Of a DNA stretch of 64,000 nt, positions 1 through 64,000 are shown in pieces. This DNA is from Nitrososphaerota archaeon. Its GTDB lineage: Archaea; Thermoproteota; Nitrososphaeria_A; Caldarchaeales; Calditenuaceae. A program made the translations under genes and the position numbers. Location: assembly GCA_033581555.1 (NCBI GenBank), contig JAVQSZ010000005.1, positions 41,199-105,198 on the forward strand, given 5' to 3'. The notes beneath the pieces were generated by a model. That model searched no databases. It was not told the DNA's origin and worked only from the letters and a program-made list of their open reading frames with translations. The stretch's first letter is position 1. Every line of letters begins with the position of its first letter.

Positions 1-46
1 CTGAGTCCGGGCCTCGACACCCCCTTTTTTCACCGATAATAGCAAG

Positions 47-814
47 ATGGGCGGAATTAGGCGTGGGATGGCCTCGAGGAGGAACTTCCTCAGGAGCGGT
101 GCCTTCGTCTCGATCGCCCTCAGCCTCGGGGCGGTGGGACTTACCATCCTCGCACCACTAATAGGAGGGAACGGCACGCGCGACGGCGGGAGGACCGTCT
201 TGAAGGCGATCAGGCTCCCCAGGCCCCGGACCGACGGCCCCCTCTCCGTGGAGCAGGCGATCCTCCGGAGGAGGTCAAGGAGGGAGTACACCGGGGAGCC
301 CCTGACGGTCGAGGAGGTGGCGCAGCTCCTCTGGGCGGCGCAGGGCATCACGGCTCCTCACCTCTGGACCGGCCTCAGGTCGGCCCCCTCCGCCGGAGGC
401 CTCTACCCGTTGGAGACCTACGTCGTCGTCAAGGAGGGCGGGGTGATCGGGCTGGAGGCGGGTGTCTACCGCTACGACCCGCACGGGCACGAGCTAGAGA
501 TGGTTGCCGCGGGCGACCACAGCGGGCAGCTGATGGCCGCGTGCGTGGACCAGGAGTGGGTCGGGTCCGCGGCGGTGAACGTCGTCTTCACGGCGGTCGT
601 CGAGAGGACCAGGGCCCGTTATGGCGACAGGGCCCTCCAGTACGTCTTCCAGGAGTCCGGACACGCGGCGCAGAACGTCTACCTCCAGGCCGAGTCCCTC
701 GGTCTCGGGTGCGTGGTGGTGGGAGCGTTCTACGAGGACGAGGTCCGGGCGATACTCAGGGCCCCGAGGCGCGAGCTCCCGGTCTACGTGATCCCCGTTG
801 GGAGGCCCGCGTGA
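47..814 (+). CDS. SagB-type dehydrogenase / nitroreductase-family protein
   Basis: 255 aa ORF; motifs LWAAQGIT, GGLYPLETYVVV, QNVYLQAESLGLGCVVVGAF typical of nitroreductase/SagB-ThcOx fold. Confidence 0.55.
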   Translation: MGGIRRGMASRRNFLRSGAFVSIALSLGAVGLTILAPLIGGNGTRDGGRTVLKAIRLPRPRTDGPLSVEQAILRRRSRREYTGEPLTVEEVAQLLWAAQGITAPHLWTGLRSAPSAGGLYPLETYVVVKEGGVIGLEAGVYRYDPHGHELEMVAAGDHSGQLMAACVDQEWVGSAAVNVVFTAVVERTRARYGDRALQYVFQESGHAAQNVYLQAESLGLGCVVVGAFYEDEVRAILRAPRRELPVYVIPVGRPA

Positions 815-1373
815 GCGGCTCGCGGCCCAGAGGGCCGCTCTCGCGGTGCTCCTCGGGCCCGTGGTCTTCCTCCTCGCGCTCGGTTTCGAACCCCTCACAG
901 AGGAGCCCGTTCCGTCGCTGAGCCATAGGGACCTGAAGGGAGACGGCTGGTTGGGGTACAGGCTCGGTTACGCGGGGACCGCGATGCTGCTCCTCGCGCA
1001 GGCCTACCTCTTCAGGCCTGGGATGCTGGCGAGGAGGGAGTGGCTCGACGTCCACTGCTACCTCACCACCGCCGGCGGCCTCCTCGTGCTGGTCCACTCG
1101 GGCTTCCCGTTCTCGTTCGAGTACTGGAACCCCTTTGAGCGGGTCTATCCGCGCCTCGGGCTCTACGGACTGGTCGGGCTGCAGGGGCTCGCAGCCTGGC
1201 TGGTCGTCGCGCTGGTCGCCAGCGGCCTCTTCGGGAGGTACGCCCGCGCCTCGTCCCCGGCGGCCTTCAGGCTCTGGCGCGCACTCCACTCCGCGCTCTC
1301 GGGGGCGCTCTACGTCTCCGGGACCGTGCACCTAGTCATCGCGGTCCTCCTCAGACACGTGTCGGCCGCGTGA
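798..1373 (+). CDS. hypothetical polytopic membrane protein
   Basis: 191 aa ORF with 4-5 hydrophobic helices; overlaps upstream gene by 17 nt (operon-like); no recognisable family. Confidence 0.4.
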   Translation: MGGPRERLAAQRAALAVLLGPVVFLLALGFEPLTEEPVPSLSHRDLKGDGWLGYRLGYAGTAMLLLAQAYLFRPGMLARREWLDVHCYLTTAGGLLVLVHSGFPFSFEYWNPFERVYPRLGLYGLVGLQGLAAWLVVALVASGLFGRYARASSPAAFRLWRALHSALSGALYVSGTVHLVIAVLLRHVSAA

Positions 1374-1510
1374 CTCCTGACTCGACCCAAGTCGCTTCAC
1401 GGTAGGTCGAGGCCACGGTCGGTCCACTGAGCCGATCCCGAGTTTCGGCAAAACTGCGACCATTGACGGATGATGCGGGTCGGGCCTCTGCGGGGCGTCC
1501 CTCCACCAGG

Positions 1511-3003
<1,493 letters not shown>

Positions 3004-3164
3004 CCGCCTGGTGGCAGGGGAACGCCTCTCCGCAACCCGACCCGCATTAGACCCGAAGCGTGACCTCGGGTCCTCATCCTGTAGCCAGGACCGGATACCG
3101 CCCCATCACCGCCGGCGCCTCTCGCCTCCCTCTGGGGCGGCGCCGCCTTGAGTCCTGGCTCCAA

Positions 3165-3215
3165 CTCTATTCATACAAATGGTCGCCAAATAAATCTTAC
3201 GCGACCATCGACTAG
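3165..3215 (-). promoter_or_regulatory. AT-rich putative rRNA promoter (TATA-like TTTATTTG on minus strand) upstream of 16S
   Basis: Only AT-rich patch (caaatggtcgccaaataaatcttacg) in the 5' flank of the minus-strand 16S; archaeal TATA-like element on minus strand. Confidence 0.3.
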
Positions 3216-3289
3216 CACCGAGCCCTGACCGATACCGTGGATCGACTCGCCATCGTGTCAGCCTCAAGTGGAGGGTCGAGCGCGGTCCC

Positions 3290-3997
3290 ATGGGCTTGAG
3301 CGCGGCCGACGGCCTCGGGTTCAGGACCGGCCTCGAGCCGCTGGACTCCGCGACCGGAGGGCTGCCCCGTGGCAAGCTCCTCGTGATATCCGGAGAGGAG
3401 AAGTCGGGCAGGACGAGCCTCCTCCTCCAGCTCTGCGCGATCGCGGCCTCGGAGGGACGGAGGTGCCTACTGATCGACCCGGCATCGAAGCTGCACGCCT
3501 CTAGACTGAAGTCGGTCTGCGAGGCGCGACGGGCCGACCTCTCCGTGATCTGGATATCCTCGCCGCAGACGCTCAGGGAGCAGACGAGGTACATCCTCAA
3601 GGCCGCAGAGCTCCTGGACGAGGGCGGCGTGCTGGCCGTCGACAACTTGACCTACCTGTACCGCGTCGAGCTTACCGGAGACCTCGCCTCGGACAGGCCG
3701 AAGTTCATGGAGCTGGCGTTCGAGTTAGCGGCCTTGAAGCATGCCGCGCTCAGGTGGGAGTCCCTCTCGGCGGTCGTCTTCGACGTCCACGACGTCCCAT
3801 CGGCAGGTCCCTTCGCGACCAGGCCCGTATCGGAGAACCTGCTGAGGCACTTCGCGGACCTGAGGGTCCACCTGACCAACGTCTCGGGGGAGCTGAAGTC
3901 GCTGACGTACGAGCTCGGCGAGCTCTCGGGTAAGCTGACCGTGAGGACCACGTCCTCCGGGATCGAGCCGGTCCCTCAACCGCCCGCCGTCTTCTGA
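3290..3997 (+). CDS. RecA-superfamily ATPase (RadA paralog / KaiC-RadB-like) with non-canonical Walker A
   Basis: 235 aa; P-loop-like SGEEKSGRTSL (GKT changed to GRT), followed by hhhhD Walker-B-like LLIDPA; size and layout like crenarchaeal RadA paralogs (aRadC). Confidence 0.5.
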   Translation: MGLSAADGLGFRTGLEPLDSATGGLPRGKLLVISGEEKSGRTSLLLQLCAIAASEGRRCLLIDPASKLHASRLKSVCEARRADLSVIWISSPQTLREQTRYILKAAELLDEGGVLAVDNLTYLYRVELTGDLASDRPKFMELAFELAALKHAALRWESLSAVVFDVHDVPSAGPFATRPVSENLLRHFADLRVHLTNVSGELKSLTYELGELSGKLTVRTTSSGIEPVPQPPAVF

Positions 3998-4365
3998 AGG
4001 AAGGCCAGCAGGACCGTAAGGAGCCCGAGGATGATCAGGCCGGCCGAGGCTGCCGCCACACCGCCGCCCCTGGTGCCGAGCCTGCCCGTAAGGCCGAGGT
4101 GGAGGACGAAGAGGCCGCCGGTCGTCAACGAGTACCCCAGCGCGACCAACACGAACTCCGAGATCGTCTGGCCCGTGAGCGACGGGAAGATCGCCTGCCT
4201 CCCGTAGAGCGGCGGTGGGGCTGAGACGAGGACGTAGACGAGCCCGCTCGCGATGAGGATCGACGCGATGACTGCCGCGACGCCCAGGAACGACTTCAGC
4301 CTCTCCGAGCCTCCCCTGTAGGTCAGGACCTGGAAGACGAACCTGGCGACCCTCCGTGCCATCAT
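3976..4365 (-). CDS. hypothetical membrane protein
   Basis: 129 aa, 3-4 hydrophobic helices, lies at 3' end of the opp operon on the minus strand. Confidence 0.35.
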   Translation of the reverse strand: MMARRVARFVFQVLTYRGGSERLKSFLGVAAVIASILIASGLVYVLVSAPPPLYGRQAIFPSLTGQTISEFVLVALGYSLTTGGLFVLHLGLTGRLGTRGGGVAAASAGLIILGLLTVLLAFLQKTAGG

Positions 4366-4387
4366 GGCTCGAATCGGACGCCCGGCT

Positions 4388-5395
4388 TTATGGATGACCC
4401 CCCGAACCCTCGGGCGATTCGTAGAGGTGGCAGGCGACGTACCTCTCCCCCCTGACCCTGACGAGGGCCGGGTCCACGACGTCGCACTTGCCCTTCATGA
4501 AGAAGGGGCACCTCGGGTGGAACCTGCAGCCCGAAGGCGGGTTCACAAGGCTCGGCGGCTGGCCCGGAGCCACCTTCCTCATCCTGAACCTGTTCGCCGG
4601 GTCTGGGTCCGGTATCGCCTCGATGAGGGCCTGCGTGTAGGGGTGAAGGGGCTCGCCGAGGACCTCCCTTGTGGGCCCGAGCTCGACGATCTTCCCGGCG
4701 TACATGATCGCGATCCTCTCGGAGAAGTACTTCGCGGTCGCCATGTCGTGGGTGATGTAGAGGAACGAGACGTTGTGCTTCTGCTGGATCTCCTTGAATA
4801 GCAGCAGTATCTCGACCCTAATCGAGGCGTCGAGCATCGAGACGGGCTCGTCCGCGACGACGAAGTCCGGGTTCGTGATGATCGCCCTCGCGATCGCGAC
4901 CCTCTGCCTCTGCCCCCCGCTGAGCATGTGCGGGTACTTGGACGCGAAGAACTCGGGAGGCGTCAGCCTGACGTCCTCGAGCGCCCTCATCACCATCTCC
5001 CTCCTCTCCTCAGGCGTCCCGATCCCGTTGACGACGAGCGGCTCCTCGATGATCCTGTATACCGTGAAGACGGGGTTCAGGCTGGCGTAGGGGTCCTGGA
5101 AGACGACGCCCATCCTCCTCCTGATGCGCTTCATGCCCTTCTCGTCGAGTCTCGTTATGTCGGTCCCGTCGAAGACTATCCTGCCACCGCTCGGCTTGAC
5201 CAGTCCCAGTAACGCTCTGCCGAGGGTCGTCTTGCCCGACCCGCTCTCGCCGACCAGCGCGATCGTCTCGCCCTTAGAGACCTCGAGGCTGACCCCGTCC
5301 ACCGCCCTAACGTACCCGGCCGTCCTCAGGAACCTCCTTATCGGGAAGTAGACCTTCAGGTCCTCGACCGAGATCAGGCGTCCGGCGTCAGCCAC
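4388..5395 (-). CDS. oligopeptide/dipeptide ABC transporter ATP-binding protein (OppF/DppF-type)
   Basis: Walker A GESGSGKTT, signature LSGGQRQR, Walker B VVADEP, C-terminal oligopeptide-transporter extension with Cys cluster CRFHPRCPFFMKGKCD. Confidence 0.85.
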   Translation of the reverse strand: MADAGRLISVEDLKVYFPIRRFLRTAGYVRAVDGVSLEVSKGETIALVGESGSGKTTLGRALLGLVKPSGGRIVFDGTDITRLDEKGMKRIRRRMGVVFQDPYASLNPVFTVYRIIEEPLVVNGIGTPEERREMVMRALEDVRLTPPEFFASKYPHMLSGGQRQRVAIARAIITNPDFVVADEPVSMLDASIRVEILLLFKEIQQKHNVSFLYITHDMATAKYFSERIAIMYAGKIVELGPTREVLGEPLHPYTQALIEAIPDPDPANRFRMRKVAPGQPPSLVNPPSGCRFHPRCPFFMKGKCDVVDPALVRVRGERYVACHLYESPEGSGGHP

Positions 5396-6386
5396 CGCCC
5401 CTCTCCTCCATCAACCAGCAGGCGACCAAGTGGTCCGAGTTGACCCTGAACTCCCTCGGGACCTCTACGTCGCACTTGCCCTTCATGAAGAACGGGCACC
5501 TCGGGTGGAACCTGCAGCCCGAAGGCGGGTTGATCAGGTCCGGAGGCGTCCCGGGTATGAAGGTCGGAGGCCTATCGGCCCTCAGCATCGGCACGCTCTC
5601 GAGGAGCAGCTTGGAGTAGGGGTGCTTCGGTTCGGTGTACACTTTGTCCGCGGGGCCGAGCTCGACGATCTTGCCCCCGTACATCACGCCTACCCTGTCG
5701 GCCAGCTCGCTGGCGAGCGCCAGGTCGTGGGTGATGAAGATGTAGGTCAGGCCCAGCTCCGCCTTCAGCCTCTTCAGCAGGTTCATGATGTTCGCCTGCG
5801 TCATCACGTCCAGCGCAGAAGTCGGCTCGTCGAGGATGATCAGCTTCGGCCTGGTGATCAGCGCCATCGCGATGAGCGCCCTCTGCTTCATGCCGCCGCT
5901 CAGCTCGTGGGGGTACCTGTTGACGACGGACCTCTCAAGCCCCACCAGCTCGAGCGCCTCCTCGGCCCTCTTGAGCGCCTCCTCCTTCGGGACGCCCATG
6001 TTGACGATCAACGACTCAGCGACCTGGAAGCCGACCCTCAAGACAGGGTTGAGCGAGTTCATGGCCCCCTGGAAGACCATCGAGATCCCTCCGACCCTGA
6101 CTCTCCTCCTGAACTCCTCGTCGTTCATCCGCATCAGCTCCATCCCGTCGAAGAGTATCGAGCCCCGGTACTCCGCAACGTTCCTCGGAAGGATCCTGAT
6201 AATAGCTAGGGCGGTTGACGACTTCCCGCTCCCGCTCTCGCCCACCAACGCCAGCGTCTCGCCCAACCCGACGGAGAAGCTCACGCCGTCGACCGCCTTG
6301 ACCTCACCGGCCCTCGTGGAGTACTTCAGCACCAGGTCGGTGACTTTGAGCAGAGGTTCGCCCGCCTCCGGACCCAAGGAACTCAC
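5388..6386 (-). CDS. oligopeptide/dipeptide ABC transporter ATP-binding protein (OppD/DppD-type)
   Basis: Walker A GESGSGKSS, LSGGMKQR, ILDEPTSALD, same C-terminal Cys cluster; overlaps OppF start by 8 nt. Confidence 0.85.
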   Translation of the reverse strand: MSSLGPEAGEPLLKVTDLVLKYSTRAGEVKAVDGVSFSVGLGETLALVGESGSGKSSTALAIIRILPRNVAEYRGSILFDGMELMRMNDEEFRRRVRVGGISMVFQGAMNSLNPVLRVGFQVAESLIVNMGVPKEEALKRAEEALELVGLERSVVNRYPHELSGGMKQRALIAMALITRPKLIILDEPTSALDVMTQANIMNLLKRLKAELGLTYIFITHDLALASELADRVGVMYGGKIVELGPADKVYTEPKHPYSKLLLESVPMLRADRPPTFIPGTPPDLINPPSGCRFHPRCPFFMKGKCDVEVPREFRVNSDHLVACWLMEERGGG

Positions 6387-6607
6387 CCTCTGCGCGCGAC
6401 GTACCCGTACGCACCGTGGAGTCCTATCGCGAGCCCCGTCAGCGAGAGCGCGTACGCAGCGAAGCTGAGGAGGAAGTCCTTCTCCAGGAACCCGACGACC
6501 ATCATGAAGGAGAGCAGGAACCCTGAGACGAGCATCAGCCCTCCTATCGCGATCTGGGCGCCCTCGGAGAGGGCAGTGGTCCTCACCTCGCCCTCGTAAC
6601 CGGCCAT
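6383..6607 (-). CDS. small 2-TM membrane protein (operon-embedded)
   Basis: 74 aa hydrophobic ORF; 4-nt overlap with oppD start, 6 nt after oppC stop; unknown function. Confidence 0.35.
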   Translation of the reverse strand: MAGYEGEVRTTALSEGAQIAIGGLMLVSGFLLSFMMVVGFLEKDFLLSFAAYALSLTGLAIGLHGAYGYVARRG

Positions 6608-6612
6608 TTAGC

Positions 6613-8022
6613 CTAGACCTCCCTCAACCTCGGGTTAAAGATCTTGTCGAGCGCGAGGCCCAACGAGACGAAGCCGATCGCGGTCAACACCACCAGGAAG
6701 GAGGGCTCGAGGATCCAGTAGTAATATCCCTTGAAGAGCGAGCCGCCGTAGAAGGCGTCCTGGATCACCTTGCCCCACGTGGGCGTCAGAGGGTCGCCGA
6801 GCCCGAGGATGGCCAGAGCCGCCTCGAGGAAGACGAAGTCCGGCACCGCCAAAACTATAGGGGGTATCGCCGTCGGGAGGACCCTCGGTATCAGGTGGAC
6901 GAAGACGATCCTCGGACTGCTGACGCCGTACGCCTTCGCTGCCTCGACATACGCCAGCTCCCTCAGCTGGAGGAACTGGGCCCTGTAGAACTTCACGCCC
7001 GCGCCCAACGATGAGAACGCAATCACCACGAGCAGGATCGACCAGATGCTCAGCTTGTAGAGCGTCTGGATCATGATCAAGACCGGGAGCAGGGGCAGGA
7101 CTATCACGATCTCGTTCACCCTCTGGACCACGTTGTCGAAGACCCTGCTGTACCACGCGCTAAGGGCCCCTATCGTTATCTGGGTGAGGGCGATCGAGAC
7201 GGCGGCCACGACCCCGAACGCCAGCGCCACCGGGGTCCCCCAGAGGAGGGCAATCCCTATGTCGCGCCTCAGGTGGTCCGTCCCGGCCCAGCCGTAGACC
7301 TTACCGTAGACTACGAGCCTCGCGTCGAAGTCTGACTGCGGGTCGAAGAACAGGCCCTCTATCATCAATCTGTACGTGCCCCTCATCACCTGGAGGGTCT
7401 CCTGACTCAGCATGGACGCGTCCTCGACGCCGAAGAGCACGATCGGCGCCGTAAGCTCATAACCTGGCCTCTGCCCGGTCTTCGCCTGTAGCCTGCTGAC
7501 CGCCTCGGCCGTTATCCTCGGATCCGTCATCAGGTAATAGCTCCCGTTGCTGGCCACCGCGAACTTCTTCAGCTCGATCTGTGTGCCGTCCGGCTTGACC
7601 CAGGACATCGTCACCTGCGGCGGCGAGACCGCGTACCTCACCCTGTAGAAGACGTTGATCTCGGAGGGGAAGTCGTCGTAGTCGAACCGGAACGAGAGCT
7701 CCGCCTTGTACACCCTGAGCTGCTCGCCCGCCGGGACGACGACCTTTATCGAGCCGGGCCCCGGTTTTGCGGTGTCGACGACGATCGTCTCAGGCAGCCG
7801 CTTCTGGACTATCCACGAGTACCAGGTCGGGTATGCGAAACGTGGCGTCTCGACCCAGTGCAGCTCCCCGGCCCTCCAGAGCCTCACCGCCTCGTCATAC
7901 GGTATCGTCACCATGGTGTAGACCGAGAGGACGACGAGTCCAGCGATTATTGCGATCCCTATGACCGCGGACTTGTAGGAGAGGACGAGCTTGAGGTTCT
8001 CGGAGATCCTTCCCGCCGCCAA
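6613..8022 (-). CDS. peptide ABC transporter permease (OppC/DppC-type, long N-terminal extracytoplasmic extension)
   Basis: 469 aa; BPD-transporter signature region EAAKAYGVSSPRIVFVHLIPRVLP; immediately downstream of OppB-type permease. Confidence 0.8.
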   Translation of the reverse strand: MAAGRISENLKLVLSYKSAVIGIAIIAGLVVLSVYTMVTIPYDEAVRLWRAGELHWVETPRFAYPTWYSWIVQKRLPETIVVDTAKPGPGSIKVVVPAGEQLRVYKAELSFRFDYDDFPSEINVFYRVRYAVSPPQVTMSWVKPDGTQIELKKFAVASNGSYYLMTDPRITAEAVSRLQAKTGQRPGYELTAPIVLFGVEDASMLSQETLQVMRGTYRLMIEGLFFDPQSDFDARLVVYGKVYGWAGTDHLRRDIGIALLWGTPVALAFGVVAAVSIALTQITIGALSAWYSRVFDNVVQRVNEIVIVLPLLPVLIMIQTLYKLSIWSILLVVIAFSSLGAGVKFYRAQFLQLRELAYVEAAKAYGVSSPRIVFVHLIPRVLPTAIPPIVLAVPDFVFLEAALAILGLGDPLTPTWGKVIQDAFYGGSLFKGYYYWILEPSFLVVLTAIGFVSLGLALDKIFNPRLREV

Positions 8023-9087
8023 CTACCTCAACCCCGCCCTGATCCTCGGGTCGACGAGCGCGTAGACCAAGTCGAGGATGAAGACGGTGATCACCACGAG
8101 GTAGGCGTAGATGACTACCAGCCCTACTAGCACGGGCGTGTCGAAGATGTGGGCCGCCTCGTAGAAGAGCCTCCCGGTCCCGGGCCAGTTGAAGACCGTC
8201 TCGGTGATGATCGCGCCGGTCCAGGAGGCGACGAGCGTCAGGGAGAAGTCCGTTATTATCGGGGGCAGCGTCGGCCTCAGCACGTATCTCCTCCTCACAA
8301 GGTGCTCGGGAATTCCCTTGGCCTTCGCGACCTCGACGAAGTCCTCACTCGAGTAGATGAGGAAGAAGGTCCTCCTGCTGTAGATGCTGAAGAACGAGAA
8401 GGCGACGAGCCACGACATTATGGGGAGGATCATGTGCTTGAGGACGCTGAGCGCGTAGAGGAACCTATCCTCGGGAGGGGGAATGTCGACCATGCCGCCG
8501 TAGGGAAGGACCCTGAGCCACGAGGCGAAGACCAGGATCAGGAAGATGCCGTAGAACCACCCAGGTATCGCGGAGAGCGTCGCTAGGTAGGAGAAGGTCC
8601 TGTCCGTCTTGGTCCCGTATCTCCTGCTGAGGTAGAGGCCCCCGACGAGCCCGATCGCGAAGATCAGCATCTGCACTGTGGTGAAGAGGAGTATCGTGCT
8701 GGGTAGCCTCTCCAGTATGATCAACCTGACGCTCCTCGAGCCGGAGTCGCTGGTCAGGAACAGGGCCCTCCCGAGGTCGAGCGTTATCGCGTCCCTGAGG
8801 TAGATGAGGCTCCTGACGAAGAAGGGCTGGTCCAGTCCGAGCTCCCTGACCCTCTGGTTGAAGACCTCCATGACCAGCTGGTTGAAGGCGGTCTCGTTGA
8901 GCCCCCTGAACGCGGGGTTCTGCCTCAAGCTGGTGGAGACCTCGAAGAGCAGCTCGCCCTTCACGATCTCGTCGACGTAGCCCCCCATGTTCGCGACCAG
9001 TATCGTGAGGTAAACGGCCACCACTACGGTGAGCATGAGAACACCAGCTCGCTTGGCCAAGTAAACGGCTGCGCCGGGAATCTTCAT
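8023..9087 (-). CDS. peptide ABC transporter permease (OppB/DppB-type)
   Basis: 354 aa, 6 TM, conserved EAAHIFDTPVLVG-like EAA loop region; abuts oppC with no gap. Confidence 0.8.
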   Translation of the reverse strand: MKIPGAAVYLAKRAGVLMLTVVVAVYLTILVANMGGYVDEIVKGELLFEVSTSLRQNPAFRGLNETAFNQLVMEVFNQRVRELGLDQPFFVRSLIYLRDAITLDLGRALFLTSDSGSRSVRLIILERLPSTILLFTTVQMLIFAIGLVGGLYLSRRYGTKTDRTFSYLATLSAIPGWFYGIFLILVFASWLRVLPYGGMVDIPPPEDRFLYALSVLKHMILPIMSWLVAFSFFSIYSRRTFFLIYSSEDFVEVAKAKGIPEHLVRRRYVLRPTLPPIITDFSLTLVASWTGAIITETVFNWPGTGRLFYEAAHIFDTPVLVGLVVIYAYLVVITVFILDLVYALVDPRIRAGLR

Positions 9088-9140
9088 TCAACCCAAAAAA
9101 TGGGTCGTTGTGTTTATATAAGTTTCTGAAAATCCGGGGC

Positions 9141-11855
9141 TTACGAAGCCTTCCGTCCCCTGACGAGCGAGAGGCCGACGCTGGCTAGGGCTAGCACCAG
9201 CGCCAGTACCGCGAGGGCGGTGGTAAGCGTCAGGCTGCCCTGGACGTTCTGGACCGAGGTGTTGACCTCCCTGAGCTGCTGGCTCACCGCGTCCAGCGAC
9301 GACCTGAGCCCAGCTATCTTGGTGTCCGCGTCGGCCTTCGCCTTCGCTATCTCGCCGAGGATCGTGTCTTTGAAGCTGAGCACCGTGACGGGCGTGGTGA
9401 CCGAGACCGGAATCCCCACGAGCTTCGAGACGACGATGGCCTCAACGGTCGCGGCACCGGTCGGCAGCAAGTAGGTCTGCTCAGGCTTCAGGACGATCCT
9501 CCAGAGGCCGTCGCTAACGGGCTCGGCCAGTCCGACCGACACACCGGCGGGGCTGGTAAGGATGTACTTGATGAAGGCGATGTCATCTGTCCTGTAGGGC
9601 CTGCCCTGGAACGTGACCGAGAGCCTCAGCTCAGTCGGGAATCCCTGCTCCACCGTCGGGACCTGCACGAACCTGGCCTCTGGGATCATCGGCGTCGCGA
9701 ACCTCGCCCACTTCTCCGCGGTGTCCGGGAACTCCCTGAACGCCTTCAGCACGACGATCTTAGCGGTGACGTCGACCCTGTCGAGGAAGAACGGTCCATT
9801 GCCCACGAGGAAGTGGCCCCTCGAGGCATGCCACGCAGCGAGGTTCCTGTACCTGGCAACCGCCTCCTCCCTCTTGACGTACTTACCGAGGACCTTCTCG
9901 AACGGGATGTAGCCGGTCTCGATGGCCCTGTCGAGGTGCTTCTTCAGTATCGCAAGCGACGGACCCGCGAGGAGGTTCATCCACTCGACCTTGAGTTTGG
10001 TCGCCTTGGCGGAGCTGAAGGCCAGCTCTCCCGCAGCCTCCGCGAGGGCGCCTATCGCGACTACGTGCCACGGACCTGGGCCTTGCGAGTAATCGGTGAA
10101 GAACCAGCCCGCAGCCTCCGCAGCTATCCACTCAGCGTCGAGGTAGATCCTGTCCGAGTAGACCTCGATGACGAGCGGGTTCTCATTGATTATCCTGAGC
10201 CCCTTGAAGACCTCCCTGAACTCCCTGAAGGTCGGCAAGTAGGACTCGTCGTAGAGCGGGCTGTTCTTGTCGGCCCTCTCGAACGTGAGAATGAACGAGA
10301 AGACGATGTCGGCGATCGACATGGTGCTCCCGTCATGGAACTTGCGCTTGAACAGGTCGTCCTCGTAGTAAACCACCGTCTTGACCTTCGCCGTCGTGCC
10401 CGGCGGCGTAGTCACTATCTCTTGCTTAACCGCGTCCCACCCATACCAGGCGTCAGTCGGAACCGTTATCTCCGGCACGAACTTGAGCGTCACCCAGTCG
10501 AGCGTCACGCCGACCGGGTTCCCGAAGGTCACGAAGACATCAGCGCCCTTGATCCTTTGTGGCCAGTAGAGCCCCGTGAACGGGTCGGGCATGACCGCTG
10601 GGTCCGACGTGGCCCTCAAGTAGAACATGTCGAATATCCAGTTGCTGCCGGCCACCGGATTGACCGGGTCGACGAGCAGGTTGGTCGAGGCGATCTTAAC
10701 CGAGCCGCCGACCCTGTCTACGTACCTGATCGTGTAGGGCCAAAGCCTGGAACCAGAGTAGCCGCCGGCCAGGTCATAGGTGACGGAGACCTCCTTCCTA
10801 GCAGGCCAGGGCGATATCAGGTGAACTAGCCAGACCCTCACGGAGTCCTTCATCGAGAGCGTCAGCGCCTTGCTCATCAGCTCGTCGCGCTCCGCAATAG
10901 TGGTGAAGTCTCTGTTCCAAAGGCGGCTCGCGACCTTGTCGAACTCGGGGTCGGGCTTGTATGCCTGCCAGAGCGGCACCGGCTGGCCCCTAGGCGTGTA
11001 GAAGAACCCGAAGTTGTCACCTTCGTCCCTGCTAATGGCCGTCGTGATCCATCCGCCGGTGTAGAGGTGCCACTGCCCCTCAGCAGGATCACCTCTCAAC
11101 CAGATCGGCGCGGCCTCCCTCGCGGTCTTATACTGCCTGTCGACAACGAAGCCAATCTTCTCGAGCTGCGAGGAGATGTAGTCTCCTATCGGCCTCCTGG
11201 CGTCCTCGACCCTGATGACGAAGATCAGGGTGACAGGCTCGCCCTTGTAGTGCCACTTGCCGTCCCTGAGCTCGGCCCCTAGTTTCCTCATCTCTTCAGT
11301 GATGATCGTCCTGGCCTTCTCGAAGTTGAACGAGTACTCCCTCTCTATCTGGCGGATCAGGTCGGCGTACCTCGCGTAGTCCGGGAACGAGGGCGTAAGG
11401 ACCGTGAACCTAGGTATCGCCATGCCACCCATGATCTCGTTAGCGATGTAGGACCTGTCGATCAGATAGTTCATTGCCTCCCTTATCCTCGGGACCGAGA
11501 ACGGGTTCAGCTTCTTGGTCTTAGGGAACTCGGGCCCAACGGGGTTGAAGGTCAGCTCGTAGTACAGCCCGTAAGACACCGCGTAGCGGAGGTCCGGCGA
11601 CTCCCTTACCTTCTTAAAGTTAGCTGGGTCCCTTAGCGACCAGAAGTAGACGTGCATCTCGTTCTTGAGGAGCATGTCGATGGCCTTCGTCTCATCCGCC
11701 TCGATGAAGAAGCTGACCTCGTCGATCCATGGACCCTTCGGGGCCGCCTGCGCGTACGCAGGCGCGAAGGATGCCAAAGCCGTCACAGCGAGCATCGCGG
11801 CCATCAGCATCGCGGCTGTCCGCCAACCTCTTCCGGATCCGGAGAACATTTCCAT
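9141..11855 (-). CDS. peptide ABC transporter substrate-binding protein (family 5) with C-terminal coiled-coil and TM anchor
   Basis: 904 aa; N-terminal signal/anchor, SBP_bac_5-like core, archaeal-style C-terminal anchor LTLTTALAVLALVLALASVGLSLVRGRKAS; first gene of operon. Confidence 0.8.
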   Translation of the reverse strand: MEMFSGSGRGWRTAAMLMAAMLAVTALASFAPAYAQAAPKGPWIDEVSFFIEADETKAIDMLLKNEMHVYFWSLRDPANFKKVRESPDLRYAVSYGLYYELTFNPVGPEFPKTKKLNPFSVPRIREAMNYLIDRSYIANEIMGGMAIPRFTVLTPSFPDYARYADLIRQIEREYSFNFEKARTIITEEMRKLGAELRDGKWHYKGEPVTLIFVIRVEDARRPIGDYISSQLEKIGFVVDRQYKTAREAAPIWLRGDPAEGQWHLYTGGWITTAISRDEGDNFGFFYTPRGQPVPLWQAYKPDPEFDKVASRLWNRDFTTIAERDELMSKALTLSMKDSVRVWLVHLISPWPARKEVSVTYDLAGGYSGSRLWPYTIRYVDRVGGSVKIASTNLLVDPVNPVAGSNWIFDMFYLRATSDPAVMPDPFTGLYWPQRIKGADVFVTFGNPVGVTLDWVTLKFVPEITVPTDAWYGWDAVKQEIVTTPPGTTAKVKTVVYYEDDLFKRKFHDGSTMSIADIVFSFILTFERADKNSPLYDESYLPTFREFREVFKGLRIINENPLVIEVYSDRIYLDAEWIAAEAAGWFFTDYSQGPGPWHVVAIGALAEAAGELAFSSAKATKLKVEWMNLLAGPSLAILKKHLDRAIETGYIPFEKVLGKYVKREEAVARYRNLAAWHASRGHFLVGNGPFFLDRVDVTAKIVVLKAFREFPDTAEKWARFATPMIPEARFVQVPTVEQGFPTELRLSVTFQGRPYRTDDIAFIKYILTSPAGVSVGLAEPVSDGLWRIVLKPEQTYLLPTGAATVEAIVVSKLVGIPVSVTTPVTVLSFKDTILGEIAKAKADADTKIAGLRSSLDAVSQQLREVNTSVQNVQGSLTLTTALAVLALVLALASVGLSLVRGRKAS

Positions 11856-12104
11856 TGCAGCAATAGTAAAATACGCCCTTACTTAAGTTTTGCTTACAAT
11901 CCTAATGCGGGATTTCGGTGAAATCGATGGAAGGTCTGCGACCGAACACCAAGCGTGGGACCTGTAGGACGAGCCGCGTCGCCCGTAGACCCTCGCTCCT
12001 GACGAAACGACGGCTCAAGGACGCCTCCCGTAAGCGACAGCTGCGGGTTACCTAGGGCCGGCTGGTCTTCACGGTTAAATACGGACCTCAGGAAGGTCTG
12101 GTGT

Positions 12105-12230
12105 CCCCCGGTAGCTCAGCCTGGTAGAGCGCCCGGCTGTAGGGTCAGGCCGTGGCCGTGGACCCGCCAGCCTACCAGGCCACACGACGCGGGGACCGGG
12201 TGGTCGCAGGTTCAAGTCCTGCCCGGGGGA
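12105..12230 (+). tRNA. tRNA-Tyr(GUA) with 52-nt intron after position 37
   Basis: Acceptor CCCCCGG/CCGGGGG, D-arm GCTC-AGCCTGGTA-GAGC, anticodon stem CCCGG/CCGGG with loop CUGUAG|intron(12143-12194)|A, T-arm GCAGG-TTCAAGT-CCTGC, C1:G72 and A73 (archaeal Tyr identity); no encoded CCA. Confidence 0.65.
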
Positions 12231-12330
12231 TTAGGTAACGCGCATATCCTGTTCCACAACTGGTGGTGGAGATCGAATAACGCCCAGTGAGTCATGTCCC
12301 TGTTGTTAGGAAATCAACCCATCACGTCAA

Positions 12331-12403
12331 GGCCGCGGGTGGGACTCGAACCCACGACCGCCGGGTCCACAGCCCGGAGTGCTGCCACTACACCACCGCG
12401 GCC
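12331..12403 (-). tRNA. tRNA-His(GUG)
   Basis: Minus-strand sequence G(-1)+GCCGCGG acceptor, anticodon loop CUGUGGA (GUG), T-arm GTGGG-TTCGAGT-CCCAC, discriminator C73 pairing with extra G-1 (His hallmark). Confidence 0.8.
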
Positions 12404-12502
12404 ATGCTGTCCAGTAAATCATTCGCCCAGCTATGTATTTGATCTTGTGAGGATCTCAGAAACCGGGAAACGGGGTTAGACACCGCGGGTTCGTGGTGCG
12501 GG

Positions 12503-12844
12503 TCACTTGATGGCGTCGACTCCTGACTCGCCTGTCCTTATGCGTATCGCCTGATCGATCGGATGGACGAAGATCTTGCCGTCACCGATGTCACCCGTCC
12601 TCGCGGACTCCATGATCACCTTCACCGCTTTATCCACCTCTTCATCTGGAACGACGAGCTCGATCTTCAGCTTAGGCAGCATATCGACTCTGTACTCGTG
12701 GCCTCTGACCCGCCAGGATATGCCCAACTGCCGTCCCCTTCCCCTGACCTCGTAGACGGTTATCCCTACGAAGCCCGCCGACTCAAGCGCCCTCTTGACG
12801 TCTTCAAGCTTTTCAGGTTTTATTACAGCATGGACCATCTTCAT
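12503..12844 (-). CDS. glnK: nitrogen regulatory protein P-II
   Basis: 113 aa; T-loop RGRGRQLG...Y, C-terminal DGKIFV...IRIRTGE; directly downstream of amt. Confidence 0.88.
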   Translation of the reverse strand: MKMVHAVIKPEKLEDVKRALESAGFVGITVYEVRGRGRQLGISWRVRGHEYRVDMLPKLKIELVVPDEEVDKAVKVIMESARTGDIGDGKIFVHPIDQAIRIRTGESGVDAIK

Positions 12845-12854
12845 GGAACATCAC

Positions 12855-14093
12855 CTAGGACACATATTCTGCGTGTTGTGATATGTCAAGTCCTATGACC
12901 TCTTCCCGCGGTGGAACCCTAAGACCTATCGAGACGTCGATGAGCTTAACGATCAGCAACGTGACCACCGATGCGAAGGCCCAGGTCGCAGCTACACCGA
13001 TCAGCTGAGCCGCTATCAATGAAGGGTTGCCTGCCAGCAGACCGTTGACACCTGCGGGGTTGATGGAGGCATCCGCGAATATCCCAGTCGCTATCGCTCC
13101 CCAGGTACCACCCACGCCGTGAACACCCCAGACGTCGAGCGAGTCGTCAACTCCGAACCTCTGCCGCGCGTTAACCGCGATTGAGCATAGAACTCCTGCA
13201 ACAGCACCTATGACCAGCGCGGACGAGACGCTGACGAACCCCGCGGCCGGAGTTACTGCGACCAGACCTGCGACCGCACCGCTGGCTGCAGCGATGCTGC
13301 TGAACTTTCCCCTTGTGTAGTAGTTCGCGATGAGCCATGAAACGGCACCCGCAGAAGCAGCGGCGTGGGTGTTCAGAAAAGCCTGTGACGCCAACGAGCC
13401 GGATGCGAGCGCGCTGCCGGCGTTGAACCCGTACCATCCGAACCACAGGAGCGCAGCTCCCAAGATGACATAGGTCGGGTTACTTGGCTCAAAGGAGGAG
13501 TTGCCATAGCCGAGTCGCCTACCGAGAACGAGTGCAGCCACCAACGCCGACACTCCAGAGCTGATGTGGACGACTGTACCTCCCGCGAAGTCAAGCGCCC
13601 CTATCCCCCTGAGCCATCCACCGCCCCCCCAAACCCAGTGAGCCAGCGGAGAGTAAACGAACGTCGACCAAGCGACGAGGAAGATCAGGAAGGACCCGAA
13701 CTTGACCCTCTCCGCGAACGCACCCGCGATCAGCGCGGGCGTGATCACGGCGAACATCATCTGGTATATCGCATACGTTGAGTGTGGCACGGTCGCGGCG
13801 TAGTCGGGGTTTGGATCAGGGCCGACACCGTTCAGGCCGAACCATTCCAGACCACCGATGAGACCGAATCGATCAGGTCCGAAGGCCAGGCTGTATCCCC
13901 AGAGTATCCACACGATCGAGATGACGCCGACCGCGGCGAAGCACTGGAACAACGTCGATACGACGTTCTTCTTCCTCGCCAGCCCCGCGTAGAAGAACCC
14001 GAGCCCAGGCGTCATTATCATCACCATCGCCGTCGAGGTCAGCAGCCACGCAGTATCTCCCGTGTCCGTTCCCACGGACATCGACCCCCACAT
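12855..14093 (-). CDS. amt: ammonium transporter
   Basis: 412 aa, about 11 TM; Amt/MEP motifs (DFAGGTVVHISSG, GAVAGLVAVTPAAG); amt-glnK pair. Confidence 0.9.
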   Translation of the reverse strand: MWGSMSVGTDTGDTAWLLTSTAMVMIMTPGLGFFYAGLARKKNVVSTLFQCFAAVGVISIVWILWGYSLAFGPDRFGLIGGLEWFGLNGVGPDPNPDYAATVPHSTYAIYQMMFAVITPALIAGAFAERVKFGSFLIFLVAWSTFVYSPLAHWVWGGGGWLRGIGALDFAGGTVVHISSGVSALVAALVLGRRLGYGNSSFEPSNPTYVILGAALLWFGWYGFNAGSALASGSLASQAFLNTHAAASAGAVSWLIANYYTRGKFSSIAAASGAVAGLVAVTPAAGFVSVSSALVIGAVAGVLCSIAVNARQRFGVDDSLDVWGVHGVGGTWGAIATGIFADASINPAGVNGLLAGNPSLIAAQLIGVAATWAFASVVTLLIVKLIDVSIGLRVPPREEVIGLDISQHAEYVS

Positions 14094-14099
14094 CCGCGA

Positions 14100-14230
14100 C
14101 CTCTAAATAAGAATTCGGGAGTCTATTGAGCAATTGTAGATCAGAAATCGGACTTTATGGATGAGTTTTTTAAAAATTTGTTAAAATTTTGAACAAACAT
14201 CGAAAACATCAATCGAATTTGACTCGTGAA
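14100..14230 (-). promoter_or_regulatory. AT-rich upstream region of amt-glnK containing 21-bp near-palindrome TTTGTTAAAATTTTGAACAAA (14177-14197)
   Basis: Strong AT island in a GC-rich genome; inverted repeat TTTGTT-N9-AACAAA 85-105 nt upstream of amt start; TATA-like TTATTTAG adjacent to start. Confidence 0.3.
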
Positions 14231-14359
14231 GAGGGCCTTTCTTTTGACGAACAGCTAGGGACCGACGAATTGCTCGGTCATTTAACGAGAAGACAGACGG
14301 AGAAGCCCATAGTTGTGAGGTACGGACCGATTAGGAGGCGCGGACGCCGCGCCGTAGTT

Positions 14360-14788
14360 TCAGGTTTTGGTCTTTGCGAGGCCGACCTTGTGACCGTACT
14401 GGGTGCTATGCCTTACGGCGCCGAGCACCTCCTCTGCGGTGGAGAGCATGAGAACCTTGTCGAGCTTACGTACGTAGACCGAAGCCCTCTTGACGCTGAC
14501 GTTGAGCCTTTTCGAGAGCCTCACGAGGTCGTATCCGAGGGGCGTGTAAAACTCGGAGAGGTCGACTAGAGGTTCAGGGGGCGCGTAGTTCCTGATCTTG
14601 AAGTACGCCTCGAGCCACGCCGCGGCCTCCTCCCTGGACGCGACGTGCTTCCTACTCCACCTCCTCAGGAGGCTAGACTTCTCTGGGACCAGCTCGCACG
14701 CCAGCTCGGTCAGGGCCTCCCAAGTGGACTCGTGGCGCGGCTCGGAGAGGAAGGCCCCGTCGGTCGCGCAAACGATCAGCTTCGGCAT
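14360..14788 (-). CDS. hypothetical protein with C-terminal helix-turn-helix
   Basis: Internal Met (MPKLIVCATDG...) of longer GC-artefact ORF 14360..15073; C-terminal LSKRLNVSVKRASVYVRKL resembles HTH; N-terminal extension overlaps opposite-strand thioredoxin gene so was trimmed. Confidence 0.4.
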   Translation of the reverse strand: MPKLIVCATDGAFLSEPRHESTWEALTELACELVPEKSSLLRRWSRKHVASREEAAAWLEAYFKIRNYAPPEPLVDLSEFYTPLGYDLVRLSKRLNVSVKRASVYVRKLDKVLMLSTAEEVLGAVRHSTQYGHKVGLAKTKT

Positions 14789-14893
14789 CCTCGAGGAGCC
14801 CGACCGCCCCACTGAAAACGTTACTTCAAGCCCTCCGTTGAGGGCCCACCGGAGACGTCCAGCGACCTGCTGACTTGCCGGCGAAGGCTTTAA

Positions 14894-15511
14894 TTGCCGA
14901 GGAAGACGATTGCGTCGGAAATGGGCAAGAGGAAGGGGAAGAAGAGGCCCGAGTCGAGGGCCAGGGAGCTGGTGATCGCGTTCGTCCCCGCAGCCCTCCT
15001 CGTCGGCCTCCTGGTCTACCTCGTCTCCCAGCCCGTGAGCCCAACCCTCATAACGCCCCAGAGGACTGCCCATCAGGGCGAGACCGCGCCCGACTTCACC
15101 GCGAGAGTCCTGACGCCCGACGGACTTACTGAGAGGAGCTTCTCGCTCTCAGAGTACAGGGGCTCGGTGATATTCCTGGACTTCGTCTTCAGCTGGTGCC
15201 CCCACTGCAAGAACATGGCGCCGAAGGTGAAGGCCCTCCACGAGGAGTTCTCAGCGAAGGGCGTGAGGTTCGTGACGGTCGCGGGGAGCTCCCGATCGTC
15301 GCCGGAGGACTCCGCGAAGTTCCTCAGGGACCACGGGATCTCCTGGACCGCGGTCTACGACGCCGAGATGAGTGTCTTCCAGAAGTTCGGTGTGAGGGGG
15401 ACGCCGACGTACGTCGTCATCGGCAGGGACGGCAGGATCATCACGAAGCTGGCGGGCGAGCAGCCCTATGAGGTCCTCAAGGGTTACCTCCAGGAGGCCC
15501 TCGGGGGTTAA
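14894..15511 (+). CDS. membrane-anchored thioredoxin-like thiol:disulfide oxidoreductase (TlpA/ResA-like)
   Basis: N-terminal TM anchor then Trx fold with WCPHC active site and cis-Pro region GTPTYVV. Confidence 0.75.
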   Translation: MPRKTIASEMGKRKGKKRPESRARELVIAFVPAALLVGLLVYLVSQPVSPTLITPQRTAHQGETAPDFTARVLTPDGLTERSFSLSEYRGSVIFLDFVFSWCPHCKNMAPKVKALHEEFSAKGVRFVTVAGSSRSSPEDSAKFLRDHGISWTAVYDAEMSVFQKFGVRGTPTYVVIGRDGRIITKLAGEQPYEVLKGYLQEALGG

Positions 15512-15926
15512 CGTGGACGTCAGAGCGGTCGCGGCCGCGGCTGCTTCCGCGGGAGGCGTGGCCGTCAGCACCTACCTCGCGACGCCCGAGCAGGTCGCCT
15601 CCAGCCCCCTCTGCGACGTCAACGCGGTACTCTCATGCACCTCAGTCCTCTCGAGCCAGTACGCTACCTTCATGGGGATTCCGGTCGCGCTGTACGGCGC
15701 TGCCTGGTTCGCGGTCTCGCTCGTAGCCTCGCTGTCGGCCTTTTCGAGGAGGAGGGCGGCGCTCTTCCTCTTCTGGTGGTCAGTGCTCGGGATGCTGGGC
15801 GTGGCGGTGCTGGTCTACGTCGAGGCGTTCATGATCGGGAGCTTCTGCCTCTACTGCACTCTGGCTCACGTGCTGGCGGCCGTCGTCTTCGCAAACGCCT
15901 ACCTGATCCGGTCGGAGTCCTCCTAG
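15468..15926 (+). CDS. vitamin K epoxide reductase (VKOR) family membrane protein
   Basis: 4 TM; loop Cys pair (C-x8-C: CDVNAVLSC) and TM CxxC (CLYC) as in VKOR; probable real start GTG at 15513 one nt after thioredoxin stop. Confidence 0.6.
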   Translation: MRSSRVTSRRPSGVNVDVRAVAAAAASAGGVAVSTYLATPEQVASSPLCDVNAVLSCTSVLSSQYATFMGIPVALYGAAWFAVSLVASLSAFSRRRAALFLFWWSVLGMLGVAVLVYVEAFMIGSFCLYCTLAHVLAAVVFANAYLIRSESS

Positions 15927-15943
15927 GGTCACCGCGCGGCCGC

Positions 15944-16639
15944 TCACCTGCGCCTCTCCTCGGAGACGATCTGACCGTCCCTTATCCTGAGGACCCTCCC
16001 GACGTACTCGGTGACCTCCGGGTTGTGCGTCACGATCACCAGAGTCCTCCCCTGCTCGTTGAGCTGCCTGAAGATCTCGAGGACCTGCTTGCCCGTGGCC
16101 GAGTCGAGGTTCCCGGTGGGCTCATCGGCCAGCAGTAGCGACGGGTCGTTCGCGAGGGCCCTCGCGATGCTGACCCTCTGCTGTTCGCCCCCGCTCAGCT
16201 CGACCGCCCTGTGGTGGATCCTGTGCCCCAGCCCCACCATCTCGAGCAGCTTGGCAGCCCTCTCCCTCCTCTCGCCGGGAGGCACCTTGTCGACGAAGGT
16301 CATCGCGAGCAACACGTTGTCGAGCGCGGTCAGCCTCGGCAGCAGGTTGTAGCTCTGGAAGACGAAGCCTATCTCCATCCCCCTTATCCTCGAGAGCTCG
16401 TCGTCGTTCAGCCTCGAGACGTCCGTGCCCCTGAAGAGGAGCTTCCCCGAGCTCGGCCTGTCGAGAAGGCCCATCAGGTTGAGAAGCGTGCTCTTCCCGG
16501 ACCCGCTCGGGCCCATGATCGCGAGGGACTCGCCCTGCCTCACGGTCAGGCTCACCCCCCTCAAAGCGTGCACCTTCAATCGCCGCTCGTCGTAGACCTT
16601 ATGGACGTCGACCATCCTGACGACGGAGCTATCCTCCAC
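15944..16639 (-). CDS. ABC transporter ATP-binding protein (FtsE/LolD/MacB-type)
   Basis: Walker A GPSGSGKST, LSGGEQQRVSIARAL, LLADEPTGNLD, H-loop THN. Confidence 0.85.
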   Translation of the reverse strand: MEDSSVVRMVDVHKVYDERRLKVHALRGVSLTVRQGESLAIMGPSGSGKSTLLNLMGLLDRPSSGKLLFRGTDVSRLNDDELSRIRGMEIGFVFQSYNLLPRLTALDNVLLAMTFVDKVPPGERRERAAKLLEMVGLGHRIHHRAVELSGGEQQRVSIARALANDPSLLLADEPTGNLDSATGKQVLEIFRQLNEQGRTLVIVTHNPEVTEYVGRVLRIRDGQIVSEERRR

Positions 16640-18647
16640 CGCGCCTCCGCAACCTCCTCGCTACCGCGATCGATATCAGTACGGACAAAGCGAGGGCGGC
16701 GATCGCGAGCAGCGTCTGACCCGAGGGCTGCTCCGACCTGACTGGGGCGGGAGTGGTCGCGGTCTGGACCGCGGCCGCGGGCATAGGCACCTTCACCTCG
16801 ACGAGCTGCTCTAGGACCTCCCGGTCCCCGAACCGGTCCTCGTAGACCACCCTGATCGCTATCTGTCCGGCCCTGAAGCCGCCCCTCAGTTGCAGGTCGA
16901 CCGAGAAGGACTTCTTCTCGCCCGGCGCCACGTCGCCCATGAAGACGCTGCTGGAGCCCGTCACGTCCCTTCCGGCGGCCTCAACCCAGACGTTCCTCAC
17001 CCCCACGTTGCCCTCGTTGAGGAGCTCTCCGGCCACCACGACGCTGTCCCCCTCGCCGAGGCCCGGGATCGACTCGACGTTGAGCACCCGCAACCTGACG
17101 ACGCCTTTCACCAGCAGCCCTATCTCCCTAGACTCGGAGAGCCTCCTCCCTCGCGAGTCGTCGTAGGAGATCGTCAGCGCGACCCTGTACACGCCCTCCT
17201 GCGCGGTCGGAGACGCGGCGATCCTGAAGGCGAGCGTCGCTGCCTCTCCCGGCTTCAGGCTCCCCACCCTCTGCCTGTCCGAGCCCCCCATCACCGCGAG
17301 CGGCGGTGAAGACGCGAGCGAGACGACGACGTTTCCGACGGGCTCCTCGGAGACGTTCCTGAGGACGAGCCTGAGGTCGCCGGTGGTGCCGATCCTCAAG
17401 TCTGAGCTGGCCACCGAGACCTGGAAGACCAGCTCCTCAGGCCTCGCCACGACCAGCCCGACCGACTCGGTCCTCACCCTCTTGACGCCGGTCCTGTCGT
17501 AGTACTCCGCGGTCAGCGTGAGGGCGTAGGCGCCGGGAGAGGCCCCAGGCGAGACGTAGACCTCGAGGGCGTCCCGCACCTCGACCACCTCACCGAGCTT
17601 GACCGCGTCAATCCAAACGGCAGAGGGCCTTAGCACGACGATCGGGGAGCCAGGCTGCGCGGCGAAGGTGAGGAGGAGCTGGGAGACCTCCTCGGTCCCG
17701 TCGTTCGCGACCCTGACCTTCAGGACGTTCCTAGTTCCCGCGACGAGCTCCCTCGGGAGGACCTCGAAGGAGAGCCTGACGGTCCCCCTCAGTTGCACGT
17801 CGAAAGCGTAGACGTAGGTCCTCTTGGTCCCCCACTCGAAGGAGTAGCTGAGGCTGAGCTCGACCCTCGCGGACTTCGCCGACGTTTTGGAAACTAGGTC
17901 GAAGGTTAGCGTTATCAGGGTGCCGGTCAACCTACCCACCGCGGACTTGGCTACCCTGGACCCCGCGGGCGTCTCAAGGCCCCCGGGCAGCCTGAGCTCT
18001 CCTACCACGTCCGAGATCGCCATAGGCTCCGGCAGCCTCAACGAGACGACGAGCCTGCCCGCCGCACCGGCCTCAGGCGGAAGTCCCCCAGACCACGACG
18101 CGTCGACGAGCTCCGGCTTCCCGGGCTCATCGATTAGCCTAACCCTCACCCGCTCGAGGGACCGGCCCGTCGCGAACTCGCCGCGCGCGTCGACGTACTG
18201 GTAACCGAGCCAGACGTAGAGCTCGTAGTCTCCCGGTGCCGCCCGCTTGTCCACGTCCAGCTCGAAGGTTAAATACGTGATCTCGCCAGCCCTCACGGGG
18301 ACGCTGCTGTACGCGAAGGCTCCCGATTCCCCGCCGGACGGGCGGAGGGGCGACCGGTCGAGCACGAGCTCCCCCACGAGCGAGATCAGCGTCTCCCTTC
18401 TCGCGTTGATGACCGCGACAGTGAGGGGCATCGACCTGTCCCCGGGTCCTGCATCGACTTTGGCCCCGGGCCTCCCCCAGTAGGCGTCTAGGACCGAGAC
18501 CTCGTTCGAGGGAGGGAGACGCTCAGCGACAGCAGTCAGGCTCAGGAGGGTCGACGGGGAGAACAGGAGCGCGAGGACGAGCGCGACCGGGACCGCGGAC
18601 CTCAAGGGCCTGCTCACCCTCCTGTGCCTCACACGGATGCGTCCCAC
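16629..18647 (-). CDS. large cell-surface repeat protein (Ig/CARDB-like beta-sandwich repeats) with N-terminal signal anchor and C-terminal TM anchor
   Basis: 672 aa; N-terminal hydrophobic signal, repeated about 100-aa beta-rich segments, C-terminal Thr/Pro linker + TM + RRLRRRGGG; 11-nt overlap with downstream ABC ATPase. Confidence 0.55.
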   Translation of the reverse strand: MGRIRVRHRRVSRPLRSAVPVALVLALLFSPSTLLSLTAVAERLPPSNEVSVLDAYWGRPGAKVDAGPGDRSMPLTVAVINARRETLISLVGELVLDRSPLRPSGGESGAFAYSSVPVRAGEITYLTFELDVDKRAAPGDYELYVWLGYQYVDARGEFATGRSLERVRVRLIDEPGKPELVDASWSGGLPPEAGAAGRLVVSLRLPEPMAISDVVGELRLPGGLETPAGSRVAKSAVGRLTGTLITLTFDLVSKTSAKSARVELSLSYSFEWGTKRTYVYAFDVQLRGTVRLSFEVLPRELVAGTRNVLKVRVANDGTEEVSQLLLTFAAQPGSPIVVLRPSAVWIDAVKLGEVVEVRDALEVYVSPGASPGAYALTLTAEYYDRTGVKRVRTESVGLVVARPEELVFQVSVASSDLRIGTTGDLRLVLRNVSEEPVGNVVVSLASSPPLAVMGGSDRQRVGSLKPGEAATLAFRIAASPTAQEGVYRVALTISYDDSRGRRLSESREIGLLVKGVVRLRVLNVESIPGLGEGDSVVVAGELLNEGNVGVRNVWVEAAGRDVTGSSSVFMGDVAPGEKKSFSVDLQLRGGFRAGQIAIRVVYEDRFGDREVLEQLVEVKVPMPAAAVQTATTPAPVRSEQPSGQTLLAIAALALSVLISIAVARRLRRRGGG

Positions 18648-19375
18648 TCCTCGACGAAGACGACCTTCGTCACGCCCTTCAGGTGCTCCAGTATCTCCCT
18701 CGCGAGGGCCCTCTTCGCCAACTGGATCCCCGAAATCAGGTAGACCTCTTTCGGGAACCTCACGACGACCTTCCCGTCCTCGAGGCTGACCTGCGTGTTC
18801 CCCTTGTTCACCTCAGGGATCCGGGAGTGGAGCAGCGCATAGACCTTCTCGAGGTCTTCGGAGATGATCCTCCTCACCTTCAGGTCGCAGACCAGCGTCT
18901 TCCCGGCGAGGTGGTGGTTGAAGTCGACCTGGACCCTCCCCGAGGATATGCTCCTCACGACGCACTCCTTCCCGTCGATGATCAGCCTGGTCCCGACCGT
19001 GATCGGCTGGTCCACGTCCCTCAGCCTCCTCAGCGGTATCACCTTGACCTTGTTCGGGTCCCTCTGCCCGAAGGCCCTCTCCGGCGGTATCTCGAAGGTC
19101 TTCGACTCGTCCTCGCGCATCCCCAGCATCTCCTCCTCGATCGCCCTGAGGAGCATGCCCCTCCCGACGACCGTCAGCCTCGGCTCGAAGGCGCCTGCTC
19201 CGGACTCGATCCCCGCCTCCTTCGCGACCTCCTCCAGCGTGGTGTCGACCAGCTCCCCCGTCTCCTTCACCCTGAGCGTGTAGTCGACCTCGACGAAGCT
19301 CCCCTGCTCGACGACCTTGCCCGTCGCGCCCGCCTGCGCCTCCGCCATCACCAGAGCAGAGGCCTCTGCGTCCAT
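18629..19375 (-). CDS. long-type archaeal FKBP peptidyl-prolyl cis-trans isomerase (SlyD-like, with IF and C-terminal domains)
   Basis: 248 aa; FKBP core VDYTLRVKETGELVDTT...FEPRLTVVGRG...MLGMREDESKTFEIPPERAFGQRDP plus C-terminal extension. Confidence 0.8.
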   Translation of the reverse strand: MDAEASALVMAEAQAGATGKVVEQGSFVEVDYTLRVKETGELVDTTLEEVAKEAGIESGAGAFEPRLTVVGRGMLLRAIEEEMLGMREDESKTFEIPPERAFGQRDPNKVKVIPLRRLRDVDQPITVGTRLIIDGKECVVRSISSGRVQVDFNHHLAGKTLVCDLKVRRIISEDLEKVYALLHSRIPEVNKGNTQVSLEDGKVVVRFPKEVYLISGIQLAKRALAREILEHLKGVTKVVFVEEWDASV

Positions 19376-19494
19376 AAAAATCCGAGGAGCAGATCGCTGA
19401 GCGCCGTCCTCCTCACGGTCGCGGAGCGACTAGGGATCCTGCTCAGGGCCCGGAGAGACAGTTATTACCGGAGGAGAACCGTTCGGTCCGTGAC

Positions 19495-19803
19495 ATGAAG
19501 GAGACTGTCGAGGTCGTGAAGAGGGTCGAGGAGGAGCTCGACGGCCTCGAGTCGCGGGTCGAGGAGTTCGCGAGGCAGCTCGAGGAGCGGGCCGCGAGGC
19601 AGCTCGAGGAGCTGAGGGGAAAGGTGAGGGAGCTGGTCGAGTCTGAGAGGAGGAGGCGTGCGGCGGACCTGGAGGAGCAGCTCAGGGCCTACTCGGCCGA
19701 GGCGGGCGCGAAGTACGCGAAGAGGGTCGAGGAGCTCAGAAGGAGGTTCTCGGAGAGGAGGGAGGAGATAACTCAGGCTCTCGTGAAGGCGATCCTCGGC
19801 TGA
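19495..19803 (+). CDS. small coiled-coil protein (possibly A/V-ATPase peripheral stalk subunit H/E-like)
   Basis: 102 aa, entirely charged heptad-like helix; sits 6 nt upstream of ATPase subunit C gene. Confidence 0.35.
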   Translation: MKETVEVVKRVEEELDGLESRVEEFARQLEERAARQLEELRGKVRELVESERRRRAADLEEQLRAYSAEAGAKYAKRVEELRRRFSERREEITQALVKAILG

Positions 19804-19809
19804 TCGGGG

Positions 19810-20850
19810 ATGGACTCGAGGTTCGTCTACGTCCTCGCCTTTGCGACCAGGGGCAAGCTGCTGGAGAGGAGGGCGCTGGAGGACCTCGCCGACTCGAGGA
19901 CCCTCGAGGACTTGGTCACCGCGCTCAGGGCCACTCACTACTCGGAGGCGGTCTCGGAGCTCCCGCTGCCAGTCACCGCCAGGAGGGTCGAGCTGGCGCT
20001 CAGGAGGTACCTCTACCGCTACCACCACTCGCTCGTCAAGTACACATCATGGAACCCCGCGCTGGTCGCCCTCTTCGAGAGGTACGTCGTCAGGGAGCTC
20101 AAGGCCGCGGTCAGGGGCATCGCGTCAGGTAAGACGGTCGACGAGGTGACGAGGGAGGTAGACCTCACGCCCGCCGAGCTCCTGGGCGTCAGAGACGTGA
20201 TCGCGAGGGCCGTGGCTTCCAGGTCCGCGACCGAGCTCAGGCAGGCCCTCAGGGGGACGAAGTACGAGGCACCGGTCGGCTCCGCGCTCGACTACTTCGA
20301 GAGGACGGGGGACCCAGCCGCGATAGACGTCGAGTTTGACAAGTCGATCGCCGGGTCCCTCTCGTCATCGATCCGCGCCCTCAGGTGGCCCGACAGGAGG
20401 TGGGTCAGGTGGATGCTCGAGCGCTACATCAACTCGTTCGTCGTCGAGGCGGTCCTCAGGGCGAAGGCCTGGAGGCTCGAGCCGGGGGAGGTCAGGAGGG
20501 CGATCGAGGGCCTCGAGCACGGGATACCGCGCCCCGTGATGGAGGTCCTGCTGGAGAGCTTAGAGGCCGAGGCGATCTCGAGGGCCCTTCAGCTCGTCGA
20601 GGGGAGGAGCTTGCCGCGGCTGACCGAGAGGCTGAGCCTAACCGCGATGGCCTCCCAGCTGAGGGAGAGGGCGTGGAGGGACCTGGTCTCCAGGGCCAAG
20701 AGGACGTTCTTGGTCACCGACTCGCACCTTGCCCTCGCAGTGGCCTCGGTCTTCCTCCTCGAGGACGAGGTCGCTAGGGTCACGTCGATAGCGACCGGTA
20801 TCGAGATGGGCCTCAGGAAGGAGGAGATACTCGAGGTCGCCCTCTTCTGA
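19810..20850 (+). CDS. atpC: A/V-type ATP synthase subunit C (d-subunit family)
   Basis: 346 aa; N-terminus FVYVLAFATRGKLLERRALEDL...TALRATHYS parallels V-ATPase subunit d N-terminus; length and all-helical character fit. Confidence 0.65.
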   Translation: MDSRFVYVLAFATRGKLLERRALEDLADSRTLEDLVTALRATHYSEAVSELPLPVTARRVELALRRYLYRYHHSLVKYTSWNPALVALFERYVVRELKAAVRGIASGKTVDEVTREVDLTPAELLGVRDVIARAVASRSATELRQALRGTKYEAPVGSALDYFERTGDPAAIDVEFDKSIAGSLSSSIRALRWPDRRWVRWMLERYINSFVVEAVLRAKAWRLEPGEVRRAIEGLEHGIPRPVMEVLLESLEAEAISRALQLVEGRSLPRLTERLSLTAMASQLRERAWRDLVSRAKRTFLVTDSHLALAVASVFLLEDEVARVTSIATGIEMGLRKEEILEVALF

Positions 20851-20945
20851 GGTCAGCTAAGGGGGAGGCTCGCGAGAGCGTCCGTGACGATCAGATCCTG
20901 AGAAGGAAAAAGGGAGCTCGAGACTGGAGAGTCAGGCGGAGAGCC

Positions 20946-23303
20946 TCACCTCGCGGCGGACTTGATCGCCCTGAGGACCTTCTCCGGCGTCAGCGGCATG
21001 TCGACGTGCTTGACCCCGAGGTGCGCCAACGCGTCGAGGACCGCGTTCACTACTGCCGGCGTGGAGGCTATCGTCCCCGCCTCTCCGATCCCCTTCACCC
21101 CTAGCGGGTTGTGCGGCGAGGGCGTGACCGTCGAGTCCGTCACGATGTCCGGGATCTCCACGGCGGTCGGGACCAAGTAGTCGTTCAGCGTGGAGGTGAG
21201 GAGGTTGCCAGACGCGTCGTAGACCGCCTCCTCGTAGAGCGCTTGCGCGAGCCCCTGCGCGATGCCCCCGTGGATCTGACCCTCGACGATCATCGGGTTG
21301 ATCTGGTTGCCGCAGTCGTCGACAGCGACGTACTTCAACAGCTCGACCCGGCCGCTCTCCGGGTCCACCTCGACGACGCAGACGTGCGTCCCGAACGGGA
21401 AGGTGAAGTTCTGCGGGTCGTAGAAGACCGTCGCCTCGAGGCCGGGCTCCATCCCGCTGGGGATCTCGTTGGCTCCGGCTCCGTAGGCTGCGAGCGCGAC
21501 CTCCTGTATCGTCTTGGACCTCTCCGGCGCCTCCCTGACGTAGAACTTCCCCGCCTCGAAGACCAGGTCCTCCTCCCTCACCTCGAGCATGTGGGCCGCT
21601 ATCCTCCTCGCCTTCTCCAATACCCTGTCGCACGCCAACGCGATCGCTCCTCCCGCGACCGGAGTCGTCCTGCTCCCGTAGGTCCCCATCCCGAAAGGCA
21701 CCTGATCGGTGTCGCCGTGGATCACCTCGACGTCCTCGAACGGCACGCCGAGCTTGTCCGCGACGATCTGGGCGAATGTCGTCTCCTCGCCCTGGCCGTG
21801 CGGGTGACCTCCAGTGAAGACCGAGACCTTCCCGCTCGGGTGGACCCTAACGACCGCGCTCTCCCAGAGGCCGAGCCCGAACCCCAGCGACCTCACCGCG
21901 GCCGACGGACCCATCCCGCAGATCTCGACGTAACTCGAGATCCCGACCCCGATCAGCCTGCCCCTCTCCCTCGCCCTCCTCTGCTCCTCCCTCCACTTCC
22001 GGTACTCCGCGAGCTCCAGCGCCCTCCTGAAGGCCCTCTCGTAGTCGCCGCTGTCGTAGACGAGGGCTATCGGGGTCTGGTAAGGGAACCTGTCCTTCGG
22101 TATGAAGTTCCTCGCCCTGACATCCGCGGGGTCCATTCCGAGTTCCCTCGCGACGAGGTCCATTACCCGCTCGAGGATGTAGGTCGCCTCAGGCCTGCCC
22201 GCGCCCCTGTAGGCGTCGACCGGGGCCGTGTTGGTCAACGCCCCTACGACCTCGACCGATATACCCTTGATCGCGTACGGGCCCGAGAGCATCGGTCCGA
22301 AGAGGATCGTCGGGATGCCGGGGGCAGCGGTGGAGATGTAAGCACCGAGGTTCGCGTAGGACTTCACCTTCAGGCCCAGGACCTTTCCGTCCTTCGTCGC
22401 CGCGGCCTCGACGTACTGGACGTGGTCCCTGCCGTGGATCGTGGAGGTGAAGTTCTCCTCCCTGGACTCGACCCACTTGACCGGGAGCTCCAGCCTCTTC
22501 GCGAGGTGCAGGACCACGGCCTCAGGGCCGTAGCAGTGGATCTTCGACCCGAAGCCTCCTCCGACGTCGTAGGAGACGACCCTCAGCTTATGTTCGGGTA
22601 TCCCGGTGATCACCGAGAGGAGGAACCTGTGGACGTGCGGGTTCTGCGATGTCAAGTAGACAGTCGACCTGTCCGAGAACCTGTCGTAGACCGCGAGCGC
22701 GGCCCTCGTCTCCAGCGCGGTGGGCTGGAGCCTCGAGTTCACCATCCTCTGCTTCACCACGACGTCCGCCTGCGAGAACGCGCCCTCGACGTCGCCTCCC
22801 GACGCCCTCCAGGTGAAGGCCCTGTTGTCCGGGACCTCGTCGTAGAGCTGTGGGGCGCCAGGCTGGACCGCCTTCTCCGGGTCGGTCACCGCGGGGAGCT
22901 GCTCGAACTCGGCCTTCACGAGCCCTGCCGCGTCCGCGGCCGCGTAGGGAGAGCGGGCGACGACGACCGCATAGGGATCGCCGACGTACCTCACCCTGTC
23001 GACCGCGACCGGCATGTACTTCGGGACCTTGAGGTCCGCTCCGGGTATCAGCCAGGCTGTCGGCACTGGGCCCATCGAGTCCGCGAGGTCGCGGCCAGTG
23101 AAGGCCGCGATCACGCCGTCGGCCTTCAGTGCCCTCGAGACGTCGACCGACTTGATCCTCGCGTGGGCGTACGGGCTCCTCACGAAGTGGGCGTAGACCG
23201 TGCCCGGGAGCGTGATGTCCGCGGTGAACCTCCCCTTTCCGGTGATCAGCCTCGGGTCCTCCTTCCTCTTAACCTTGGCACCGAACAGCTTAGTTACCGC
23301 CAT
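20946..23303 (-). CDS. molybdopterin-dependent hydroxylase large subunit (xanthine dehydrogenase / CoxL / aldehyde oxidoreductase family)
   Basis: About 785 aa from internal Met MAVTKLFGAKVKRKEDPRLITGKGRF (ORF extends to 23345); Ald_Xan_dh_C motifs, GGGFG, terminal glutamate region; no adjacent small/medium subunits. Confidence 0.8.
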   Translation of the reverse strand: MAVTKLFGAKVKRKEDPRLITGKGRFTADITLPGTVYAHFVRSPYAHARIKSVDVSRALKADGVIAAFTGRDLADSMGPVPTAWLIPGADLKVPKYMPVAVDRVRYVGDPYAVVVARSPYAAADAAGLVKAEFEQLPAVTDPEKAVQPGAPQLYDEVPDNRAFTWRASGGDVEGAFSQADVVVKQRMVNSRLQPTALETRAALAVYDRFSDRSTVYLTSQNPHVHRFLLSVITGIPEHKLRVVSYDVGGGFGSKIHCYGPEAVVLHLAKRLELPVKWVESREENFTSTIHGRDHVQYVEAAATKDGKVLGLKVKSYANLGAYISTAAPGIPTILFGPMLSGPYAIKGISVEVVGALTNTAPVDAYRGAGRPEATYILERVMDLVARELGMDPADVRARNFIPKDRFPYQTPIALVYDSGDYERAFRRALELAEYRKWREEQRRARERGRLIGVGISSYVEICGMGPSAAVRSLGFGLGLWESAVVRVHPSGKVSVFTGGHPHGQGEETTFAQIVADKLGVPFEDVEVIHGDTDQVPFGMGTYGSRTTPVAGGAIALACDRVLEKARRIAAHMLEVREEDLVFEAGKFYVREAPERSKTIQEVALAAYGAGANEIPSGMEPGLEATVFYDPQNFTFPFGTHVCVVEVDPESGRVELLKYVAVDDCGNQINPMIVEGQIHGGIAQGLAQALYEEAVYDASGNLLTSTLNDYLVPTAVEIPDIVTDSTVTPSPHNPLGVKGIGEAGTIASTPAVVNAVLDALAHLGVKHVDMPLTPEKVLRAIKSAAR

Positions 23304-23362
23304 GCACCGTGACGATCTCCGACCGATAGAAAATTTTTTCGACAAACACGAAGTCGAGGTTA

Positions 23363-23821
23363 GTGGACATGTCGGGAGGCGAGGGCGCCGCGGTCAAGAC
23401 CAGGACGAGGAGGGAGAGATCGGCGGGGTGCGTCGTCTTCCACGTCTCACCGGACGGTCAGAGGAGGTACCTCGTGCTCCATTACCCGAACGGGCACTGG
23501 GACTTCCCGAAGGGCCACGTCGAGAGGGGCGAGGACGACTTCGAGGCGGCCCTGAGGGAGCTCAAGGAGGAGACAGGGATCTCTCAGGTCGAGCCGGTCC
23601 TCGGCTTCAGGCGTGAGGTCTCGTACTTCTTCACGGACTCGGGCGAGCGGGTCGCCAAGACGGTCGTCTACTTCGCGGTGAGGGCCCTGAGCCCAGAGGT
23701 CAGACTCTCTGAGGAACACTTGAGTTACGAGTGGCTCGCCTACGAGGACGCGATGAAGAGGCTCTCCTTCAGGACCTCGAGGGCGCTGCTCGAGGAGGTC
23801 GAGAGGCTGCTCGCGTCGTAG
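23363..23821 (+). CDS. NUDIX hydrolase
   Basis: Nudix box GHWDFPKGHVERGEDDFEAALRELKEETG. Confidence 0.8.
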   Translation: MDMSGGEGAAVKTRTRRERSAGCVVFHVSPDGQRRYLVLHYPNGHWDFPKGHVERGEDDFEAALRELKEETGISQVEPVLGFRREVSYFFTDSGERVAKTVVYFAVRALSPEVRLSEEHLSYEWLAYEDAMKRLSFRTSRALLEEVERLLAS

Positions 23822-23866
23822 TACGGAGCTCCGCCGGCTTAAGGTCCAGCCCCACGACCTCGGGCG

Positions 23867-24199
23867 TCAGAGGACCTGCGCTCCCTGATGTATGTCCCTC
23901 TCCGGGACGATCGGCACGACGTTGGACTCGTCGGTCATCGCTGCCAGTATCATGCACTCCGAGACCAGCCCCTTAACCTTCTTCGGCCTGAGGTTGGTCA
24001 CGAAGACGAACTTCCTGTTGATGAAGTGCTCCGGGCCGTAGAGGTGCCCCAGTCCCGCGAGCGCCTGCTTCCTGAACGTCCCGAAGTCGACCGTCAGCCT
24101 GATCAGTCTGTCCGTGCCCTGGACCCTCTCAGCCTCGATCACCATCCCGACCCTGATGTCCGCGCGCCTGAACTCAGAGATGTCCAGCTCCGATGACAA
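23867..24199 (-). CDS. tRNA-binding domain protein (CsaA/Trbp111, EMAP-II-like OB fold)
   Basis: 110 aa; RVGMVIEAERV...KLIRLTVDFG...LVSECMILAA pattern of MetRS C-terminal-like tRNA-binding domain. Confidence 0.7.
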   Translation of the reverse strand: MSSELDISEFRRADIRVGMVIEAERVQGTDRLIRLTVDFGTFRKQALAGLGHLYGPEHFINRKFVFVTNLRPKKVKGLVSECMILAAMTDESNVVPIVPERDIHQGAQVL

Positions 24200-24349
24200 G
24201 CCGCTCCCTGTCTCGCGGACCTGGTTGATTAAGGTGGCGAGGCAAAGGTAAGGAAGCTGCCTCCCGATCGGGGATTACGGGCCCGATGCCTCATACGGAT
24301 ATCGCGCACTCCAGTTAAATACGGATCGAGGCGACGGCACGGGGGTAGG

Positions 24350-26092
24350 ATGGTCAAGGTCCACGGGCCGCTCGAGGAGGCGAGGCCTGCGCTGAGGAGG
24401 GTCTACGTCAGGGAGGTGGTGCTCGAGAACTTCATGTCGCACGAGTACAGCAGGGTCAGGGTCTCCAGAGGGATCAACCTGATCACCGGACCTAACGGCG
24501 CCGGGAAGTCCTCGATATTGCTCGGGATATCGGTCGCGCTGGGCCAGAGCTACACCGAGAGGGGCGAGAGGCTCGCGGACCTCATCAGGAGGGGCAGGGA
24601 CTCGGCGAGGGTATCGGTCGTGCTCGACAACTCGCCGGTCGACGGCGAGCGCCCCGTCAGGTCCATCCCGCTGGACACCATCACGATCACCCGTTACATC
24701 AAGAGGACCGGGGAGTACTGGCACTACGTCAACAACAGGTTCAGGACGAAGGCCGAGGTCGACCAGCTCCTCAGGTCGCTGGGGATCAACCCGAACAACC
24801 TCCTGATCGTGATGCACCAGAACATGATAGAGGAGTTCGCGGCCCGCGACGACTCCGAGAAGCTCAGGATGCTCGAGGACGCGGTCGGGCTATCCTCAAT
24901 GAGGGAGAGGATCCTGCAGGCTCAGGAGAGGCTCTCGTCCCTAATGGGCGAGGTGAACGCCGTGAGGAGGGCCCTCGAGGAGGCAGCGGCCGCCGTCGAG
25001 TACTGGAAGTCCGAGGTCGAGAAGCTCTCGAGGAAGAGGGAGCTCGAGTCGAGGAGGACGGCCCTTGAGCTGGAGTTCCTCTGGAGCCTCGCGAGGTCGA
25101 CCGAGCTCGCTGTGAGGAGGAAGTCGGAGCTGCTCGATCAGGTCAGGTCGGAGCTCTTTGGTCTCAGGGCCGAGGAGGCCGAGGTCTCCGAGACGCTGAG
25201 GTCGAGGAGGTCGGCGCTCGCGGAGCTGCTGAGGTCGGGAGGCGGCGACGTCGAGTCGGTCCTGAGGGAAGTCGACGGGCTGATCGAACTGGCGGCGCGG
25301 AGGGGCGTGATCGGGTACAGGATCGGCGAGCTGGAGAGGGAGGGCAGGGCCCTCGAGAGGGAGATCAGGGCCCTCGAGAGGGAGCTCGACGAGAGGGTCA
25401 GGGCCGCGTCGGAGAGGGGGCCGCGGGTCGAGACCGACCGGGAGCCCTCCGAGGTCCAGGAGGAGCTGAAGTTCGTCGCGCTCCAGCTCTCCTCGTTCGG
25501 GACCGTCGTCGGCGAGGCGGAGGAGATGTACTTCATGGCGGACTCGAAGTTCAGGAGCCTCCAGATCAGGGCCGAGGAGCTGGAGCAGAACGTCAGGAGG
25601 GCGCTCGAGGAGGTCGAGCACCGGAAGAGGGTCTGGAGGGAGAAGCTCGAGGAGCTGGTCAGCGAGGTCAACCCCGTCTACGATGAGATCCTCTCCAGCG
25701 TTGGAGGCACCGGCGCGATCAGGGTCAGGGGGCTCGAGGACCCGGCGACCGCGAGGCTCGAGCTCTACGCCGGCTTCAGGGGCAACCCGGCGACGCTCCT
25801 CGACGCGAGGGCCCACAGCGGCGGCGAGAGGGTGCTGGCGACGCTGGGCTTCCTACTCGCGGTCCAATCGAGGGTCAAGTCGCCCTTCAGGGCCGTCGAC
25901 GAGTTCGACGTCCACCTCGACCCGCTGAACAGGGAGAGGATGATGACGATGCTGCTCGAGACCGCCCGGAGGCACGGCGACGTCCAGTACATCATCATCA
26001 CGCCCGGCAGGGTCCCCGAGATGGAGGGCGTCAACCTGATCGTGGTCCAGAACGTCTCGGGCCGCTCCATCGTGACCGGTGGTCAGGGATGA
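24350..26092 (+). CDS. SMC-like ABC ATPase with short (about 250 aa) coiled coil
   Basis: 580 aa; N-terminal LENFMSHEY...ITGPNGAGKSSIL (Walker A), Q-loop-like VMHQN, long coiled coil, C-terminal signature HSGGERVLATL and Walker B VDEFDVHLD; no Zn-hook CxxC so not Rad50. Confidence 0.75.
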   Translation: MVKVHGPLEEARPALRRVYVREVVLENFMSHEYSRVRVSRGINLITGPNGAGKSSILLGISVALGQSYTERGERLADLIRRGRDSARVSVVLDNSPVDGERPVRSIPLDTITITRYIKRTGEYWHYVNNRFRTKAEVDQLLRSLGINPNNLLIVMHQNMIEEFAARDDSEKLRMLEDAVGLSSMRERILQAQERLSSLMGEVNAVRRALEEAAAAVEYWKSEVEKLSRKRELESRRTALELEFLWSLARSTELAVRRKSELLDQVRSELFGLRAEEAEVSETLRSRRSALAELLRSGGGDVESVLREVDGLIELAARRGVIGYRIGELEREGRALEREIRALERELDERVRAASERGPRVETDREPSEVQEELKFVALQLSSFGTVVGEAEEMYFMADSKFRSLQIRAEELEQNVRRALEEVEHRKRVWREKLEELVSEVNPVYDEILSSVGGTGAIRVRGLEDPATARLELYAGFRGNPATLLDARAHSGGERVLATLGFLLAVQSRVKSPFRAVDEFDVHLDPLNRERMMTMLLETARRHGDVQYIIITPGRVPEMEGVNLIVVQNVSGRSIVTGGQG

Positions 26093-26835
26093 GGCCGGTG
26101 GAGGTAAGGGTGGAGGAGCTGAGGAGGATGGCGGCGGCCCTCGAGTCGGTCCTCAGCATGAAGGTCGAGCCCTTCACCGTCAACGTCGCCTCGCTCCTCA
26201 GGAGGCTCAGGTCGATCGTCGAGGAGAGCAGGGACCTCGAGACGGTCGTCCTCGACGCCGAGGTCCTCTACAGGGTCTCGGTGGTCCTGGGGCTCCAGCA
26301 GAGGTACATCCTCCAGAGCGCCTCCTCACTCCTGATCGACTCCCAGCTGGTCGTCGCGAAGGTCCTCAGGTCCGAGCCCCACGAGCTCGCCGCGGCCCTC
26401 GTCTCGGCCTGGCGACCGATCGCGAGGGTCGAGCACGTCACCACACCCCTTCTCGTCAGGGCTTACGAACACTTCCTCTCGCTCCCGGGGAAGCCGGTGA
26501 GGATCGAGGCCGGGCTATCCGCCGAGGAGAGGGCTCCGGGATGGGAGGCCTACGAGGCCGCGTTCGAGGAGGAGCTGAGGTCGCTGAAGTCGGAGCTCGA
26601 GTCCGAGGGAGGCTGGGTCGACTACTGGGAGTTCGTCTCGAGGGAGGGCGAACGCCGGAGGGCCAGCAGGGCGTATCTCCTGAGCTTCCTCATCACCCGA
26701 GGCGAGATTGAGGTCCAGTACGACCCGCTCAGGGAGGAGATCAGGGTAATGGCCGCGACCGCCCCACAGCAGAGGAGGGAGGGCGACGTCCTCTCCCTGG
26801 TGATATCGCTGGGCCGGATGGGGCGGGGCGGCTGA
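26089..26835 (+). CDS. kleisin-like (ScpA-like) protein, translationally coupled to SMC-like gene
   Basis: 248 aa; ATGA stop/start overlap with upstream gene; helical N-terminus and C-terminal RAYLLSFLITRGEIEVQYDPLREEIRV resembling ScpA C-terminal winged-helix consensus (vtFLAiLEL...i.v.Q...f.dI.i). Confidence 0.4.
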   Translation: MRPVEVRVEELRRMAAALESVLSMKVEPFTVNVASLLRRLRSIVEESRDLETVVLDAEVLYRVSVVLGLQQRYILQSASSLLIDSQLVVAKVLRSEPHELAAALVSAWRPIARVEHVTTPLLVRAYEHFLSLPGKPVRIEAGLSAEERAPGWEAYEAAFEEELRSLKSELESEGGWVDYWEFVSREGERRRASRAYLLSFLITRGEIEVQYDPLREEIRVMAATAPQQRREGDVLSLVISLGRMGRGG

Positions 26836-26977
26836 GCGCTAGACCGGTCCATGGCCAATCTCTCGCCCTCTGGGCTTCACTTCCGGCAGGGTTGAGTACC
26901 GGGTCCACTTTCGGGGCGCACTCGGACTTTCGGGAGACCCTCCGTGAATTTCCAGGACCTCGGAGGCCTCAGGGCCG

Positions 26978-27259
26978 ATGGGCAGGACCGTCCCGACGTA
27001 CAGGCAGAGGCTCCTGGCCGAGCTCGAGAGGTGGAAGTGCTTCAGGTCCGCGCTCCTGAGGGACGAGAGGTATGACTTCGACAGGCTGGTGGACCAGGCC
27101 TTCTCCTACGTCCACGCGGGCTCGATGTGCCCCGAGAGGGAGGCGTTCGAGGTGCTGGTGATATCGCTGCTCCTCGCCCACGAGTCGAGGCTCAGGTCGC
27201 TCGAGGGGGCGGCCGGCGTGGAGGCTCCGAGGGTCGGCGCGAAGGGGCTTGATCGGTAG
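26978..27259 (+). CDS. hypothetical small helical protein
   Basis: 93 aa ORF between kleisin-like and PolB-like genes, 11-nt overlap with PolB-like start; no recognisable motifs. Confidence 0.3.
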   Translation: MGRTVPTYRQRLLAELERWKCFRSALLRDERYDFDRLVDQAFSYVHAGSMCPEREAFEVLVISLLLAHESRLRSLEGAAGVEAPRVGAKGLDR

Positions 27260-29432
27260 GCTGCTGGACCTGAACTTCACGCCCGACGGCGAGGCGGTCG
27301 AGCTCTGGCTCAGGCTCGGCGAGTCCGAGGTCGAGAGGGTCCGAGTCGAGTGGATGCCCTCGGTCTGCGCGGTAGGGCCCGGAGGCGCGCTCGAGGAGCT
27401 CGCGAGGGCGTTCTGTGAGCGCTCGGAGCTGGTGACGGCCTCCGAGGAGCCCGGGAGGGATCCCAGGCCGGCGTTGAGGATCAGGGCGAAGGCCTGGGAG
27501 AGGAGAGAGGTCGCGAGGCTTATCGAGTCGTCCTTCGGAAGGTCAGGAGTCAGGGTCTACGACGTCGACGTCCCGGCGCTCCAGCAGTTCCTCTATGAGC
27601 ACGGGCTCTTCCCGACCGCGCTGGTCGAGGTCTCCGGAGACCGGCTGAGGACCATCGACTCGAGGGAGGACGCGGACTACGACGTCTCGTGGGTCAGGGT
27701 CGCGGAGCTCGAAGTCTCGACGCGGCGAGGCTCAGCTTACCCGGGCCTCGACGAGCCCCTGGGTTCCGTGAGGCTGACCTCGAGGGAGGGGGAGGTGGAG
27801 CTGGACGGCGACGAGCCCGGCGTCCTCGAGGAGCTGATGAGGGCGGTGGAGCCCTTCGACGTGCTGTTGGTCAAAGGCGGCGACTCTTTCGCGATGCACT
27901 ACCTCCGCCACAGGGCGTCGGTGAACGGCGTCGAGCTCGAGCTGGGGAGGGAGAGGTCTCCGAGACCGAGGAGGGGCTCGAGGGCCTACTGGAGCTACGG
28001 CAGGGTCTACAGGAGGCACAGCGCCTTCAGGTTGAGGGGAAGGGTCCACGTCGACCCTCTCAACTCCTTCGTCTACTCCCACACGGGGCTCTTCGGCCTC
28101 CTCGAGGTCGCGAGGACCTGCGTAGTCCCGCTCCACGACGCCGCAAGGTACACGATCGGGCAGTGCATGACCTCCCTCCAGTTCGAGGTCGCGAGCAGGA
28201 GGAAAGCGCTGGTGCCCTGGAGGGCCGGGAGACCGCTCTACTTCACCCTCGGGGAGCTCAGCGTGATGGACAGGGGAGGACTCACGCTTGACCACAGACC
28301 CGGAGTCTACTGGGGAGTCGCGGAGGTGGACTTCCAGAGCATGTACCCGATGATCATCCTGACGAGGAACGTCAGCGCGGAGACCGTGAACTGCGGGTGC
28401 TGCGGCGGCCGCGGGACGCCGATCCCGGAGATAGGAGGCCACACCTGCTCGAGGAGGGTAGGGCTGGTCCCGGAGGCGATATCGCTCCCTCTCAGGAAGA
28501 GGCTCGCGTACAAGTCGATGCTTAGGGAGGGAAAGGGCGACCCGGAGGTCCTCAGGGCGAGGTCGGACGCGCTGAAGTGGGTACTCGTCTCCTCCTTCGG
28601 GTATCTGGGCTTCAGGAAGGCGAAGTTCGGGTCTAGGCTCGCCCACATGGCCGTCTGCGCCCACGCCAGGGACGCGCTGCTGAGGGCGGTAAGGGTCGCG
28701 GAGCGAATGGGCTTCGAGGTCGTCCACGGGATCGTCGACTCGCTCTGGGTCAGGAGGGAGGGTGCAGCCGAGGAGGATTACTCGGAGCTGGTGAGGGCGA
28801 TCGAAGAGGAGACCGGCCTGCCCGCGGCCCTCGAGGGGACCTACAGGTGGATCGCGTTCCTCCCCTCGAAGTCCTCCCCCCTCAGGCCCGTGAACGGGAG
28901 GTACTTCGGCTTCAGGACCGACGGCAGGGCCAAGTTCAGGGGGATTGAGGCGAGGAGGTCGGACACGCCGCCGCTGGTCGCGAGGATGCAGCTGGAGATG
29001 CTCGAAGTCCTCTCGAGGGTCGAAGCCCCGCAGGACCTGCCTGGAGCGGTGGAGGAGTGCTTCGGTGTGCTGAGGAGGTACGAGAGGGACCTGGTGCTGG
29101 GGAGGGTCGGAGTGGAGGACTTGGTGGTGACGGTGAGGCTCTCGAGGGACCCCTTCGGCTACTTCAACAGGGTCAGGCAGGCGGTCGCCGCGAGGAGGCT
29201 CCTGAGGATGGGCGTGGAGGTGGGGGCCGGGAGCGTCGTCAGCTACGTCGCCCTCGGGGACAGCTCCGCGCCCTACCCATCGGAGAAGCCCATAAGTCCG
29301 GCCTGTTGCTCGACGGAGTTCTACCTGAACGCGCTCAGAAGGGCCGCGGAGACGATCCTCTCGCCGCTGGTCCGTGCGGTCGCTGGGGCACGCGGCGGAC
29401 CAGTCCCCGTCAGGGCCTCAGCAACACCTTGA
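27249..29432 (+). CDS. family-B DNA polymerase-like protein with degenerate exonuclease motifs and altered motif C (PolB2/Dpo2-like)
   Basis: 727 aa; N-terminal LLDLNFTPDGEAVELWLRL like PolB N-domain; Pol motif A VDFQSMYPMIIL, motif B KWVLVSSFGYLG, motif C HGIVDS (canonical YGDTDS has lost first Asp); Exo I/II/III acidic residues not conserved (AELEV, GDSFAMHYL). Confidence 0.75.
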   Translation: MIGRLLDLNFTPDGEAVELWLRLGESEVERVRVEWMPSVCAVGPGGALEELARAFCERSELVTASEEPGRDPRPALRIRAKAWERREVARLIESSFGRSGVRVYDVDVPALQQFLYEHGLFPTALVEVSGDRLRTIDSREDADYDVSWVRVAELEVSTRRGSAYPGLDEPLGSVRLTSREGEVELDGDEPGVLEELMRAVEPFDVLLVKGGDSFAMHYLRHRASVNGVELELGRERSPRPRRGSRAYWSYGRVYRRHSAFRLRGRVHVDPLNSFVYSHTGLFGLLEVARTCVVPLHDAARYTIGQCMTSLQFEVASRRKALVPWRAGRPLYFTLGELSVMDRGGLTLDHRPGVYWGVAEVDFQSMYPMIILTRNVSAETVNCGCCGGRGTPIPEIGGHTCSRRVGLVPEAISLPLRKRLAYKSMLREGKGDPEVLRARSDALKWVLVSSFGYLGFRKAKFGSRLAHMAVCAHARDALLRAVRVAERMGFEVVHGIVDSLWVRREGAAEEDYSELVRAIEEETGLPAALEGTYRWIAFLPSKSSPLRPVNGRYFGFRTDGRAKFRGIEARRSDTPPLVARMQLEMLEVLSRVEAPQDLPGAVEECFGVLRRYERDLVLGRVGVEDLVVTVRLSRDPFGYFNRVRQAVAARRLLRMGVEVGAGSVVSYVALGDSSAPYPSEKPISPACCSTEFYLNALRRAAETILSPLVRAVAGARGGPVPVRASATP

Positions 29433-30369
29433 GCGTCCCTGGAGACGACGCGGACGCAAAGGCCTCCCTGTGCTCCTCGAGCCTGTGAACGGCGTCGACC
29501 AGCCTCCTGACGTCGACCAGTCCCCTCTCGAGCGCCCTGATGGCCGGCCTGAAGGGCCCGCACCTCGAGCCCACGACGTGGACTTCATCGACGACGACCT
29601 TCGCGAGGTCGATCCTGTAATCGGCTGCGATCGTCGACTTCAGGACCAAGTAGCCCCGCGGCCTGACGAGCTTCAGCGCGGTCGCCAACCCCTCCGCCCT
29701 CCCGGTGGCCTCGACCACGAGGTCGTAGGAGGACTCCTCGCCCGGGGCCACGCCCTCGACCGCGTCGATCCCGAGCTCTCTCAGCAACCCGACCTTCCTC
29801 CCGTGCTTCCCGATCACCCTCAGCCTCGAGACCCTGTCCCTCAAGACCTGAGCGATCAGGTTAGCGAGCCTCCCGTCGCCGACCACGCAGGCGCTCCAGC
29901 TGGGGTCGACATGGACCTGCTCGAGGACCTCGAAGGCCGCAGCGAGGGGCTCCACGAAGACCGCCCTCTCGTCTTCCACCGAGTCCGGGACCCTGTGGAG
30001 GTTCTCGACCGGGAGCCTCAGGTACTCCGCGAACGCACCGTCCCTTCCCTTGATCCCGAGGACCGTCCTGCTCCTGCAGTGCCTCCTCAGCCCTATCGAG
30101 CACATGTCGCACCTTCCGCAGGCGGCGTTGATCTCGCCCACCACCCTCGCGCCCACGAGGTCGCTCCTGTCAGACTCGACCACCTCGCCGACGAACTCGT
30201 GCCCCGGCACCCCCTTGAAGCCCGCGTAGCCCTTGAGTATCTGGAGGTCGGTGCCGCATATCCCTGCGAGCCTGACTTTGATCAGCACCTCCCCGTCCCG
30301 CTCGACCCTATGGTCCTCGACGAGCCTGATCTCCCTGCCGTTGAAGTAGAGGGCCCTGCACTCCACCAT
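29410..30369 (-). CDS. zinc-dependent alcohol/threonine dehydrogenase (MDR family)
   Basis: GICGTDLQ...GHEFVGEV, structural Zn CGRCDMC, Rossmann VVGDGRLANLIAQVL. Confidence 0.8.
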   Translation of the reverse strand: MVECRALYFNGREIRLVEDHRVERDGEVLIKVRLAGICGTDLQILKGYAGFKGVPGHEFVGEVVESDRSDLVGARVVGEINAACGRCDMCSIGLRRHCRSRTVLGIKGRDGAFAEYLRLPVENLHRVPDSVEDERAVFVEPLAAAFEVLEQVHVDPSWSACVVGDGRLANLIAQVLRDRVSRLRVIGKHGRKVGLLRELGIDAVEGVAPGEESSYDLVVEATGRAEGLATALKLVRPRGYLVLKSTIAADYRIDLAKVVVDEVHVVGSRCGPFRPAIRALERGLVDVRRLVDAVHRLEEHREAFASASSPGTLKVLLRP

Positions 30370-30370
30370 C

Positions 30371-31168
30371 TCAGATCACGTGCGGGAAGACGACGCCGTA
30401 ACCGTTCAGCCTCAGGTAGACCGAGAACGCCGCGAGGAAGAGGACCGTCGCGGTGAAGGCCGCGTCCCTGGCCCTGAACCTCAGGTCCAACAGGTAGCTC
30501 CTCTTCGCCGTCGGGACGAAACCCCTCGACTCAATCGCGAGCGGCAGCTCCCCGAACCTCCGCATCGTCGTGATGAAGAGCGGCACGATGACCGCCGCGG
30601 AGTTCCTCATCCTCGAGAAGACGTTGCCCTTGACCAGGTTGACGCCCCTCGCCCTCTGGGCAGCGAGAATCGTCAGTCCGTCACCGACCATCGCTGGGAT
30701 GAACCTGAAGACCGCGGAGACCCCGAAGGCCATCGAATAGGGCATCCCGAGCTTCGTCAGCGCGAGCTCCAAGTCCTCGATCCTCGAGGTGGTGAGGAGC
30801 AGGAGGCCCGAGAGGACCATCGCGACGAGCCTGAAGGCGACCGCGAGGGCGTACATCACCGACTCCTGCGTGAACGTTACCCCCGCGAGCTGAATGAGGA
30901 CCGTCTCTCCGCCCCTCCTGAAGAGCGGCCAGAGGACCAGGCTCATGACTGCCAGCGAGACTAGCCCAAACCAGAACATCTTCAGCCTCGAGGCGACTCC
31001 AGACGCAAGGACCATCGCGAGCACCGCAGCCAAGACGGTCCCCGTGTAGAGCGGGTGGTTGAAGACCGAGGACCAGACGAAGACGCAGACGACGAACGCG
31101 ATCTTCGCCCTAGGGTCGAGGGAGTGGAAGAAGCTCCGGCCCTCGACGTAAAGGATGTACTTCGTCAC
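30371..31168 (-). CDS. ECF transporter transmembrane (T) component (CbiQ/EcfT)
   Basis: 265 aa, 5-6 TM, CbiQ-like; directly downstream of duplicated ECF ATPase. Confidence 0.7.
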   Translation of the reverse strand: MTKYILYVEGRSFFHSLDPRAKIAFVVCVFVWSSVFNHPLYTGTVLAAVLAMVLASGVASRLKMFWFGLVSLAVMSLVLWPLFRRGGETVLIQLAGVTFTQESVMYALAVAFRLVAMVLSGLLLLTTSRIEDLELALTKLGMPYSMAFGVSAVFRFIPAMVGDGLTILAAQRARGVNLVKGNVFSRMRNSAAVIVPLFITTMRRFGELPLAIESRGFVPTAKRSYLLDLRFRARDAAFTATVLFLAAFSVYLRLNGYGVVFPHVI

Positions 31169-31169
31169 C

Positions 31170-32849
31170 TCAGCCCACCTCCACGTGCTCTAAGAACTCC
31201 CTCGGCGTGAGGAGCGTCACGCCCGCCACCCTCCTCGAGAGCTCGCAGGTCTCCGGCGGGAAGATGTCGTGCTGCGCCAGGAGCTCGGCGTTGGAGAAGG
31301 CGACCCTCGTCGGAGCGTCGAGGACGATCCGGCCGTCGGCCATCATGACGGTCCTCGTGCAGTACTCGGCCACGACCCACATCTCGTGGGTTATGGTGAT
31401 GACCGTCGTCCCAGCCCTGTTCAGGTTGAGCACCGTGTTCATCAGGGCCCTCGTCTCGCCGGGCGAGAGGCCGGTCGTGGGCTCGTCGAGGATGACGACC
31501 CTTGGGTTCAGGGCCAGTATCGAGGCGACCGCGACCCTCTGCCTCTCGCCCTTCTGAAGGAAGAACGGGTCCTCGTTGAGGAGGCGCGTTATCCCCATCA
31601 TCTCCGCGACCTCCCTAACCCTCCTGTCAACTTCGGCCTCGCTGAGGCCCCTTGCCCTGAGGCCGTACGCAAGCTCCTCGTAGACCGTCTGCGAGAATAT
31701 CTGGTAGTCGGGGTTCTGGAAGATGTACCCGACGTCCTTAGCCCTCTCGGAGACGTCCTCCGCCGTCGCGTCCCTCCCGAAGATCCTCACCCTGCCCCTC
31801 TTCGGCCTCAGGATCCCCATGATCACCTGAGCGAGCGTAGTCTTCCCGCTCCCGTTCTGCCCGATCAGCGCCAGCATCTCTCCCTGGTGGACCCTGAAGT
31901 CAACGCCCTTCAGGACCCAGTTCTGGCCATCGTAGGCGAACCAGACGTCCTCGAGCTCCACGGCGAGGCCGTCGCCCGGGGCAGGCCTCTCCTCCGGCGT
32001 CCTCACCCTCTTGACCCTAGGGAAGACCCGCAGGGCCTCGTCGAGCAGAACAGGGACCGAGTTGCTCCTGACCCTCATGTCCCAGCAGATCTCCGCGACC
32101 TCCGGCGGCTTCAGCCCAAGCGACCTGAGCTCCTCGACCATCCCTAGTACCTCCTTCGCATCCCCCTCCACCGCCACCTTGCCGTCGACCAAAAGGATGA
32201 CCCTGTCTGCGAACTCCGCGACCTTCTCGAGGCGGTGGTCGACCAAGACCAGCGATTTGATCACCTCCTCGTCCAGCAGCCTCCTCATCACGTCGTAGAC
32301 CTCCCTCTTCCCCCTCGGGTCGAGGTCGCTCGTGGCCTCGTCGAGTATCAGGACCGAGGGCTGCAGCGAGAGCAGCGAGGCTATCGCGAGCCTCTGCTTC
32401 TGCCCCCCACTGAGCGCGAACGAGTACCTCTTCTCTAAGCCCGTGAGCCCCACGAGGTCCAGGGCCCACTTGACCCTCCTCCTGATCTCCTCCCTCTCAA
32501 GTTGGAGGTTCTCCGGCCCGAAGGCGACCTCAAGCTCGACGGTCGTCCTGAAGAGCTGGACCTCGTAGTCCTGCATCACCATCGCGCAACTCTTGCTGAT
32601 CTCCCCGACCCGCTTAGACGTCGTCACCTCCCCGTACACCCTCGCCTCTCCCCTGAAGTCGTCGTAGACGCCCATGTTAGGTATCAGGCCGGCCATCACC
32701 TTGCAAAGGGTCGTCTTGCCGGCGCCCGTGGGCCCGATGATCGCAACGACCTCGCCCTCCGAGACCTCAGCGCTGACGCCCTTTAGCGCGTAGTCGTTCG
32801 AGCCGCGGTACTTCACCCAGACGTCCCTTACCTCGACGGCCTTCACCAT
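31170..32849 (-). CDS. ECF transporter fused tandem ATPase (EcfA1-EcfA2 / CbiO duplicated)
   Basis: 559 aa with two ABC cassettes: GPTGAGKTT...LSGGQKQR...ILDEATSDLD and GQNGSGKTT...LQKGERQR...ILDEPTTGL. Confidence 0.85.
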   Translation of the reverse strand: MVKAVEVRDVWVKYRGSNDYALKGVSAEVSEGEVVAIIGPTGAGKTTLCKVMAGLIPNMGVYDDFRGEARVYGEVTTSKRVGEISKSCAMVMQDYEVQLFRTTVELEVAFGPENLQLEREEIRRRVKWALDLVGLTGLEKRYSFALSGGQKQRLAIASLLSLQPSVLILDEATSDLDPRGKREVYDVMRRLLDEEVIKSLVLVDHRLEKVAEFADRVILLVDGKVAVEGDAKEVLGMVEELRSLGLKPPEVAEICWDMRVRSNSVPVLLDEALRVFPRVKRVRTPEERPAPGDGLAVELEDVWFAYDGQNWVLKGVDFRVHQGEMLALIGQNGSGKTTLAQVIMGILRPKRGRVRIFGRDATAEDVSERAKDVGYIFQNPDYQIFSQTVYEELAYGLRARGLSEAEVDRRVREVAEMMGITRLLNEDPFFLQKGERQRVAVASILALNPRVVILDEPTTGLSPGETRALMNTVLNLNRAGTTVITITHEMWVVAEYCTRTVMMADGRIVLDAPTRVAFSNAELLAQHDIFPPETCELSRRVAGVTLLTPREFLEHVEVG

Positions 32850-32933
32850 GGGACGGCCATCAATCCTCTCGCCCTAAAGATATACGCTGAGAGCTGACGG
32901 GTACAGGTTGAGAGGGACCGAAAAATTCGGGCT

Positions 32934-33746
32934 TCAGTCCTTCGCCAGCAGCGCCATCCCGACCGCGAAGATAAGGATGAAGACGCCGCCAACCGTCAGG
33001 AGGGGCGCGCCCGCGAAGACCGGTGCGAACTGCAGCAGCGGCTGGCCTAGCCCCACACCGACCAGTATCGTGACCCAGGTGCCCACGACGCCCGCGACGA
33101 AGACCAACGCGGTCCCGATCCTGTGATAGGACTTGACCTCCGACGGAGTGTACTGGTAACCCTTCATCACGTCGGTCCAGAGCCAGCCCGCCCTCTTCGC
33201 CCTCGGGTAGACGAGGGCCATCAGGATCGGGGCGATGATGCCCGCAGAGATCAACTCGTTGAAGAAGATGATGAACGCGAGGAAAGTGAACGGCACGAAC
33301 CCGACCAGCTCGGTCCAGTAGGGGATTATCAGCGCGACGACTCCCGAGTGCACCAGTATCACGAACTCGTACTTCAGGAGGCTCGAGAGCGTCCTGCAGT
33401 GCGGCTCCTCCCTGAAGACCCTGTGCCAGATCTTGTAAGGCACGAGCCCGAGGAAGAAGTTCCCGATGAACCCGCCGATGCTCCCGATCGTCAGCGCCCC
33501 GCCCAATATGTCGAAGCCTATCAGGTTCCCCACGGCCGAGCCCCACGCAGCCGCCGGCCCGAAGAGCAGGCTGGTGAACGGAGGTATCGCGTTGCCAGGC
33601 CTTATCGCGGTGACGCCAGGAATGATCCATATCGGGAGCGCCGCGAAGACGAAGAGCAGCGCGGCGTAGAGTCCTGCGGAGACGACGAACGCCGTGATCA
33701 TCTGCGTGTAGCGCCACATCGTGAAGATTTCCCTCATGACGTCCAT
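32934..33746 (-). CDS. putative ECF transporter substrate-specific (S) component
   Basis: About 270 aa from internal Met MDVMREIF (ORF extends to 33836); 6-7 TM with Gly-rich helices (GSAVGNLIGFDILGG, GSIGGFIGNFFLG) typical of S components; first gene of ECF operon. Confidence 0.5.
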   Translation of the reverse strand: MDVMREIFTMWRYTQMITAFVVSAGLYAALLFVFAALPIWIIPGVTAIRPGNAIPPFTSLLFGPAAAWGSAVGNLIGFDILGGALTIGSIGGFIGNFFLGLVPYKIWHRVFREEPHCRTLSSLLKYEFVILVHSGVVALIIPYWTELVGFVPFTFLAFIIFFNELISAGIIAPILMALVYPRAKRAGWLWTDVMKGYQYTPSEVKSYHRIGTALVFVAGVVGTWVTILVGVGLGQPLLQFAPVFAGAPLLTVGGVFILIFAVGMALLAKD

Positions 33747-33859
33747 GATCGCTCGACTCGGTATAAAACAGTTCCGACGCGTGGCTCGCCAAGTAAAATC
33801 AGCCCGAGGCGCAGAGACGCAACACGGCTTCGACACGCGACGGCCCGGTCGCGGTTGTT

Positions 33860-33992
33860 CGCCAGCTCTAATCTTAAATATGAAACAAAAGCTTTAAATC
33901 AACGTCCCATGAGGATTTGAAGTGTGCGTATATGTAGTTTATATAATCTATATGCAATATTTAAATCTGAACCAAAAACCTCTATTACAGCC
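33860..33992. promoter_or_regulatory. strongly AT-rich divergent promoter region (ECF operon on minus, crenactin locus on plus) with multiple TATA-like boxes
   Basis: About 130 nt at greatly reduced GC versus flanks: ...ttaaatatgaaacaaaagctttaaatc...atatgtagtttatataatctatatgcaatatttaaatc... Confidence 0.35.
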
Positions 33993-34196
33993 ATGGCGGT
34001 GGTGCAGAACCAGGTCAGGAAGGAGGAGAAGGTCGTCACGAGGAGGAGCTATGCGGCCGGCTACAGGTACTGCTCGAGGTGCAGGGTCTACCACCTGACC
34101 GACAGCGTGAGGTGCCCATACTGCGGGATCCTCCTGAGGAACTCGCCTAGGAAGAAGAAGCCGGTGGACCCATCGAAGTACGTCAGGATCGAGTGA
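33993..34196 (+). CDS. small zinc-ribbon protein (C-x2-C-x12-C-x2-C) with basic C-terminal tail
   Basis: 67 aa from Met at 33993 (ORF track starts 33924 in AT-rich DNA); CSRCRVYHLTDSVRCPYCG; 76 nt upstream of crenactin. Confidence 0.5.
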   Translation: MAVVQNQVRKEEKVVTRRSYAAGYRYCSRCRVYHLTDSVRCPYCGILLRNSPRKKKPVDPSKYVRIE

Positions 34197-34272
34197 GCTC
34201 AAGCTGAGCTGGGCGGCAACGGACCGAAGAGCCCGATAAGCTATTAGACGACCTGGGCCTCCCCCCAGCGGA

Positions 34273-35538
34273 GTGTGGGAGGAGGAGTACAAGCGGAGGT
34301 ACGTCTTCGCCGCCGATTACGGGACCAGCGACTACAAGTACGGGCCGATAACGCTCGGCGAGCGGCCGCAGGTCATCGAGAACAGGGGCTACTTCCCGGA
34401 GCCCTCGATCGTCTCGAGGATAATGGGCGTCGAGAGGGAGGTCGTCGTGGGCAAGGACGTCGTGCTCTTCCTCGAGAGCGGCGCGGACTTGCTGAGCAGG
34501 ATGGTTTACCCTATGAGGAGCGGGATCGTGGGCAAGGACGACGCGAGGGCATGGAAGGTGATAAGGGAGCTGACGAGGGCCTCACTGGAGGAGTTCAGGC
34601 CGAAGGGCGTGGGGTTCAACGGGTTTTACGTCGTCGCGGCGCTCTCCGCGGTCGCACCGAGGTACATGTACGAGCGGCTCTTCGAGGTCCACTCCGAGCT
34701 CGCGAAAGAGGGACTGGTCCACTCCTCGACGATCATACCGCAGCCCCTCGCCGTCGCCATCGCCCACAAGGCGACCTCATGCGTCGTCGTGGAGAGCGGG
34801 CACGGAAACACCCAGGTCACGCCGATCTCGAGGGCCCCGATCAGGGGAGCAGTCGTGGCCCTGAACAGAGGAGGGGCCGACGCGAACGCGATTACCGCGG
34901 AGATCCTCAAGGACGCGGGGTACGGCGACCTCGCGAAGGAGGAGGCGCTCGTGAGGAGGGTGAAGGAGCACCTCGGCCTGCTTCCGCTCGACTTGGACCG
35001 CGCGGTCTCCTTCGCGAGGTCGAACCCCTCCCTAGTCCATAAGGCGATCAAGGTCCCGGGGACCAGGATCAGGATCGACCTCGGAGAGAACTCTTGGGCG
35101 AGGTTCCTGATCGGCGAGTACGTCTTCGACCCGAACAAGGAGGTCTTCGAGAGCTACTTCAAGCGCGGGATGCCCAGGCCGAAGGACGTGAAGTTCGGCG
35201 ACACGGTCTTCTACGGCACCACAACGGTGGCCGACGCGATCATCTCCGCGGTCGAGAAGTGCCCGGTGGAGCTCCAGCCTTACCTCTACTCGCAGATCAT
35301 CCTCTCGGGAGGGAACCTTTCGTGGTCGGTCCCGCAGGAGCTGAGGGGCGTGGCCTCTGACGCGGCCGCCAGGGTCAAGAAGGACCTCTCGGAGAGGGGA
35401 GTGGAGAACGTCAACGTCAGGTCCTCCGAGGAGCCCCAGTTCACGGTCTGGAGGGGCTGCATAGTCTTCGGGTACTCGGTCCCCGCGAACTATGAGTGGT
35501 CCTGGGAGAGGATGGAGGGATGGATGAGGTTCAGGTGA
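34273..35538 (+). CDS. crenactin (archaeal actin homolog)
   Basis: 421 aa; actin-fold phosphate-1 VFAADYGTSDYKYG, GIVGKDDARAWKVIREL, phosphate-2 VVESGHGNTQVTPI, adenosine motif IILSGGNLSWSVPQEL; size matches crenactin (about 430 aa). Confidence 0.85.
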   Translation: MWEEEYKRRYVFAADYGTSDYKYGPITLGERPQVIENRGYFPEPSIVSRIMGVEREVVVGKDVVLFLESGADLLSRMVYPMRSGIVGKDDARAWKVIRELTRASLEEFRPKGVGFNGFYVVAALSAVAPRYMYERLFEVHSELAKEGLVHSSTIIPQPLAVAIAHKATSCVVVESGHGNTQVTPISRAPIRGAVVALNRGGADANAITAEILKDAGYGDLAKEEALVRRVKEHLGLLPLDLDRAVSFARSNPSLVHKAIKVPGTRIRIDLGENSWARFLIGEYVFDPNKEVFESYFKRGMPRPKDVKFGDTVFYGTTTVADAIISAVEKCPVELQPYLYSQIILSGGNLSWSVPQELRGVASDAAARVKKDLSERGVENVNVRSSEEPQFTVWRGCIVFGYSVPANYEWSWERMEGWMRFR

Positions 35539-35544
35539 GGCCTT

Positions 35545-36588
35545 TTGGGGTGCGACGTGCTCTTCGACGTCCTTACACCGAAGCAAGCCCTCTTCTTCTG
35601 GGCCGTAGGCCGAGAGCTCGAGGCCCGAGGGATCGAGGTCTCCTACGTCGCTAGGGACTACGAGCAGCTGGACTGGGTCGAGCGCGAGCTTCGGCTCGGG
35701 GCCCTGAAGGTAGGGAGGTTCGGCGGGGAGGGGCTCGAGGGGAAGCTGGTCGCGAGCACCGAGAGGCAGGCGGCCCTCATCGATGTCCTCAAGGAGCTCA
35801 GACCGAAGATCGCGGCCTCGAGCGGGTCGATCGAGCTCTGCAGGGTCGCCTACGGACTCGCGGTCAGGCACTACCTCGCCTCCGACACGCCCCACTCGCC
35901 GGTGAACAGGGTCTGCGTCCCGCTCTCCGACCTCGTCGCGACTCCCCGCTACATCCCAGTCTCGGAGTGGAGGAGGTGGGCAACTCCCTCGACCAGGTTC
36001 CTGAGGTACAGGGCCCTCGACCCGATCGCGTGGATCAGGAGGCTGGAGGGCCCGGTGAGTCGTAGTGCGGGGAGGAGGTACGTCCTCGTCAGGCCGCCGG
36101 AGAGGAAGGCGAGCTACCTCAGATCGGGTGGTCTGGAGGAGACCTCGGCGGTGATCCGGGCCCTCAGATCCAACTACGAAGGCGAGGTGCTGGTGGTCGC
36201 GAGGTACAGGGACGACGCCTCCCAACTCTCGGGGGTCTCCGGAGACCGGGTGAAGGTGTTGAACGAGCCGACGCTACTGCTGCCGCTGATCGCCGGCGCC
36301 GACGCGGTCTTCTCGGGCGGCGGAACCACGGCCCAAGAGGCCGCACTGCTCGGCGTCCCTACATTCACCTTCTACCCCGGCGAGATACCTGCAGTCCACA
36401 GGTTCCTGATCAGGAGGGGGCTGCTGAAGGAGGTAGACCCTGAAAAGCGTTCGATTGCGGCGGCGATCGAGCTCGCGATGGAGTCCGGGTTCCGAAGGAG
36501 GCTGATGGAGAGGGCGAGGAGGCTGAGGGGCTCAATGGAGGACCCCGCTGAGGCCCTCGCGAACGCTATTGCGGCTGGACTGGAGTAG
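35545..36588 (+). CDS. DUF354-like GT-B-fold protein (glycosyltransferase/epimerase-like)
   Basis: 347 aa; C-terminal Rossmann GADAVFSGGGTTAQEAALLGVPTFTF as in MurG/2-epimerase GT-B C-domains; 6 nt downstream of crenactin. Confidence 0.55.
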   Translation: MGCDVLFDVLTPKQALFFWAVGRELEARGIEVSYVARDYEQLDWVERELRLGALKVGRFGGEGLEGKLVASTERQAALIDVLKELRPKIAASSGSIELCRVAYGLAVRHYLASDTPHSPVNRVCVPLSDLVATPRYIPVSEWRRWATPSTRFLRYRALDPIAWIRRLEGPVSRSAGRRYVLVRPPERKASYLRSGGLEETSAVIRALRSNYEGEVLVVARYRDDASQLSGVSGDRVKVLNEPTLLLPLIAGADAVFSGGGTTAQEAALLGVPTFTFYPGEIPAVHRFLIRRGLLKEVDPEKRSIAAAIELAMESGFRRRLMERARRLRGSMEDPAEALANAIAAGLE

Positions 36589-36690
36589 CTTGATGGACCG
36601 GCGACTCAGATGGCAGCCAGGTGGTAGGCGCTGAGGGTCTTCGCGGACCTGCAGATCCACTCGAGGTACTCGGGGGCCACGTCGACCAAG

Positions 36691-37941
36691 ATGACCCTCG
36701 ACGAACTGGTCTACTACGCCGACCTCAAGGGAATAGACCTGATGGGGACCGGAGACGCCCTTCACCCGCTCTGGCTGAGGGAGCTGATCGAGAACACCGT
36801 GGAGGTCTCGCAGGGCGTCTACGCGTACAAAGGAGGAGGGAGGGTGAAGTTCGTCGCGCAGACGGAGGTCGCGACCGTCCACGACTACGCCGGGAGGACG
36901 CGGAAGATCCACCACGTGATCCTCATGCCGAGCCTCGAGGTCGCTGGCCAGCTCTCGGACGCGCTGAGGGGGTACGGGAACGTCGAGTCCGACGGGAGGC
37001 CAGTTCTGAACGTCAGGCCGAGCGAACTGGTCGAGGTCGTCCTTCAGACGGAACCCAGGTGCTACGTCTTCCCCGCACACGCCTGGACTCCCTGGTGGTC
37101 GATCTTCGGGGCCTTCAGTGGCGTCGACGCGGTAGAGGAGTGCTACGAGGACAAGGCCGACCGGATCCATGCGATCGAGACCGGGTTGAGCAGCGACCCG
37201 CCGATGAACTGGAGGGTGAGCTCGCTCGATCGATACCTGCTGGTCAGCTCCTCTGACTCCCACAGCCCCTACCCCTATAGGATAGGGAGGGAGATGGTCG
37301 TCCTCGAGCTGAAGGACCTCTCATACGACGGCCTCTACGCCGCCCTCACCCGCTCCCCGGGCCCTTCGATGGCGGTCATGACGGTCGAGGTCCCCCCGAG
37401 CTACGGGAAGTACCACTGGTCGGGACACAGGAGGTGCGGGGTGGGTCCGCTGAGCCCGAAGGAGGCGAAGAGGCTGAACTACGTCTGCCCGAGGTGCGGG
37501 AGGAGGCTCACGAAGGGCGTCGAGGACAGGGTCGAGGAGCTCGCCGACAGGCCTGAGGGTTACAGGCCGGAGGGCGCCCTAGACTTCGTCTACGTACTGC
37601 CGCTGCAAGAGCTGATCGCCCTGAGCAGGGGCGAGGACCCGAACGCGACCAACCTGATGTCCAAGGCGATATGGGGCGAGTACGTGAGGATGGTCGGGGC
37701 CTTCGGGAGCGAGATTCGGGCCCTCCTCGAGGCGCCAGTCGGGGAGATCGCGAGGCTCACCGACCCGGTACTCGCTCGGCTGATCGAGAGGATGAGGAGG
37801 AACCAGCTAGAAGTCGTGCCCGGGTACGACGGCCTCTACGGAAGGGTCAAGCTGCCTGAGGGCATCGGCGCCAGCGCTAGGAAGATGACGCCGAAGTCCG
37901 AGGTCGGGAGGAGGCGCACTAAGACCCTCGACGAGTACTGA
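36691..37941 (+). CDS. PHP-domain phosphoesterase with internal Zn ribbon (COG1379-like)
   Basis: 416 aa from first ATG; PHP motifs (FADLQIHSRYS encoded just upstream of this ATG, HHVILMPS, FPAHAW, SSSDSH) and CPRCGRR zinc ribbon; true N-terminus unresolved (see findings). Confidence 0.65.
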   Translation: MTLDELVYYADLKGIDLMGTGDALHPLWLRELIENTVEVSQGVYAYKGGGRVKFVAQTEVATVHDYAGRTRKIHHVILMPSLEVAGQLSDALRGYGNVESDGRPVLNVRPSELVEVVLQTEPRCYVFPAHAWTPWWSIFGAFSGVDAVEECYEDKADRIHAIETGLSSDPPMNWRVSSLDRYLLVSSSDSHSPYPYRIGREMVVLELKDLSYDGLYAALTRSPGPSMAVMTVEVPPSYGKYHWSGHRRCGVGPLSPKEAKRLNYVCPRCGRRLTKGVEDRVEELADRPEGYRPEGALDFVYVLPLQELIALSRGEDPNATNLMSKAIWGEYVRMVGAFGSEIRALLEAPVGEIARLTDPVLARLIERMRRNQLEVVPGYDGLYGRVKLPEGIGASARKMTPKSEVGRRRTKTLDEY

Positions 37942-37956
37942 CGGCAAACCCCGCGG

Positions 37957-39861
37957 TCAGGCGAGCCTAAGGGAGTCCAGGTTGTTCGGCGCGTAGACCG
38001 AGGCGCCGGGAACCACCTTCCTAGCTACCGGGTACATGGCCTGAATCGCCTCGGGCTCGCCGTGGATGAAGACGACGTTCTTAGGTCTGGTGGAGACCCG
38101 CTTGAGGTAGTTGATCAGCTGCTGCCTGCTCGAGTGGCCGGAGAAGCCATCGACCTTGTCGACCCTCATCCTCACGGTCAGGGCCTCGAACTTCCCCTCC
38201 TCGTTCATCACCTGGACCTCCCTCATCCCCTTCAGGATCTTCCTCCCCAGGGTCCCCTCGACCTGATAGCTGACGAACTGCAGCAGGTTCCGCTCGTCGC
38301 CGCAGAGCCTCCTGAAGTACGCCAGGACCGGACCTCCCTCCATCATGCCCGAGGTGGCGAGGATGATCGCGGGCTCCGTCGACTGGAGGACCTCCTCCCT
38401 CTGCTGGGGGCTCCTGACCAGCGTGAAGTAGTCGGAGAGGAAGACGTTCCCGACCTGTTCCATCTCGGCCTGGAGCTTGCCCGACATGTACTCGGGGAAC
38501 ATCATGTGGATCGCGGTGGACTCGATGAGGAGGCCATCTAGGAAGACCGGGACTTCGGGGATCACCTTCTGCTCGAAGAGCCTCCTGATCACCAGCATGA
38601 TCTCCTGAGCCCTCCCGACCGCCGGGACAGGTATCAGTACCTGACCTCCCTCACTCACGGTCTGGGATATCCTCTCGCCTAGCATCCTGACGCTCTCCTC
38701 CCTCGTGTATGGGACCGGAGTCGCGCCGTAGGTGCTCTCGAGGATCAGCGTCTCGACCCTCGGGAACTTCGTGACTGCGGGGCTCAGCATCTCGGTCTCC
38801 TCGTACTTGAAGTCGCCGGTGTAGACGACGTTGTGGAAGCCGTCGTCGACGTGAAGGTGCGCGATCGCGGATCCTATGATGTGGCCCGCGTTGTAGAAGG
38901 TCAGCCTCATGTCGGGGGTTATGTTGGTGACCACGCCGTACCTGAGCGTGACCGTGTACTGAGCGACGGTCCTGACGTCGTGCTCGGAGTATGGCGCGAA
39001 CTCACCCTCTTTCCCTATTAGGTTGAGGTAGTCGAGGTGCTCCATGATCATCAAGGGCAGCGTCGGCTCCGTCATGTAGACCGGGCCCCTGTAACCGTAC
39101 TTGAAGAGGAGCGGGAGGGCCCCGTGGTGGTCCATGTGTGAGTGCGTGACGACGACCGCGTCCAGCTCCTCGATCAGGTCTGGGTAGGAGTCGAACCTCG
39201 GGAAGACGTCGTGGATCCTGGTCGCGCCGGCGTTGATGCCCGCGTCGAGCAGGACCGTGCTCTCCTTAGTCTTGACCAGCAGGCAGGACCTCCCGACCTG
39301 CATAGCTCCCCCGAGGAACGTGATGACGACCTCGCTGTCCTGGAAGAGCCTGTCCCTGAAGACCCTCTCGCCGATCGACCTGAGGATCTCTATCCGCTCG
39401 GGCCCGGCCCCGTAGATGTACCTGCTCACCTTCTCGACGGTCGTCGAGGTCATCGGCGGAGCCCTCCTCACCGTCACGACCCACCTCAACCTGTTCTCGA
39501 GTTCAGCCACGACGGCCTCGTCGATCGGGACCACCACGTCCTTCGTCTTGATGGTGACGATCACCTCTCCCAGCTCCTCGTCGATCCGGAGGCTGTACTG
39601 GTGGCCCGCGAACGCCTCCGCGACCGCGGCCTCCGCCTCCTCCTTCGGGGCCCTTATCGAAGGGTCGGGCCTGATCACGACCCTCTTCTTGATCATGCTC
39701 ACCAGCTCCCTCGCGATCCTGTTCCTGTCCGCGAAGACGTCGGGCCTGTCGGTGTAGATCGCGATCCTCGGCCCCTCATAGTCGATCTTGGTCGCGACGC
39801 GCTGCCCCTGACCCACCGTCGCTAGATAGCTTAAGATCTCGTCCCTGATCGAGCTAAACAT
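37957..39861 (-). CDS. fttA: transcription termination factor FttA / aCPSF1 (KH-KH-metallo-beta-lactamase-beta-CASP RNase)
   Basis: 634 aa; two N-terminal KH domains, MBL motif VVTHSHMDHHGALP, beta-CASP motifs, C-terminal FIHGEPEA. Confidence 0.9.
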   Translation of the reverse strand: MFSSIRDEILSYLATVGQGQRVATKIDYEGPRIAIYTDRPDVFADRNRIARELVSMIKKRVVIRPDPSIRAPKEEAEAAVAEAFAGHQYSLRIDEELGEVIVTIKTKDVVVPIDEAVVAELENRLRWVVTVRRAPPMTSTTVEKVSRYIYGAGPERIEILRSIGERVFRDRLFQDSEVVITFLGGAMQVGRSCLLVKTKESTVLLDAGINAGATRIHDVFPRFDSYPDLIEELDAVVVTHSHMDHHGALPLLFKYGYRGPVYMTEPTLPLMIMEHLDYLNLIGKEGEFAPYSEHDVRTVAQYTVTLRYGVVTNITPDMRLTFYNAGHIIGSAIAHLHVDDGFHNVVYTGDFKYEETEMLSPAVTKFPRVETLILESTYGATPVPYTREESVRMLGERISQTVSEGGQVLIPVPAVGRAQEIMLVIRRLFEQKVIPEVPVFLDGLLIESTAIHMMFPEYMSGKLQAEMEQVGNVFLSDYFTLVRSPQQREEVLQSTEPAIILATSGMMEGGPVLAYFRRLCGDERNLLQFVSYQVEGTLGRKILKGMREVQVMNEEGKFEALTVRMRVDKVDGFSGHSSRQQLINYLKRVSTRPKNVVFIHGEPEAIQAMYPVARKVVPGASVYAPNNLDSLRLA

Positions 39862-40109
39862 GAGCTTTCTTTCACCTTCTGGGCGACAGCCCTACCTGAA
39901 CCCGCTCCGTCTTTATTTAAGTGTAAATCGTTCGGCATCCCGGCCCGCGTTGAGCTCGCACAACCGGTGCGCGCCCTCGCACACCACCTAAGCGACGGGC
40001 AGGACGCTGCAGAGTCGTCACGACACCCGCCGTATGACATACCAGTGACACCCTGGGTGCGCGCCTCGGGACGGTTTATCTTCAGGAGAGGTGTAAGAGG
40101 GGGACCGAG

Positions 40110-41441
40110 TTGCAGGACGACGTGGTCAGCGTCACCAGGGCCCACCTCTTCGGGACCTGGAGGAAGCAGAGGGGGTGGACGCCCCTCAATGCCGTGAAGG
40201 GAGAGGGCTGCTACGTCCTCGACGCCTCGGGGAGGTCGATCCTGGACTTCTCCTCGATGCTGGTCTGCGTCAACCTCGGGTACTCGAACAGGGCGATAGC
40301 CGAAGCCGTAGCGTCGCAGATAGGCACGCTGCCTTACGTGATCCCCTCCATGACCACCGTCGTGAAGGCCGAGGTCGCCCGGCTCCTGAAGGAGGTCCTG
40401 CCCGAGGGCCTCGAGAAGTTCTTCTTCTCGACTTCAGGGACAGACGCGGTAGAGGCCGCGATCAAGATCGCGAGGCTCAAGACCGGCAGGCCCAAAATCC
40501 TCTCGAGGTACTTCTCCTACCACGGGTCCACGAGCGGCTCGATCGCGGCCAGCGGCGAGGTGAGGAGGTGGTTCGTCGAGCACTTCGGGAAGGCCGGAGA
40601 CGTCGTCTTCGCACCGCCGCCTTACTGCTACAGGTGCCCGTTCAAGCTGAAGTACCCCGAGTGCGGCATCGCCTGCGTCGAGGTGATCGACCACATCATC
40701 AAGAACGAGTTCGGGATAGCCGGGATCATCTTCGAGCCTGTGGTGGGCACGAACGGCGTGATAGTCCCTCCCGAGGGTTACATGGAGAGGCTACAGGAAA
40801 TAGCGAGGGAGAACGACGTCCTCCTCATCGACGACGAGGTGATGACGGGATGGTTCAGGACCGGGAAGTGGTTCGCGGTCGAGCACTGGGGCGTCAAGCC
40901 CGACATACTCGTCACCGCGAAGGGTCTCACCTCCGCGTACGTCCCGCTCGCGCTCACAGCAGTCAGCAGGGAGATCGCGGAGCACTTCGAGGACAACTTC
41001 TTCGCGCACGGCCACACCTACGAGGCTCATCCGGTGGGGCTGGCGGCCGCTAAGGCAGCGATCCAGGAGTACAGGAGGCTCAGGATCTGGGAGAACGTCG
41101 AGAGGGTCGGGAGGTACTTGGGCAGGAGGCTGAGGGAGCTGGAGGAGAGGCACCGGTCGGTGGGTGAGGTGAGGGGAATCGGGATGTTCTGGGCAATCGA
41201 CCTGACCAGGGACAGGAACACGAGGGAACCCTTCAGCGTCTACGCCGATAAGTACGCGGGGAACTCGACGATGGCCGAGAGGTTGGCGGCAGAAGCGCTC
41301 AAGCGCGGAGTCTACCTCCTCGGCTACGTCAACAACCTCGTGATCGCCCCTCCCCTCATCGCCACCGAGGCCGACGTCGACAGGGGAGTTGATGTCCTGG
41401 ACGAGGTCCTCAGGGTCTCGGACCAGGAGGCGAGGGGCTGA
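40110..41441 (+). CDS. class-III PLP-dependent aminotransferase (acetylornithine/GABA aminotransferase family)
   Basis: 443 aa; FSTSGTDAVEAAIKIAR, DEVMTGWFRTGKWFAVEHWGVKPDILVTAKGL (PLP Lys). Confidence 0.85.
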   Translation: MQDDVVSVTRAHLFGTWRKQRGWTPLNAVKGEGCYVLDASGRSILDFSSMLVCVNLGYSNRAIAEAVASQIGTLPYVIPSMTTVVKAEVARLLKEVLPEGLEKFFFSTSGTDAVEAAIKIARLKTGRPKILSRYFSYHGSTSGSIAASGEVRRWFVEHFGKAGDVVFAPPPYCYRCPFKLKYPECGIACVEVIDHIIKNEFGIAGIIFEPVVGTNGVIVPPEGYMERLQEIARENDVLLIDDEVMTGWFRTGKWFAVEHWGVKPDILVTAKGLTSAYVPLALTAVSREIAEHFEDNFFAHGHTYEAHPVGLAAAKAAIQEYRRLRIWENVERVGRYLGRRLRELEERHRSVGEVRGIGMFWAIDLTRDRNTREPFSVYADKYAGNSTMAERLAAEALKRGVYLLGYVNNLVIAPPLIATEADVDRGVDVLDEVLRVSDQEARG

Positions 41442-41443
41442 GC

Positions 41444-42373
41444 TCAACCGATCGATATCATCAGGTACGAGACCACTATCGAGACGTAGATCAGGGAGAA
41501 GGAGATGAGGGCGGCCACGTGCCACCTCATCCTCCTGACGTAGGAGAGGCCGGCCGCGAAGACGAGGAACGAACCCACCTGGGAGACCACTAGGACCAGG
41601 TTCGCGGTGACGCTGTTCGGGAGCGGGAAGGTAGCCTCGAACTGCCCGAGCCTCATGACCCTATCGACGAAGGCCGCAGCGGGGTAGAGCGACATCGGGA
41701 GGAGCCCGAGCGGCAACAGGGCCAGCATCTGCCTCCACTGACCCCCGAACGTGATCAGCGACGCGAGGAGGCCCTTCACCCCCTTGAACCTGTCGGGCGT
41801 CCGGCCCGAGAGCCGCTCGTAGAGCTCCGAGAGGGCCGAGAAGTACCCGTAGGTGAGGAGGGCCGTGGCCGCGAGGCATACCGCGAGCCCGTCGACTGAG
41901 AAGTGCCTGAACTTGTAGACGTGGAGTATCAGGAGGACGAACTTGCCGTTGAGCAGGAGCGCCACTAGCACCGCCGCGGAGAGGGCCGCCGTCAGCGCCC
42001 CGAACCTCGGCCTTTCGACGAAAGGGCTGATCAGCCACGTGGGGACGAAGACCTGGCTCAGCAGCTCAATTGCCCTGCTCCGCCTCTGGTCAATCTCCTC
42101 GAACGAGAGGTCTTCCCTCGTCTTGAGGTACCTATAGACCTGCTCCCCAAGCTTGGTGAGGACGTAGTTCCGCTTGTCGTCCTGAGCGACGAGGTCCCTC
42201 AGCTGCCTGAGGTTGTAGTAGAGGGAGCCCGTGCTTATCCCGAGCTTCTCCCTCAAGGCCACCGCGCCTATCTTCCCGGAGTCGCCGACGACCTCGATGA
42301 TCCTCCGCCTTATGCGGTGCCGGAGCAGCCACAAGAGCTCCCTCTCGTCGATGCCTTCGGCCAAAATCTTCAC
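41444..42373 (-). CDS. membrane protein with N-terminal ArsR-like winged HTH
   Basis: 309 aa; N-terminal RRRIIEVVGDSGKIGAVALREKLGISTGSLYYNLRQL HTH then about 6 TM helices. Confidence 0.5.
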   Translation of the reverse strand: MKILAEGIDERELLWLLRHRIRRRIIEVVGDSGKIGAVALREKLGISTGSLYYNLRQLRDLVAQDDKRNYVLTKLGEQVYRYLKTREDLSFEEIDQRRSRAIELLSQVFVPTWLISPFVERPRFGALTAALSAAVLVALLLNGKFVLLILHVYKFRHFSVDGLAVCLAATALLTYGYFSALSELYERLSGRTPDRFKGVKGLLASLITFGGQWRQMLALLPLGLLPMSLYPAAAFVDRVMRLGQFEATFPLPNSVTANLVLVVSQVGSFLVFAAGLSYVRRMRWHVAALISFSLIYVSIVVSYLMISIG

Positions 42374-42442
42374 ACCTACGGGTCACCGCGTCCGCTGGAT
42401 ATTTACCGTTTATTCGGCGGGAGCTTCACGGCGGAGCTTCGC

Positions 42443-43585
42443 ATGACCTTAAGAGAAGGCGCTGGGCCTGCACTTCGGATGAAGGACGACGGGCCCGAGA
42501 AGTCGGTCTACAGGGCCGACAAGGAGAAGGAGAAGGTCCTCAGGGAGCTGAAGGCGCTCGGGACCAGGATAGTCAACGACCTGAAGAGGGGGAGATGGCC
42601 CTCGGTCGAGCTGCCGTTGAGGACGACCAAGAACATCGTCTACGACGCGGACCTCAGGCAGTACGTCCTCGGACCGAAGAAGGCGGTCAGAACCCTGAGC
42701 AACATCAGGCACGTCAGGCCCTTCGCGCAGATGGTGTGGCTGATGAAGTTCTCAAAGCAGCTGATCGAGTCGGGGAAGACCTCGACACTCAGGGACACGT
42801 ACTACGTCGCGCTGGGCGAGAACGTCGACTTCGAGGACCAGGACGAAAGCGACGACATCATCTTGGAGCTCGAGAGCGTGCTGGGTCACCCGAGGGAGGA
42901 CTTCAACATCTTCCCGGAGGAGAGGGCCTCGATATACGGGGACCTCGTGATCGAGTACACCGTCCCCGGTTTCAGGGGCAACAGGGTCGACCTATCTACG
43001 CACCCGGACGGGTATGCGATAGGCCCGGCCCTCACGACCGCCGAGTTCGTCAGGTGCGGGGCCGAGATGGTCTTCGTGATCGAGAAGGGCGCGGTCTTCA
43101 GCAGGTTCGTCGAGGAGAGGGCCGACAAGAAGTTCAAGGCGCTGCTGATCCACACCGCGGGCCAGTCTCCGAGGAACTGCAGGAAGCTGATCAGGAGGCT
43201 GAGGGAGGAGCTGGACCTCCCAATCTACGTCTTCGCCGACGCCGACCCCTACGGCGTCCACATAGCCTCGGTCCTAATCCACGGCTCCGCGCTCTCCGCC
43301 CACATCAAGCAGCTCAACGTCCCCGACGCGATCTGGGCAGGCGTCTACGCCACGGACATCACGAAGTACAAGCTGCCCTCGATGAAGTTCACTGACGTCG
43401 ACGAGAAGAGGCTCTCTGAGCTCCTGGAGGACCCCAGGTACCAGGCCGACCCGTGGAGAAGGGAGGTGAAGTACTTCGAGAAGCTGAAGAGGAAGGCGGA
43501 GCTCGAGGCCTTCTCGAAGTACGGGCTCGAGTTCATCGTGAAGGACTTCCTCCCGGAGAGGCTCGCGGAGCTCCAGAAGCGGTGA
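42443..43585 (+). CDS. top6A: DNA topoisomerase VI subunit A (Spo11 homolog)
   Basis: 380 aa from Met 42443 (longer ORF from 42317 overlaps divergent gene); 5Y-CAP region YYVALGENVDFEDQDESDD with catalytic Tyr context, Toprim VFVIEKGAVF...E and ADADPYG (DxDxxG). Confidence 0.8.
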   Translation: MTLREGAGPALRMKDDGPEKSVYRADKEKEKVLRELKALGTRIVNDLKRGRWPSVELPLRTTKNIVYDADLRQYVLGPKKAVRTLSNIRHVRPFAQMVWLMKFSKQLIESGKTSTLRDTYYVALGENVDFEDQDESDDIILELESVLGHPREDFNIFPEERASIYGDLVIEYTVPGFRGNRVDLSTHPDGYAIGPALTTAEFVRCGAEMVFVIEKGAVFSRFVEERADKKFKALLIHTAGQSPRNCRKLIRRLREELDLPIYVFADADPYGVHIASVLIHGSALSAHIKQLNVPDAIWAGVYATDITKYKLPSMKFTDVDEKRLSELLEDPRYQADPWRREVKYFEKLKRKAELEAFSKYGLEFIVKDFLPERLAELQKR

Positions 43586-43621
43586 GTTATTAGGCCGGCG
43601 GGACGATCGCACGTCAGGGTA

Positions 43622-44431
43622 TTGGTGCTGAGGTTCGCGGGCGAGAGGCCGGCGGTCCTGATAGAGAGCTCGGGGAGGAGGTACCTGCTGGTCACGGACG
43701 TCCACCTCGGCTACGAGCTGGAGCTCGCGGCTAAGGGCGTAAGGGTCCCTCCTCAGGCCCCTAAGGTCACCAGGCAACTGCTCGAGCTGGGCGAGGAGTC
43801 TGGAGCCGAGGTGCTGGTCCTCTTGGGAGACATCAAGCACAGGGTCACCGGAGTCAGCTGGAGTGAGGAGGTGGGCGTGAGGACGATGCTCTCAGAGCTA
43901 AGCAGGAGGTTCGAGGAGGTGGTGGTCCTCCCTGGGAACCACGACGCGGGCATCTCGGAGCTCGCGAAGGACACGGCGAGGCTCGCGGGGAGCAGGGGCA
44001 TCAGGATCGGGGGCTACTGGGTGATGCACGGCCACACCTGGCCCCTCCCCGAGTCGCTGGACGTCGACGCCTACGTCATCGGACACACTCACCCGACCGC
44101 GGTGATCAGGACGCCCGAGGGGGACCTCAGAATGAGGGTGAACCTGGTCCTGAAGGGCTCGAGGTCCAGGCTCGCGAGGGCGATCGCCGAGAGGCCCGGT
44201 TACGCCGAGGTCCTCGAGGTGATGAGGCCGAGGGGGACGGTCAAGCTGCTAGTGCTCGCGCACTTCAGCCCCATGGCTCCCGGCGTCGACGTGGCGGAGC
44301 TCCCCGGTTCGCGGAGGACCAGCCCGCTTTTGAGGTCCGGCGCCTTCGACGTCGCGGAGGCCGAAGTCCTGAGCACGTCGGGCGAGCTGCTCGGGAGGTT
44401 GACGGAGCTTGGGGTCGAGGAGGAGGCTTGA
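43622..44431 (+). CDS. calcineurin-like metallophosphoesterase (ICC/COG1407-like)
   Basis: VTDVHLGYE, GDIKH, GNHD, GHTWP, GHTHP metal-binding motifs. Confidence 0.7.
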   Translation: MVLRFAGERPAVLIESSGRRYLLVTDVHLGYELELAAKGVRVPPQAPKVTRQLLELGEESGAEVLVLLGDIKHRVTGVSWSEEVGVRTMLSELSRRFEEVVVLPGNHDAGISELAKDTARLAGSRGIRIGGYWVMHGHTWPLPESLDVDAYVIGHTHPTAVIRTPEGDLRMRVNLVLKGSRSRLARAIAERPGYAEVLEVMRPRGTVKLLVLAHFSPMAPGVDVAELPGSRRTSPLLRSGAFDVAEAEVLSTSGELLGRLTELGVEEEA

Positions 44432-44732
44432 GCCCGAGGAGGAGGCGAGGAGGCTCGCGGAGGAGGGAAGGGTCAAGCGGTACGTCTTCAGGCCGAGCGG
44501 CCGCGTCGTCTGGGTCGTGGTGGGCAGGAGGAGGGAGTACATCGTGATGCCCGAGGTGAACTACTGCACCTGCGACGACTACTACTTCAGGGTGATCAAG
44601 GGTCAGAAGCCCTCTTGCTACCACATAGCAGCCGTGAGGACCGCGATCTCGGAGGGGAGCTACGTCGATGTCGAGGAGGAGGACAGGTGGTTCTGGCACC
44701 TCCTCGACGAGTGGCTCGATTGGAGCGGGTGA
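44409..44732 (+). CDS. SWIM zinc-finger protein
   Basis: 107 aa; CTCDDYYFRVIKGQKPSCYHIAAV = CxC-x(n)-CxH SWIM motif; overlaps upstream gene by 23 nt. Confidence 0.5.
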   Translation: MGSRRRLEPEEEARRLAEEGRVKRYVFRPSGRVVWVVVGRRREYIVMPEVNYCTCDDYYFRVIKGQKPSCYHIAAVRTAISEGSYVDVEEEDRWFWHLLDEWLDWSG

Positions 44733-45253
44733 GCGCGCTCCGCGTAAGTCCGTGAGGAGCGAGGCCCCTCGGGTCCGGCAGAGAACCCCTTTTCGGGCCC
44801 TTCGGCCCCTTTGTAATCCCCGGGCCTCACCTTCCAGACCCAGACGAAGCTCGTGAGGAGGTTGACTGAGAAGGCGACCACGACCGCAAGGAAGTACGCG
44901 ACGAGGTGGTTCACCAGCAGGACCTTGTTCAGCAGGTAGAAGGTCGCGAGGTTGACCGCGATGCTCCCGACCCTCGAGGCGTGGAACTTCAACAGCCTGG
45001 CCGCGAACCCGTTGTTCGGGTCTCCGCCTGCGCCGAAGGTCCACCTGTCGTTGATGAGGAAGTTCGCGACGAGCGTGACCTCCGTGACTAGGGCAGCGCT
45101 GAGGAAGGACTCCGCGCCGAGCAGGTCCACCATCCCGAACATCATCGCCTCCGCGAGGACGAGCGTCGCGACCCCTACCGTCACAAACCTGTACGTCCTC
45201 CGGTCCCTAAGGAGCGCGAGCCCGTAGGACCAGGCGACCCTGAGGGCCCTCAA
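44660..45253 (-). CDS. GtrA-family small membrane protein (putative TTG start overlapping nfo stop)
   Basis: 4-TM core RFVTVGVATLVLAEAMMFGMVDLL...NFLINDRWTF...RVGSIAVNLATFYLLNKVL typical of GtrA; long ORF N-terminal extension is antisense to nfo, so TTG at 45253 (TTGA overlap with nfo stop) proposed; unusual low-complexity C-terminal tail. Confidence 0.4.
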   Translation of the reverse strand: MRALRVAWSYGLALLRDRRTYRFVTVGVATLVLAEAMMFGMVDLLGAESFLSAALVTEVTLVANFLINDRWTFGAGGDPNNGFAARLLKFHASRVGSIAVNLATFYLLNKVLLVNHLVAYFLAVVVAFSVNLLTSFVWVWKVRPGDYKGAEGPEKGFSAGPEGPRSSRTYAERAHPLQSSHSSRRCQNHLSSSSTST

Positions 45254-46101
45254 CCCGCGGGCCCCTCGTAGAGCGACCTGAGCACGCCTAGGTCCCTGGA
45301 GTAGTCGCCGCGCTCGTCCTCGGGCGTCTCGATGATCATCGGGAGCCTCCTGAGCTTCGGGTGGTTGATTATCCTCCTGAAACCTTCCTTCCCGATGTTG
45401 CCCAGGCCGATGTGCTCGTGCCTGTCGAGCCTGCTCCCGAGCCCTCCCTTCGAGTCGTTGAGGTGGAGGACCTTGAGTTCTCTGATCCCGACCAGCTCGT
45501 CGAAAGACCTGAGGGTCTCCTCGAGGCCGGTCGCGGACCTGACGTCGTAGCCGGCTGCGTAGAGGTGGCAGGTGTCGAGGCAGACTCCCACCCGATCCCC
45601 GAACGAGAGCCTCCCGAGGATCTCCTTGATCTCCTCGAACCTCGAGCCGATGCTCCCCCTCTGACCAGCCATGTTCTCGAGGAGGAGCACGCACTTCGGG
45701 TCGGCCTCGCCGATCGCCCTCTCGACGGCCCTAACGACCTGAGACGTTCCGACCTCAACTCCCTTCCCGAGGTGGCTCCCGATGTGGCAGACGAGGTACT
45801 CGATGCCGAGCGCGTCGCACCTCCTCAGCTCCTCGACGAGCGACCTGACCGACCTCTCCCACCCCTCCTTCACCGGCGAGGCGATGTTCGGGAGGTACGG
45901 CATGTGGGCTACGACGACCTCGTACCGCGCCTCTCTCCTCCGCCTCCTGAACTCCTCGACCTCCTCGTCCCTCAGCTTCCCGGCCCTCCAGCCCCTGGGG
46001 TTCCTCGTGAAGATCTGGAACGTCGTACACCCGAGCTCCTGGGCCCTATCGACCGACTTCGCGATCGACCCTGCTATGGAGACGTGCGCGCCTAGCAGCA
46101 T
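45250..46101 (-). CDS. nfo: endonuclease IV (AP endonuclease, TIM barrel)
   Basis: 283 aa; MLLGAHVSIAG...HMPYLPN...LLENMAGQ...CLDTCHLYAAGYD...HLNDSK motifs. Confidence 0.9.
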   Translation of the reverse strand: MLLGAHVSIAGSIAKSVDRAQELGCTTFQIFTRNPRGWRAGKLRDEEVEEFRRRRREARYEVVVAHMPYLPNIASPVKEGWERSVRSLVEELRRCDALGIEYLVCHIGSHLGKGVEVGTSQVVRAVERAIGEADPKCVLLLENMAGQRGSIGSRFEEIKEILGRLSFGDRVGVCLDTCHLYAAGYDVRSATGLEETLRSFDELVGIRELKVLHLNDSKGGLGSRLDRHEHIGLGNIGKEGFRRIINHPKLRRLPMIIETPEDERGDYSRDLGVLRSLYEGPAG

Positions 46102-46158
46102 CCACGATCACCGGTCCCCCAGACCATAAATGCTTGTCCCGTCGGCCTGAACCGGTCC

Positions 46159-47871
46159 TCAAAGCAGGAGCGGGATCAGGAACGACGACACCATCAGCGC
46201 GAGGTAGACCGCGATCGACCTCTGCGTCAACCTGGAGAGCCTCTCGAGCGCGTTGCCGCTGAGGGCCGGGACCTCCCTGTGGGCCACCTCGACGACCGAG
46301 ACATCGGCCTCCTCCAACGACCCCACGGCCCTCCTCGCGAGCCTCTTCAGCCTCTCCGCGACCTCCCCAGCGCCCACCGCCTCCCCTATCGTCCTGTAGC
46401 CCCTTCCGCCGAGACTGACGCCGTTCACCGCGTGCGTGTCGGTAGTGAGGAACTCCACCGCGTCCCAGCCCTCCTCCCTCACGGCCTCGACGACCGCGGG
46501 CCTCACCTCGGGCAGAGCGTTGTTCCCGTCGACCACCGCCATCGCGAGCCTGTACCCGTTCACCTCGAGCCCGAAGACCGAGAGCCCCGAGGGCCCCATT
46601 CCGTCGGTCGGTCCGATGTCCTCGGGCACCTCCCTGGCCAGCGCCACTCTCGGCCTGCCGGTCACCCGGTCAGAGCGGCCTACGAACAGCTCGAGCGCAG
46701 CCCTGATTCTGGAGAGCTCCCGATCGGAGAGGCCGTTGTAGCCGTCCATGAAGGAGTTGTGCGGGTCGATCACCCTGACGCCCACGCCGGAGAAGGGCTC
46801 CTCGAGGGACTTGGGGAAGTCCTCCATCGGCATCGGGTGGAGCGTGGCCACGACGAACGTCCTCCCGCAGGCCTCGAAGCCCGTCACCGTGACGCCGTCG
46901 ACCTCGCGCTGGGGCAGGATCGACGCGGTCCGGGAAGGAGTTCCTTTGTGACTCGCGACGGTGTCCGCGACCTCGGTCACGACCCTCATCACGGAGCCCG
47001 AGTCGGCGACGTCCGCGTCGTGCCCTGCGCACCCCTTCACCACCAGGGCCTCGACGCCGCGCCTCGAGAGCTCCAGCTCGACCTGGTAGTTCAGCATCGA
47101 GCTCCCGACGTTCCTGAAGGGTCCGAAGTGGAAGTCGGTCACGACCAGAGCTAGCCTCCTTCCGGAGGAGGTCCTGAAGACCACCGCGGTCGACGCGAAG
47201 TCCCTCCTCCCCGAGAGGTGCACCAGCTCCCGCTCGAGGTGGCCCGAGTCTCCCGCGAGGACCGTCCTCGCGAAGCCCCTCGCTAGCCTGAGGGGCGTGG
47301 TCCCGGAGAAGCCAGTGGAGAGCGCTGCTAACGAGGCGGCGGGCGCGAGGAGCGTAGCGGCGAGCGAGACAACGACCTGGTAGTGGAGCTCGGGCCGCGG
47401 CAGCGCGACCGAGTACCTCACTAGAGCCTCGGCCACGCCGGCGGCGTAGCCCCTGATGGGCCCCTCAAAAGCCGCGAGGACCGTGACCCTGACGTACCCG
47501 GAGAGCGAGACCGACGCGAGATAGGCCTTCCAGGTCCCCTGATCGCCCTGGGCTAGGACCGAGTAGCCCGTGCCCGCCAGGGAGGCCGCGAGCCCGAAGT
47601 AGTTCTCGAGGAGGGTGAGCATGTTGAGCCTCCTGAGCGTGACCACCCTCGACCCCGCGTAAAAGGTCCTCGAGGAGACCAGGTTGACGACCATCGGGAG
47701 GATGGCCATCGACGAGGCCCAGGCGACCAGTTCGGTCGGGGAGAGGGCGGCCAGCTCGACGACCAGCGCGGTCACGAGGGCCGTCGCGAGGACCAAAAGG
47801 GGGGCGAAGTCTGCGCCTGGGGGCCTGAAGAGGAACCTGTACTTAGATGCGATCCCCGAGGCGTCGACCAA
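46159..47871 (-). CDS. large archaeal polytopic membrane protein with cytoplasmic domain (DUF2070-like?)
   Basis: 570 aa; multiple TM at N-terminus and middle, soluble domain in between; family assignment tentative. Confidence 0.45.
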   Translation of the reverse strand: MVDASGIASKYRFLFRPPGADFAPLLVLATALVTALVVELAALSPTELVAWASSMAILPMVVNLVSSRTFYAGSRVVTLRRLNMLTLLENYFGLAASLAGTGYSVLAQGDQGTWKAYLASVSLSGYVRVTVLAAFEGPIRGYAAGVAEALVRYSVALPRPELHYQVVVSLAATLLAPAASLAALSTGFSGTTPLRLARGFARTVLAGDSGHLERELVHLSGRRDFASTAVVFRTSSGRRLALVVTDFHFGPFRNVGSSMLNYQVELELSRRGVEALVVKGCAGHDADVADSGSVMRVVTEVADTVASHKGTPSRTASILPQREVDGVTVTGFEACGRTFVVATLHPMPMEDFPKSLEEPFSGVGVRVIDPHNSFMDGYNGLSDRELSRIRAALELFVGRSDRVTGRPRVALAREVPEDIGPTDGMGPSGLSVFGLEVNGYRLAMAVVDGNNALPEVRPAVVEAVREEGWDAVEFLTTDTHAVNGVSLGGRGYRTIGEAVGAGEVAERLKRLARRAVGSLEEADVSVVEVAHREVPALSGNALERLSRLTQRSIAVYLALMVSSFLIPLLL

Positions 47872-47934
47872 CCCGGCCGGCCACGAAGAGCGCTCACTAT
47901 ATCCATGACGTCACCGCCCCCGCAGTGAGTCAGA

Positions 47935-49641
47935 TCACTTCAGCGGGTGTCCCTTCAGGTCTATGACGGGCTTCGGCGAGAAGCCAGGGGGGTATATCGT
48001 CTCCTCGAGCGGCCTGCCGGGAGGGACCATCGGGAAGACCTTCTCGTCCCTGCTGACCGGGACGTCCAGGACCAGGGCCTGCTCGCTCCTGATGGCCCTC
48101 CTGACGTGGGAGACCAGCTCGCCGTAGTCCTGGACGAAGTGGGCCTCCACCCCGAACGCCTCCGAGAGCTTGACGAGGTTCGTGACGTCGGTGAAGTCGA
48201 CGTCCTTGAACCTCCTCTTATAGAAGAGGTCCTGCCACTGCCTGACCATCCCGAGGCTCCTGTTGTCGAAGACCACCGTGATCACGGGGACGTCGTTCTC
48301 GGCCACGTTCGCGAGCGTCTGGCAGGTCATCAGGAAGCTACCGTCGCCGTCGAGGTTCATGACCACCCTGTTCGGCGCTGCGACCTTCGCCCCGAACGCC
48401 GCCGGGAGCCCGAAGCCCATCGTACCGAGCCCGGCGCTGGTGATGAACGTCCCCGGCTCGAGGACCTTGTAGAAGAGCTGGGCCCACATCTGGTGCTGCC
48501 CGACGCCGGTCGTCACGATCGCGGACCTCGGGAGCTCGTCCCTGAGGAGCTTGACGACCCTCCAGGAGGATAGCGCACCGGAGTCGTCCTGGGAGAGCAT
48601 GTACTCGTCGTAGGCGGCACCGATCCCCTTCAGCCTCGGTATCCAACCGGGGTCCACGTCGGACCTCCCCGACCTGATCGCCCTCAGGAGCGACCTCAGC
48701 GCAGCCTTGCAGTCCGCCTGGACGAAGACGTCGGGCCTGACGACCTTCGAGTTCTCCGAGGAGTCAACGTCGACATGTATCAGGGCCTTGCCCTTCCTGA
48801 ACTCGCTCGCGGGGCCAATGGCCCTATCCGAGAGCCTCGTACCCACCGCGATCACGAGGTCCGCCTCCACCATCGCGAGGTTCGCCTCGACCCTCCCGTG
48901 CATCCCCACCACGCCGAGCACGTTCATGTGGTCCTCGGGTACGGAGGTCTTCCCGGGCGTGGTTGTCACCACAGGGGCCAGGATCCTCTCGGAGAGCTCG
49001 AGGACTTCGTCAGTGGCGCCGCTCGACCAGACCCCTCCGCCAACGAGTATCAGCGGCCTCCTCGACCTGGCGATCAGCTCCGCGGCCCTCGAGACCGCTT
49101 CCTCGCTCGGCTCCGTCGGCGTCCTCGCGAAGCCCGGCTCGGGCTCGACCGTCAGCTCCTCGCCCACTTCCTCTTGGAAGACGTCCCTTGGAACGTCGAC
49201 CAGTGTCGGGCCCGCCCGCGGAGACGCGGCGCAGAAGTAGGCGTTCACGAACTCCTGGGGGAGCCTCTCGGACCGGAGTACGGTCGTCGCGTACTTAACG
49301 TGCGGCAGGACCATGCTCACGATGTCCGACTCCTGGAACGCGTCGGTGCCCATGAAGGGCCTCGTCACCTGCCCGGTTACAGCGACGAGGGGCGCGCTGT
49401 CCATCGAGGCGTTCACCAGCCCCGTGATCAGGTTCGTGGCCCCCGGTCCCGAGGTCGCGGACGCGATCCCGGGCCTCCTCTTCACCCTGGCGTACCCCTC
49501 TGCCGCGTGGGCAGCTTGCTGCTCGTGCCTCATCAGGTAGCTCCTGATCTCCGAGTCGAGGAGCGCGTCGTAGAAGGGGAGGTTCGCGCCCCCGGGTATC
49601 CCGAAGACAGCCTCGACCCCGAGCTCCTCCATCGTCCTCAC
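47935..49641 (-). CDS. ilvB: thiamine-diphosphate enzyme, acetolactate synthase large subunit-like
   Basis: 568 aa; TPP N-domain, central FAD/TPP_enzyme_M, C-terminal TPP motif GLGTMGFGLPAAFGAKVA...NLDGDGSF...N (GDG-x24-N). Confidence 0.8.
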   Translation of the reverse strand: MRTMEELGVEAVFGIPGGANLPFYDALLDSEIRSYLMRHEQQAAHAAEGYARVKRRPGIASATSGPGATNLITGLVNASMDSAPLVAVTGQVTRPFMGTDAFQESDIVSMVLPHVKYATTVLRSERLPQEFVNAYFCAASPRAGPTLVDVPRDVFQEEVGEELTVEPEPGFARTPTEPSEEAVSRAAELIARSRRPLILVGGGVWSSGATDEVLELSERILAPVVTTTPGKTSVPEDHMNVLGVVGMHGRVEANLAMVEADLVIAVGTRLSDRAIGPASEFRKGKALIHVDVDSSENSKVVRPDVFVQADCKAALRSLLRAIRSGRSDVDPGWIPRLKGIGAAYDEYMLSQDDSGALSSWRVVKLLRDELPRSAIVTTGVGQHQMWAQLFYKVLEPGTFITSAGLGTMGFGLPAAFGAKVAAPNRVVMNLDGDGSFLMTCQTLANVAENDVPVITVVFDNRSLGMVRQWQDLFYKRRFKDVDFTDVTNLVKLSEAFGVEAHFVQDYGELVSHVRRAIRSEQALVLDVPVSRDEKVFPMVPPGRPLEETIYPPGFSPKPVIDLKGHPLK

Positions 49642-49658
49642 GAGCTTCTTGGCCGCGT

Positions 49659-51218
49659 TCAGGACCCATCACCACCTGTTCTCATGCTGAGGGCCTGCGA
49701 GACCGCGCCTCCCACCGCCATCGCGACCGCCATCGCCGGGTCGTGGGCGAGCCCCCTTCCGACGAGCGTCGAACCGTTGAACCTCAAGACCACCTCGGCC
49801 TCCGCAGGGCACCTGTCCGGGTTGGGCGGGACGTATACGGAGCACTCGACCACCTCCACTGGGCCCAGGACCCTCGAGACGACGTTCGCGACCGCCGAGA
49901 TCGAGGCGGAGACCGGCGACCTGCCCCTCCCGAACCCCGTGACGCGCTCGCCCCTGAGGAAGACCTCTACCTCGCCAGAGACCTCCCGACCGTCGGCCCT
50001 CAACGAGACCGAGATCACCTCGAGGGGCTGCGAGGAGACCAGCGACGGGTCGTCCCTGACGAGCCCTAGCAGGAGCTGCTCGGTCAGCCTCGCGCCCGTG
50101 TCCGCGAGCTCCTTCACCCTCTCCAGGACCCTCTTCCCCTCCTCGAGGTCAAGCTCGAACCCGTGCTGCCTGAGGACCTCGACGACCGCGTGGGTCCCCG
50201 AGTGCTTCCCGACCACTATCCTCCTCCTCTTCCCGACCAGCTCCGGAGCTATCGGCTCGTAGGTGAGGGGGTTGTTGATGACGCCGTGGACGTGAATGCC
50301 GCTCTCGTGGCTGAAGGCGTGGTCCCCGACGACCGCCTTGTTCCTCTGGACCACCATCCCGGTGAGGCTCGAGACCAGCCTCGAGACGGCCGCCAGCTTG
50401 CTCAGGTCTATCCCGGAGTCGACGCCGTAGAGCACCTTCAGGGCCACGACCACCTCCTCCAGGCTCGCGTTCCCAGCCCTCTCCCCGATCCCGTTGACCG
50501 TGACGTGGACGATCTCGGCTCCGCCCTCTACGCCCGCGATCGTGTTGGCGGTCGCTAGGCCCATGTCGTCGTGGCAGTGGACCGCTACCGGAAGGCCCGT
50601 GGCCTCCCTCACCTGCCTCGCCAGCTCCCTCATCACGAGCGGAATCGCGACTCCTACCGTGTCGGGGACGTCGAGGCTGTCCGCGCCCGCCTCTGCAGCT
50701 CCCTTGTAGACCCTCAGGAGGAAGGACCTCTCGGACCTCGTCGCGTCCTCGCAGGAGAAGTGGACCTCGACGCCACGCGACTTCGCGTACTCGACGCTCT
50801 CCACCGCAGCCTCGTAGACCTGCTCCGGCGTCATCCTGAGCTTGTGCCTCATGTGGATCTCCGAGGTCGCGATGAAGACGTGGACCCAATCGACCCCCGC
50901 GTCCACCGCCCTGTCGATGTCCCTCCTGTCGCACCTCGCCAGCGCGCAGACCTTCGGCCCCAGACCCAGCCTCGAGATCTCCCTCACCGCCTCGTGCTCG
51001 CCCCTCGAGACGGCCGGGTAACCGGCCTCGATCACCGCGACGCCGAGCTCAGCCAGCGCCCTCGCGACCTCCACCTTCTCCTCCTTCCTCAGCGAGACTC
51101 CCGGCGTCTGTTCTCCGTCCCTCAGCGTCGTGTCGAAGACCTGCACCCGCTCGGGGAGGAGACGGAATGCGTCCCGGACAACGCTGCCCCACGACACGGT
51201 TCCCACCTCAGGGGGCAA
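49659..51218 (-). CDS. leuA: 2-isopropylmalate synthase / citramalate synthase (LeuA/CimA family, with C-terminal regulatory domain)
   Basis: VQVFDTTLRDGEQTPG, HCHDDMGLATANT, HxH region; probable true start GTG at 51146 (VQVFDTTLRDGEQ) rather than ATG at 51218. Confidence 0.85.
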   Translation of the reverse strand: MPPEVGTVSWGSVVRDAFRLLPERVQVFDTTLRDGEQTPGVSLRKEEKVEVARALAELGVAVIEAGYPAVSRGEHEAVREISRLGLGPKVCALARCDRRDIDRAVDAGVDWVHVFIATSEIHMRHKLRMTPEQVYEAAVESVEYAKSRGVEVHFSCEDATRSERSFLLRVYKGAAEAGADSLDVPDTVGVAIPLVMRELARQVREATGLPVAVHCHDDMGLATANTIAGVEGGAEIVHVTVNGIGERAGNASLEEVVVALKVLYGVDSGIDLSKLAAVSRLVSSLTGMVVQRNKAVVGDHAFSHESGIHVHGVINNPLTYEPIAPELVGKRRRIVVGKHSGTHAVVEVLRQHGFELDLEEGKRVLERVKELADTGARLTEQLLLGLVRDDPSLVSSQPLEVISVSLRADGREVSGEVEVFLRGERVTGFGRGRSPVSASISAVANVVSRVLGPVEVVECSVYVPPNPDRCPAEAEVVLRFNGSTLVGRGLAHDPAMAVAMAVGGAVSQALSMRTGGDGS

Positions 51219-51408
51219 GCGCCGGCGGGGAGGAACGTCGAGACACGAACTCGTTCGGCTCCGCGAAGTGACAGTTCCGAACTCCGGTCAACCCACGTGC
51301 CCGAGCAATAGGCACCACCGGCTTGCACCGACGCGGATTCTGCTCCGATTTATACCTTCCTAAACGACCGACGGTCGCAGACCTTCGAGGGGTATCGGCT
51401 TAATTACA

Positions 51409-51687
51409 GTGCCGGACGCTCTCTCGGCGTTGAGGGAGCCGAAGTACCAGGTCGAGGTGAAGCAGTCCTCCAGGGCCCTAAGGGTCGAGAGGCAGCTAGT
51501 CGAGGAGCTGAAGGGCTCGCTCAGCGCGAAGGTCATCTCCCGGATGAGGAAGGAGTACGTCGACTGCCCGGTCGCGGGCGCACAGCTCCCCTTCCTGATC
51601 TGCTACAACTGCACCTCGTTCATCAGGAGGGTCTCGGGGGTGGTCCACTGCGAGGGGAAGGAGCAGAGGCTGAGGGACAGGACATGA
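51409..51687 (+). CDS. hypothetical small protein with Cys/His cluster
   Basis: 92 aa; CPV...CYNC...HCEG; 4-nt overlap with next ORF. Confidence 0.3.
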   Translation: MPDALSALREPKYQVEVKQSSRALRVERQLVEELKGSLSAKVISRMRKEYVDCPVAGAQLPFLICYNCTSFIRRVSGVVHCEGKEQRLRDRT

Positions 51688-51953
51688 ACCAGGGCATGGT
51701 CCTCTCGGGGCTCGTCACAACGGTCTTCGGCGTGATATTCCTGCTAACGGGCTTCATCCCGCTCGGCGCCCTGATACTCGTCGGGATCGCGATGTTCGTC
51801 ATCGGGATAGGGGCGCCGCCCTCGGAGCCCGTCACCCCTCAGGACCCGACGAAGAAGTTCTGCTGGTACTGCATGGAGGAGATCGACAAGGACGCCACGA
51901 CCTGCCCCTACTGCGGCATAGAGCAGATCGAGGAGGGGAAGAAGCGGGGATAG
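51684..51953 (+). CDS. small membrane protein with C-terminal zinc ribbon
   Basis: 89 aa; two TM helices then CWYC...CPYCG. Confidence 0.4.
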   Translation: MNQGMVLSGLVTTVFGVIFLLTGFIPLGALILVGIAMFVIGIGAPPSEPVTPQDPTKKFCWYCMEEIDKDATTCPYCGIEQIEEGKKRG

Positions 51954-51983
51954 AATTAAAGCGGGCTGGCGGGCGATACGGGC

Positions 51984-53180
51984 ATGCGCGTCGCGCTTGC
52001 CTACAGCGGAGGGCTCGACACGACCGTCTCGATCAAGTGGCTCCAGGAGAAATACGGTGCGGAGGTGATCACGGTTACCGTCGATGTCGGCCAACCCGAG
52101 GACTTCGAGGAGGTCGAGAGGAGGGCGTACACGGCTGGTGCGGTCAAGCACTACCTGATCGACGGGAAGGCGAGGTTCGCGGAGGAGTTCGTCTCTAAGG
52201 CGATCAAGGCGAACGCCCTTTACGAGGGCGAGTACCCGGTCTCGACCGCACTGGCGAGGTACCTGATCGCGGAGGAGGTGGCGAAGGTCGCGAAGGCCGA
52301 GGGCTGCGACGCGGTCGCGCACGGTTGCACCGGAAAGGGGAACGACCAGCTGAGGTTCGACGCGACCTTCGCGGTCCTGGTCCCCGAGATGAGGGTGATC
52401 GCGCCCGTCAGGGAGTGGGGGATGAGCAGGGACGAGGAGGTCGAGTACGCCAGGTCTAAGGGCCTGAGGCTGGACCTGAAGAAGAGCAGGTTCAGCATCG
52501 ACGAGAACCTCTGGGGCAGGTCCCTCGAGGCTGGGGAGCTGGAGGACCCGTGGAACGAGCCGCCCTGGGACGCGCTGAAGTTCGTGAGGCCTCCGTCAGA
52601 GTGGAGGGACGGCGAGGACCTGGTCGTGGAGTTCGAGGGAGGCGTGCCGGTCGCGGTCGACGGCGAGAGGATGAGACTCGACGCGATGGTACAGCACCTG
52701 AACTTCAGGGCCGGGAGGCACGGGGTCGGGCTGATCGACCACATCGAGGACAGAGTTGTAGGCCTGAAGTCAAGGGAGGTCTACGAGGCACCGGCCGCGA
52801 CCGTACTGATCAGGGCCCACAGGGACCTGGAGAAGCTGGTGTTGAGCAGGAGGGCCCTCGCCTTCAAGAGGCAGGTCGAGGAGGAGTGGGCCTGGCTCGT
52901 CTACGCGGGGCTCTGGTACGACCCGTTGAGGGAGGCGCTGGACGCGTTCGTCGAGGAGACCCAGAAGGCCGTGGCCGGCGAGGTGAGGTTGAGGCTCGAG
53001 AAGGGCGCGCTGCTGGTCAGGGGGAGGAGGAGCCCTTACTCGGCTTACGCGGAGGACCTGATCACGTACTCGGCCGCGAGCAGGTTCGATCAGCGGGCCG
53101 GAGAGGCCTTCTCGAGGATCTGGTCGTTGGAGTCGCAGATCGTCAACAGGGCCAGGGGGAGGTTCAGGTCCGGCCGCTGA
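51984..53180 (+). CDS. argG: argininosuccinate synthase
   Basis: AYSGGLDTT PP-loop, GCTGKGNDQ, full length 398 aa. Confidence 0.9.
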   Translation: MRVALAYSGGLDTTVSIKWLQEKYGAEVITVTVDVGQPEDFEEVERRAYTAGAVKHYLIDGKARFAEEFVSKAIKANALYEGEYPVSTALARYLIAEEVAKVAKAEGCDAVAHGCTGKGNDQLRFDATFAVLVPEMRVIAPVREWGMSRDEEVEYARSKGLRLDLKKSRFSIDENLWGRSLEAGELEDPWNEPPWDALKFVRPPSEWRDGEDLVVEFEGGVPVAVDGERMRLDAMVQHLNFRAGRHGVGLIDHIEDRVVGLKSREVYEAPAATVLIRAHRDLEKLVLSRRALAFKRQVEEEWAWLVYAGLWYDPLREALDAFVEETQKAVAGEVRLRLEKGALLVRGRRSPYSAYAEDLITYSAASRFDQRAGEAFSRIWSLESQIVNRARGRFRSGR

Positions 53181-54555
53181 GGAACTTCTCCCTCACTGCC
53201 TCGAACCGCTCCTCCGCTCTCCTGATCACCGACTCCTCGTCCATCGTCAGCACCTTTCCGTCCATCACGACCGGTTGACCGTCCACGAGGACGTGGGCGA
53301 CGTCGCGGCCCGTCGCCGCGTAGATGAGCAGGGATACTGGGTCGGTGAACGGGGCCAGCGAAGGGCTGCCGGTCCTGACCACTACCACGTCGCCCCTCTT
53401 CCCCCTCTCCAGCGTGCCTACGAGACCTTCCAGTCCAAGGGCCCTCGCTCCACCGATCGTCGCGACCTCGAGGGCGTCCCAGGCCGTGAAGCGGTCCGGT
53501 CCGTGGAGCGCCTTCTGGAAGAGTGCCGCGACCTTCATCTCCCTCACCATGTCGTAGGAGTCGTTGCTCGGTCCCCCGTCGCACCCCAGGGAGACGTTGA
53601 CGCCCTTCTCGAGCATCCTCGCGACCGGCGCTATCCCCGAACCGAGCTTCGCGTTGGAGGAGGGGCAGTGGGCCACCGAGGTCCCGGTAGCCGCGAACGC
53701 CTCCAAGTCCTCCTCCGAGAGCCAGACGCAGTGGGCGTAGACCCTCTTCCTCCCCAGCAGCCCGAACCCCCTCAGGAAGGACGAGGGCGTGAAGCCCCTC
53801 GAGGCGAAGTAGGCCACGTCGTCCCTAACCTCCGCGAGGTGCATGGTGATGCCCGCGCCGGTCTCCTCCGCGAGCTCCGCTGCCCTTCGAAACATCTCGT
53901 CCGAGACCGCTCCCGGCGTCCTGAGCCCGATCCAGAAGTCGATCCTGCCCCCGCCAGCGCCGGCCCACTTCCTCCTCGCTTCGAGGAACTGCTTGAGGCA
54001 CTCCTCGCCGTCCTCGACCATGCCCTCGGGGAGCGCGTTCCCAATCGACGCGTAGCCCTGCAGGTCCATCACCTTCTTCGAGAGCACGGCCCTAATACCG
54101 GACCTGAGGACCGACTCGGCTATCCCGTCGATACCGTACCTCGCGTGGAGCCCTGCCTCGAGGAACGTCGTAGTCCCGGTCCTGAGCATCTCGAGGACGC
54201 AGAGCTCTGCGCTGGCCCTCCCGTCCTCGTTGTCGTAGACGCCCTGAAGCCTCCAGACCCACTCCCTCAGCCACGGGATCAACGTGACTGTGTCTGGAAC
54301 GAACCCGCGTATCAGGGCCTGGGCGAGGTGAACGTGCGTGTCGACCAGTCCTGGTATCGCGACGCCCCTAGGCTCGTCTATCACCAGGTCGTCCTTAGAC
54401 CACTTCCCAACGCCGTCGCGCCCGCCGACGTACGAGATCTCCCCGTCCTCGACCAGAACGGCTCCGTCCCTGATGACCTCTCCCCTCCTCGCGACCGAGA
54501 CGACCGCGCCGCACCTGATGAGGACCCTCTCGACTCTACCCATGCCCCTCCCCAC
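53164..54555 (-). CDS. metal-dependent amidohydrolase (guanine deaminase / MtaD / chlorohydrolase subfamily)
   Basis: 463 aa; DTHVHLAQ, HCVWLSEEDL, CPSSNAKLG, GCDGGPSND motifs; 20-nt overlap with upstream XDH large subunit. Confidence 0.75.
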   Translation of the reverse strand: MGRGMGRVERVLIRCGAVVSVARRGEVIRDGAVLVEDGEISYVGGRDGVGKWSKDDLVIDEPRGVAIPGLVDTHVHLAQALIRGFVPDTVTLIPWLREWVWRLQGVYDNEDGRASAELCVLEMLRTGTTTFLEAGLHARYGIDGIAESVLRSGIRAVLSKKVMDLQGYASIGNALPEGMVEDGEECLKQFLEARRKWAGAGGGRIDFWIGLRTPGAVSDEMFRRAAELAEETGAGITMHLAEVRDDVAYFASRGFTPSSFLRGFGLLGRKRVYAHCVWLSEEDLEAFAATGTSVAHCPSSNAKLGSGIAPVARMLEKGVNVSLGCDGGPSNDSYDMVREMKVAALFQKALHGPDRFTAWDALEVATIGGARALGLEGLVGTLERGKRGDVVVVRTGSPSLAPFTDPVSLLIYAATGRDVAHVLVDGQPVVMDGKVLTMDEESVIRRAEERFEAVREKFLSGRT

Positions 54556-56971
54556 CGGCCTTGAGCTTGTCGACGACGCCCGCCTCCTTCAGGAGCCAGT
54601 AGACCTTTTCAGGGGTCATGGGGACCGAGGTGGGCTCGACGCCGCACGCGTCCGCGATCGCGTTGGCTATCGCCGGCGCGACCGAGAGGATCCCGACCTC
54701 GCCTATGCCCTTCGCGCCGAACGGCCCCTCCTCCTCGAAGGTCTCGACGGGTATCACATCGATCCTCGGGGAGTCCTTCGAGCTCGGTATCAGGTAGGTG
54801 GAGAGGTCCCTAGTCAGCAGGTATCCGTCGGCGATCTTGGCGTCCTCCATCAGCGCGAACCCCAGCCCCTGGACCACCGCGCCCTCGATCTGGCCGGTGA
54901 AGTTGAGCGGGTTGATCACCCTTCCAGCGTCGACGACCGAGACGACCCTCGGGACCGTCACGGACCCCGTGAGGACGTTCACGACCACCTCCGCGACCGT
55001 CACGCCGAACATGAAGAAGAGGTGCGGTATCTCGAGCGTACCGGGTATCGGCTCGACCTTGGGGACCTCGTAAGTCCCGACGACCCCCCTCCCCAGCCCC
55101 TTCGCCTCCAGCCTCTCCGCCAGCTCTCCGAGTGGGACAGGCCTCCCGGAGTCGACGACCGCGCCCTCCTCCGTGAACGAGACGCTCGAGGGCCTCTTTC
55201 CCGTCTCCGCCTCGAAGAGGTCCTTCACCCTCTCCGCCAACGCCTCAACCGCCCTCCTCAGCGCGTTCCCAGCCAGGAAGACCTGCCTCGACGCCGAGGT
55301 GACGCTGGTGTCAGGGGACCTCTCGGTGTCCGCGAAGAGCACTCGGACCCTCTCGACGGGGACCCTGAGGAGCTCGGCGGCGAGCTGTGCGACGGACTCC
55401 ACCACGCCCTGGCCGATCTCCGTGAAGCTCCCGCCCACTACGACCGTTCCGTCGGGGTTCAGCTCGAGCGAGACGCTCCCCCTGTCGGGAAGGGCGCCGA
55501 TCGTGTAACCCTTCATCCCGGCCGCGACGCCTATCCCCCTCCTCAGCCACGGGTACTCGAGTTCCACCGGCCTCCCCCTCTCCCTCCAGAGCGGGTGCTC
55601 CCTCGCGGCCCTGAGGCAGTCGTAGATCCCGACGCTCCCCTCCATCCTGTTCCCGAAGACGTAGACGTCGCCTTTCCTGACCGCGTTGATCATCCTCAGC
55701 TCGATCGGGTCCATCCCGAGCTTCCTCGCGATCCTGTCGACCTGCCTCTCCATCGCGAAGAGCACCTGCGGAGCGCCGAAGCCCCTGAAGGCCGAGGCGA
55801 CCATGTTGTTGGTGTAGACGAGGTAAGCGTCGATCTTCGCGTTCGCGATCCTGTAGGGGCCGTTGCAGTTCTCGATCGCGACGTCCAACACGGCTGGACC
55901 CAGGGCCGCGTAGGCTCCGGTGTCGTAGATGATCTCGACCTCGTTGGCGAGCAGCCGGCCGTCCCTCGAGGCAGCGGTCCTCATTCTGATCACCGCAGGA
56001 TGCCTCTTGGTCCCAGAGACCATCGACTCCTCCCTCGACAGGACGAGCCTCGCGGCCCTCCCGGTCTTCATCGTCACCAGCGCCAAGTGTATTTGGACCG
56101 AGACGTCGTCCTTCCCTCCGAACGCTCCGCCGACGTAGGGCGTAATCACCCGTATCCTCTCCGGGGGGAGGTCGAGGGCGTGGGCGATCTCGGCCCTGTC
56201 GCGATGAGGGGACTGTCCTCCGGCCACCACGACTATCCTCCCCTGCTCGTCGAGGTAGGAGATCCCGGCCTCCGTCTCGAGGAACGCGTGGATCTGGGTG
56301 CCGGTGGTGTAGGTCCCCTCGACCACCACGTCGGCCGCCGCGAAGGCCGCCTCCACGTCACCGAACCTGAGGCTGGTCTGTCTGCAGACGTTCCCGCCTT
56401 CGTGGACCTTCGGCGAGTCGGGCATCATCGCCCTGACCGGGTCCGTCACCGGGGGCAACGGTTCGTACTCGACATCGATCAGCCTGACCGCCTCCGAGGC
56501 CGCCTCCCTCGTCTCGGCGGCCACCAGCGCGACCGGGTCGCCGATGTACCTGACCTTGTCGTCGCAGAGGACTGGCCTGTCCTTCACGAAGACGCCGAAC
56601 CTGTTGACTGGAACGTCCTGGTGCGTGAGTACCGCAACTACTCCGGGATAGGACTTGGCCCTTGAGGCATCGATCCGCTTGATCAGGGCGTGTGGGTACC
56701 TGCTCCTTAGGACCGAGACCCAGAGGAAGTCGTCGGGGAAGAGGTCGGAGGCGTACTTCGCCGCGCCGGTCGCTTTCTCGAGCGCGTCCCTCCTGACAAC
56801 CGGCGCACCGACGTAGGTCGTCCTGGAGGTCAGAGGACACCGACCTCCCTCGCGATCCTCCAGAGGGTCATGAAGACGTAGTTGACCGAGAGCTCCCTGC
56901 GGTACGCCGCGGAGCCCCTGACGTCGTCGATCGGCGAGATGGACCTCAACACTGCCCGGGCCGCCTCCCAC
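54536..56971 (-). CDS. xanthine dehydrogenase-family molybdopterin-binding large subunit
   Basis: Ald_Xan_dh_C/C2 motifs (GGAFGGK, catalytic E near C-terminus GAKGIGEVG); N-terminus uncertain, as ORF start overlaps FAD-subunit gene by 141 nt and no canonical start closer. Confidence 0.8.
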   Translation of the reverse strand: MGGGPGSVEVHLADRRRQGLRGVPQGALGQLRLHDPLEDREGGRCPLTSRTTYVGAPVVRRDALEKATGAAKYASDLFPDDFLWVSVLRSRYPHALIKRIDASRAKSYPGVVAVLTHQDVPVNRFGVFVKDRPVLCDDKVRYIGDPVALVAAETREAASEAVRLIDVEYEPLPPVTDPVRAMMPDSPKVHEGGNVCRQTSLRFGDVEAAFAAADVVVEGTYTTGTQIHAFLETEAGISYLDEQGRIVVVAGGQSPHRDRAEIAHALDLPPERIRVITPYVGGAFGGKDDVSVQIHLALVTMKTGRAARLVLSREESMVSGTKRHPAVIRMRTAASRDGRLLANEVEIIYDTGAYAALGPAVLDVAIENCNGPYRIANAKIDAYLVYTNNMVASAFRGFGAPQVLFAMERQVDRIARKLGMDPIELRMINAVRKGDVYVFGNRMEGSVGIYDCLRAAREHPLWRERGRPVELEYPWLRRGIGVAAGMKGYTIGALPDRGSVSLELNPDGTVVVGGSFTEIGQGVVESVAQLAAELLRVPVERVRVLFADTERSPDTSVTSASRQVFLAGNALRRAVEALAERVKDLFEAETGKRPSSVSFTEEGAVVDSGRPVPLGELAERLEAKGLGRGVVGTYEVPKVEPIPGTLEIPHLFFMFGVTVAEVVVNVLTGSVTVPRVVSVVDAGRVINPLNFTGQIEGAVVQGLGFALMEDAKIADGYLLTRDLSTYLIPSSKDSPRIDVIPVETFEEEGPFGAKGIGEVGILSVAPAIANAIADACGVEPTSVPMTPEKVYWLLKEAGVVDKLKAGGEGHG

Positions 56972-57714
56972 ATGACGTCCTCCCTGAGCCTCCTCCCCTT
57001 CAGGGCCCTCTCGGCCTCGTGTGCCCTCACGACCGTAGGCGCGACGGCTCCCAGCGCTATCGCAGCGCCCCTCACCAGGTCTCCCTCGAGGTCCAGGAGG
57101 ACCGCGCCGTTGACAACCGATATCGCGTCGCCCTGCCTGAGGCCGTGCTTGAAGAAGTGGCCCACCTCGCCCCCCTTCTCCGCTCTCAGTCGGACCTCAA
57201 CGAGCAGCTCGTCGGGCCTCATGTCCAGCCTCTTATAGCCCCTATAGAACTCCGTGATCCCGACGGTCCTGGTCCCCTTGAGGCTGGCCAGCTTCAGCTC
57301 CGCGTCGTGGACGTAGAGCGCGGGGAGCGAGTCCGCGGCGGGAGAGGCGTTGACGACGTTGCCGCCTATCGTCCCCTTGTTCATTATCTGGACCGAGCCG
57401 ACCGTCTCCGCGGCCTCCGCGAGGACCGGCGCGTGCCTCCTGATCACCTCTGAGGAGGCGATCTCGGAGAACGTCGTCAGCGCGCCTATCGCGATCGTCT
57501 CGTCCTCGTGCCTGACGTACTTCAGCTCCCAGAGCCCCGAGACGTCCAGCAGGTCGGACTTCTGAACGGCACCAGACCTCATCTGGACCAACAGGTCCGT
57601 CCCTCCAGCGAGCACCTTGATACCCCTCCTTTCCGCGAGGACCCTGAGGGCCTCGTCCAGGTCCCTGGGGACCAGGACGTCGACGTCGTGGAGGAGGACC
57701 TCCAACTCAGGCAC
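56830..57714 (-). CDS. xanthine dehydrogenase-family FAD-binding medium subunit (CoxM/XdhB-like)
   Basis: 294 aa; FAD_binding_5 motifs AGGTDLLV, GTIGGN; CO_deh_flav_C. Confidence 0.8.
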   Translation of the reverse strand: MPELEVLLHDVDVLVPRDLDEALRVLAERRGIKVLAGGTDLLVQMRSGAVQKSDLLDVSGLWELKYVRHEDETIAIGALTTFSEIASSEVIRRHAPVLAEAAETVGSVQIMNKGTIGGNVVNASPAADSLPALYVHDAELKLASLKGTRTVGITEFYRGYKRLDMRPDELLVEVRLRAEKGGEVGHFFKHGLRQGDAISVVNGAVLLDLEGDLVRGAAIALGAVAPTVVRAHEAERALKGRRLREDVMWEAARAVLRSISPIDDVRGSAAYRRELSVNYVFMTLWRIAREVGVL

Positions 57715-58171
57715 CCGCCGCCCTCAGGACCGCGGCCACGACCTTCGCGTACCCGGTGCACCTGCAGAGGTTCCCCCTTATCGCGTCCCTCACCTCCTCC
57801 TCAGTCGGCCTCGGGTTCCTTGAGAGGAGCGCGTAGGAGGCCACGATCAGGCCCGGAGTGCAGTGGCCGCACTGGACCGCGCCCGACTCGACGAACGCCC
57901 TCACCAGCGGGTGTCCCGGATCGATCCCCTCGATCGTCGTGACCCTCCTCCCCTCGACCTGGGTCATCGCGGTAAGGCACGCGTGGACTGGTTCGCCGTC
58001 GATGAGGACGGTGCACTCGCCGCAGTCCCCCCTAGCGCAGCCCTCCTTCGTCCCGGTCATCCTGAGCTCGTACCTCAGGACCTCGAGGAGCGAGTACGCA
58101 GGGGGAGCCCTGACCTTCACCGGTTTACCGTTCAGAACGAAGCTGAACTCCCTCTCGATCCTGTGGACCAT
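57707..58171 (-). CDS. xanthine dehydrogenase-family [2Fe-2S] small subunit (CoxS-like)
   Basis: 155 aa from internal Met MVHRIEREFSF; Cys clusters CARGDCGECTV and CGHCTPG...C-x-C; upstream 149 codons of ORF are antisense artefact. Confidence 0.8.
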   Translation of the reverse strand: MVHRIEREFSFVLNGKPVKVRAPPAYSLLEVLRYELRMTGTKEGCARGDCGECTVLIDGEPVHACLTAMTQVEGRRVTTIEGIDPGHPLVRAFVESGAVQCGHCTPGLIVASYALLSRNPRPTEEEVRDAIRGNLCRCTGYAKVVAAVLRAAGA

Positions 58172-58267
58172 CCGTGACGTTCCAAACCCCCGACTGAAGA
58201 TAAAAACGTGAACCGTCTCTCCGGGACGCGACAGACATATCAGAGACCGGGCCCGTCTAGGCGAGAG

Positions 58268-58564
58268 ATGCTGGTCTACAAGGGGAGCAAGGAGGCGGTC
58301 GCGAAGGTCGTCGAGCGGATCCTCTCCGACGACATCGGCTCGAGGGCTAACGTCATCGTCAGGGACGCGGCGCAGCTGACCGGAGGCCAGGGCCAGTACG
58401 TCAGGGTGCTCGGGACAGAGGAGCAAGAGGCCAGGGTCAGGGAGCTGGTCGGGCTTGAGCTCGAGGAGGTCAAGGGTGAGGAGCTCGAACGGGTCGTGAG
58501 TGCGCTCCGCGAGGAGGACGAGAGGGCGCTCTCGGGGATGGGGATGATCTTCGGCGGCGAGTAG
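58268..58564 (+). CDS. hypothetical small acidic protein
   Basis: 98 aa from Met 58268 (MLVYKGSKEAVAKVVERIL...); mixed alpha/beta, no motif recognised. Confidence 0.35.
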   Translation: MLVYKGSKEAVAKVVERILSDDIGSRANVIVRDAAQLTGGQGQYVRVLGTEEQEARVRELVGLELEEVKGEELERVVSALREEDERALSGMGMIFGGE

Positions 58565-58752
58565 GACCCGGCGTGCTGACGTGTCACATGCATGCGACTG
58601 TATACCGTATATTATCATGATGCATACGTGACGAATGTTTAATGGGGACGCTTGATAACATTAATGATACAGGGAAATCGGTCTGGGCATCTAGGTTCAT
58701 AATGGCGGCGATCATCTAGGGCGCCCTGGCCACCGCGAACACGCTGTTCTGG

Positions 58753-59210
58753 GTGGTAGGGCAGCTCGGATTCCTGAGGCCGGAGGTCAGCAGGGTCATC
58801 GCCTTCGGCAGCGCGGGGACTTGGTTCACGGTCGGGTACACGACCTACCTGATCGTCGGCGTGGTCGCGATGGCGGTCACGGCCCTCTTCTACCACTACA
58901 TCGAAAACGTGCTCGGTAAGCCCTACACCGGCATAGCCAACACGTTCGCATGGTTACACTTAGTACTGATGAACGTCGGCGTGGTGGGTGCGACTTGGAT
59001 GATGATCGGAGGCTATCAGGGAGGAGCCGCCATGCTGCCGCCCGCCGTCGGGGGGGGGGGGGGGATGGAACGCGACGATGGTGCACGTTAACGTCTTCTA
59101 CGGCATCCCGCTGGGTTATCCGACGTGGATAGCGCTCTTCATCTTCGTGCTAGCTGCCGGGGTCATCTTCGGAGGGCTTGGCTACCTGATAACTTGGCGG
59201 AGGAGGTAGA
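58753..59210 (+). pseudogene. membrane protein gene interrupted by frameshift at G15 homopolymer (59050-59064)
   Basis: ORF 58753..59091 ends 8 codons after a 15-G run; +1 frame continues with hydrophobic helix WNATMVHVNVFYGIPLGYPTWIALFIFVLAAGVIFGGLGYLITWRRR to 59210; G14 or G17 would give one 151-aa 4-TM protein. Confidence 0.45.
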
Positions 59211-59316
59211 CTGCCCCTGACTTTACTCATCAGTATTTTTGTGACACGCGCTTTTTCATTTGTCGCGCAGTTCCATTACGGATGCGCCAACATCCCAATT
59301 TGCCGCACAGCGTGGC

Positions 59317-60339
59317 TTAGGTGGTCAGCCAGCTCGACATGCTCTCGGTGGACCTGACTATCCTCGCGCCCTCTGAAGCGAACTTCCTGTAGTAGAGATC
59401 GGCGGCCTCGGTGTAGTCCACAACGCCCTTCACGACGACCGGAGAGGAGCAGTCGTCGAGCAGGAATACCTTATTGACCAAAGCTGGGTCCCTCTCCTTG
59501 AAGGCGTTGATCAGGTCCTCAACGGTCCACGCGACGCAGTGGCTCTTCGCCTGACCCGCGACCAGGATCACGTCGTATCCGCTCAGCTCCTGCACGAGCT
59601 CCACGTCCAGAGCACCCAGCTTCTCGCCGTCGGGGCCGGTCTTGACCTCCGGCTGCAGCGCTGAGTAGTGCTCGGTGAACGGGTTCGTCCCCTTGATCCT
59701 GATGAAGGGCTGCGAGGCCCTCGCGATCGAGTGGAAGAAGACCGCCTCCTCAACCGCAGAGACTATCGCGTGGCCTATCCCTCCCAGCATCGCGTGGAAC
59801 GGCCATATCGTGAGCTCGTACTTTCCCGACCTCTCCAGCGACTCGACGTAGTGGAGCAGGTGCCTCTGGGCCCACTCTCTCGATACCCCCAGCGCGTTGC
59901 AGGCCTCCGGGTCCACGGACCACCTCCCGCGCCTCACGTCCTCGACCGAGATCCTCGTGTAGGGCTCAGGGTGGTTTCCGTCCCTGTCGACTAGGAAGGT
60001 CTCGTGGAAGATCTGGTAAGCTTGGTGAGTGTCCATCGTCAGATAGATCCTAGTTATGTTCTCGAGGTTCCTGTAGACGAACTGGCAGAGCCTTACGTTG
60101 TCCTCGACTGCTCCTAGCCCAGACCTCCCGGCCACGAAGAGCTCGAAGCCAGGTACGCAGAAGGTGTTCTGGACGTCGATCAGTAGCAGCGCGACCCTGA
60201 GGTCGTCCTTCGACGCGGGCCTGACTCCGTACGTCCTAGCCCACCTCCTCGCGTCCCTCGCCCTCTCCGCGTACTCGACCCTCCAGACGTCGCCCACCAG
60301 CTCGGGCCTGAAGTGGGGAGGAATGGGGAGCTCCCTCAT
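59317..60339 (-). CDS. isochorismatase-family cysteine hydrolase (nicotinamidase PncA-like, extended)
   Basis: LLLIDVQNTFC (Asp/catalytic triad region), ILVAGQAKSHCVAWT (nucleophile Cys); divergent from NAPRTase gene. Confidence 0.55.
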   Translation of the reverse strand: MRELPIPPHFRPELVGDVWRVEYAERARDARRWARTYGVRPASKDDLRVALLLIDVQNTFCVPGFELFVAGRSGLGAVEDNVRLCQFVYRNLENITRIYLTMDTHQAYQIFHETFLVDRDGNHPEPYTRISVEDVRRGRWSVDPEACNALGVSREWAQRHLLHYVESLERSGKYELTIWPFHAMLGGIGHAIVSAVEEAVFFHSIARASQPFIRIKGTNPFTEHYSALQPEVKTGPDGEKLGALDVELVQELSGYDVILVAGQAKSHCVAWTVEDLINAFKERDPALVNKVFLLDDCSSPVVVKGVVDYTEAADLYYRKFASEGARIVRSTESMSSWLTT

Positions 60340-60462
60340 CGGGCGTTCCTGACTCGAGCCTGGAGATCAGCGTTCCCGAACCGGTAAAGCGATCTCGCTC
60401 GAGGACCGTTGCCTAGAAATTACACGTTAAAAAGACTCGTCCCCGATTGAGGTGGAACCGGG

Positions 60463-61674
60463 ATGAGCCTCAGGCCGAAGATCTACTGCGCCGACGAGAG
60501 GACGATCCTCGAGGGTCGGGTGACCGACGTCTACTTCCTTAGGACCGAGGAGATCGTGAGGAGGAGCGGTCTTGGGGAGAGGAGGGTCTGCGCGGACGTC
60601 CACAGCTACGGCCTGCCCGAGGGGTACTCTTGGGCGGTCTTCGCGGGGCTCGAGGAGGCACTCAAGCTTCTCGAGGGCAGGAGGGTGAACGTCTACGCGA
60701 TGGAGGAGGGCGAGGTCTTCAGGCCGATGGAGCCCGTGATGGAGATCGAGGGGCCCTACGCCGAGTTCGGTGTCCTCGAGTCCTCGATCCTTGGGGCCCT
60801 CAGGCACGAGTCCAGCGTCGCCACTAAGGCCGCGAGGGTGAGGCTCGCGACGTGGGGAAAGCTGCTGGTCTTCTTCGGGATAAGGTGCGTCCACCCGGCC
60901 GTGGCTCCCGCGGTCGACAGGGCCGCGTTCATAGGAGGATGCGACGCGGTCTCGGGCGTCCTCGGGGCCGAGATGCTGGGCGAAAGGCCGGTCGGGACGA
61001 TGCCTCACGCCCTGATCATCCTCTTCGGCGACCAGGAGAAGGCGTGGATGGCCTTCGACGAGGTCATGCCGCCGGAGGTCCCGAGGATAGCGCTCTGCGA
61101 CACCTTCGACGACGAGCGCGTCGAGTCCCTGAAGGCCGCGAGGGCGCTGGGGAGGAGGCTCCACGCTGTGAGGCTCGACACGCCGAGCTCGAGGAGGGGC
61201 AACATGAGGGCGATCGTCGAGGAGGTCAAGTGGACGTTGAGGGTGAACGGCTACGACTGGGTGGGGGTCTTCGTCAGCGGCGGCATAGACGAGGAGGAGG
61301 CGAAGGAGCTGGTCGACGTCGCCGACGGGTTCGGCGTGGGGACCTCGATCGCGTTCCCGCCATCGGTCGACCTGGCCATGGACATCGTCGAGGTAGACGG
61401 CTCGCCGCTCTCGAAGAGGGGAAAGCTCCCCGGGAGGAAGCAGGTCTACAGGTGCGAGAGGTTCCACGACACCCTCGTCCCGCGGACTATGGAGCTGGAG
61501 AGGTGTCCGACCTGCGGAGGCGAGGTGAGACCGCTGCTGAGGCCCGTGATGCTCAACGGAGAGCTGGTCAAGCCGATTGAACCTCCGAGGGAGATCAGGG
61601 AGCGGGTGATCAAGAGGCTCAGCGCGATCAGGGAGATGGACGGCCAACTCCCGCCGGTAAAGGTCTTCGCGTAG
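60463..61674 (+). CDS. pncB: nicotinate phosphoribosyltransferase (archaeal-type NAPRTase) with C-terminal zinc ribbon
   Basis: 403 aa; GTMPHALIILFG, AVRLDTPSSRRG, VFVSGGIDEEE motifs; C-terminal CERFHD...CPTCGG. Confidence 0.8.
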   Translation: MSLRPKIYCADERTILEGRVTDVYFLRTEEIVRRSGLGERRVCADVHSYGLPEGYSWAVFAGLEEALKLLEGRRVNVYAMEEGEVFRPMEPVMEIEGPYAEFGVLESSILGALRHESSVATKAARVRLATWGKLLVFFGIRCVHPAVAPAVDRAAFIGGCDAVSGVLGAEMLGERPVGTMPHALIILFGDQEKAWMAFDEVMPPEVPRIALCDTFDDERVESLKAARALGRRLHAVRLDTPSSRRGNMRAIVEEVKWTLRVNGYDWVGVFVSGGIDEEEAKELVDVADGFGVGTSIAFPPSVDLAMDIVEVDGSPLSKRGKLPGRKQVYRCERFHDTLVPRTMELERCPTCGGEVRPLLRPVMLNGELVKPIEPPREIRERVIKRLSAIREMDGQLPPVKVFA

Positions 61675-61765
61675 TCCGACCCCGACCCAGGGGACTTCAC
61701 GCCGTCAGCCTCCCGGCGGAGCGGCTGTCACAACTTTCTAATAACGGACGCTCGCTGAGTCCCCC

Positions 61766-62269
61766 GTGTCGGAGGAAGGGGACCGAGTCAAGGTCACGAT
61801 CGAGTACCGAGGACTTCAGACGTCGTTCGAGGGCGACCCTGAGGGAGTCGTCAGGGCGGTGAACGCGTTCCTCGAGAAGGTCCTGCCCTCCTACTCGCTG
61901 GCGAGGAAGCTCAGCGTCGACGTCTCCGCGGAGGAGGTGATCAAGGCCCTCGAGGGCTACGTGGTCCATGACAGGACGGTCGGTTTCGTCCATAAGCCGA
62001 CCATCCACGGCCTCCCAGCGGCCGACCAGATCCTCTCGGTGCTCGCGGCGAGGTGGCTCGAGCACGTCTTCGGGATGAGGGACAGGCCCGCCGTTTCCCT
62101 GAAGGCGATCTCCGAGGCCCTGGGTCTGAAGAGGGGGACGCTGACCGCTGCGCTCTCCGAGCTGAGGAGGTCCGGCTGCGTCAGGAGCGCAGAACGGGGC
62201 GATTACGAGATCACGGCGGTCGGGCTTCAGACTCTTGCCGAGAGGCTTGCCGAGAGGTCGAGGCAGTGA
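61766..62269 (+). CDS. hypothetical protein with C-terminal winged HTH
   Basis: 167 aa; N-terminal VKVTIEYRGLQTSFEGDPEGVVRAVNAFLEKV, C-terminal SLKAISEALGLKRGTLTAALSELRRSGCV HTH. Confidence 0.45.
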   Translation: MSEEGDRVKVTIEYRGLQTSFEGDPEGVVRAVNAFLEKVLPSYSLARKLSVDVSAEEVIKALEGYVVHDRTVGFVHKPTIHGLPAADQILSVLAARWLEHVFGMRDRPAVSLKAISEALGLKRGTLTAALSELRRSGCVRSAERGDYEITAVGLQTLAERLAERSRQ

Positions 62270-62684
62270 CGTCCGCGGGCTGACCCCTAGAGGGCGCAAA
62301 GTAGACGTACCTCCTGGGCGCGCCGCCCCTCGCCAGCCTCTCCTCCCTGACCAGGTCCAGCAGCACGTGCCCGACCGCGGTCGAGTCAAACCCGTACCCC
62401 CTCCTCGCGACCTCCCGAGTCACGTCAGAGAGAGTCCTCGGCTCCGAGAAGAAGCCCTCCGCCAGGAGCCTCTCGACGACCTGCCTGCAGGTGATCGGTT
62501 TCGGCCGCTCCCGCTCCTCCCTCTCCTCCAGCCCCTCCGCTCTCGCGCCGCCCAACGCCTCAACGACCCTCCTCACGCCCTCCTCGATCTGGTCCAGCCC
62601 CGCCTCGATCTCGACCTCATAGGCTCCTACCTTCAGCCTAACCTTGACTCTTTCAGTTGATTTTTCATGAGACAAGCCGGGCAC
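62211..62684 (-). CDS. paralog of preceding wHTH protein (convergent, 3' ends overlap 59 nt)
   Basis: 157 aa; N-terminal VKVRLKVGAYEVEIEAGLDQIEEGVRRVVEAL mirrors neighbour's N-domain; wHTH-like RTLSDVTREVARRGYGFDSTAVGHVLLDLV. Confidence 0.4.
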   Translation of the reverse strand: MPGLSHEKSTERVKVRLKVGAYEVEIEAGLDQIEEGVRRVVEALGGARAEGLEEREERERPKPITCRQVVERLLAEGFFSEPRTLSDVTREVARRGYGFDSTAVGHVLLDLVREERLARGGAPRRYVYFAPSRGQPADVTASTSRQASRQESEARPP

Positions 62685-62731
62685 CTCCAGAAAAATTTAA
62701 TAGGAAGCTTCCTTCAATCAATTGATGGATC

Positions 62732-63667
62732 ATGAAGGTCATGAGCGGTTTGATGAACATCATGGAGCACATCGACGTTCAAGAGTTTTCGCCGATATTT
62801 ATGAGTGTAGTAAGAGACTGCATCGCTTCTTTCCGGTGGAGGGAGAGGCGTCCGCGCGGCTCACCGATCGTCTTCGGTGCCGAGGAGCTGCTCGACGGGT
62901 TCTGCAGGTCGCCCGACCTGAGCGGGTGCGAGGTCTACGAGCTACGGGGGCGGGGTACGCGGAGGAGCGTCGCCGCAGTCGACGCCTCGGTGACGGCGAT
63001 CGGGCTCTGGGACGGAGGGGTGCTGGCCTCGCTGAAGGGCGCGGTGGTCCAGAGGTCCCACGAAGGGGTCAGGGTTACGGTCCTGGGCCCGGTCCCTAAG
63101 TACGTTCCTCTGGAGGTGACGGACGACCCCGTCGGCGACTCGGTGCTGCTCAGTGAGCTCAGGTGGTTCGAGAGGCACCTCCAGGCCTTCGCGGCCTCAC
63201 AGGAGGGGCCGGAGCTGCTGCTGTTCGACTCTCCGCTCGCAAAGGTCGACAGGGGCGTGCTCGAGCTCTCCAGGAGCAGGCACGTGGTCGGCGTCGTCAA
63301 GTCGAGCCCGCTTGCCTTGATTCCAGGGGCCCTTGAACTCCCACCGACCCGCGGGGTCGGAGCTGTGGCCCTCGTCAGGGAGGGGGAGTTCGCGGTCACG
63401 GTCTCGAGGCTCTCGCCCAACGGACTACCGCTGAGGATTGACGTCTGGCCCGCGGACGGGTGGAGGGAGGCTCTTGAGGACGTCCTGACCAGCGACTGCC
63501 TCGTCCACGGTTACCCCGAGTCCCTGGCGCTGGCCCACGCGTACTCCAGGCAGACCTGGCCCGAGGTCTTTGCGTTGAGGTCGCTTCTGACGAGGGAGCT
63601 GCGCGCGGGGTGCATTGAGGCCCCGGACGTGAGGTCGACGGTCCTCTCGCCGTTCGACGGGAGATGA
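62732..63667 (+). CDS. nurA: NurA 5'-3' nuclease
   Basis: 311 aa; AAVDASVTAIG (NurA IDGS-like catalytic Asp), VVGVVKSS, LVHGYPESLALAHAYS (GYPxxLxxAHxxA motif); ATGA overlap with herA start. Confidence 0.55.
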   Translation: MKVMSGLMNIMEHIDVQEFSPIFMSVVRDCIASFRWRERRPRGSPIVFGAEELLDGFCRSPDLSGCEVYELRGRGTRRSVAAVDASVTAIGLWDGGVLASLKGAVVQRSHEGVRVTVLGPVPKYVPLEVTDDPVGDSVLLSELRWFERHLQAFAASQEGPELLLFDSPLAKVDRGVLELSRSRHVVGVVKSSPLALIPGALELPPTRGVGAVALVREGEFAVTVSRLSPNGLPLRIDVWPADGWREALEDVLTSDCLVHGYPESLALAHAYSRQTWPEVFALRSLLTRELRAGCIEAPDVRSTVLSPFDGR

Positions 63668-64000
63668 GGATCTACCGGAAGGCCGGCGACAGGGTGGAGC
63701 TCATCGCCCTCGGGAGGGACCTGAGGCTCGAGAAGGGCGACTACGTCCTCGCGTCGGACGGAAGCAGCACGCTGGTCCTGCAGGTGATAGACGTTGAGTA
63801 CGCCGAGCTCCCCGGCGCCCTCGAGGAGACCCTCAGGGACCTAACGACCGACTCGCTCGTCCAGCTCGTCAGGCACGACCCTATGAACGTCGAGTCTCAC
63901 GTGAGGGCCGTCAGGGACTCGAGGCTTGTGGTCACGAAGCTCAGGAAGGTGATCGGAGGACCCTCGATCTCGCTGCCCTCGAGGCACGCGACCCGTGTGA
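63664..64000 (+). CDS. herA: HerA helicase, N-terminal HAS-barrel region (partial, runs off window)
   Basis: Open from ATG 63664 to window end; small beta-barrel pattern RVELIALGRDLRLEKGDYVLASDGSSTLVLQVIDVE; position after nurA. Confidence 0.5.
   Translation, partial: MRIYRKAGDRVELIALGRDLRLEKGDYVLASDGSSTLVLQVIDVEYAELPGALEETLRDLTTDSLVQLVRHDPMNVESHVRAVRDSRLVVTKLRKVIGGPSISLPSRHATRV

Follow-up and report, generated by a model that had tools for sequence, protein, structure and literature searches.

A probable pseudogene of a conserved archaeal four-helix membrane protein with a recently born mononucleotide repeat inside

Bacterial contingency loci with poly-G/C tracts, as described in Campylobacter, Neisseria, Haemophilus, Bordetella and Mycobacterium (PMC2831843, PMC1891110, PMC10334774), carry a long run of G within the coding sequence; its length differs from one near-identical genome to the next, and the reading frame downstream shifts whenever the change is not divisible by three. 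The archaeal locus described here shares all of these properties and presumably also the mechanism, slipped-strand mispairing. It is unlike the bacterial loci in that there is no intact gene to switch, with an upstream nonsense codon and the deletion of a codon in a transmembrane (TM) helix in every tract allele, in that its tract is young (absent from a strain of 99.2% identity) and not maintained, and in that its host is a free-living thermophilic archaeon. A likeness within the archaea is offered by the frameshift hot spots of Sulfolobus acidocaldarius (PMC4471258), where bases are inserted into or deleted from mononucleotide runs; those are short runs in a selectable live gene in culture, whereas the run considered here is 11–15 nt long and lies in an apparently dead gene seen in metagenome-derived assemblies. 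Ordinary pseudogene decay, combined with the birth of a microsatellite by a run-merging point mutation, is the third comparison. Both have several disabling lesions of independent origin, indels and non-synonymous changes that are locally in excess, and a repeat that grows after two runs have fused. There is no essential difference, and the locus is an instance of this known kind, in which a repeat is born and slips while its gene decays; the host in this case is a thermophilic archaeon that has not been cultured. We consider it likely that a conserved archaeal membrane protein with four TM helices is represented here by a pseudogene, within which a mononucleotide repeat, G15, was recently born.

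The tract lies in a 64-kb stretch of DNA (the window, meaning the whole stretch that was analysed), where positions 59050–59064 on the plus strand are 15 consecutive G. These form five GGG (Gly) codons in the frame of an open reading frame (ORF) at 58753–59091, which reads only eight codons after the run (M-E-R-D-D-G-A-R) before it ends in the TAA at 59089–59091; in translation this out-of-frame tail (59065–59091, +) is a frameshift product. Past the run, the +1 frame reads GWNATMVHVNVFYGIPLGYPTWIALFIFVLAAGVIFGGLGYLITWRRR through to the TAG at 59207–59209. It holds the C-terminal part of the gene (59066–59209, +; WNATMVHVNVFYG up to WRRR and the TAG), with the invariant His of the family and TM4. 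One gene is in this way split by G15 into a 112-aa ORF and a 43-aa ORF. A sequence-only reading of the window had proposed that a membrane-protein gene is frameshifted in just this way; the run, its five Gly, the stop eight codons later and the +1 frame that stays open as far as the TAG are all present as it described them. Its remark on the extreme rarity of the tract also holds: G15 is the sole homopolymer of more than 7 nt in the window, the next-longest G run being 6 and the longest C run 7, and under an independent-base model about 0.003 G or C runs of at least 15 are expected in 64 kb (window G+C content 64.4%). The C7 run at 13624–13630, the second-longest homopolymer of the window, is a possible internal control for homopolymer calling.

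Comparison of the tract among related strains, which the sequence-only reading had suggested, was informative, in that lengths vary within one and the same allele while an interrupted run occupies the site in a sister strain. The derived allele is found in four assemblies, all four with a tract of at least G11. It is G11 and in frame in GCA_026413725.1 (L018; protein P0123, 150 aa, '...AVGGGGWNATM...'), G12 in both GCA_025058175.1 (L001/L011; protein P0048, 111 aa) and the Logan assembly of SRR7039830 (L002/L012), and G15 in the window, the 112-aa product of which is identical to P0121 (MDW8043564.1); G12 and G15 share the same wrong reading frame. An exact look-up of the 112-aa sequence gave no contig on record, P0121 having been met as a cluster member, and no paper was found under the run or assembly accessions. 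Over 15.2 kb the window differs from GCA_025058175.1 by 1 SNP and the tract, with a difference in none of 39 other runs of 5–6 nt, and over 1.8 kb it differs from L018 likewise by 1 SNP and the tract. The lengths G11, G12 and G15 thus occur among near-identical assemblies (0–1 SNP over 1.8–15 kb), as states of the assembly consensus and not of reads. Positions 1–23556 of the window, including the 16S rRNA gene at 1514–3003, which is archaeal and so confirms the domain, have no counterpart in contig JANXED010000005.1, which is otherwise identical but starts later; with these extra 23.5 kb, the window therefore represents a different, more contiguous assembly of the same organism.

In the sister strain L003 (Logan assembly of SRR7039829), which matches the window at 99.16% identity over 6 kb, the gene is intact and the tract site reads GGGGGGAGGGGA (Gly-Gly-Arg-Gly) within GTC GGG GGG AGG GGA TGG, or V-G-G-R-G-W, that is, G6-A-G4. 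The outgroup L019 (GCA_025058055.1), a more distant ortholog that is likewise intact and lies in the same context, has GGA GGT AGA GGG and confirms Gly-Gly-Arg-Gly (GGG GGG AGG GGA) as the ancestral state, and relatives at 75–83% identity have G runs of only 2–6 at this place. Because the run is interrupted in L003 and in the outgroup and short in the other relatives, the alignment shows AGG->GGG (Arg->Gly), a single A->G transition, as the event in the window lineage that joined G6 and G4 to a run of 11 G, still in frame. The in-frame G11 intermediate predicted by such a fusion was found in GCA_026413725.1, and the alleles taken together show an order of states from G6-A-G4 to G11 and then to G12 and G15. 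The exact 5'-flank pattern gave only one unrelated bacterial chance match among genome contigs (L004) and no match among metagenome contigs, while a protein-based metagenome scan returned only the relatives at 75–83%, none of them with a long G run.

Long homopolymers are known error sites, and every sequencing chemistry has difficulty with runs of 11–15 G. The three lengths might therefore be purely technical, reflecting one fixed length (most simply G11) that has been blurred by PCR stutter, phasing errors and assembler choices; the tract is indeed the sole indel between the window and two otherwise near-identical assemblies, as would be expected of a site-specific calling problem. By contrast, G12 is seen in two assemblies, the NCBI MAG and Logan SRR7039830, which are about 14–16 SNP positions apart over 15 kb, a sign that the consensus is reproducible. 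Across the 15.2 kb aligned to the NCBI MAG there is agreement at all 39 shorter runs, though these are much shorter than the tract, and a consensus error of +3 or +4 would be large for short-read data. We therefore hold a wholly technical origin to be possible but rather unlikely, and even then the gene is still a pseudogene through its in-frame TAG. Some of the apparent length variation could nevertheless come from library PCR, sequencing or assembly, and the locus is a cautionary case in which the tract length from any single assembly is not to be trusted.

The identity of the protein was obtained from homolog searches and fold comparison only. With the frame repaired, the translation has 559 homologs in Caldarchaeum/Aigarchaeota, Calditenuaceae, Nitrosocaldus and other Nitrososphaerota, and the full-length matches among those listed are about 170–200 aa long at about 100% query coverage; no significant match was found in Pfam, NCBIfam or the PDB sequences. 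An AlphaFold (AF2) model of an 82%-identical ortholog (P0002; pLDDT 95.3) has four long TM helices, at residues 9–39, 54–85, 92–127 and 153–181, plus two short helices, and its helices 139–147 and 153–181 correspond to the C-terminal part of the gene. The fold resembles that of part of heme-copper oxidase subunit I, and some family members match the Pfam family PF00115 (COX1) with 22–26 bits at profile positions of about 337–411, below the gathering threshold of 34.8 bits, which the repaired window protein does not approach as it gives no match at all. Heme-copper oxidase and NO-reductase subunits I (PF00115) have 12 or more TM helices, with a twelve-helix core in which six His serve as ligands to the hemes and CuB. 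Proteins of the family, on the other hand, span about 180 aa with four long TM helices, have one invariant and one further near-invariant His and no assigned metal or heme ligands, and are encoded by a gene that stands alone. When the neighbourhoods of family genes were compared, no conserved neighbours were found. The tract (59050–59064, +; ancestrally GGG GGG AGG GG(A)) has arisen in a G-G-x-G loop, G-G-R-G in the ancestral gene, between TM3 and the short helix with the invariant His, and the three Gly of this loop are invariant in 115 of 115 relatives.

The remnant as a whole (58642–59209, +; frame 1 before the tract and frame 2 after it) corresponds to a conserved protein of about 180 aa with this 4-TM fold, and it carries lesions other than the tract. 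An in-frame TAG nonsense codon at 58717–58719 (+) lies in TM1, 111 codons 5' of the tract; in the alignments the codon is CAG in L003 and CAA in L019, and of 115 relatives, 108 (94%) have Gln at this residue and the other 7 have His. In TM3, one unit has been lost from ATGATGATG, leaving ATGATG at 58999–59004 (+), a one-codon deletion that turns WMMMIGG into WMMIGG; the outgroup has three codons here (TTGATGATG), and among the alignment rows listed the gap occurs in the window sequence only. All alleles with the tract, the in-frame G11 among them, carry both the TAG and the deletion of the ATG unit, and neither lesion occurs in L003 or L019. A further difference is a 6-nt indel at the junction 58668/58669 (+), where L003 has ATGGCA, its start codon (MATGKSVWASRF), while the window and the G11 and G12 alleles are without it. 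The outgroup L019 gave no polarity for this indel, through which the start codon has perhaps been lost. A candidate TATA-like box, TTTAAT (58638–58643, +), was inferred from the sequence in the AT-rich spacer upstream of the gene. The ATG of L003 lies about 27 nt downstream of it, a spacing that would fit a leaderless start. Searches for a structured RNA, a bacterial-type promoter or a terminator at the locus found none.

The evidence for a pseudogene is thus threefold. Homology is given by the 559 homologs and by an intact ortholog (L003) in the same genomic context at 99.2% nucleotide identity; the TAG at 58717, the tract frameshift of the window and the TM3 codon deletion are disabling lesions that are all polarised by the outgroup L019; and the third element is relaxed selection. 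Over the 6 kb compared with L003, four indel events separate the two sequences, of which three are inside the coding sequence (binomial p = 0.003) and the fourth is in a T run 27 nt downstream of it, so that all four fall within about 600 bp. The latter run, just 3' of the gene, is T5 in the window (59236–59240, +) and T6 in L003 and represents a second homopolymer length difference at the locus. As for substitutions, 0 synonymous and 4 non-synonymous ones were counted in the gene as opposed to 16 and 8 in the six flanking genes (Fisher p = 0.024), a contrast based on four substitutions only, of which the N/H difference at 59090 is derived in L003 and not in the window. The numbers are small, and within these limits the excess of indels and non-synonymous changes points to relaxed constraint. 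The locus behaves as a pseudogene because, as the alleles show, no tract length restores the conserved protein, and the gene is broken independently of the tract.

Could the gene be expressed in spite of its lesions? RNA-polymerase slippage on long homopolymers can yield some in-frame mRNAs in bacteria and endosymbionts, which counts in favour of recoding, with the TAG read through or decoded and the frameshift mended either by ribosomes that shift by +1 or by slippage while the G run is transcribed. Two independent events would then be needed in one small gene. Furthermore, of the 99 long open frames in the window, 29 end in TAG, as does the gene at 58642–59209 itself, so that TAG is an ordinary stop in this genome, and no suppressor tRNA with a CUA anticodon was found in the window, 64 kb being a small sample. 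Each of the 115 intact family members in the alignment has a gene that is called as one uninterrupted ORF, and none of them has an extra residue at the tract loop of the kind that a G14 (five-Gly) repair introduces. Decoding of the TAG was rejected on account of stop-codon usage and the missing suppressor tRNA in the window, and recoding as a whole strikes us as extremely improbable.

The sequence-only reading had taken GTG 58753 as the start of the gene. Orthologs of 179–185 aa begin about 35 codons further upstream, and the same frame is present there in the window, broken by the TAG at 58717–58719, which the sequence-only reading had overlooked. Its prediction that G14 or G17 would give a protein of 151 aa from this GTG is correct, and the public G11 allele (P0123) gives 150 aa; such a product would, however, not be the 4-TM protein that had been envisaged. 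As GTG 58753 falls at the end of TM1, the repaired 151-aa product is without TM1 and would retain three of the family's four long TM helices, as judged from the model. The idea that the tract toggles a membrane protein on and off fares no better, since all tract alleles including G11 carry the CAG->TAG change and the TM3 codon deletion. Of the hallmarks of a contingency locus, a hypermutable repeat in the coding sequence (G15 at 59050–59064) and length polymorphism in near-identical genomes (G11/G12/G15, in assembly consensus sequences) are both found, but an ON state is not: the G11 allele of L018 keeps the TAG and the TM3 deletion, and its longest ORF is the one of 150 aa without TM1. On the basis of these sequences, functional phase variation is not supported.

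What is left of this idea is a genuine phase-variable locus that encodes a shorter, TM1-less protein of about 150 aa from GTG 58753, ON at G11, G14 and G17 and OFF at G12 and G15. In-frame (G11) and out-of-frame (G12, G15) alleles do exist in near-identical genomes, the ORF from GTG 58753 is open, and NCBI annotates the 150-aa protein of the G11 allele. This product would, on the other hand, be without the near-invariant TM1 residues F19, A22, A23, Q26, G27 and T34 and would carry the one-residue deletion in TM3; by eye, no TATA-like or Shine-Dalgarno-like element was seen in the GC-rich 30 nt 5' of GTG 58753. The tract sits 70% into the gene, far from the 5' end, the excess of indels and non-synonymous changes fits relaxed constraint, and the 4-TM family is decaying independently in another clade. 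A phase-variable locus of this kind is accordingly very improbable, and it is just as hard to credit that a three-TM protein from GTG 58753 is still in use and toggled between G11 and G12/G15 within hot-spring populations. Were it true, this would be, as far as we know, among the first sequence-documented homopolymer phase-variable genes in Archaea. Either the TAG or the tract could be the older of the two, and the tract could have toggled a once-live gene.

The decay in the other clade, that of P0003 and P0004, consists of an in-frame GAG->TAG change ('MLPP*VGGKGWN') one codon before V-G-G-K-G in two assemblies, one from ENA and one from JGI. This second pseudogenisation of the 4-TM family (L016, 1501–1896, and L017, 801–1310, with GAG->TAG in both) is accompanied in L017 by W->C and L->F changes and by the replacement of the invariant His with Tyr, while intact versions of the same clade (P0003, P0004) coexist in the databases. 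Judging by these sequences, the family looks dispensable there too. Recurrent truncation at the same loop, suggested by P0054 and P0060 which both end in '...MLPP', was considered and rejected, as this is a different lesion (GAG->TAG) with no G tract.

If the gene is a pseudogene, as we think likely, the +1 and +4 changes in tract length would have arisen when the strands slipped on the long G run as it was replicated. They would then drift neutrally, as selection would not remove variants of a gene that is already dead, and the tract would have no regulatory role. Hyperthermophilic archaea are devoid of MutS/MutL, and frameshifts in mononucleotide runs are prominent among them (PMC4471258); the proposed slippage fits both observations as well as the general behaviour of homopolymeric tracts (PMC2831843, PMC3315296). 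The locus would in that case be a natural snapshot of the birth of a mononucleotide repeat, in which one transition joins G6 and G4 and the length then changes, in a thermophilic archaeon from a group whose replication-error handling is poorly known. Should heterogeneity within samples prove real, the locus would be a handy neutral reporter of the rates at which slippage occurs in situ in uncultured Aigarchaeota.

In public MAGs the two ORFs are labelled 'cbb3-type cytochrome c oxidase subunit I' or 'hypothetical protein'; the 112-aa and 43-aa ORFs should be annotated as one pseudogene. The family itself is a better lead than the tract, being a 4-TM module that occurs by itself, folds like a portion of heme-copper oxidase subunit I, is widespread in Nitrososphaerota and has no function assigned.

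Two further features of the window deserve mention. A small ORF directly upstream of the pseudogene (58208–58564, +; 9516–9812 in L011), which is 98 aa long in public assemblies and has no Pfam match, is absent beside the orthologs L013 and L014 from other genera and keeps its position in the strain of the window, in L003 and in the more distant L019 and L020. At 12105–12230 (+), next to the tRNA-His at 12330–12403 on the minus strand, a full-length Rfam tRNA match of 126 nt (51.6 bits) that was not called by ARAGORN is probably an intron-containing archaeal tRNA.
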